Source: Thermococcus kodakarensis KOD1
GTDB taxonomy: Archaea; Methanobacteriota_B; Thermococci; Thermococcales; Thermococcaceae
Direction: 5' to 3'
NCBI RefSeq assembly: GCF_000009965.1
Contig: NC_006624.1
Span: 960,001-992,000 of the forward strand
Length of the DNA stretch: 32,000 nt
Shown here: positions 1 to 32,000 of the stretch, one piece after another
Position numbering within the stretch: position 1 is the first letter of the stretch
How the letters are laid out: each line of letters starts with the position of its first letter
Notes under the pieces: generated by a model
The model's input: only the letters and a program-made list of their open reading frames with translations
Told to the model about the DNA's origin: nothing
The model's database searches: none
Translations under genes and position numbers: made by a program

Positions 1-329
1 AGCGTCGGAGATTCGGTTCTTGGGGAGTACTCGCTTCTGTTTATAAAAAGAACGACCTGATCATTCTCTCTCAGTTCTTCTGCCGGGACAAAGATCAACT
101 GGTCATCCCGGTATACCAGGACGGGATGATCCGCCGTGAGGTATAGCTCCGTCCTGTCACTTAAGGTAACCTTGTACATCGGCTCATCCGCATCCCTTTC
201 AAGGAGTCTGTATCTGGCCCTTGAGAGTTTTAGGTCAAAGTCAAGCGCAAAGACCTCTCCTTTCTCTGGAAGCTCCTTTATTCTCTTAACCCCCTGGGGA
301 GTTGGTATTAGTGAATCTGGATGCAGGCA
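1..329 (-). mobile_element. Intein (N-terminal Hint/splicing region, partial) inserted in topA
   Basis: From codon TGC (329-327) the same frame reads [20 protein letters not shown]...[17 protein letters not shown]. This gives Cys1/block A and the TxxH block B of inteins in place of the topoisomerase active-site sequence. It continues past position 1. Confidence 0.7.
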
Positions 330-1274
330 ATAACCCTTTTCGTACAGCTTCTGCGCGATGTCTAGAGTCTTCTTCGGGGAATAGCCGAACGCAGAGTAGG
401 CCTCCCTCTGGAGGGTTCCGAGATCGAAGGGAACGGGCGGGTTCCTGTTCTGCTGTTTTACTTCAACTTTCTCGACGAAAGCTGGCCCCTTCTTGGCTTC
501 TTCCACTATCTTCTTGGCCTCTTCCTCGTCCCACACCTTCTCCTTTTCATAGACCGCTGTATACTGTCCCCCGTTCTTTTCGAGGAGCATCTTGATGACC
601 CAGTAGGGCTTCGGCTCAAAGTTCTGTATCTCCTTCTCCCTCTCGACGAGGAACTTTAAGGTCGGGCCCTGAACCCTTCCGGTCGAGAGAACCATCCACT
701 TTCCGCTCGCGCGCTTTATGGCGGAAGTTAAAGCCCTCGAAAGGTTAACGCCCCAGTACCAGTCGAGGACGTGGCGGGCTATTCCAGCATCGGCCATCCC
801 GAAGTTTATCGTCGGCTCCATGTTGTACCAGGCCTTGAGGAGGTCCTTTTTGGTTAGGGCAGAGAACTTCATGCGCTTCGCCTTTGATGGATCAACGCCG
901 CAGGCGTACTTCAGGGCCGTGTAACCTATCACTTCACCCTCAGTATCATAATCACAGGCAACGACAAACTCATCTGCCTGCTTAGCGAGGGTCGCAAGGG
1001 CTTTGATGTAGTCCTTCGCGTAGCTCTTCCCCTTTTCAGCAACATAGACGGGGACCCATTCGATATCGAAAACCGGGTAGCCGTAGGTCTTGGTTTTTGG
1101 AGCAAGGGAGAAAAGGTGTCCCACGGCTGGGGCGACTATAACCTTCTTTCCGTCCCGCGTGAACTCGTAATAGCTAACCTTGCCGATTGTCTTCCTCACG
1201 GGCTTTCCTTCAGCTAAAGCATAGGCTATCTTCCTAGCGACGTTGGGCTTCTCGGCTATGATGAGCGTGACCAT
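1..1274 (-). CDS. topA: DNA topoisomerase I (type IA), N-terminal part; partial (runs off the left edge) and intein-containing
   Basis: Absent from the ORF track because no stop lies within the window. The reverse-strand ATG at 1274-1272 opens [38 protein letters not shown]..., a TOPRIM / type IA N-terminus. The frame stays open to position 1. The extein part (330-1274) ends ...[12 protein letters not shown], just before the expected catalytic-Tyr motif. Confidence 0.85.
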
Positions 1275-1351
1275 AGGCCTCTCAGGGAATTGGATGTGAG
1301 GTATAAAAATTCTCCGAATGATTTATAACCCTGCACCATAGATGATGAACG

Positions 1352-2269
1352 ATGGCGATGATCAGCGTCGGGGGCGTTGGGGTACTCTTCGAAGGGGAGC
1401 TTGACGACGGTTTTGAGGACGGCTTTCGGACAACCTTTGCCAGGCGCTATCTTCCGGATGTTCTGCGTGGTGATGCACGCCCAAACGTAATCATCGAACG
1501 CTTCAAGGGCGAGAAGTTCAGGGTCTTCAGTTCTCTCTACGATGTCAATTCAAAGGACTACTACAAGCTCGAATCCGCCGTCCCGCAGGCGTACAAAAAC
1601 GAGGCCCCCGTGTTCTTCCTCCTCCAGGCAACCGCGAGGGCCGGTGCAAGGAAAGGCAGGATTTTCATCACGGATTCTGTCAGTGTTATAAACGAAAACG
1701 GAAAAGCCGTTCTCTTTGTTGGGTATCCCCACACCGGAAAGAGCACGATTTCCGCCCTGGCCCTTTCTGAGGGTCTTCCCCTTCTGAGCACAGAAAACAC
1801 CGTTGTGGACGTAAGGGACGGGAGGATTTTCGTCATAGGAGGCACCGACGTCCTAGTGTACGACCCGAAGATAGAGGAGATCTATGGGATAAAGGTGGAA
1901 TACCAAGACACCACGAGGAGCGGATACAGGATCGTGGACATATCGAGCTCCGAGAGGAGGATTGCACTGAGAAGGGGCGTGGAAATCGAGAAGATAATCG
2001 TCCTTCACGCGGCTTTTGGCGGTGGAGACGCGAGCTTTTCTCCAGTGAGGGGCAGGAAGATCAAAAAGACCCTCTGGTACTTCTCAACTTCCCTCCTCAA
2101 GGGAATGGACTACTACGAGCCGGCTCCGCTCTACATGCCGATGAGCGACGAGATAAACTCGAACCTGAACAGGCTCCTCGACCTGGCCGTTGAAAGCTAC
2201 TCGGGGGCGATGTTCGAGGCCTTTGGAAACCACAGGGACGTTTTCAGGAGGACACTCCTCTTCTATTAG
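1352..2269 (+). CDS. P-loop ATP-binding protein of unknown function (HprK/PEPCK-fold-like kinase pattern)
   Basis: 305-aa ORF. Walker A GYPHTGKST is followed by ALALSEGLPLLSTENTVVDV, reminiscent of the HPr-kinase C-terminal domain. A TATA-like GATTTATAACC lies about 25 nt upstream, suggesting a near-leaderless mRNA. Confidence 0.55.
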   Translation: MAMISVGGVGVLFEGELDDGFEDGFRTTFARRYLPDVLRGDARPNVIIERFKGEKFRVFSSLYDVNSKDYYKLESAVPQAYKNEAPVFFLLQATARAGARKGRIFITDSVSVINENGKAVLFVGYPHTGKSTISALALSEGLPLLSTENTVVDVRDGRIFVIGGTDVLVYDPKIEEIYGIKVEYQDTTRSGYRIVDISSSERRIALRRGVEIEKIIVLHAAFGGGDASFSPVRGRKIKKTLWYFSTSLLKGMDYYEPAPLYMPMSDEINSNLNRLLDLAVESYSGAMFEAFGNHRDVFRRTLLFY

Positions 2270-2316
2270 AGAAACCCTTTTATTCACACGCTCAAAGCCA
2301 GAACAGGTGGTGAGGG

Positions 2317-2520
2317 ATGATAAGGGTCAAAGTCCTCGGAAGGGGAATAGAAAAGGAGATAGAGTGGCAGAAGGGGGTTACTGTCGCTGACGTGCTCAGG
2401 GCTGTGGGCTTCAACACCGAGAGCGCCATAGCGAGGGTGAACGGAAGGGTTGCCCTGGAGGAAGAAAAGGTAGAGGACGGTGCTTACGTCGAGGTAATCC
2501 CCGTCGTCTCTGGCGGATGA
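2317..2520 (+). CDS. MoaD/ThiS-family ubiquitin-fold protein (SAMP-like), C-terminal Gly-Gly
   Basis: 67 aa ending ...VEVIPVVSGG-stop. The size and di-glycine terminus are typical of the beta-grasp sulfur-carrier / small archaeal modifier family. SD GGTGGTGAGGG precedes the ATG. Confidence 0.8.
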   Translation: MIRVKVLGRGIEKEIEWQKGVTVADVLRAVGFNTESAIARVNGRVALEEEKVEDGAYVEVIPVVSGG

Positions 2521-2537
2521 AAAAGGGAAGGGAGAAA

Positions 2538-3737
2538 TCACTCCGCCAGCCTCTTTCTCATGAACTCTTCGAACCTGTCCATTGCCTTCTCCAGTATCTC
2601 AACCGGCGGAAGGAAGACTATGCGGAAGTGCCAGTTTCCAGCCCTTCCGAAGCCCGAACCGTGGACGAAGAGGACGTGGGCCTCGTGGAGGACATCGAGG
2701 ACGAACTCCTTGTCACTCTTCCACTTGGAGCGCTCGTCAATGCGTGGGAAGATATAGAACGCCCCCTGCGGTTTCTGGGTGCTAACTCCTGGTATCTCCG
2801 TCAGGCGCTTGTAGATGTAGTCCCTCCTCTCCTTGAGCTTTTTCATGTACTCTTCCAGGTAATCCATCGGGCCAGTTAGACCCGCTATGGCCGCGAACTG
2901 GGCCGGGGTACTCGGGCATATCCTTATGCGCATGAGCTTGTCAACGGCTTCCCTGACCTCGGCAAGCTTGTTTTCAGGATCAACGTAGTAGAAGTAGCCC
3001 AAGCGCCAGCCTGTGGCGAAGTAGACCTTGGAGAGGCCGTTCATGACTATAACGGGAACGTCCTTTGTGAGCGAGCCGGGTGAGACGTGCTCCCCCTCGT
3101 AGGTCATGAGGTCGTAAATCTCGTCGCTGATGACGGGTATGTCGTACTCGCCGGCCAGATCAAGGATTTCTTTCACGGTCTTCTTCTCGTATAGCGCTCC
3201 GGTGGGGTTGTTAGGGTTGATAACGGCTATCGCTTTAGTCCTCTCGTTTATGCGCTTCCTCATGTCGTCAATGTCCGGCTGCCAGCCGTTCTCCTCTATT
3301 GTATCGTACTCATTGGGTATTCCGCCGTAGAACTTGACGAGGCCGGTGTAAGGCGGATAGCTCGGACTTGGAACGAGGATGTTGTCTCCAGGGTCGAGGA
3401 GTGCACCAAAGAGGAGCTGAAGTGCCTCGGTGACGGCAGTTGTGACGCGGACGTCATCGGGGGTGATGTCCACGCCGTTCTTCCTCTTCTCACGCTGGAC
3501 GACGGCCTCCCTCATCTCGGGGAGACCTTCACTCGGTCCGTAGTAGTTGTGGCCCTCTTTTATGGCCCTGCAGTATGCCTCCTTCATGTGTTCCGGCGGC
3601 TGGAAGTCGTACTTCCCGGGGTCGCCTATGTTGAGTCTGATTACCTCGATGCCCTTTTTCTCAAGCTCCCTCGCCGGGAGGACGACATCCCTTATGGCGT
3701 ACTCAACGCCCATCGCCCTTTCGGAAGGTTTGATCAT
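2538..3737 (-). CDS. Alanine aminotransferase (PLP-dependent class I aminotransferase)
   Basis: MIKPSERAMGVEYAIRDVVLPARELEKKGIEVIRLNIGDPGKYDFQPPEHMKEAY...NGLSKVYFATGWRLGY closely matches the Pyrococcus/Thermococcus AlaAT as I remember it. The start is moved to the ATG at 3737, behind SD GGTGGGTGGTGAT; the track start at 3749 is a GTG extension. Confidence 0.9.
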   Translation of the reverse strand: MIKPSERAMGVEYAIRDVVLPARELEKKGIEVIRLNIGDPGKYDFQPPEHMKEAYCRAIKEGHNYYGPSEGLPEMREAVVQREKRKNGVDITPDDVRVTTAVTEALQLLFGALLDPGDNILVPSPSYPPYTGLVKFYGGIPNEYDTIEENGWQPDIDDMRKRINERTKAIAVINPNNPTGALYEKKTVKEILDLAGEYDIPVISDEIYDLMTYEGEHVSPGSLTKDVPVIVMNGLSKVYFATGWRLGYFYYVDPENKLAEVREAVDKLMRIRICPSTPAQFAAIAGLTGPMDYLEEYMKKLKERRDYIYKRLTEIPGVSTQKPQGAFYIFPRIDERSKWKSDKEFVLDVLHEAHVLFVHGSGFGRAGNWHFRIVFLPPVEILEKAMDRFEEFMRKRLAE

Positions 3738-3825
3738 GTGAATCACCACCCACCATTAAGACGTCCATCATAAAAACCTTGGCACGATTTTGGGTACTCT
3801 GGAATCGAACGTTTTTCAGGAAGGG

Positions 3826-3833
3826 TTTTAAAG
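3826..3833 (+). promoter_or_regulatory. TATA box (TTTTAAAG) for the C/D box sRNA
   Basis: An AT-rich octamer centred about 24 nt upstream of the GGGC that begins the sRNA terminal stem. Confidence 0.4.
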
Positions 3834-3852
3834 TGTGGGCTGGACTTTCCAT

Positions 3853-3915
3853 GGGCAATGACGAGTAGCAAGCATTCTGAACCCGGAGATGATGACGTGA
3901 ACACCCTCCGAGCCC
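3853..3915 (+). ncRNA. C/D box sRNA (2'-O-methylation guide)
   Basis: GGGCa-AUGACGA(C)-12 nt-CUGA(D')-8 nt-AUGAUGA(C')-12 nt-CCGA(D)-GCCC. Both spacers are exactly 12 nt. A 4-bp terminal stem GGGC/GCCC is present. It has its own TATA upstream and lies in a 205-nt ORF-free gap. Confidence 0.6.
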
Positions 3916-3954
3916 TTCGATAATTTTATTAATGGCAGTCAGTTTTTCAAGACC

Positions 3955-4194
3955 ATGAACATCTTCGTATTTCTGCTTGGAGGTCTGTTAATTGGCTACA
4001 TCCTGAGGAGAACAGGAAAAAGGGTGAAAGTTGACACGGCCATAAGCGTTGCTCTCCTCCTGATGATATTTTTCCTGGGCGTAAAAACTGGAACCGTTAA
4101 AGTCAGCGCCCTGTGGCTCCTCGCTTCTTCCCTCGTATTCGCGGTTCTAACGATTCTCGGAAGTTTGGTGCTGGCTCTGGGGGTGAGAACTTGA
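3955..4194 (+). CDS. LysO-family (DUF340) membrane protein, small subunit
   Basis: 79-aa, three-TM hydrophobic protein directly coupled to the larger DUF340-like ORF. TATA AATTTTATTA lies about 25 nt upstream, so it is probably leaderless. Confidence 0.65.
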   Translation: MNIFVFLLGGLLIGYILRRTGKRVKVDTAISVALLLMIFFLGVKTGTVKVSALWLLASSLVFAVLTILGSLVLALGVRT

Positions 4195-4772
4195 GGTTTC
4201 TCTACCTTGTGCTCGGGTCTCTTGTCCTCGGGCTGCTCGTCGGGCATTTCTTCAGTCCGGATTTTGGAAACGCCTACGAGGTTATGCTCGATCTCCTTAT
4301 ACTCCTCATAGGAGTCGATCTGGGGATGAGCCTCAACGCAGAGGAGCTGAAAAAACTCGGAAAGAAGTCCCTCCTCCTGCCGACGGAGACACTCTTGGGG
4401 TCTCTTCTTGGTGGGGCTGTTGGAGCGTTGGTGCTTGGAATAGACCTGAAGTGGGGACTCGCAATAGGTGCAGGGTGCGGGTGGTACTCAATAACCGGCC
4501 CGCTGATAGCCCAGTACTCGGCAATCTACGGTGCTATCGGGTTTTTGGGCAACCTGTTGAGGGAAATCCTGACGATAATCCTGTACCCTGTTGTCATAAA
4601 GTGGGTATCTCCAGAGAAGGCCGTTGTCATGGGCGGGGCAACGACCATGGACACAACCCTGCCGATAATAACAAAATTCGGGGGAAGGGAAACAGCCTTA
4701 GTTGCCTTCGTCCACGGCTTCATCCTTACGGCGGTGGTTCCGTTCGTGGTGTCGTTTATCCTGAGCCTCTGA
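4191..4772 (+). CDS. LysO-family (DUF340) membrane protein, large subunit
   Basis: Polytopic membrane protein ...GAGCGWYSITGPLIAQY...MGGATTMDTTLPII. The in-frame TTG at 4191 overlaps the upstream stop (tTGA). The longer track ORF from 4113 would overlap the previous gene out of frame. Confidence 0.65.
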   Translation: MRFLYLVLGSLVLGLLVGHFFSPDFGNAYEVMLDLLILLIGVDLGMSLNAEELKKLGKKSLLLPTETLLGSLLGGAVGALVLGIDLKWGLAIGAGCGWYSITGPLIAQYSAIYGAIGFLGNLLREILTIILYPVVIKWVSPEKAVVMGGATTMDTTLPIITKFGGRETALVAFVHGFILTAVVPFVVSFILSL

Positions 4773-4775
4773 AGC

Positions 4776-5375
4776 TCATTTCTCCTCCGAATACCTCTTC
4801 AACAGCCCGTCAACAACAACTTTGTGCTGCTCCTCGTTCTTCCTCGCGCTCTCCGCAAAGGCCTGTACGACCGGGTGAACCGCGTTCTGCTCAAGGATTC
4901 TGTAGTTCTCACTCATTTTCTCGCAGAGGGCCCTGAGCTTTTCTAGCTTGTCCCTTATCTCCCTGAGCTTCTCGGGTGGAAGCGCCACGTTATCCGGAAG
5001 GTTCTTGAGCAGCTCTTCGAGGGCGTCCTCAGGCGGGATTCTGCTTCCAAGGAGCCCGTAGGGGGCGACCTGGACGGCCGGAATTCCCGGTATCAGGACG
5101 AGACCGCTGGACACCTGGTTCCCCGGGGCAGTTTCGGGCGTCTCGGGCACGTCAACGTACCCGAACTCTTCGATCAGCTCAATGGCCTCTTTGTAAGCCT
5201 TCTCAAGTGCCTCTGCAAGCCTCCTGTGGAGAATGGTGTCAACGGTCATCCTCAGAAGGAGGACTCTGAGATCAGAGTACTCCGGGCTCTTCAGGGTTTT
5301 GAGAAGGGCCTTGTATTCCTTTTCGGCCTTCTTTTCGACTTCCTTCACGTTTGTGACTGCCTCGGCGAGCTTCAT
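4776..5375 (-). CDS. Conserved hypothetical helical protein
   Basis: 199-aa ORF with a strong SD GGAGGTGAG 5 nt before the ATG and TATA AAGTTTAAATAC upstream. It has two helical, charged halves joined by a Pro/Gly-rich linker. I recognise no family. Confidence 0.6.
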   Translation of the reverse strand: MKLAEAVTNVKEVEKKAEKEYKALLKTLKSPEYSDLRVLLLRMTVDTILHRRLAEALEKAYKEAIELIEEFGYVDVPETPETAPGNQVSSGLVLIPGIPAVQVAPYGLLGSRIPPEDALEELLKNLPDNVALPPEKLREIRDKLEKLRALCEKMSENYRILEQNAVHPVVQAFAESARKNEEQHKVVVDGLLKRYSEEK

Positions 5376-5556
5376 GGTCTCACCTCCTTCGGCTCTCCAG
5401 AAGACTTTAATAACATTTTGTATTTAAACTTTTCCCCGCGGAAAAACTTTTTTAAAGCCTTTCCCATACCGATGCCTGCAGGCGATCATGCCTCATGGCT
5501 CGGGGGTATCCGAAGGCAAGTAGGAACCCACCGGGCCTCTCTCGGAGGTGAGAGGA

Positions 5557-5841
5557 ATGAAGTACCCGAAGCAGATAAGGACGTACTGCCCGTTTTGTAA
5601 GAGACACACCATTCACAAGGTCGAGAAGGTCAAGAAGAGGCCGAGGAGCGAGCTGAGCGCGGGCCAGAGGAGGTTCAGGAGAAAGCTCAAGGGTTACACA
5701 GGTTTCCCGAGGCCGAACCCGGCTGGAAGGGAGAAGCCGGTCAAAAAGCTCGACCTCAGGTTCCGCTGCACCGTCTGCGGAAAGGCCCACACCAGGGGAC
5801 AGGGCTTCCGTGTGAAGAAGTTCGAGCTGGTGGAGGTGTGA
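5557..5841 (+). CDS. rpl44e: 50S ribosomal protein L44e (eL42)
   Basis: [53 protein letters not shown]...CTVCGKAH: zinc-ribbon L44e. SD GGAGGTGAG precedes the ATG at 5557. Confidence 0.95.
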
Positions 5842-5845
5842 TGCG

Positions 5846-6043
5846 ATGGCCCTCCCGAAGAACCTCATTCCGATGCCGAGGAGCAGGTTCCTCCGCGTTA
5901 AGTGCATTGACTGCGGCAACGAGCAGATAGTCTTCAGCCACCCGGCCACTCCCGTCAGGTGCCTGGTCTGCGGTGCCACCCTCGTCGAGCCGACCGGCGG
6001 AAAGGGCATCATCAAGGCCAAGGTTCTCGAAGTTCTTGAGTGA
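5846..6043 (+). CDS. rps27e: 30S ribosomal protein S27e (eS27)
   Basis: [54 protein letters not shown]: C4 zinc-ribbon S27e, 4 nt after the rpl44e stop. Confidence 0.95.
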
Positions 6044-6119
6044 TTCCTTTCCTTTTCACCAAACTTTTAAAACCTCTTCTCGTTAATCTTCTCGGAGAGA
6101 AAACTTTGAGGTGATTGAG

Positions 6120-6947
6120 ATGCCAAGGAAGGCTAAAGAGTACCCAGAGGAAGGAGAGTTTGTGGTTGCAACCGTTAAGAACATTCACCCTTACGGAGCC
6201 TTTCTCACGCTTGACGAGTACCCTGGAAAGGAGGGCTTCATGCACATAAGCGAGGTCGCTCCCACATGGGTCAAGAACATAAGGGACTACCTCAAAGAGG
6301 GACAGAAGATAGTCGCCAAGGTCATCCGCGTTGACCCCGAGAAAGGACACATCGACCTGAGCCTAAAGAGGGTTAACCAGCAGCAGAGGAAGGCGAAGCT
6401 TCAGGAGTACAAGAGGGCTCAGAAGGCAGAGAACCTGCTCAAAATGGCTGCCGAAAAGCTCGGAAAGGACTTTGAAACGGCCTGGAGAGAGGTCTGGGTC
6501 CCGCTTGAGGAAGAGTACGGCGAGGTTTATGCTGCCTTTGAGGACGCGGCCCAGAACGGTATGGACGTCCTCAAGGGACTCATCAGCGACGAGTGGATTG
6601 AGGCTCTAAAGCCGATAATCGAGGCCTACGTCGAGATTCCGACGGTCACGATAGATGCGGAGTTTGAGATAACCGTTCCGAAGCCCAACGGCATCGAGAT
6701 AATCAAGGAGGCGCTCATAAAGGCCCGCGACAGGGCCAACCAGGAGAAGGACATCGAGGTCAAGTTCTCCTACCAGGGCGCTCCGAGGTACAGGATCGAC
6801 ATCACCGCTCCAGACTACTACAAGGCCGAGGAGGTTCTGGAAGACATAGCCGAGGAGATCCTCCGCGTCATCAAGGAAGCGGGCGGAGAGGCGACGCTGA
6901 TAAGGAAGGAGAAGAGGATTAAGAAAGTTAAGAAGAGGGGTTCCTGA
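6120..6947 (+). CDS. eif2a: Translation initiation factor 2 alpha subunit (aIF2-alpha)
   Basis: MPRKAKEYPEEGEFVVATVKNIHPYGAFLTLDEYPGKEGFMHISEVAPTWVKNIRDY: the S1 domain followed by the aIF2-alpha helical and C-terminal domains. SD GAGGTGAT precedes the ATG at 6120. Confidence 0.95.
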   Translation: MPRKAKEYPEEGEFVVATVKNIHPYGAFLTLDEYPGKEGFMHISEVAPTWVKNIRDYLKEGQKIVAKVIRVDPEKGHIDLSLKRVNQQQRKAKLQEYKRAQKAENLLKMAAEKLGKDFETAWREVWVPLEEEYGEVYAAFEDAAQNGMDVLKGLISDEWIEALKPIIEAYVEIPTVTIDAEFEITVPKPNGIEIIKEALIKARDRANQEKDIEVKFSYQGAPRYRIDITAPDYYKAEEVLEDIAEEILRVIKEAGGEATLIRKEKRIKKVKKRGS

Positions 6948-7126
6948 TGCACTTCAGGATAAGGAAGTGTCCCAACTGCGGGAGGTACACGCTGAAGGAA
7001 GTCTGCCCGGTCTGTGGAAGCGAGACCAAGGTAGCTCATCCCCCACGCTTCTCGCCGGAAGACCCGTACGGCGAGTACAGGCGGAGGCTCAAGCGTGAAC
7101 TCCTCGGTATTGGTAGGAGGTCTTGA
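6947..7126 (+). CDS. nop10: H/ACA RNP protein Nop10
   Basis: Missing from the track at 59 aa. MHFRIRKCPNCGRYTLKEVCPVCGSETKVAHPPRFSPEDPYGEYRRRLKRELLGIGRRS. The ATG overlaps the eif2a stop (TGATG). Confidence 0.9.
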   Translation: MHFRIRKCPNCGRYTLKEVCPVCGSETKVAHPPRFSPEDPYGEYRRRLKRELLGIGRRS

Positions 7127-7128
7127 AG

Positions 7129-7932
7129 ATGAAGGAAACGATGATTTACCTGCTTGAGAGGCCCCAGCTTAGAGATCCAGTCTTCATAGAGGGCCTTCCC
7201 GGGATAGGCCTCGTTGGAAAGCTCGCGGCTGACCACCTCATCCAGGAGCTTGAAGCAGTCAAGTTCGCCGAGCTATACTCACCCCACTTCATGCACCAGG
7301 TTCTCATCAAGAAGGGCTCGATAGTCGAGCTGATGAAGAACGAGTTCTACTACTGGGTTAACCCCGACGAGGACGGCAGAGACCTCATCATAATAACCGG
7401 CGACCAGCAGGTTCCACCAACAGACAGCCCCGGGCACTATGAGGTCGTTGGAAAGATGCTCGACCTCGTTCAGGAGCTCGGCGTCAGGGAAATAATAACC
7501 ATGGGCGGCTACCAGGTGCCTGAGCTCCAGGGCGAACCGAGGGTTCTGGCGGCGGTAACTCATGAAGAGCTCGTCGAGTACTACAAGAAGAAGCTTGAGG
7601 GCTGTTCGGTCGAGGTCATCTGGAGGGAGGACGAGGGTGGAGCGATCGTAGGAGCGGCGGGCCTTCTCCTCGGCATGGGCAAGCTTCGCTCAATGTACGG
7701 GGTAAGCCTCCTCGGTGAGAGCCTCGGCTACATAGTTGACCCCAAGGCCGCCAAGGCAGTCCTGAGCGCAGTAACCAAGATACTCGGCATCGAGGTTGAC
7801 ATGACCGCCCTCGAAGAGCGCGCCAAGGAGACGGAGGAGATACTCCAGAAAGTTCAGGAGATGCAGAGGGCGATGCTGGAGCAGGGAATGCCCCAGTCAA
7901 CGCAGGAAGAGGAGGACAGGGGCTACCTCTGA
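7129..7932 (+). CDS. PAC2-family proteasome assembly chaperone-like protein (PbaA/PbaB type)
   Basis: ...PVFIEGLPGIGLVGKLAADHLI...ITGDQQ...ITMGGY is the COG1938/PAC2 pattern. It sits in the usual position after nop10. The C-terminus ...DRGYL has a penultimate Tyr (HbYX-like). SD AGGAGG lies 8 nt before the ATG at 7129. Confidence 0.75.
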   Translation: MKETMIYLLERPQLRDPVFIEGLPGIGLVGKLAADHLIQELEAVKFAELYSPHFMHQVLIKKGSIVELMKNEFYYWVNPDEDGRDLIIITGDQQVPPTDSPGHYEVVGKMLDLVQELGVREIITMGGYQVPELQGEPRVLAAVTHEELVEYYKKKLEGCSVEVIWREDEGGAIVGAAGLLLGMGKLRSMYGVSLLGESLGYIVDPKAAKAVLSAVTKILGIEVDMTALEERAKETEEILQKVQEMQRAMLEQGMPQSTQEEEDRGYL

Positions 7933-7940
7933 ACTCCGCC

Positions 7941-7970
7941 TCTTCTGTTTTCCCAAATTCTTGCTTTTTC
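7941..7970 (+). terminator. Oligo-T termination region after the PAC2 gene
   Basis: CTGTTTTCCC...GCTTTTTCC: T4 and T5 runs directly after the stop, the usual archaeal intrinsic termination signal. Confidence 0.4.
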
Positions 7971-8087
7971 CTTGGTGTTTACACCAGTTTCAAACCTTAG
8001 GTTGGTAATACGCGGTTTTAAAAACGCTTTTATTTGATGCTACTTTTTTTGATAATGATAGCACGATTAGAATAGGAGGTGTCCCAG

Positions 8088-8702
8088 TTGCACATTCCTG
8101 ACGGACTGTTAAGCACGCCCGTGATAGTGGTGACGTACGCGATAACGATACTGGCTGTTGCGTACTCTTCCAGAAAGCTGAAGGAGGTTCCAGAAGAGAA
8201 AATCCCTCTCCTCGGGCTCTTCGCGGCCGGCATATTCGCGGCGCAGATGGTTAACTTCCCGATAATCGGCGGGGTCAGCGGACATCTGCTCGGTGCAACG
8301 CTGGTAGCGGTTCTCCTCGGCTCCTACGCGGCAGTGATTGTCATGACATCAGTCCTCCTCATCCAGACTCTCCTCTTCGGCGACGGCGGAATAACCGCGA
8401 TAGGTGCCAACATCCTCAACATGGGACTCATCGGGGCCTTCATCGGCTACTGGGTTTACAGCAGGCTCAAGAGCATCCACGAGGGCTTTGCGATGGGACT
8501 CGCCGCCTGGCTCTCCGTTGTGCTCGGTGCGGCGCTGGCTTCAGTTGAGATAGGCCTCAGCCACAGCCTCCCCTTCACGAAGGTTCTTTCCTTGATGGTC
8601 GGCTACCACGCCCTCATCGGGATTGGTGAGGCCGTTCTAACGGTTCTGATAGTTTATTCAATCAAGGCGAGGCTTCCCGAGATAGAGGGGGTGCCTGCAT
8701 GA
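8088..8702 (+). CDS. cbiM: ECF transporter substrate-capture component CbiM/NikM (Ni/Co)
   Basis: Starting at TTG 8088 gives the N-terminus MHIPDGLLS, the conserved CbiM/NikM metal-binding N-terminus. SD GGAGGTG lies 7 nt upstream. The track start at 8079 would add 3 residues in front of it. Confidence 0.85.
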   Translation: MHIPDGLLSTPVIVVTYAITILAVAYSSRKLKEVPEEKIPLLGLFAAGIFAAQMVNFPIIGGVSGHLLGATLVAVLLGSYAAVIVMTSVLLIQTLLFGDGGITAIGANILNMGLIGAFIGYWVYSRLKSIHEGFAMGLAAWLSVVLGAALASVEIGLSHSLPFTKVLSLMVGYHALIGIGEAVLTVLIVYSIKARLPEIEGVPA

Positions 8703-8947
8703 AGGCCGTGATAAAGGGTCTAATGATAATAGCCGTTGTGCTGGCCATCGTCCTTCCCCTTGCATCGAGCAACCCTGACGGCCTTGAGGCAACGATGGAG
8801 AAGGTCGGACTCGAAGAGAAGCCCATCTATGAGGCACCGCTCGACTACGGCGAAACGTGGGGGCAGAGCTTCGCGATGGGACTCCTCGGAATAGCCCTAA
8901 CCTTTGGAGTGGCCTACGCGCTGAGCAGAGCCCTGAAGGGTGTCTGA
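8699..8947 (+). CDS. PDGLE-domain small membrane protein (CbiN/NikN-position component)
   Basis: Signal/TM helix, then the literal SNPDGLEATMEK motif, then a C-terminal TM helix. The ATG overlaps the cbiM stop (ATGA). Confidence 0.75.
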   Translation: MKAVIKGLMIIAVVLAIVLPLASSNPDGLEATMEKVGLEEKPIYEAPLDYGETWGQSFAMGLLGIALTFGVAYALSRALKGV

Positions 8948-9608
8948 GGTGTACCTGCCCTTTATTTTTCTCTACGCTTTTGGGGTCGTAACGAGGAAGA
9001 GCCTGGGCGAGTTAGTCTACTTCTTCCTGCTTTTCGCGGCGGTCGTCGTAGCATTCCGCCCGGAGAAAAGCACTCTCAAAAAGCTCACTTTCCTCCTCGG
9101 CTTTGAGGGATTTCTTTTCCTTCTCGCGCTCTTCAACCCTGGAGAGACTATTTTGAGCACTCCATTTGGGGATGTGACGAGAGAAGGACTGAACTCGTTC
9201 TTCCTCCTTCTGGGGAAGGCCTTTCTCTCGGCTGGTACAGCTCTGATCGTCGTTGAATCGGTGGGTTTTACGAGGATTCTAGCCGAAATGGAGGCCCTGA
9301 GGGTCCCAAGGGTTCTCATCCTCACACTCGCCTTCACCTACCGCTACCTCGACCTCTTCGTTGAGGAAACTACCAGGATGAAGCGGGCCCTCGATTCCAG
9401 AGCCTTCGGTGTGGGAAGGGCCGAATACTACAGGAAGCTCGCTTCTCTCTTTGGAGAGGTCTTCGTGAGGGCCTACCTGAGGAGTGGAAGGGTTTACAGG
9501 GCCATGCTCGCGAGGGGCTTTGGAGAGTTTCCGGTTTTTGAGGAGCCGAGGCCAACACCCGGAACGGTCGTCCTGATGGCACTCGCCGCAGGGGGACTGA
9601 TACTGTGA
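8940..9608 (+). CDS. cbiQ: ECF transporter transmembrane T component CbiQ
   Basis: Polytopic membrane protein with ...FTYRYLDLFVEETTRMKRALDSRAF... (the CbiQ/EcfT coupling-helix region). GTG start at 8940; an alternative GTG lies at 8949. Confidence 0.8.
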   Translation: MSEVYLPFIFLYAFGVVTRKSLGELVYFFLLFAAVVVAFRPEKSTLKKLTFLLGFEGFLFLLALFNPGETILSTPFGDVTREGLNSFFLLLGKAFLSAGTALIVVESVGFTRILAEMEALRVPRVLILTLAFTYRYLDLFVEETTRMKRALDSRAFGVGRAEYYRKLASLFGEVFVRAYLRSGRVYRAMLARGFGEFPVFEEPRPTPGTVVLMALAAGGLIL

Positions 9609-10408
9609 TTGAGATCAAAGGCCTTCACTTCTCATACGGCGGGAGAGAAGTCCTGAGGGGCGTGAACCTGAGGATCAAGAAAGGCGAAGCCTTTGGCCTC
9701 CTTGGGCCGAACGGGGCAGGGAAGAGCACCCTCATCCTGCACCTCAACGGACTGCTAAAGCCGAAGAAGGGTGAAGTGATTATAAACGGGATCAACCCAG
9801 TTAAAAAGCCCGGGAAAGCAAGGAAGATTGTTGGGCTCGTCTTCCAAGATCCAAACGACCAGCTCTTCTCTCCAACGGTGTTCGAGGACGTTGCCTTCGG
9901 CCCATACAATCTCGGTCTGAGGGGTAAAGAGCTCAGAAAGCGTGTTGAAGAGGCTCTCGGGAGAGTTGGGATGCTCGACTACATCAACCGGGAGACGAAG
10001 GCGCTTAGCTTCGGCGAAAAGAAGAGGATAGCGATAGCAACTGTTTTGGCTATGGAACCTGAAGTAATCGTCTTTGACGAGCCCTTCGCGAACCTCGACT
10101 TTAAGGGCAAGAAGGCAGTCAGGGAGATTATACTCGGGCTGAAGCGGGAGGGGAAGACAGTCATCCTCGCAAGCCACGAGGCAGAATACCTCTTCCTCTG
10201 CGACAGGATAGCGCTGATGGACGGGGGTAAAATCGTGAAAGTTGGTTCTCCTGAAGAAGTGCTCGGAAACCCTGAACTTCTTAGGGGGCACAACCTCGAC
10301 GTACCGCCGCTCGTGGAGCTTTTCCTGAGGCTCGGCCTGAAGGTTCCGCGGAGCGTGGAAGAAGGGGTTGAGCTGCTGAAAATGTGGAAGGTCTCCGACT
10401 TGGATTGA
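9605..10408 (+). CDS. cbiO: ECF transporter ATPase CbiO
   Basis: Walker A GPNGAGKST, signature LSFGEKKRIAIA, Walker B VIVFDEP. The GTG start overlaps the cbiQ stop. Confidence 0.9.
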   Translation: MIEIKGLHFSYGGREVLRGVNLRIKKGEAFGLLGPNGAGKSTLILHLNGLLKPKKGEVIINGINPVKKPGKARKIVGLVFQDPNDQLFSPTVFEDVAFGPYNLGLRGKELRKRVEEALGRVGMLDYINRETKALSFGEKKRIAIATVLAMEPEVIVFDEPFANLDFKGKKAVREIILGLKREGKTVILASHEAEYLFLCDRIALMDGGKIVKVGSPEEVLGNPELLRGHNLDVPPLVELFLRLGLKVPRSVEEGVELLKMWKVSDLD

Positions 10409-10499
10409 CATTTTGCTGTGAACCAACTCCTTTCTTATCCTCATTAATAGCCAAAAACTTTAAAAATACTTTTGATCTTAATTATTTTAGTGACTCCTA

Positions 10500-11837
10500 A
10501 TGAGAAGGATTTTAAAAATGCTCAGCATACTAATATTAACAGCACTCTTGATAGGAACAGGCGTATCGGCGGAATGGATGCCACCAGACGGAGGAATTAG
10601 AGTAGTATTGACTGACGAGAACGGAAAGATGCTGAGGGGCTTTTCAGGAGACTATGAAATCCAGGTTCAAATTGACGTTGCCACGCCCTCCGGCATTAAG
10701 ACCCTCGGCCACTACCGGATCAAGCGCTCTGGGTTCTGGAAGTTCGACACGACGAGGAGTGTCTTGAAAGTTGAGGACATCCGGAAGTTCCTATCGAGCA
10801 TAAGCGAGGAGAAGCGCTACGGAATCAGGGTCTCGGTATGGGTGATAGACAGAGAAAACGGCCAGCTCTACAGGGGGATCGGCTCGGACTTCCTCTCGGC
10901 GGAAGACCTGAGGGGAGCTACCAAGAGGGTATCGGTTGAGCTCCTCGAAAAAGAACCTCTCCCAAAACCTGCTCGCGAAAGGTGGTACTACTACGAGTGG
11001 AGGCCCGCAGATGACTCCTGGGAAGCAGAAGAATACGTAAAGGTTCCCATCCTCATCATTGACAACAGGAACGGAAAGGGGGAGCTCCAGGGGTCCGTGT
11101 CTCTGGAAGCATCGTACAAGACGGAGTTCTCAGCGACCATCGCCTACGGGATTGACCTTGAGAAAAAGTTCAGAAGTGGAGACCCAGTAAATGTGCTATC
11201 ATCTTCAGTAGACATATACGGAAAGAGGTGGGTTCCTGTTGAGGGCAACTATTACTTTGGAGATATAGTAGACGTTCCCAAGGGAAGGATGGGTTATATC
11301 TACATCTGGGCCAAACCCTACTACAGACACGAAAAGGAGTACCTCTGCGAGGGAGCAAAATGCAGTGAAACCGGTAGGGAGAGGATAGACGTCGGTATCT
11401 ACGATGTGAAAGCTAGTAAGGGAGTTCATGGATACATAATAGATGGCGGTGCATCTATTGGAAGTCCCGGTTTCGACTGGACATTCTTCAAATTTACCAA
11501 GGAGGGCATATTACATCCACTTGAGGAGAACAAAGGAATAACTCTGAAATACCTTTTGAAGGGCACCAGTGGGGACTGCGGCGTCAAATTTGGAATCGGA
11601 ATCCCTGTGGGAGCCATTGCCGTTGCGTTCGGAGCACCAGCTCCCGTCGCGGGCCTCACAGCTTCACTCCAGTACGAGAATGCAGGAAGCATCTCCATAG
11701 ATGGCACAATAAAAGAAAATGGGCCTACAATAACGATCAACGCCACAAAAAGCTCCCAGAAGTACAAGTTCAAGACGGGATGGTTCAGCTCATGCTCAGC
11801 GGAAATTCCGATGGGCTTCTACATAAAGAGCGGCTGA
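10500..11837 (+). CDS. Secreted or membrane-associated hypothetical protein
   Basis: 445-aa ORF. The N-terminus M(RRILK)MLSILILTALLIGTGVSA-EW is a signal peptide. A hydrophobic Gly/Ala/Pro stretch GIGIPVGAIAVAFGAPAPVAGL lies near the C-terminus. TATA CTTTAAAAATA is upstream and no SD is visible. I recognise no family. Confidence 0.55.
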   Translation: MRRILKMLSILILTALLIGTGVSAEWMPPDGGIRVVLTDENGKMLRGFSGDYEIQVQIDVATPSGIKTLGHYRIKRSGFWKFDTTRSVLKVEDIRKFLSSISEEKRYGIRVSVWVIDRENGQLYRGIGSDFLSAEDLRGATKRVSVELLEKEPLPKPARERWYYYEWRPADDSWEAEEYVKVPILIIDNRNGKGELQGSVSLEASYKTEFSATIAYGIDLEKKFRSGDPVNVLSSSVDIYGKRWVPVEGNYYFGDIVDVPKGRMGYIYIWAKPYYRHEKEYLCEGAKCSETGRERIDVGIYDVKASKGVHGYIIDGGASIGSPGFDWTFFKFTKEGILHPLEENKGITLKYLLKGTSGDCGVKFGIGIPVGAIAVAFGAPAPVAGLTASLQYENAGSISIDGTIKENGPTITINATKSSQKYKFKTGWFSSCSAEIPMGFYIKSG

Positions 11838-11847
11838 AAGCTTTTAA

Positions 11848-11862
11848 TTTTCTTTTTTTTTT
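11848..11862 (+). terminator. Oligo-T terminator (TTTTCTTTTTTTTTT)
   Basis: A T4-C-T10 run 11 nt after the stop of the 445-aa ORF, inside a convergent intergenic gap. Confidence 0.5.
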
Positions 11863-11896
11863 GCTGGCGGAAGGAAAAATATAGAGGATGGGAGCT

Positions 11897-13267
11897 TCAG
11901 CCCTTAAGCGCTTCTTCAAGCAACTTAATCCCAAGCTCAAGGTACTCCCTTGCCTTTTCCTCGCTCTTGGCCTCGCTGAAGATTCTGATTATCGGCTCGG
12001 TTCCGCTTGCCCTCACGAGAACCCAGCCGTCGTCGAAGATTATCTTAGTCCCGTCGGTGGTGTCTATCTTGTAGCCTTTCTTCTCTGCAAGCTCTGCCAC
12101 TTTGGCAACTATAGCCTTCCTGTCACCCTCAACGTGCCTCTTCGTCTTGAACTGGTAGTACTTTGGCAGCTCGTCTATCAGCTCGCTGAACTTTTTCCCG
12201 CTCTTGGCAAAGATTTCAACTATCTTCGCCGTTGTCATCGCCCCGTCCCTGCCGAGCACGAAGTCCGGGAAGATAACGCCGCCGTTCTCCTCGCCGCCTA
12301 TGGTGCCGTTGTTTTCGAGGAGAGCCCTGGCAACGATTAAATCACCCACCTTTGTTCTCATAACTTTGGCTCCGTTCCTCTTCGCTATGTCGTCGAGGAG
12401 GTTGGAAGTCGCTATGGTCGTAACTAAAAGCCCGCCGCCGTTTTCCCTGAGGACTGCGTCGGCTACCAGCGCGAACGTCTTATCGCCCTGGATGAAGCGG
12501 CCGTTCTCGTCGATGAAAACCGCCCTGTCAGCGTCTCCATCCTGAGCAACGCCGAAGTCAGCTCCAAGAGCTTTAACGATCTCCATGAAACCCTTGAGGT
12601 TCTCCTCGTTCGGTTCGGGATTCCTGGCAGGGAAGTGGCCGTCTGGATGAGCATTAACGGAAACAACCTTACAGCCGAGCTCTCTCAATAGATAGGGCAG
12701 GGTTAGACTGCCAGCGCCGTTGGAGGTGTCAACGACGACGAAGGGTCTCCTCTTCTTTATCGCCTCCACATCTACCCTGTTCTTTATCGCCTCGATGTAG
12801 GGCTTGATTATGTCCTCCTTCCTCAGCTCACCAATCTCGTTCCATTTAGCCCTGTGGAAGTCCTCACTGAAGAACAGCTCCTCAACGATGGCTTCCCTTT
12901 CCTTCTTCAACCCCATGCCGTTCGGTTCAAGGAGCTTTATGCCGTTGTACTCGGGCGGGTTGTGGGAGGCGGTTATGACCGCTCCACCGTCGGCATTGAA
13001 GTGATTGGTGGCCCACTGGATTGCAGGGGTTGGAGCTATCCCAACGTCTATGACGTCGCAACCGGTACTCAAAAGTCCGCTGATGAGGGCGTCCTTGAGC
13101 ATTTCACCGCTCACCCTCGTATCCCTGCCGACAACGACGAGCGGCCTTTCTCTACCTTCCCTCTTGAGGAGTGTTCCAAAGGCCATGCCGATTTTAAGGG
13201 CGAACTCTGGGGTTATCTCCTCGTTCGCTATCCCCCTAACGCCAAACGTTCCAAAGAGCTTTCCCAT
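11897..13267 (-). CDS. Phosphoglucomutase/phosphomannomutase (alpha-D-phosphohexomutase family)
   Basis: MGKLFGTFGVRGIANEEITPEF...GGAVITASHNPPEYNGIKL (active-site TASHNP)...GDGDADR...GEENGG. The start is moved to the ATG at 13267, behind SD GGGGTGG. The track extension to 13324 would overlap the manC stop and consume the promoter and TGM. Confidence 0.9.
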   Translation of the reverse strand: MGKLFGTFGVRGIANEEITPEFALKIGMAFGTLLKREGRERPLVVVGRDTRVSGEMLKDALISGLLSTGCDVIDVGIAPTPAIQWATNHFNADGGAVITASHNPPEYNGIKLLEPNGMGLKKEREAIVEELFFSEDFHRAKWNEIGELRKEDIIKPYIEAIKNRVDVEAIKKRRPFVVVDTSNGAGSLTLPYLLRELGCKVVSVNAHPDGHFPARNPEPNEENLKGFMEIVKALGADFGVAQDGDADRAVFIDENGRFIQGDKTFALVADAVLRENGGGLLVTTIATSNLLDDIAKRNGAKVMRTKVGDLIVARALLENNGTIGGEENGGVIFPDFVLGRDGAMTTAKIVEIFAKSGKKFSELIDELPKYYQFKTKRHVEGDRKAIVAKVAELAEKKGYKIDTTDGTKIIFDDGWVLVRASGTEPIIRIFSEAKSEEKAREYLELGIKLLEEALKG

Positions 13268-13279
13268 TGCAACCACCCC

Positions 13280-13296
13280 TATCACTGAGAGTGATA
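13280..13296 (-). promoter_or_regulatory. Thermococcales glycolytic motif (TGM) TATCAC-N5-GTGATA, operator of the pgm/pmm promoter
   Basis: An exact TATCAC-TGAGA-GTGATA. On the minus strand it sits between TATA TTTTAATTTATT and the SD/ATG of the mutase gene. Confidence 0.7.
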
Positions 13297-13310
13297 AATA
13301 AATTAAAAGG

Positions 13311-14708
13311 TTAATCCCTTCCAAAGTCGTCGACGAAGCGGACTATGTCGTCCTCGCCAAGGTATTCCCCAATCTGAGTCTCTATAACCTCTAGAACGAC
13401 CTTTCCAGGGTTTTCAAGGCGGTGTTTGACTCCAGCTGGGATAAAGGTGCTCTCGCCGGGGCGGAGGAGAAGCTCCCTATCACCGACGATTACTTTGGCA
13501 GTTCCCCTAACGACGACCCAGTGCTCGCTCCTGTGGTAGTGCATCTGAAGGGAAAGCTTCTTGCCCGGCAGGACCGTTAGGCGCTTTATCTTGTAGCGGT
13601 CGCCTTCCTCAAGGACTGTGTAGCTTCCCCAAGGCCTGTAGGCGGTTCTATGCACGATAGCCCTCTCGTCGTTCATCTCTCTGAGTGCCCTGTAGATCTC
13701 TTTGACCTTCTGCGTCTCCCCCCTGTGGGCAACGAGAAGGGCATCGCCGGTGTCTATAATAACAAGGTCGCTGACGCCGACCGTTGCGGTGAGCCTCTCA
13801 GTCATTATCAGATTGTTCTTCGAGTTCACGCCGATGTGGTAGCCCTTCTTACCACGAATTTGGACTGCGTTTCCAGCATCGTCCTTTTCAAGGACTTCGT
13901 AAATCGCGTCGAAGCTTCCAAGGTCGCTCCACTTAACGTTGAGCGGCACGACCGCTGCCTTCTCAGTCTTCTCCATTACACCGTAGTCTATGCTTATCTC
14001 TGGGGCTTTCTCGTAGGCCTCCTCAATGCTCGAGCTAGACTCAAAGGCCTCCAAGACTTCAGGCGCGTGCTTTTCAACTTCCTCAAGGAAGAGGGACGTC
14101 GAGAACGCGAACATGCCGCTGTTCCAGTAGTATCCACTTTCCACGTACCTTTTTGCAGTTTCGAGGTCGGGCTTCTCCTTGAACTCGTCAACCCTGTAGC
14201 CGAGGAGCCTTCCGCCTTCTTCGATTCTCTCACCGGGCTTTATGTAGCCGTAGCCCGTGTGGGGTCTGTTGGGCTTTATTCCAAACGTCACCAGGAACTT
14301 ATCAGCAAGCCTCTCAGCGTTCTCGAAGGCTCTTTCGTAGGCTTCACCTGTCTCTATCAGGTGGTCGCTCGGAAGAACGGCAACCTTTGAAGGTCCAAAC
14401 TTCTCCTCAATCTTAAGAACCGCCCAGACTATAGCGGGGAGGGTGTTTTTACCGACGGGTTCAAGCAGAATGTTGTCCGCGGGCAACTCTATCCTAATCT
14501 CCCTGAGGTCGTCCATAACCCTGAAGCGGTAGTCCTTGTTGGTCACAACGAATATCTCCGATGGCTTTGAGAAAAGCAGTGCCCTCTCAACTGTTTTTTG
14601 GAAGAGGCTCTCATCGTCGAGGAAGCGGACGAACTGCTTCGGCATCAGCTCCCTGCTGAGCGGCCAGAGCCTCGTCCCCTTCCCACCCGCGAGGAGTACA
14701 GTCTTCAT
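13311..14708 (-). CDS. manC: Bifunctional mannose-1-phosphate guanylyltransferase / mannose-6-phosphate isomerase (cupin C-terminus)
   Basis: MKTVLLAGGKGTRLWPLSRELMPKQF is the NTP-transferase G-rich loop. The C-terminal cupin reads ...LSLQMHYHRSEHWVVVRGTAKV...IPAGVKHRLENPG. ATG at 14708, behind SD GGTGGG. Confidence 0.9.
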   Translation of the reverse strand: MKTVLLAGGKGTRLWPLSRELMPKQFVRFLDDESLFQKTVERALLFSKPSEIFVVTNKDYRFRVMDDLREIRIELPADNILLEPVGKNTLPAIVWAVLKIEEKFGPSKVAVLPSDHLIETGEAYERAFENAERLADKFLVTFGIKPNRPHTGYGYIKPGERIEEGGRLLGYRVDEFKEKPDLETAKRYVESGYYWNSGMFAFSTSLFLEEVEKHAPEVLEAFESSSSIEEAYEKAPEISIDYGVMEKTEKAAVVPLNVKWSDLGSFDAIYEVLEKDDAGNAVQIRGKKGYHIGVNSKNNLIMTERLTATVGVSDLVIIDTGDALLVAHRGETQKVKEIYRALREMNDERAIVHRTAYRPWGSYTVLEEGDRYKIKRLTVLPGKKLSLQMHYHRSEHWVVVRGTAKVIVGDRELLLRPGESTFIPAGVKHRLENPGKVVLEVIETQIGEYLGEDDIVRFVDDFGRD

Positions 14709-14767
14709 GATTCCCACCGGAGCAAGTTGACAGCACTTCTTATAACTCTTAAGGATAAAGAAAGGGG

Positions 14768-16748
<1,981 letters not shown>

Positions 16749-16798
16749 GGTATCACCGTTAAAAAAAGGGAGTGTGGGTATTTAACCTTTAGCCTCTT

Positions 16799-16815
16799 TA
16801 TCACCCTGAGTGATA
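16799..16815 (-). promoter_or_regulatory. Thermococcales glycolytic motif (TGM) TATCAC-N5-GTGATA upstream of pgiA
   Basis: An exact TATCAC-CCTGA-GTGATA. It is extended by a third overlapping half-site, making the 14-bp perfect palindrome GAGTGATATCACTC (16808-16821). Confidence 0.7.
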
Positions 16816-16998
16816 TCACTCTGCAGGCCTGACCTCGATCTTCTTGCCGATGACGAGCTCGGCGGCCTTCACAGCGGCACCGCCGCTCCCGACGGCAATC
16901 CTGACTTTATCAGCGGGAACGTAGACAACTATCTTGTCGTCGGCCTCTTCGATCCTGATTATCTCCACGTTGAGCATCTTCTCAAGCCTCTCCTTCAT
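16816..16998 (-). CDS. Small KH-domain (NusA-like) RNA-binding protein
   Basis: 60 aa with VRIAVGSGGAAVKAAELVIGKKIEV (KH GxxG loop). SD GGAGGG lies 6 nt before the ATG. It is the last gene of the rnz-traB operon. Confidence 0.55.
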   Translation of the reverse strand: MKERLEKMLNVEIIRIEEADDKIVVYVPADKVRIAVGSGGAAVKAAELVIGKKIEVRPAE

Positions 16999-17026
16999 GG
17001 CTGGCCCTCCAAAGGTTCTTGACGTT

Positions 17027-17710
17027 TCAGAATATAAAAGTAACGGGTTCAGTCTTTCCTCTGTTCAGAATGCGTTCTATCCCGGGCTTGTGTCCCAGAC
17101 CCACCACCGCCACAACCTTCGGACGTTGTACTCCCCCAGCGAGCAGTGAATCGACTATCATCATAAGGTTTCTGGCCATTACCTCGTTCCTCTCCTCCAC
17201 CAGGACGCGGTAAAGGTACGGATACCTCCTCCTGAACTCCAGCATCATCCAGCGGTATTCCTCAAAAGGGTCGCCGATGTCAACGGCCTTGATGGGAAGG
17301 AAGACCCCCAGGGATTCCAGCGCCATGAGGAGCTTTTCCCTCACTGGTGCGCGGGATATCTTGGCGAGAATAAGACCTATGTCCTCGTCTATGAGGTAGA
17401 GAGGTACTCCAATGGCGCGGGCGGCCTCTATCGCTGCCTTCATCTCCTCACCCGGAGCCATTCCGAACGTCTCACCGAGCTTCTCCTCGACCTTGGCGAG
17501 GACGTAGTTTATCACGCCCTTTCTTCCGAGCCTGAGGGAGTCAGAGAGGGTCATTTCTATTTTCTGCTGCATTCCGATAAATCGAGCCCTGTCAAGTTCA
17601 ACGGCAACGGCGTGCGGTCTCTCCTTTAATATCGTCCTGAAGACCTCGTCCCTGCTCTTTGGCGAAACGTGCATCGTTCCTATTATTTTGACGTAACGTA
17701 GGTAGTTCAT
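17027..17710 (-). CDS. TraB/GumN-family protein
   Basis: The N-terminus VKIIGTMHVSPKSRDEV...AVAVELDRARF is the TraB GTxHVS signature. The ATG overlaps the rnz stop (ATGA). Confidence 0.8.
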   Translation of the reverse strand: MNYLRYVKIIGTMHVSPKSRDEVFRTILKERPHAVAVELDRARFIGMQQKIEMTLSDSLRLGRKGVINYVLAKVEEKLGETFGMAPGEEMKAAIEAARAIGVPLYLIDEDIGLILAKISRAPVREKLLMALESLGVFLPIKAVDIGDPFEEYRWMMLEFRRRYPYLYRVLVEERNEVMARNLMMIVDSLLAGGVQRPKVVAVVGLGHKPGIERILNRGKTEPVTFIF

Positions 17711-18651
17711 TCTCTCTCCTCCAGAAGGTTTCTAAGCTCCCACGTGCCCGATTTGAAAGTTATGACATCGAAGTCTCTCGGGACTACTGCCCTAACTCCA
17801 AGGCTTTCGCATATCTTGAGGGCTTCTTCAACGTAGTCTTCATAACTGTAGCGAAAGGCCCTGTGGAACAGTGCAAGTAGCTTCACCTTAGCCCTTCTTG
17901 CAGTGTCGCAGGCCTCTTCGACGGTTGAGTGGTAGCTGTCTCCCCTGTCTCCAGGGTTCAGGTAAGTCGCCTCATGGATGAGCAGGTCTGCTCTCTCGGA
18001 AAAGAGTTTCACTCTCTCACAGGGCTCCGTGTCGCCGGTGTAAACAATCTTTAAACCTTTCCTTCTTGGCCCTGTCACGTCTTCAAGCCGGATTATCCTG
18101 CCGTTCCACTCTATTTTGCCCTCCCTCTCAAGCTTTCCAAGTATCGGGCCCTCCTCAAGCCCGTACTCCCTCAGTTTCTCCTTCAGGAACTTCCCCCTTC
18201 TGTCCTTTTCCTTGAAGACGTAGCCGAGGGCAGGAATACCGTGCTCGACCTTGAAGCTCCATATCTCGTAGTCTCCAAACTTCAGCCTCGTCTCTCCAAG
18301 CTCGTGGACGTGGATATCAAAGCCCGGCCTGAAAAAGCCGCTGTTCAAAAGGTTCTGGACAAACTGGAAGGTGTACTTCGGCCCGTAGATGTGGAGGGGC
18401 TTCTGCCTGTCCCACAGGTTCATAGTCTGGATCAACGCGGGAATTCCTAGGTAGTGGTCGCCGTGGAAGTGGGTTATGAAGATTTTATCCACCTTCATCG
18501 GGCTGAGCTTTGCCGTGTTCATCTGTCTTATCGTACCTTCTCCGGCGTCGAAGAGGATTATCTCGCCCTTGTAGCGGAGAGCTATGGCTGGGACGTTTCT
18601 TTCGCGCGTCGGCATTATGCCGCCGGTACCGAGGAAGAAGACTTCAAGCAT
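17707..18651 (-). CDS. rnz: Ribonuclease Z (tRNA 3' endonuclease)
   Basis: MLEVFFLGTGGIMPTRERNVPAIAL...IFITHFHGDHYLGIPALIQTM is the metallo-beta-lactamase HxHxDH motif in RNase Z context. TATA GGTTTTTAACC lies about 25 nt upstream, so it is probably leaderless. Confidence 0.9.
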   Translation of the reverse strand: MLEVFFLGTGGIMPTRERNVPAIALRYKGEIILFDAGEGTIRQMNTAKLSPMKVDKIFITHFHGDHYLGIPALIQTMNLWDRQKPLHIYGPKYTFQFVQNLLNSGFFRPGFDIHVHELGETRLKFGDYEIWSFKVEHGIPALGYVFKEKDRRGKFLKEKLREYGLEEGPILGKLEREGKIEWNGRIIRLEDVTGPRRKGLKIVYTGDTEPCERVKLFSERADLLIHEATYLNPGDRGDSYHSTVEEACDTARRAKVKLLALFHRAFRYSYEDYVEEALKICESLGVRAVVPRDFDVITFKSGTWELRNLLEERE

Positions 18652-18720
18652 GGTCTATAGTTTCAGCCAGGGGTTAAAAACCTAAGCCAAAGCGTTAAAT
18701 ATTCTGAGGGCTAACCAGAT

Positions 18721-19692
18721 ATGGTGAAAAACATGGAAGAGCTGATGAAAGCCATCCAGGAGAAAAACTGTGGGGAACTCAAGAGGGTTCTCTACTACAG
18801 GGTGGACGACCTGAGCGATGAACAGCTCAAAGAAGTCCTTGAAAAGGCCGAGGAGATCGCCAAGGAGTGCAACGACTGGGAGCTATACAAGCTGGTGCTC
18901 TACTACTACCACGAGATACTGGGAATCGACAAGATAAGCGAGTTCGAGAAGCTCGCAAAGGAGAAGGATGAATTCGAGCTTAAATTCCACCTTGCCGACC
19001 TGTACTACCTCATAGGAGAGCTTGAAAAGAGCCTGGAGCTGTTCAGGGGGCTTCTTGAGGAAGAGGTTGCCAAGGGTAACGTTGAGCACGCTGCAAGGAT
19101 ATACTACAGCATGGCCATGATACACGAGGAGATTCAGGAGTACGAGAAGGCCCTGGAACTCATCGAGAAGGCAGAGGAACTGTACGAGAAGATGGGGGAC
19201 GAAAGGGAGCTTCTCAGGCTCAGAATATACAAGGGCTACGTAACCTTCGAGGCAGGGGACACTTACAGGGGCAAAGCCATAATCGCAGGTGTCCTGCCGA
19301 AGATACTCGAAGACAGAGAGCTCCTCGTTGAGGCTCACCTGAGCTTTGAGGAAATCTTCGAGGAGTACGAAGATTATGAGGCGGCACTCCAGGAGTGCCT
19401 GTACGCCCTGGTCTATGGCAGGGGCACTGACTACGAAGACATAGCCTTCGGGGCGCTTATGGATGTCTTGTGGCAGCTCTTCCTCGACGACGACTTCGAG
19501 ACGGTTTACCTGAACATAGACATGTTCATAAATGCGTTCCCGGAGTGGGCAGACTTTTTCGAGGCAGTCAAGGCCCTGGCGCTCTTCAAGGACGGCAAGA
19601 TCGAAGATGAGGAAGTTAAGAAGGCCATCGAGAAAGTGAAAGACCCACGCCTCCTCGAGATGCTCGAACTGCTCGGGGAAGCCGAGCTCTGA
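18721..19692 (+). CDS. Acidic helical-repeat (TPR-like) hypothetical protein
   Basis: 323 aa, rich in Glu/Leu/Tyr, with repeated helix-turn-helix segments (...AARIYYSMAMIHEEIQEYEKALELIEKAEELYEKMGD...). The start could be 18721 or the ATG at 18733, given TATA TTAAATATT at 18695-18703. Confidence 0.55.
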   Translation: MVKNMEELMKAIQEKNCGELKRVLYYRVDDLSDEQLKEVLEKAEEIAKECNDWELYKLVLYYYHEILGIDKISEFEKLAKEKDEFELKFHLADLYYLIGELEKSLELFRGLLEEEVAKGNVEHAARIYYSMAMIHEEIQEYEKALELIEKAEELYEKMGDERELLRLRIYKGYVTFEAGDTYRGKAIIAGVLPKILEDRELLVEAHLSFEEIFEEYEDYEAALQECLYALVYGRGTDYEDIAFGALMDVLWQLFLDDDFETVYLNIDMFINAFPEWADFFEAVKALALFKDGKIEDEEVKKAIEKVKDPRLLEMLELLGEAEL

Positions 19693-19779
19693 TGTTCCAT
19701 TTTTGCCACTTAATTTTTATACTCAACTTCTTTTTGGTCCTGCGGGAAGCTCTTAAAAAACTACAGAGTAGTGAGGGGC

Positions 19780-21045
19780 ATGAAGATTCAAGGAAAGATT
19801 TGGGACTTAAGCGAGGATGGGCTGGGCATACTGAGGCGGGAAGAGAAACCCCTCTACGTTCCATTTGCATATCCTTATGATTTTGTAAAGGCCAGAAGAG
19901 TAAAACGCCGCTTTGGAAGGAGAATTGTTACGGATTTTGAACTCCTCGATCCTTCCCCACTCCGCCAGCGCCCGAGGTGCAGACACTTCGGATTCTGCGG
20001 GGGATGCCTCTGGCAGGGGTTGAAGTACAAGGAGCAGTTGCGGCTCAAAGTCGAGCTTTTTGAAAAGATCACTGGGATAAGTGCCGATATAAAGGGCTCT
20101 CCAAAAGTTTGGGGCTTCAGAAACGTTAGCAACTTCATCGTTTCAACGACAGGCATTGGACTTAAAAAGTATGGAAATCCTTTCGACGTGGAAGATCTCT
20201 TTGAGTGTCCCGTTTTCTCAGAAAAAACGCTAGATTATCTACGTGCTCTGAGAAGCTTTCTCGCCGAGACTGGCTTGAAGCCCTGGGATTTGAAGAGAAA
20301 AACTGGAGACGTTCACTACCTCCAGGTGAGGGAGGGGAAGTTCACGAGAGAGATAATGGTAAACTTGATATCCCACTCCCCTCCTTCCCCCAACACGACG
20401 GAGGCGTTCTTAGGATACTTCTCATTCGCAGATTCTCTATACTGGAGCGTCAAGACCGATAAGAGAGACGACCCAAGGGGTGAGCCCCAACTAATCGGCG
20501 GATCGCCTTACATCCACGAGAGAATTGGGGAAGTCACGTACCTTATTCATCCCAACAGCTTCTTCCAGACCAACAGCTATGCCCTTCCGCTTCTCATTAA
20601 GGCCGTCGAGAATTTTGCCTCCGGGGAGATGATTTTAGACCTGTACGCTGGAGTTGGGACGTTTGGAGTGTGGCTGGCAAAGAGAAGATTCCAGGTTGAA
20701 GGCATTGAACTCAACCCGTTCGCCGTTGAGATAGCCAATAAGAACGCCGAGATTAACAATGTTGATGCAACCTTCAAAGTTGGGAGGGCGGAGGAGACCC
20801 CGATAGGGAAGTACGACACGGTGGTCGTTGATCCCCCGAGAAAGGGGCTAAAGGAGGTAGCGGAAACCCTCGCGAGAAGTGAGATAGGAAAAGTCGTCTA
20901 CGTCTCCTGCAACCCGAAGGCCTTCAAGCTAGACTATGAGAACCACCTGAAGAAGGCATACACCATAGAGGATGCAGTATTAATAGATATGTTTCCCCAC
21001 ACGCCGCACGTTGAAGCCGTGATAAGCTTAAAAAGGAAGCATTAA
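19780..21045 (+). CDS. RumA/TrmA-family SAM-dependent RNA (uracil-5)-methyltransferase with TRAM domain and Fe-S cysteines
   Basis: Cys cluster CRHFGFCGGCLWQ, SAM motif ILDLYAGVGTFG, motif IV VVVDPPRKG and catalytic VYVSCNP. The ATG at 19780 lies about 25 nt after TATA CTTAAAAAAC, so it is probably leaderless. Whether the substrate is tRNA U54 or 23S rRNA cannot be decided from the sequence. Confidence 0.85.
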   Translation: MKIQGKIWDLSEDGLGILRREEKPLYVPFAYPYDFVKARRVKRRFGRRIVTDFELLDPSPLRQRPRCRHFGFCGGCLWQGLKYKEQLRLKVELFEKITGISADIKGSPKVWGFRNVSNFIVSTTGIGLKKYGNPFDVEDLFECPVFSEKTLDYLRALRSFLAETGLKPWDLKRKTGDVHYLQVREGKFTREIMVNLISHSPPSPNTTEAFLGYFSFADSLYWSVKTDKRDDPRGEPQLIGGSPYIHERIGEVTYLIHPNSFFQTNSYALPLLIKAVENFASGEMILDLYAGVGTFGVWLAKRRFQVEGIELNPFAVEIANKNAEINNVDATFKVGRAEETPIGKYDTVVVDPPRKGLKEVAETLARSEIGKVVYVSCNPKAFKLDYENHLKKAYTIEDAVLIDMFPHTPHVEAVISLKRKH

Positions 21046-21103
21046 TGTTCCGCTCTAACTCGGCTTTTTCCTGATATCTTGTGCTCGTCGTTGCCCAATG
21101 GAG

Positions 21104-21361
21104 TCATTTCCCAAGGGAAAGCTCCCTAGCCTTTACGACTATTGCAGTCTCAGACAGCTCAACTTCGCCCCGGGTTATTATCAGCGCCCCATCGTAGGTC
21201 GTCATGGTAAGCTTGACCTTCTTGAATCCCCCCGTTTCACCGACTATGACAAGGGGCCTCTCCTTCAGCTCCAGAAACTTCTTGAATGTTTCAGGCTCGA
21301 CGAAGACCAGGACGCCACCAGCTATAACGCGGTTTGCATCAACGGTCATCCCACGGCCCAT
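21104..21361 (-). CDS. Small hypothetical protein
   Basis: 85-88-aa ORF. SD GGGTGAG lies 4 nt before the ATG at 21361. The codon usage looks native. I recognise no family. Confidence 0.4.
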   Translation of the reverse strand: MGRGMTVDANRVIAGGVLVFVEPETFKKFLELKERPLVIVGETGGFKKVKLTMTTYDGALIITRGEVELSETAIVVKARELSLGK

Positions 21362-21450
21362 AGGTCTCACCCAAACTGAATAGTATCCCTACCCACAGAT
21401 TAGCCTTTCGGTAAGAAAGTTTTATTTACTTCGGTTCTAATTCACCACTG

Positions 21451-21636
21451 GTGGGGGAAGTGGAGAAAACTGGATATGTAGCCCTCAACCGAGAGTGGCG
21501 GGCTAAAATGGACGAGCTCAGAGCAAGAGCAAGAGCGAACCTTGATGACGTCCTCCAACGGGCTTTTGGCTCCATAAAGTCCGAGAAGTCCTGGCGCGAG
21601 CTGGAGGCTGAGCTCTATGAGGAGCTTTCTAGTTGA
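21451..21636 (+). CDS. Putative VapB-like antitoxin
   Basis: 61-aa charged helical ORF immediately upstream of the PIN gene and overlapping it by 20 nt. GTG start at 21451 or 21460, behind GGTGGGGG. Assigned by position and size only. Confidence 0.5.
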   Translation: MGEVEKTGYVALNREWRAKMDELRARARANLDDVLQRAFGSIKSEKSWRELEAELYEELSS

Positions 21637-22084
21637 TAGTAATGTGTTCATTGAAGCCCTTAAAGGCGATACTACCGCAGAAAACCTCCTCACGAAGCTG
21701 TTTCACTCAAACTGGCGGGTTTTCATAAACGACGTTGTTTTCAGCGAGGTTTTTTACCATTATCTCCGCATTAAGGTCGGCCCTTACTGGAAGGCCAAAA
21801 AGAAACCCGAACTCGTTAAATCTGCCGTGCAGGAGTTTGAGGAGGTTGTTCTACCTCTCCTTGCAATACCCGACTTTCTTGAGGTTAATTATGATGTAGC
21901 CACTATTGCCGTTAGGCTGTCTTCTGAGTACAGTCTGCTGCCTAACGATGCTCTTCTGCTTGCCACTGCAGAATACTACGGAATAGAGGCCTTAGTATCT
22001 CTTGATTCAGATTTCTCAGATGCTTGTAACAGAGAAGGCATATTACTAGTGTCATATCTAAATGAGCTGGAGGTGCAGCCATGA
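21617..22084 (+). CDS. vapC: PIN-domain ribonuclease, VapC-type toxin
   Basis: MRSFLVDSNVFIEAL... (N-terminal acidic D)...LLPNDALLLATA...LVSLDSDF is the PIN acidic quartet pattern. SD GGAGG lies 9 nt upstream. Confidence 0.85.
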   Translation: MRSFLVDSNVFIEALKGDTTAENLLTKLFHSNWRVFINDVVFSEVFYHYLRIKVGPYWKAKKKPELVKSAVQEFEEVVLPLLAIPDFLEVNYDVATIAVRLSSEYSLLPNDALLLATAEYYGIEALVSLDSDFSDACNREGILLVSYLNELEVQP

Positions 22085-22428
22085 AATCCCGCGTCGTCGA
22101 GCGCTTCAAGTTTGAGGCAGCCCATGCGGTCATCATAGATGGTCAAGCAGAGGAGATACATGGTCATACCTTCCGGCTGGAGGTCGCCGTTGAAGGCCCG
22201 CTTAAGAACGGCTATGTAATGGACTTTCTGGAGCTTCGGAGAATTGTGGAGAACATAATAAAGGAACTCGACCACAAAAACCTCAACTCCCTCTTTAAGA
22301 ACCCGACAACAGAGAACATCGCCCTCTGGATAGCAGAAGAGATTCAGGAGAAACTTCCTGGAGGAGTGCAGCTCAAGCGCATAGTCCTCTGGGAGGGCGA
22401 CGAGAACGGAGTCGAGTTTGAGTTCTAA
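22081..22428 (+). CDS. 6-pyruvoyl-tetrahydropterin / 6-carboxy-tetrahydropterin synthase family protein (COG0720, QueD/PTPS)
   Basis: FKFEAAHAV...[12 protein letters not shown]...[13 protein letters not shown]...LDHKNLN are the PTPS/QueD Zn-His motifs. The ATG overlaps the vapC stop (ATGA). The protein contains no cysteine at all. Confidence 0.85.
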
Positions 22429-22898
22429 ACCTCATTGGCTTTTACTTCTTTAACGCTTTCAACCATTGCAATACTGTTTTTGGAGCCGTTTAAGTTTATT
22501 TTTCCTGGAATTAGCGACTTGACTGGAACTGCCTTCTCCCTTTCTTCGGTAGGCGTCCAGCTTATTAAGTCCCCTTCCTCCACCTCAAGGGTTCTTATCA
22601 GCCCAACGGGGCCTTCGATTATGTACTGGGCGGCTTTCTTCGGAGTGTAGAGACGCCACTTCTTTGCAGTCTTAAAGTCCACTACTCTCCTGGAGGAGTC
22701 AAGCCAGATAACGTCGATGTCGCTCAGCATGAAAAACATGTGGATTGAAGCGTTTGCCCGCGTTTCAGCTGGGAGGACGAAAACCAGTGCATGGTTAACG
22801 TTTTTGACCAGCATAAGCCCCCTAAACCGTTTGAGGAAGGTATCCGCGAGCTTAACTTTTCCGTGCCATGCTTTCCCCTTAGTCTCGTTGATTATCAT
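22425..22898 (-). CDS. DUF192-domain protein
   Basis: ...[28 protein letters not shown]...[23 protein letters not shown] is the DUF192 (COG1430) pattern, with an additional C-terminal tail of about 50 aa. I prefer the start at the ATG at 22898; the track start is at 22955. Confidence 0.7.
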
Positions 22899-23002
22899 GA
22901 TGATGCGTTCAAGACCATCTTTAATAAGCCTTACCAAAAAACTTTTAAATACCAAAAGTTATTTTAACAATGGGTAAGAAAAAGTTTGAGGGGGTGATGG
23001 GA

Positions 23003-23431
23003 ATGGCCGAGGAGAAGAAGACCAGAACCCTTGAGCAGATTCAGGACGAGATTAGGAGCTACCTCGGTGAGATTGAGTACCTCAGGAGCCAGGTCGGCGT
23101 TATTGACGCTACCATAACTGACCTCAGGACGGTTGACGCGACCCTGGCCTACCTCAAGGAGAAGGGCAAGGGCAAAGAAATCTACATCCCGCTCGGAAGC
23201 GGTGTGGCAATCAGGGGTAAGATCGAGAATCCGGACGATGTCATCATGGACGTTGGAGCGGGAATACTCGTTGGGGCAACCGTTGACGAGGCCAGGGAAA
23301 ACATCGAGAAGAGGATCAAGGCCCTCATGGACCTCCGCCTGGCCCTGCTGAGGAAGATTGAGGAGGACACCAGGAAGGTCAACGAGCTCCTCAAGGAGCT
23401 CCAGGAGATGCAGCCTGAGAAGAGAGAGTGA
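23003..23431 (+). CDS. pfdA: Prefoldin alpha subunit
   Basis: MAEEKKTRTLEQIQDEIRSYLGEIEYLRSQ...IYIPLGSGVAIRGKIENPDDVIMDVGAGILV...: coiled coil, beta hairpins, coiled coil. SD GAGGGGGTGA lies before the ATG at 23003. The ATG at 22970 is a possible leaderless alternative. Confidence 0.85.
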   Translation: MAEEKKTRTLEQIQDEIRSYLGEIEYLRSQVGVIDATITDLRTVDATLAYLKEKGKGKEIYIPLGSGVAIRGKIENPDDVIMDVGAGILVGATVDEARENIEKRIKALMDLRLALLRKIEEDTRKVNELLKELQEMQPEKRE

Positions 23432-23466
23432 CTCCCATCACCCCTTTTTATTTGGAGGTGGTTTCT

Positions 23467-23766
23467 ATGGAGGCCGTTAGGGCCTACGAACTTCAGCTAG
23501 AGCTCCAGCAGATAAGAACCCTCAGGCAGAGCCTTGAGCTGAAAATGAAGGAGCTTGAATACGCCGAAGGGATAATAACTTCCCTGAAATCCGAGAGGAG
23601 AATCTACAGAGCCTTCAGCGATCTTCTGGTTGAGATAACCAGAGATGAAGCCATAGAGCACATCGAGAGGAGCAGGCTCGTCTACAAGAGAGAGATCGAG
23701 AAGCTCAAGAAAAGGGAGAAGGAAATAATGGAAGAGCTGTCAAAACTCAAAGCTCCCCTCTCTTAG
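23467..23766 (+). CDS. pfdB: Prefoldin beta subunit-like protein
   Basis: 99 aa: coiled coil, a single beta hairpin (RIYRAFSDLLVEITRDEA), coiled coil. SD GGAGGTG lies 6 nt before the ATG. It is adjacent to the alpha subunit gene. Confidence 0.75.
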   Translation: MEAVRAYELQLELQQIRTLRQSLELKMKELEYAEGIITSLKSERRIYRAFSDLLVEITRDEAIEHIERSRLVYKREIEKLKKREKEIMEELSKLKAPLS

Positions 23767-24307
23767 CCTTCTCTCCGAGTTCAAACCCTTTGTGAAGGGC
23801 CCTCAGGTTGATCTGCTCCGTCCCCTTTGGAACGGCATCGAGGACGGCCTTTTCTATCGCTTCCCTGCTCACTATCTCAGTCCAGGCAGTCAGGACGCCA
23901 AGGGCGAGGATGTTCATCGTCAGGCTCAGGCCGGTGGTCTCCTCCGCTATCTCAGTGAGCGGGAGCGCCAAAACATCGAGATTCTTCTCGAACTCAAGGT
24001 CCCTGTGCGGGACGAGGTCTTTCTCTACGATGACCTTTGCACCCTCTTTGACGGTGTGGAGATACTTGGTGTAGGCCTCCTGGGAGAAGAAGACCGCGTA
24101 GTCGGGGCTGAGGGTCTTGGGGTAGTCTATCGGCTCGTCGCTGATGACAACCTCGGCCTTGCTAGCGCCACCCCTTGATTCTGGCCCATAGGCCTGGGTC
24201 TGGACAGCGTAGAGACCCTCATAAACAGCTGCTGCCCTTCCGAGGATGACGCTCGCGAGGATGACACCCTGACCTCCAAAGCCGCTGAAGAGGACTTCCT
24301 TCCTCAT
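23747..24307 (-). CDS. korG: 2-oxoacid:ferredoxin oxidoreductase gamma subunit (set 2)
   Basis: MRKEVLFSGFGGQGVILASVILGRAA...AYGPESRGGASKAEVVISDEPI. The ATG overlaps the upstream beta stop (ATGA). Confidence 0.9.
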   Translation of the reverse strand: MRKEVLFSGFGGQGVILASVILGRAAAVYEGLYAVQTQAYGPESRGGASKAEVVISDEPIDYPKTLSPDYAVFFSQEAYTKYLHTVKEGAKVIVEKDLVPHRDLEFEKNLDVLALPLTEIAEETTGLSLTMNILALGVLTAWTEIVSREAIEKAVLDAVPKGTEQINLRALHKGFELGEKAKRGEL

Positions 24308-25152
24308 TCTTCCCACCCCATCATCTTCTTGGCCCTCTTTATGTACTCACGGTACTCCCTAACGAGCCCCGGCCTGTCCCTGTCGGCGAACTCGCCAATG
24401 ACTATCTTGCCCTCAAGCTCCTCTGGGGACATTTTCTTGGCCTTTGCCAGCGGGACGGTTATCTTCTGGTACCAGCGGATGAGCTCCGGGGCGGTCTTCA
24501 TCCTGTTCCTTCTTCCGAAGCTGATCGGACATGGCGAGAGGAACTCCACGAGCGTGAAGCCCTCCTTCTGGAGCGCCTTCTTTATGCTGTTTATGCCCTG
24601 GAGGTAGTTGAAGACCGTCCACCTGGCCACGTAGTTGGCCCCGGCAGAAACCGCGAGCTGGGCTATGTCAAACGGGTTCTCGAACTGGCCGTAGGGAGCT
24701 GTCGTCCCCTTGAGACCCTTGAGTGCCGTCGGGGCGACCTGGCCGCCGGTCATTCCGTAGGTGAAGTTGTTGATGAGGATAACGGTGACGTCGAGGTTCC
24801 TCCTTATGGCGTGGATGAGGTGGTTTCCGCCGATAGCTGCTGCGTCTCCGTCTCCCATGAAGGCTATTATCTTGAGGTCCGGGTTGGTCAGCTTTATTCC
24901 CGTTGCGAACGCTAAAGCCCTTCCGTGAGTCGTGTGAAGGCCGTCGAAGTTAACAAAACCTGGAACACGGGAGGAACAGCCGATACCGCTCACCCAGACT
25001 ATCTCGTCCTGGTTCAGGCCGAGATCGTCTATTGCCCTGAGCGTGAACTGGAGGACTGAGCCTATACCACAGCCTGGACAGAATATCGTCGGGAGCATGT
25101 CCTTTCTGAGGTACTTCTCACGTATCTCGTAAGCGGACTTCAGGTACATCAT
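24304..25152 (-). CDS. korB: 2-oxoacid:ferredoxin oxidoreductase beta subunit, TPP-binding (set 2)
   Basis: MMYLKSAYEIREKYLRKDMLPTIFCPGCGIGSV...FMGDGDAAAIGGNHLIH...NNFTYGMTGGQ. The start at 25152 overlaps the alpha stop. The track's 64-aa Arg/Gly-rich extension lies inside korA and is rejected. Confidence 0.9.
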   Translation of the reverse strand: MMYLKSAYEIREKYLRKDMLPTIFCPGCGIGSVLQFTLRAIDDLGLNQDEIVWVSGIGCSSRVPGFVNFDGLHTTHGRALAFATGIKLTNPDLKIIAFMGDGDAAAIGGNHLIHAIRRNLDVTVILINNFTYGMTGGQVAPTALKGLKGTTAPYGQFENPFDIAQLAVSAGANYVARWTVFNYLQGINSIKKALQKEGFTLVEFLSPCPISFGRRNRMKTAPELIRWYQKITVPLAKAKKMSPEELEGKIVIGEFADRDRPGLVREYREYIKRAKKMMGWEE

Positions 25153-26297
25153 CCCACCACCCTCTCGACTATCTCCATTGGAGTGTGAACCTCGCCGCCT
25201 ATCTTGCTTATCAGTTCGACCTCGGCCTTCCCATTCGCTCCTTCCTTGACGAGGTGGTAGAGCTGTCCCATGTTCATCTCTGGAACGAAGATTTTCTTCA
25301 CCTGCTCGGCCAGCTCCTCCATCATGTCGAAGTCGAAGGGCCATATCGTGTTGAGCTTGAGCAGTCCGGCCTTGATGCCCTTCTCGCGGAGGATTTTGAC
25401 GGCCCTGATGGCGGATCGGGAGACGATACCTGTAGAGACTATCGCAACATCCGCATCGTCGAGCTCAAACTTTTCATAACTGATTATGTCGTGCTTGTTG
25501 TTCTCTATCTTGCCGATGATCCTCTTTATGAGCCTCTCGTGGACTTCCGCATCAACGGTCTTCGGCCTTCCGCGCTCGTCGTGGGTCAGTCCCGTGACGT
25601 ACGTCCGGTAGCCCTTTCCGAAGATCGGCATCGGCGGAATTCCATCGCCGTGTGGATCGCCGAAGGGAAGCTTTGCTTCTTCCTCGTTCTGCGGGAGTTT
25701 GCGGTAAACGAGTTCGATATCGTCCGGGTTCGGGATGTAAACGCGCTCCCTCATGTGGGCCACTTCCGCGTCGGTGAGAAGAACAACCGGAGTCCTGTAC
25801 TTCTCGGCTAGGTTGAATGCCCTTATCGTGAAGTCGAAGGCCTCCTGGACGGTAGATGGAGAAAGCACTATGAGGGTGTGGTCGCCGTGGGTGCCCCAGA
25901 TCGACTGCATTATGTCGCCCTGGGCGGCAAGCGTTGGCTGACCCGTGCTCGGTCCACCCCTCTGGACGTCTACGACCACAATTGGAGTCTCGGTCATCAC
26001 AGCGTAGCCAATGTTCTCCTGCATGAGTGAGAACCCCGGCCCGGAAGTAGCTGTCATCGCCTTCGCTCCGGCCCAGGAGGCTCCGATGATGGCCGCTATG
26101 CTCGCTATCTCGTCCTCCATCTGTATGCTCACGCCGTCAACGAGCGGCATGTAGAGGGCCATCGCCTCGAATATCTCGCTGGCGGGTGTTATCGGGTAGC
26201 CAGCGTAGAAGCGGCATCCGGCTAAGATGGCCGCCCTCGCTATGGCCTCATCGCCTTGGATAAAGTCAGCCTTTCCAACGGGAAACGGGTATCTCAT
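25149..26297 (-). CDS. korA: 2-oxoacid:ferredoxin oxidoreductase alpha subunit (set 2)
   Basis: ...GCRFYAGYPITPASEIFEAMA...MTATSGPGFSLMQENIGYAVMTETPIVVVDVQRGGPSTGQPT... Confidence 0.9.
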   Translation of the reverse strand: MRYPFPVGKADFIQGDEAIARAAILAGCRFYAGYPITPASEIFEAMALYMPLVDGVSIQMEDEIASIAAIIGASWAGAKAMTATSGPGFSLMQENIGYAVMTETPIVVVDVQRGGPSTGQPTLAAQGDIMQSIWGTHGDHTLIVLSPSTVQEAFDFTIRAFNLAEKYRTPVVLLTDAEVAHMRERVYIPNPDDIELVYRKLPQNEEEAKLPFGDPHGDGIPPMPIFGKGYRTYVTGLTHDERGRPKTVDAEVHERLIKRIIGKIENNKHDIISYEKFELDDADVAIVSTGIVSRSAIRAVKILREKGIKAGLLKLNTIWPFDFDMMEELAEQVKKIFVPEMNMGQLYHLVKEGANGKAEVELISKIGGEVHTPMEIVERVVG

Positions 26298-26806
26298 TTC
26301 AATCCCTCCTCATAACCTGCCCTGAAGGCGCGGAGGTTTATCTCCTCGGTTCCCTTCGGGACGCGCCTCCTTATGGCCTCTTCAACGTTTTCCTTTTTCA
26401 CAACGCCTGTCTTCGCAACAAGGTAACCTAAGGCCACCATGTTGACCGTCAGAGCAAGTCCCGTCGTTTCCTCCGCGAGCCTCGTGAAGGGAGCACCGAT
26501 GTAGTCCCTATCGGGCTTAACGAGGTCGGTGTCGATAATGAGAAGGCCGTCCTCTTTGAGGGAGTCCTTAACGGTGTCGTAGCCGAGCTGGTGGAGGGCC
26601 ACCAGAACGTCTGCCTCGGTGACCATCACGTCGTAGATGGGTTCTTTAGAGATTATCACGTCGGCTATCGAGTGGCCGCCCCTGCTGGCCGAGCTGTAGT
26701 CCTGCGTCTGAAGGACGTTGAGGCCCTCAATAGCTGCTGCTTCACCGAGGATGACACCGGCCAGGACGACGCCCTGGCCGCCTATACCAGCGAGTCTAAT
26801 CTGCAT
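26294..26806 (-). CDS. korG: 2-oxoacid:ferredoxin oxidoreductase gamma subunit (set 1, displaced from its alpha/beta genes by the TA pair)
   Basis: MQIRLAGIGGQGVVLAGVILGEAAA...DYSSASRGGHSIADVIISKEPI. The ATG at 26806 and its SD GGAGGG both lie inside the 3' end of the HEPN gene. Confidence 0.9.
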   Translation of the reverse strand: MQIRLAGIGGQGVVLAGVILGEAAAIEGLNVLQTQDYSSASRGGHSIADVIISKEPIYDVMVTEADVLVALHQLGYDTVKDSLKEDGLLIIDTDLVKPDRDYIGAPFTRLAEETTGLALTVNMVALGYLVAKTGVVKKENVEEAIRRRVPKGTEEINLRAFRAGYEEGLK

Positions 26807-27191
26807 CGTTCTTACCCTCCAGATAAGATTTTGTGAAAGCCAAAAACTCCTCAGCATACCTCAAAACTTCTCTCGCGTCCCTTTCAGTGTACTCGACGAA
26901 AGCATCGTAATCGGCAGTGTGGCGCATGTTGAGGGCTTTTGAGTAGCCCGTGTAAAGCCTCGCGGGCATTTCCCCGGTCTTCACGAACTCTTTTCCGAGC
27001 TGGGCATGAACTCCAGCGTGGCTCTTCGGCGTTATGCCCTTGGAGAGGAGAAGCGCTCTCGCGCAGTAGAACATAACGTAGTAGGCGCTTGAGATGGCGA
27101 AGGCGTAGTGGCCCCTCTCAAAAAGCTCCCTTGAAGCAGCGAGCCTCTCTTCGGCTTTTCTGAGAAGCGCCCTGATCTCATCCGCGTTCAT
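26796..27191 (-). CDS. HEPN-domain protein (putative toxin of a HEPN-MNT pair)
   Basis: 131-aa four-helix protein ...AASRELFERGHYAFAISSAYYVMFYCARALLLSKGI...ALNMRHTADYDAF... is the HEPN family pattern, including the R-x-x-x-DY region. The ATG overlaps the MNT stop (ATGA). Confidence 0.85.
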   Translation of the reverse strand: MNADEIRALLRKAEERLAASRELFERGHYAFAISSAYYVMFYCARALLLSKGITPKSHAGVHAQLGKEFVKTGEMPARLYTGYSKALNMRHTADYDAFVEYTERDAREVLRYAEEFLAFTKSYLEGKNDAD

Positions 27192-27475
27192 ACTGCGATT
27201 CCCTCCGTTTTTGCCGTGTTGTAGAGGCTGTCCTTCTTGGAAGTGTGGGGCATTATCATGACCGAGATCCCGAGCTCGAGGGTGAGCTCCGCACTCAGCT
27301 TTCCTATCTCGTCCCAGTCCTCAGCCTTTATCTCATCTTTGAGGACGAGAAGAACGTCGAGGTCGCTGTCTTCTCTGTGGTCCCCTCTAACCCTTGAACC
27401 GAAGATGATTACTTCCTCAACCCTGTCACCAAAGGCCTCCCTCAGCCTTCTGCCGATGGCCTCAAACTCCATCAT
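27188..27475 (-). CDS. Minimal nucleotidyltransferase (MNT; putative antitoxin of a HEPN-MNT pair)
   Basis: MMEFEAIGRRLREAFGDRVEEVIIFGSRVRGDHREDSDLDVLLVL carries the GSxxRG...DxD pol-beta-type NTase signature. The ATG at 27475 (or 27472) lies inside the last codons of korB. Confidence 0.85.
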   Translation of the reverse strand: MMEFEAIGRRLREAFGDRVEEVIIFGSRVRGDHREDSDLDVLLVLKDEIKAEDWDEIGKLSAELTLELGISVMIMPHTSKKDSLYNTAKTEGIAV

Positions 27476-28328
27476 CTTCACCCTTAAGCCCAAAGTGCTC
27501 TTGAACTTCATCTATCAGCTTGTTGAGCTCGCTAACGAACTCCGGCCTCTCCCTGTTCACGAACTCCCCGATGACGAACTTGTCCTCAAGTTCTTCTGGC
27601 GACATCTTCTTCGCCTTGCTTATGGGAACTGAATTCTTGAGGAACCAGCGGAGCATCTCGGCGGGTTCCTTCATCCTGTTCCTCCTTCCGAACTGGACGG
27701 GACACTGGGAGACAACTTCAACGAGCGAGAATCCCTTAACCTGAAGGGCCTTCTTTATGCTCTCAATGAGCTGGTAAACGTGGGCCGTTGTCCAGCGGGC
27801 GACGTAGGAGGCCCCAGCGGCGGCAACAGTTTCGCTTATCTGAAGCGGGTGTTCTATGTTGCGGTAGGGAGTTGTCGTAGTCTTTGCACCGAAGGGTGTC
27901 GTTGGGGCAACCTGGCCACCGGTCATTCCGTATATCATATTATTAACTAAGATGACCGTTATGTCGATGTTCCTCCTCGCGGCGTGGATGAGGTGGTTCC
28001 CGCCTATGCTGGCCAGATCACCGTCCCCACTTATTACGACGACCTTCTTGTCGGGAAGTCCGACCTTAACGCCGGTTGCAAAGGCTATGGCCCTTCCGTG
28101 AGTAGTGTGAAGAGTGTCGGCGAGGAAATACGGTGAGGCTATCCAGGCGGAACAGCCGATACCGCTGACAACAACGAGGTCTTTCGGGTCTATCCTGAGC
28201 TGGTCAACGGCGTTTGCGAAGGCATTGAGGACGGTTCCACCCCCACAGCCTGGGCAGAGGGCAGTGGGAAGTGCCTCCTTTCTCAAGTATTTGACCATAG
28301 GATAGCGTGAGTAGATTTCCTTTGCCAT
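27462..28328 (-). CDS. korB: 2-oxoacid:ferredoxin oxidoreductase beta subunit, TPP-binding (set 1)
   Basis: MAKEIYSRYPMVKYLRKEALPTALCPGCGGGTV...ISGDGDLASIGGNHLIHAARRN...NNMIYGMTGGQ. The ATG overlaps the alpha stop (TGATG). Confidence 0.9.
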   Translation of the reverse strand: MAKEIYSRYPMVKYLRKEALPTALCPGCGGGTVLNAFANAVDQLRIDPKDLVVVSGIGCSAWIASPYFLADTLHTTHGRAIAFATGVKVGLPDKKVVVISGDGDLASIGGNHLIHAARRNIDITVILVNNMIYGMTGGQVAPTTPFGAKTTTTPYRNIEHPLQISETVAAAGASYVARWTTAHVYQLIESIKKALQVKGFSLVEVVSQCPVQFGRRNRMKEPAEMLRWFLKNSVPISKAKKMSPEELEDKFVIGEFVNRERPEFVSELNKLIDEVQEHFGLKGEDDGV

Positions 28329-29518
28329 CAGGCAACACCCCTTATCTCGCGGAGAATCTCGTTAACCGTTAGAGGGACTCCGCCTATCTTGTTCACGCCC
28401 TTGAGGAGAACGTCGTCGTTGACATACCTCTGAACCTCCAGTATCATCTGGCCGAGGTTCATCTCCGGGACGAGTACGGCCCGGACTTTCTTTCCGAGCG
28501 CCCTCATCCGCTCCCCCGGGAACGGGTGGACGGTCTTGGGTACGAATAGCCCGGCTTTGATTCCCTCTTCCCTCGCCTTTAGAACTGCCCCGAGGGCCGG
28601 CCTTGCCGTTACACCCCAGCTGACGACGAGAATTTCCGCGTCGTCCGTGAAGTACTCCTCGTACTTTTCATAGACGTGCCTGTTCTGCTCGATCTTCCTG
28701 TGAAGTCTCCTCACGAGCCTGTCGTGGACTTCGGGGGTGTAGACATCACGAAGGCCATTCTCCTTGTGCGTTGAACCCGTGACGTGGGTGAAGTAGCCGT
28801 GGCCGAAGAGGGGCATCGGCGGAACACCGTCACCGTGCGGGTCTCCAAAGGGAAGCCTGGCCTCTTCTTCATTCTGCGGGAGCTTGCGGTAGGTAATTTC
28901 AACTTCTTCCACATCGGGTATCTTGACGAGCTCCCTCGTGTGGGCGAGAACGCCGTCGAAGAGCATGACAACTGGCGTCCTGAGCCTCTCGGCTATGTTG
29001 AACGCCCTGATTATCTCCCAGAAGGCATCCTGCCCGCTCGTCGGCGAGAGGGCTATTATCGGATGATCGCCGTGGGTTCCCCAGCGGGCCTGGAAGAAGT
29101 CCCCCTGCGCTCCCTTGGTCGCCTGACCGGTTGATGGGCCGCTCCTCTGGACATCAACGAGAACTAAAGGTGTTTCAGTCATGACCGCGTATCCAAGGTT
29201 CTCCTGCATGAGCGAGAAGCCCGGGCCTGCGGTTGCCGTCATGACCTTGAGGCCCGTCCAGGATGCGCCGACCATCGCCGCTATGCTCCCTATCTCATCC
29301 TCCATCTGGAGATAGTAGCCACCGAGCTTTGGAAGCTCTCTCGCCATCGTCTCGGCTATCTCGCTTGAGGGGGTTATAGGATAGCCTGCGTAGAAGCGGC
29401 AGCCGGCGAAGATAGCTCCATAGGCAACGGCCTCGTTGCCCTGCATGAAGTAGTTGCCAGGTTTGTAGAGCTTCTTGATGAGCCTGATCTGCTCAGGCTC
29501 GTCGCCGCGGATTATCAT
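28328..29518 (-). CDS. korA: 2-oxoacid:ferredoxin oxidoreductase alpha subunit (set 1)
   Basis: ...GCRFYAGYPITPSSEIAETMA...MTATAGPGFSLMQENLGYAVMTETPLVLVDVQRSGPSTGQAT... SD AGGTGGTGA lies in front of the ATG. Confidence 0.9.
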   Translation of the reverse strand: MIIRGDEPEQIRLIKKLYKPGNYFMQGNEAVAYGAIFAGCRFYAGYPITPSSEIAETMARELPKLGGYYLQMEDEIGSIAAMVGASWTGLKVMTATAGPGFSLMQENLGYAVMTETPLVLVDVQRSGPSTGQATKGAQGDFFQARWGTHGDHPIIALSPTSGQDAFWEIIRAFNIAERLRTPVVMLFDGVLAHTRELVKIPDVEEVEITYRKLPQNEEEARLPFGDPHGDGVPPMPLFGHGYFTHVTGSTHKENGLRDVYTPEVHDRLVRRLHRKIEQNRHVYEKYEEYFTDDAEILVVSWGVTARPALGAVLKAREEGIKAGLFVPKTVHPFPGERMRALGKKVRAVLVPEMNLGQMILEVQRYVNDDVLLKGVNKIGGVPLTVNEILREIRGVA

Positions 29519-29521
29519 GCG

Positions 29522-29794
29522 TCACCACCTTACCGCTATGGCGAAGTCCGGGCAGAGCAGCTCACAGAGCTTGCACTTGACGCACTTTTCAGCGTTGACG
29601 GGAACAGGATAATGGACGCCCTTTTCGCTCAGCTCCTTGCTCCATTCGAAGACCTTTCTCGGGCACATCTCGACGCAGATTCCGCATCCCTTGCACAGAA
29701 AAGTATCGATGTCAATCTCAACTATTCCCTCGGCTTTGCCGATAACGAGGTATCCTTCCTTTTCAACGGTTGTCTTGGTTTCGACATCTGCCAT
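29522..29794 (-). CDS. korD: 2-oxoacid:ferredoxin oxidoreductase delta subunit (2x[4Fe-4S] ferredoxin-like)
   Basis: CKGCGICVEMCP and CVKCKLCELLCP cluster motifs. I prefer the ATG at 29794, behind SD GGGTGA; the track start is at 29839. TATA CTTTAAAT on the minus strand lies around 29838-29848. Confidence 0.85.
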   Translation of the reverse strand: MADVETKTTVEKEGYLVIGKAEGIVEIDIDTFLCKGCGICVEMCPRKVFEWSKELSEKGVHYPVPVNAEKCVKCKLCELLCPDFAIAVRW

Positions 29795-30157
29795 AATCAT
29801 CACCCGCGATTTGCTAACCCCGTTTACGTTTGTCAACATTTAAAGCTTTCGTGAGAGAACATTAATGTCCATAAAAGATGTACTGGTTGGGTTTATACAC
29901 CCCAAGAAAAAGCAAGAGGACATGGAGCAGAAAAGAGAAGAAAATTCATCACGTCAATAACAATCGCAGGCACATAGGTTCAAAGTTCCTCATGGGCCCA
30001 CGGTATTTTGAATCGATAAGAGTTGTAAATAATTACTAAATATCATAATCATGAAATGGAAAATCTTATATCTACTCACAACTTATTATATTACAGTAGT
30101 ACATTGTGACCCAACTGAGTAAATCCACATGGTTAATTCCAAAGTGGAGGTGAGCAA

Positions 30158-30634
30158 ATGAAGCCCCGCTCTCTCCTTTATCTCTTCCTCTTCCCCGCAT
30201 GGGAGTTCCTACTCATGATTTTGCTCCCTTCAGAATACTACGTCGGAGCTTCTTGCCTCCAGATTCGTCCTCATCCGATCTGTGCCTTCCACTTTAGTCC
30301 ATCAGCAACTTTCGTTCTCCTCGTAACGGCGCCGTTCCTAATCTCAATTATCCTTGGCCTCTGGAAGGAATGGGGTGAACTTGTAGCATTTGGAATCCCT
30401 TCGCTTGCCGTTGTACTGGTAACGCTCCTTCTCTTAGACCTCTTCGAAAAGTCATGGATTCCCCCGGCTGGGGCCGGAATAACCTCTGCGGTCTTGTATA
30501 GTGTTCCAGGCATGGGTATAAGACTGAATTACTCTACAAAAAGAGTGGAGAGACTGGTATGGGCAACCACATCATTCATAGTTTCGTTTATCATTTGTGT
30601 TATGGTATGGGGTGGAACATCTGTGGCGGTGTGA
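30158..30634 (+). CDS. Small polytopic membrane protein, unknown function (paralogue of 31466-31936)
   Basis: 158 aa with about 4 hydrophobic helices. A strong SD GGAGGTGA lies 4 nt before the ATG. It shares the block C-x3-[FY]-SP-[ST]-x2-FV-[LI]-LV with the third gene of the cluster. Confidence 0.55.
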   Translation: MKPRSLLYLFLFPAWEFLLMILLPSEYYVGASCLQIRPHPICAFHFSPSATFVLLVTAPFLISIILGLWKEWGELVAFGIPSLAVVLVTLLLLDLFEKSWIPPAGAGITSAVLYSVPGMGIRLNYSTKRVERLVWATTSFIVSFIICVMVWGGTSVAV

Positions 30635-30754
30635 AGTAGGATACAGCACCAATATAAGTCCTAATACCGATGAAAAAGAGGGATCATTTTACGATAGACA
30701 ACCATAATGTTTTTAAGAAAGATGCCGTACTCACAACATACGGAGGAGAGTTCA

Positions 30755-31456
30755 ATGAGAGGACCCCATGTTGCCTTCATATTGCTGGTTGTTATATGGG
30801 CACTGATTGCTGTGGAAGTCTCCCAACCTTCTGAGAAAATCCATTGTTTCTCCAAGGTGCCGGTGAACGTGAGCGGCATCAAACCTCCTATTGTCAGCGG
30901 TCCGGGCTTCCCTCCAGAGGCAGGGTTTAAGGGAATAACCCTCGACGAGGTTGTAAATGGAAGTCCGAGGCACGTACTCGTCGGCTTCTTCAACTTCAAG
31001 CCCTTAAACTGGACCGAAAAAAAGCCGAAGTGCTACTTTAAGAGGCTGGAGGGCTTTTCAGAGAACTGGATCGGCTTTGTTCTGCCAGGAGCTTCCACAG
31101 AGAGCATCACACTCTCCAGTAAGGTTTATTTAGCCCTCTATGTATATCCCAAGGAGACCTCCGTCGTGATCTCGAAGATTGAGTATGCGGAGAATCCTGA
31201 GGATTCAAAAATAGTGGAAGCTTTTCGCCTCGAATACCCCAAGAACCCCGAGGAGTACGTTGCGGAGTACCTAGACTCTCTCGAAAAAGCCGGCTACACC
31301 AAAGTTAGAGAGCTCAAGAAGGGAGCGATCTTTGAGAGAGATGACGATACCCTGCTCGCTCTGGAAATTGAAGACGATGCTAACTTCTACTTAATACTAG
31401 TGAAGGGGAGTCATGAGGACGTTTTAAGAGTTGCGGAAATCCTGAGTGAGGGGTGA
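30755..31456 (+). CDS. N-terminally anchored or secreted hypothetical protein
   Basis: SD GGAGGAG lies 6 nt before the ATG at 30755. MRGPHVAFILLVVIWALIAVEVS is a signal/anchor helix, followed by about 210 aa of soluble mixed beta then acidic helical sequence. I recognise no family. Confidence 0.55.
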   Translation: MRGPHVAFILLVVIWALIAVEVSQPSEKIHCFSKVPVNVSGIKPPIVSGPGFPPEAGFKGITLDEVVNGSPRHVLVGFFNFKPLNWTEKKPKCYFKRLEGFSENWIGFVLPGASTESITLSSKVYLALYVYPKETSVVISKIEYAENPEDSKIVEAFRLEYPKNPEEYVAEYLDSLEKAGYTKVRELKKGAIFERDDDTLLALEIEDDANFYLILVKGSHEDVLRVAEILSEG

Positions 31457-31465
31457 TGGATTCCC

Positions 31466-31936
31466 ATGAAGTTCCGAGATTTCCTCATACATCTTTCCAT
31501 TCTCGGTTTGGCTACCGTTTGGGAGATTTTTCTTGCCTACCAGCGCTGGCTGGAGAAATACTACATCAGAGGCGAGAGTATTAAGCTCTGGGACAGGATC
31601 TTTACGTGCCATATATGGTACTCGCCAACTCCAATCTTCGTCATCCTCGTTCTCCTCCCGGCCATAGTCATCCTTGCATTGTATGTCTATCTTAGGAGCC
31701 CTATCCTCAAAAAATCTGGTTTGTCAATAGGAGCGCCAATACTCACAGTGGTGCTGATGCCCATTTTTTCTGATGAGACTACTAAATGGCTGTGGGGGAT
31801 CCTCATCGTCTCCATCCTGAGCGGCATTGTTCTCGGAGAGGGAAAGCTGGAGAAAGTCCTATTGGCAGTCCAGGGCTTCTTCCCAGCGTTGATGGTTCTC
31901 ATGATCATAAGCACAGGACTTCACGTCACGTGTTGA
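31466..31936 (+). CDS. Small polytopic membrane protein, unknown function (paralogue of 30158-30634)
   Basis: 156 aa with about 4 hydrophobic helices. SD GAGGGGTGA overlaps the previous stop, leaving a 9-nt gap. ...EKYYIRGESIKLWDRIFTCHIWYSPTPIFVILV aligns by eye with ...SEYYVGASCLQIRPHPICAFHFSPSATFVLLV of the first gene. Confidence 0.55.
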   Translation: MKFRDFLIHLSILGLATVWEIFLAYQRWLEKYYIRGESIKLWDRIFTCHIWYSPTPIFVILVLLPAIVILALYVYLRSPILKKSGLSIGAPILTVVLMPIFSDETTKWLWGILIVSILSGIVLGEGKLEKVLLAVQGFFPALMVLMIISTGLHVTC

Positions 31937-32000
31937 GTTTTGAAACAGAGAAAGAGAAGACCAAACATGTCCTGAGAGCTTCACCACGTAACCAGCTGCC

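Follow-up and report, generated by a model that had tools for sequence, protein, structure and literature searches.

Why does a gene pair resembling a toxin-antitoxin module lie in the middle of a metabolic-enzyme operon, how is it expressed there, and what keeps it in place? These questions are raised by a minimal nucleotidyltransferase (MNT) gene and a HEPN gene of Thermococcus kodakarensis KOD1. They were analyzed within a window of 32,000 nt that corresponds to NC_006624.1 positions 960001-992000. Gene coordinates in the window matched those of NC_006624.1 minus 960000, and an exact protein look-up gave two T. kodakarensis KOD1 records, BAD85316.1 and BAD85317.1.

All operon genes lie on the minus strand, and the pair is read in the order korB1 (TK1129), MNT (TK1128), HEPN (TK1127), korG1 (TK1126) (Table 1). 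Pfam names of the Kor subunits agreed with the naming in the original prediction. One promoter serves genes for delta, alpha, beta and gamma subunits and, after them, another set for alpha, beta and gamma. PMC12016516 and PMC9986279 identify the Kor subunits as 2-oxoglutarate:ferredoxin oxidoreductase (OGOR). The korD start was placed at ATG 29794 because the published transcription start site (TSS) falls within the longer listed ORF.

Table 1. Operon features in window coordinates, listed in the direction of transcription.
Feature	Position	Strand	Remarks
BRE/TATA of the single operon promoter, gaaagcTTTAAAT	29838..29850	-	sequence read; published TSS = G at 29817
korD (TK1131), delta ferredoxin-like subunit	29522..29794	-	Pfam Fer4 families; annotated coordinates agree
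korA1 (TK1130)	28328..29518	-	POR_N + PFOR_II
korB1 (TK1129)	27462..28328	-	TPP_enzyme_C; TGA stop 27464-27462
MNT, minimal nucleotidyltransferase (TK1128, WP_011250079.1)	27188..27475	-	PF01909 + PF18765
HEPN, AF0298/UPF0332-like (TK1127, WP_011250078.1, Q5JE57)	26796..27191	-	PF05168; TAG stop 26798-26796
Second T5 tract	27120..27124	-	weak 5-bp hairpin before it; only in T. kodakarensis and L001
T5 tract (codons GAG TTT TTG)	26842..26846	-	36 nt upstream of korG1 ATG
korG1 (TK1126)	26294..26806	-	POR family
korA2 (TK1125)	25149..26297	-	Pfam
korB2 (TK1124)	24304..25152	-	Pfam
korG2 (TK1123)	23747..24307	-	Pfam; ATG at 24307 overlaps korB2 stop

The pair had been predicted to sit between korB and korG of the first set with no intergenic DNA, and each junction read as described. 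The korB1/MNT, MNT/HEPN and HEPN/korG1 coding overlaps measure 14, 4 and 11 nt. MNT starts 14 nt inside korB1 at ATG 27475 (the RefSeq start is one ATG further on, at 27472, which gives an 11-nt overlap), with a Shine-Dalgarno sequence (SD; GGGTGA, 27483-27478) inside the korB1 tail. The MNT stop and the HEPN start share ATGA (27191-27188). The korG1 ATG (26806-26804) lies within the HEPN end, and its SD (GGAGGG, 26820-26815) lies inside the last HEPN codons. In the second set korB2 and korG2 overlap directly through ATGA (24307-24304), again as predicted. Tight packing extends to the whole operon, each junction either overlapping or leaving a gap of at most 3 nt. This gene layout was already annotated and noted in print.

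Transcription was assessed from published data. By dRNA-seq, TK1131 has one primary TSS at 989817 on the minus strand (window 29817), after which the table gives no further TSS on either strand until 982898 (Jaeger et al. 2014, Table S2). The operon is likewise described as having "only one TSS" in PMC12016516 (Fig. S6B). Read density (raw counts divided by gene length) was even from TK1130 to TK1125 at 0.32-0.51 reads/nt; in library C it was 0.42 for TK1129, 0.39 for TK1128, 0.32 for TK1127 and 0.51 for TK1126. One TSS ahead of TK1131, the lack of any mapped within the operon, and level read coverage across the pair together support the proposed co-transcription of the pair with kor. The TSS map lists none for the neighbouring plus-strand genes (window 22970-23766) and is not exhaustive, so a weak internal promoter is still conceivable. 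TTTAAAT (29844-29838) was the sole TATA-like stretch (AT-only, at least 7 nt) upstream of the operon, and no such stretch was found within or adjoining the pair.

The pair had also been described as free of adjacent TATA-like and oligo-T sequences; for oligo-T this held in its flanks but not in its interior. HEPN contains the only two sense-strand runs of at least five T in the whole 6.1-kb operon (Table 1). Of 11 kor-embedded HEPN genes in which this C-terminal region is still present, 10 kept the run nearer korG1. A sigma-70/hairpin scanner, unsuited to archaeal promoters and giving hits at shuffle level, was used for the weak hairpin only. No T. kodakarensis Term-seq data were found in a literature search. 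Translational coupling of the pair with kor is plausible from the overlaps and from the SD before each start.

HEPN matched PF05168 (94.3 bits, cut-off 22; E = 7e-27) as its sole Pfam family, with no match to PF01934 or PF08780 and none to any NCBIfam model. MNT matched PF01909 (44.6 bits, cut-off 21; E = 2e-11), and its catalytic motif G26-S27-x10-D38-L39-D40 (27400-27356) was read from the translation. Against the NCBIfam MntA_antitoxin equivalog MNT scored 34.3 bits, below the cut-off of 60. HEPN was without the canonical RX4H(XY) motif and instead carried R-x4-Y (R90-H-T-A-D-Y95-D96, 26924-26904) plus a second conserved His (H58, 27020-27018), an AF0298-type arrangement. H58, R90, Y95 and D96 were invariant in 12 aligned orthologues. 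A missing motif His and a second conserved His have been described for the AF0298 family (Anantharaman 2013), and Class II (PF05168) HEPN proteins have been described as lacking RX4HXY and as not validated in toxin-antitoxin function (Yao et al. 2020). The pair had been assigned type VII logic, in which a HEPN RNase is neutralised by the nucleotidyltransferase. This assignment was not sustained; because HEPN is of Class II with R-x4-Y and without RX4H, type VII logic applies by analogy only. By its families and motifs TK1128/TK1127 is a Class II (PF01909/PF05168, AF0298-like) MNT-HEPN pair, a predicted toxin-antitoxin module of an ordinary, known kind.

The best-matching solved structures were 9xbd (a HEPN:NTase complex), 9xbc (a Tyr-to-Phe variant at the equivalent Tyr) and 2hsb (AF0298). 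9xbd and 2hsb aligned with TK1127 over nearly its full length (E = 8e-17 and 1.5e-11; identity ~35-40%), placing RNRSDYD and REESDYG opposite RHTADYD of TK1127. The partner NTase of 9xbd aligned with TK1128 (E = 4e-5). No publication for PDB 9xbd/9xbc was found in a literature search.

HEPN/MNT pairs of Class II were predicted by Makarova et al. 2009, received their definition from Yao et al. 2020, and occur abundantly in hyperthermophilic archaea. TK1128/TK1127 shares with them the same Pfam families, an MNT gene that lies 5' of HEPN and overlaps it by 4 nt, GS-x10-DxD in MNT, a Tyr kept beside the Arg of the degenerate motif, and the second His (H58). Unlike other Class II modules, it has neither a mapped promoter nor intergenic DNA and lies between subunit genes of a metabolic enzyme. 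With the type VII HepT/MntA modules (Class I; Shewanella oneidensis SO_3166/SO_3165 and a T. cleftensis pair) it shares the two-gene MNT-HEPN layout, the MNT catalytic motif and a Tyr near the HEPN motif that is a candidate AMP acceptor (Tyr95); it differs in PF05168 rather than PF01934/PF08780, in the absent RX4HXY and in the MNT score of 34 versus 60 bits. Escherichia coli mazEF, downstream of relA, is a toxin-antitoxin pair on a host-gene transcript, and mazEF-like pairs occupy operon ends and keep their own autoregulated promoter. TK1128/TK1127, unlike these, is internal to its operon and overlaps coding sequence on either side.

The closest HEPN clade, at 46-58% identity, comprised pairs embedded in the hyp operons of two species, Thermococcus prieurii and T. 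thioreducens (L090, L091), in the order hypF, MNT, HEPN, hypE. MNT and HEPN overlap by 4 nt as in the kor pair, HEPN stops 2 nt before hypE, and the HEPN tail ctGGAGGgtTGA (CTGGAGG) serves as the hypE SD. They differ from the kor pair in a longer MNT (108 aa) and in a 43-nt spacer with an AT-rich element before MNT, and may therefore have their own promoter.

Relatives were then compared at the junction. Among 25 related loci, sampled by a contig scan for exact peptide words of korG1 (T. kodakarensis itself and many named Thermococcus and Pyrococcus genomes lie outside this contig sample), 20 were missing the pair, and all 20 kept korA2, korB2 and korG2. The empty junction of L012 reads ...GLKEV* ccc ATG. 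Kor gene order was identical in 31 related loci. In P. furiosus, PF1767-PF1773 are contiguous. The pair was embedded identically in close homologues (at least 66% identity): all those whose context was read sat at korB1-MNT-HEPN-korG1. The junction was occupied in T. siculi, T. indicus, T. waiotapuensis, T. sp. MAR1, Pyrococcus kukulkanii and several metagenome-assembled genomes (MAGs). Where present, the pair is under purifying selection (dN/dS ~0.13 for MNT and ~0.07 for HEPN, with kor genes at 0.05-0.07). A HEPN value as low as that of the core enzyme, together with the long stay at one junction, would also fit a host-beneficial role.

On a tree of the flanking kor genes, empty junctions (losses or never-occupied alleles) were nested among occupied ones, and at least 7 lineages of the same clade were without the pair. 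Decay was found in three loci. In L003 the HEPN core was deleted in frame, leaving MNT with its ATGA overlap, the T5 tract and the SD of korG1 in place; in T. waiotapuensis MNT DxD was changed to DxG and HEPN was 12 aa shorter; in L088 the HEPN C-terminus was frameshifted. Decay thus reached HEPN in 3/3 cases and HEPN alone in two (L003, L088), where MNT was intact. The cassette is dispensable for the operon.

Synonymous divergence was compared between cassette and flanks. Between L004 and P. kukulkanii, dS was 0.16-0.25 over the cassette and 1.5 to >2.5 in the flanks, and identity rose from 70-85% to 90-100% exactly over the cassette. T. indicus and MAR1 gave the opposite pattern (flank dS 0.6, cassette at least 1.05). 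The cassette has been exchanged laterally as a discrete unit between lineages. L004 is a 3.3-kb MAG contig and could be an assembly chimera, but such a chimera would need a third, unsampled donor, since its cassette is 93-94%, not 100%, identical to that of P. kukulkanii. Because of this exchange, gains and losses are not countable. A single gain followed by losses only fits the flank tree, but was rejected on the mismatch between cassette and flank dS.

The cassette boundaries were searched for terminal inverted repeats and target-site duplications around the insert, and short repeats at chance level only were found; an IS/MITE-like mobile element carrying recombination signals of its own was set aside on this ground. 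Similarity between the left and right junctions was that expected from SD constraints. The HEPN tail was also considered as a relic of the korB1 tail, on the basis that HEPN ends ...GKNDAD* with an 11-nt overlap and that outgroups end ...GDEDAD* with the same overlap. This candidate was rejected: in most occupied loci, basal P. kukulkanii among them, the ending is YLGV* or YLEV* and a spacer of 2-3 nt follows, and the CTGGAGG tail is common to the hyp-embedded relatives. On this evidence T. kodakarensis, T. siculi and L001 owe their overlap to a derived 1-nt frame change, which runs into TAG inside ATGCAGATTAG.

Homologues at the same junction, purifying selection, absence and decay in relatives, lateral exchange and the hyp-embedded sister clade are newly reported here, and they bear on what the pair does. 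The original prediction proposed an anti-deletion (addiction) device stabilising the tandem kor duplication, in which collapse of the array would remove the pair. Geometry alone favours it, the pair lying between both korA and both korB copies. By the criterion set out with that prediction the idea is refuted, since relatives without the pair keep the duplication: every empty locus retains the second set, several lineages with the pair absent or decayed have an intact array, and both kor sets were present in every locus examined, including outgroups. The two sets are moreover old paralogues (57% amino-acid identity), with 69-71% DNA identity between korA1/korA2 and korB1/korB2, longest exact shared words of 15 and 18 nt, and 47% amino-acid identity between korG1 and korG2. 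With identity this low and exact words this short, they are not a substrate for homologous recombination. In PMC12016516 they are reported to make distinct enzyme complexes in vivo. A host role could instead have been acquired by domestication of the pair as an OGOR regulator that might, for instance, nucleotidylylate a Kor subunit, or else cleave or attenuate the polycistronic mRNA; if so, it would set the OGOR1:OGOR2 subunit ratio or couple expression to ATP status. Such a regulator would account for a single junction held across many species, strong purifying selection, expression obligatorily tied to kor, and a T5 before korG1 that is kept at synonymous sites in 10 of 11 orthologues and not in the hyp-embedded relatives. 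It sits poorly with the same-clade lineages and the 20 empty loci that do without the pair next to both kor sets, with the HEPN core deletion in L003, with exchange of the cassette independently of its flanks, and with a sister clade in an unrelated hyp operon. Read density did not fall past the T5 tract. The available part of the PMC12016516 supplement lists proteins that co-purified with three tagged OGOR subunits, and the absence of TK1127 and TK1128 from that list counts weakly against a regulator. We consider domestication improbable.

A less remote alternative, though still an unlikely one, is a non-toxic two-subunit nucleotidyltransferase in which MNT is catalytic and HEPN binds the substrate, the target being a small molecule or a macromolecule. 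This was the original reading of MNT-HEPN pairs, an earlier hypothesis recounted in Anantharaman 2013, where HEPN domains fused to NTases are described as inactive substrate-binding domains. It would suit a HEPN without RX4H, the association of HEPN and NTase in the solved complex 9xbd, and the status of Class II pairs as unvalidated toxin-antitoxins (Yao et al. 2020). Natural decay points the other way, since it struck HEPN in all three cases and left MNT intact in L003 and L088, which is how decay should proceed if an unpaired HEPN does harm. The invariant H58, R90 and Y95 fit the alternative AF0298-family active site (Anantharaman 2013), and patchy, cassette-like lateral exchange is typical of selfish or defence modules.

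We favour the reading, at a probability of roughly 60%, that TK1128/TK1127 is a Class II MNT-HEPN passenger in the OGOR operon, without a mapped promoter and with the following expression, biochemistry and evolution. The pair would be transcribed only within the ~6-kb korD-to-korG2 mRNA from the BRE/TATA promoter upstream of TK1131. Both ORFs of the pair overlap their neighbours and have an SD of their own; MNT would be translated from the one in a remodelled korB1 tail. The last HEPN codons would supply the korG1 SD, and the insert would therefore be non-polar for downstream kor genes. MNT, with intact GS-x10-DxD, would bind HEPN and nucleotidylylate the invariant Tyr95 of R90-x4-Y95-D96, which would restrain a HEPN activity using R90 and H58 in place of the RX4H site. 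The cassette occupies the korB1/korG1 junction in one Thermococcales clade, decays toxin-first and is exchanged between lineages.

More tentatively, the clade as a whole may consist of "operon hitchhikers": promoterless cassettes whose HEPN 3' codons double as the SD of the next host gene, non-polar at the coupled korB1/korG1 and hypF/hypE junctions, expressed at the host's cost and swapped among Thermococcales as a unit. This wider proposal, in which the T5 tract may slightly attenuate distal kor genes, is possible but doubtful.

No new kind of system emerges here, and the proposed operon-stabilising role fails; TK1128/TK1127 is an already known module whose position, that of an operon hitchhiker, is unusual. 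Lacking a mapped promoter, it cannot autoregulate transcription in the manner of classical type II modules, and a catabolic operon sets its dosage. OGOR subunit engineering or quantification must reckon with a korG1 SD inside TK1127. The comparison offers ready-made designs in natural scarless deletions, an in-frame toxin-core deletion and the MNT DxD to DxG change. Among the toxin-antitoxin types predicted in hyperthermophilic archaea, Class II is the most frequent, and no member of it has been validated; T. kodakarensis being genetically tractable, TK1127/TK1128 offers a convenient natural case in which to test Class II HEPN-MNT modules.

All nine genes of the region lie on the minus strand, and every gene assignment was confirmed by Pfam, the Kor subunits matching POR_N, TPP_enzyme_C, POR and Fer4 (table below). 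The seven kor genes correspond to the OGOR subunits of Yokooji et al. 2013, as cited in PMC9986279, and were also studied in PMC12016516. Junctions were read by base. MNT (TK1128) and HEPN (TK1127) were wedged without spacer between korB1 and korG1 as predicted, with overlaps of 14 nt (korB1/MNT; 11 nt with the second ATG as start), 4 nt (ATGA, shared by the MNT stop and HEPN start) and 11 nt (HEPN/korG1). SD-like GGGTGA, GGAGGG and GGAGGG lay 3–9 nt 5' of the MNT, HEPN and korG1 starts. The direct korB2/korG2 overlap (ATGA, 24307–24304) was likewise seen, and tightness at the pair was not exceptional, all other operon junctions being equally tight. Because the published TSS (29817) falls within the mechanical korD ORF, which opens at 29839 and would encode 105 aa, translation really begins at the annotated ATG, 29794 (90 aa).

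Coordinates of the features (window numbering unless a locus handle, L001–L091 for related Thermococcales loci, is given)
Feature	Coordinates	Strand	Basis or position
korD	29794-29522	minus	Pfam Fer4
korA1	29518-28328	minus	Pfam; Kor subunit
korB1	28328-27462	minus	Pfam; Kor subunit
MNT, 95 aa	27475-27188	minus	PF01909 at 2e-11
HEPN, 131 aa	27191-26796	minus	PF05168 at 7e-27
korG1	26806-26294	minus	Pfam; Kor subunit
korA2	26297-25149	minus	Pfam; Kor subunit
korB2	25152-24304	minus	Pfam; Kor subunit
korG2	24307-23747	minus	Pfam; Kor subunit
T5 tract	26842-26846	minus	within HEPN
TTAATAATAT	27937-27946	minus	within korB1
VapBC-like pair	21451-22084	plus	61-aa ORF + PIN protein TK1118
VapBC-like pair with TK1119	21451-22428	plus	
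Convergent gene pair	22970-23766	plus	
Cassette, Guaymas Thermococcus MAG	L004:1890-2570		
Cassette, P. kukulkanii	L081:5720-6378		
hyp-embedded pair, T. prieurii	L090:4678-5393		hydrogenase maturation cluster
hyp-embedded pair, T. thioreducens	L091:4678-5396		hydrogenase maturation cluster
DUF2283 gene	L010:7510-7707		between korG1 and korA2
DUF2283 gene	L012:7510-7713		between korG1 and korA2
DUF2283 gene, T. sp. MAR1	L089:6894-7100		between korG1 and korA2

Transcription was assessed from published data (Jaeger et al., 2014, PMC4247193), whose Table S7 coordinates equal window positions plus 960000 (checked for TK1118–TK1120 and TK1125–TK1133). The dRNA-seq list places a primary TSS at 989817(-), with gaaagcTTTAAAT at the right distance upstream and GGGTGAT followed by ATG 29794 downstream; from there down to 982898 this list, which is not exhaustive, holds no further TSS on either strand. 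The published table gives no TSS for two plus-strand genes that converge on korG2 and overlap its 3' end by ~20 nt, so the map is incomplete. Read density (raw reads per gene divided by gene length, library C) was 0.34, 0.42, 0.39, 0.32, 0.51 and 0.44 reads/nt for TK1130, TK1129, TK1128, TK1127, TK1126 and TK1125; the density did not shift at the pair or 3' of the T5 tracts. The published RNA data thus already favour the predicted co-transcription with kor, through a single mapped TSS in a non-exhaustive map and an even read density. The predicted link of toxin:antitoxin dosage to kor expression is a trivial consequence of the single promoter. Judged from the junctions, translational coupling with kor is plausible.

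The original prediction that no oligo-T flanks the pair needs correction: runs of at least five T occur just twice on the operon's sense strand (6.1 kb), both times inside HEPN. The tract at 26842–26846 is made by the non-preferred codons TTT TTG (Phe-Leu) and was kept in 10/11 kor-embedded HEPN genes despite saturated dS; it was not conserved among hyp-embedded relatives, and published counts show no drop 3' of it. T5 density was 3.1 per kb in HEPN vs 0.33 per kb in kor genes. TTAATAATAT is the one AT-only stretch within the operon that reaches at least 7 nt; it precedes the MNT start by ~460 nt and has no reported TSS.

By exact-sequence look-up, TK1127 (BAD85316.1/WP_011250078.1) and TK1128 (BAD85317.1/WP_011250079.1) were annotated 'HEPN domain-containing protein' and 'nucleotidyltransferase'. 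PF05168/PF01909 pairs were named Class II by Yao et al. 2020 (PMC7641770): their HEPNs lack the RX4HXY RNase motif and retain a conserved Tyr, their MNTs retain GS-x10-DxD, and by 2020 they had no biochemical validation as toxin-antitoxin. In the AF0298-type family the motif His is missing, and a second conserved His could make an alternative active site (Anantharaman et al., 2013). TK1127 fits this AF0298-type/Class II description. Among solved structures it came closest in sequence to 9xbd, a HEPN:NTase complex, and 9xbc, the Tyr-to-Phe variant (E ~1e-16), with AF0298 (2hsb; E = 1.5e-11) next. H58, H62, R90, D94, Y95 and D96 were invariant among 12 aligned orthologues. No NCBIfam model matched TK1127. 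The 'type VII logic' offered as established knowledge is an analogy: the MNT motif is intact (G26-S27-x10-D38-L39-D40), while the HEPN belongs to the RX4HXY-less Class II and TK1128 scored 34 bits on the type VII MntA model (cut-off 60). The likeliest mechanism would be nucleotidylylation of HEPN Tyr95 by MNT, masking the R90/H58 site.

A korG1-based genome scan returned 25 Thermococcales kor loci, with the full pair in four (L001, L004, L008, L010), MNT plus a HEPN remnant in one (L003) and no pair in 20. Protein searches gave 27 close HEPN homologues (at least 66% identity); all whose context was read lay at the korB1/korG1 junction, in T. siculi, T. indicus, T. waiotapuensis, T. sp. MAR1, Pyrococcus kukulkanii and several MAGs. 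Neighbour-joining of the flanking Kor proteins placed every occupied locus in a single clade, with P. kukulkanii, L088 and T. waiotapuensis near its base and seven empty loci nested inside. Outgroup loci were all empty, with an 11-nt korB1/korG1 overlap; five of them (L015, L018, L019, L024, L025) have a korA1/korB1 spacer of ~85 nt vs a 1-nt overlap in T. kodakarensis. The proposal that the pair is an anti-deletion device stabilising the duplicated kor array is refuted: korA2, korB2 and korG2 were kept in 20/20 pair-less relatives, the kor paralogues are only 69–71% DNA-identical with a longest common word of at most 18 nt, and in several lineages the pair has decayed or is missing.

Where both genes were intact, dN/dS was ~0.13 for MNT and ~0.07 for HEPN (kor genes, 0.05–0.07). 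An in-frame deletion at L003:6917-7000 removes ~100 HEPN codons, leaving MNEVEAREIIEYAKEFLEFTKSYLEV*, and retains the HEPN start, last ~20 codons, ATGA overlap, T5 tract and korG1 SD; the translational scaffold is preserved and the HEPN core gone. T. waiotapuensis has HEPN shortened by 12 aa and MNT DxD changed to DxG, and the HEPN C-terminus is frameshifted in L088. HEPN was damaged in 3/3 decay cases, and MNT was intact in 2/3.

Cassette dS equalled flank dS for most locus pairs (T. kodakarensis vs T. siculi, ~1.0; vs L001, ~0.3–0.4). Two pairs were mismatched, and the cassette was therefore exchanged between lineages at the same site. Between the Guaymas MAG and P. kukulkanii, cassette dS was 0.16–0.25 and flank dS 1.5 to >2.5 (identity 93–94% vs 74–83% in flanking kor genes); in 60-nt windows identity rose from 70–85% to 90–100% exactly over MNT-HEPN and dropped again within ~30 nt of the cassette ends. 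This pattern indicates lateral exchange with breakpoints at the cassette borders; no inverted repeats or target duplication flanked the cassette. T. indicus vs T. sp. MAR1 was the reverse case (flanks 0.6, cassette at least 1.05).

We favour TK1128/TK1127 as a passenger of the OGOR operon, a Class II MNT-HEPN pair for which no promoter is mapped (probability about 0.6). A non-toxic two-subunit nucleotidyltransferase is a less likely rival, and a domesticated OGOR regulator is less likely still.

The next HEPN clade (46–58% identity; T. prieurii, T. thioreducens) has the order hypF, MNT, HEPN, hypE; the HEPN stop lies 2 nt ahead of the hypE ATG, and the HEPN tail ctGGAGGgtTGA is the SD of hypE. 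In T. prieurii a VapBC-like pair (AF2212-like + PIN) also lies between hypD and hypF. L010, L012 and T. sp. MAR1 carry a 68-aa DUF2283 gene with an ATGA overlap at each end; L012 carries no MNT-HEPN pair alongside it, and T. kodakarensis lacks the DUF2283 gene. DUF2283 proteins are often antitoxin-like partners of DUF4258. The T. kodakarensis VapBC-like pair and the PTPS/QueD-like TK1119 overlap by 4 nt. A single sense TSS is listed for that region, at 981450; it lies 1 nt ahead of the 61-aa ORF, suggesting that the transcript is leaderless, so the promoter of the toxin-antitoxin pair may also drive TK1119. From the hyp, DUF2283 and VapBC cases, toxin-antitoxin-type small genes in operon junctions appear common in these compact genomes, which makes the insertion in kor less surprising. 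The module is real, already annotated and its position already noted in print. New are the same-site fidelity, the HEPN damage in every decay case, the cassette-level lateral exchange, the SD carried by HEPN and the hyp-embedded sister clade, all of them evolutionary.
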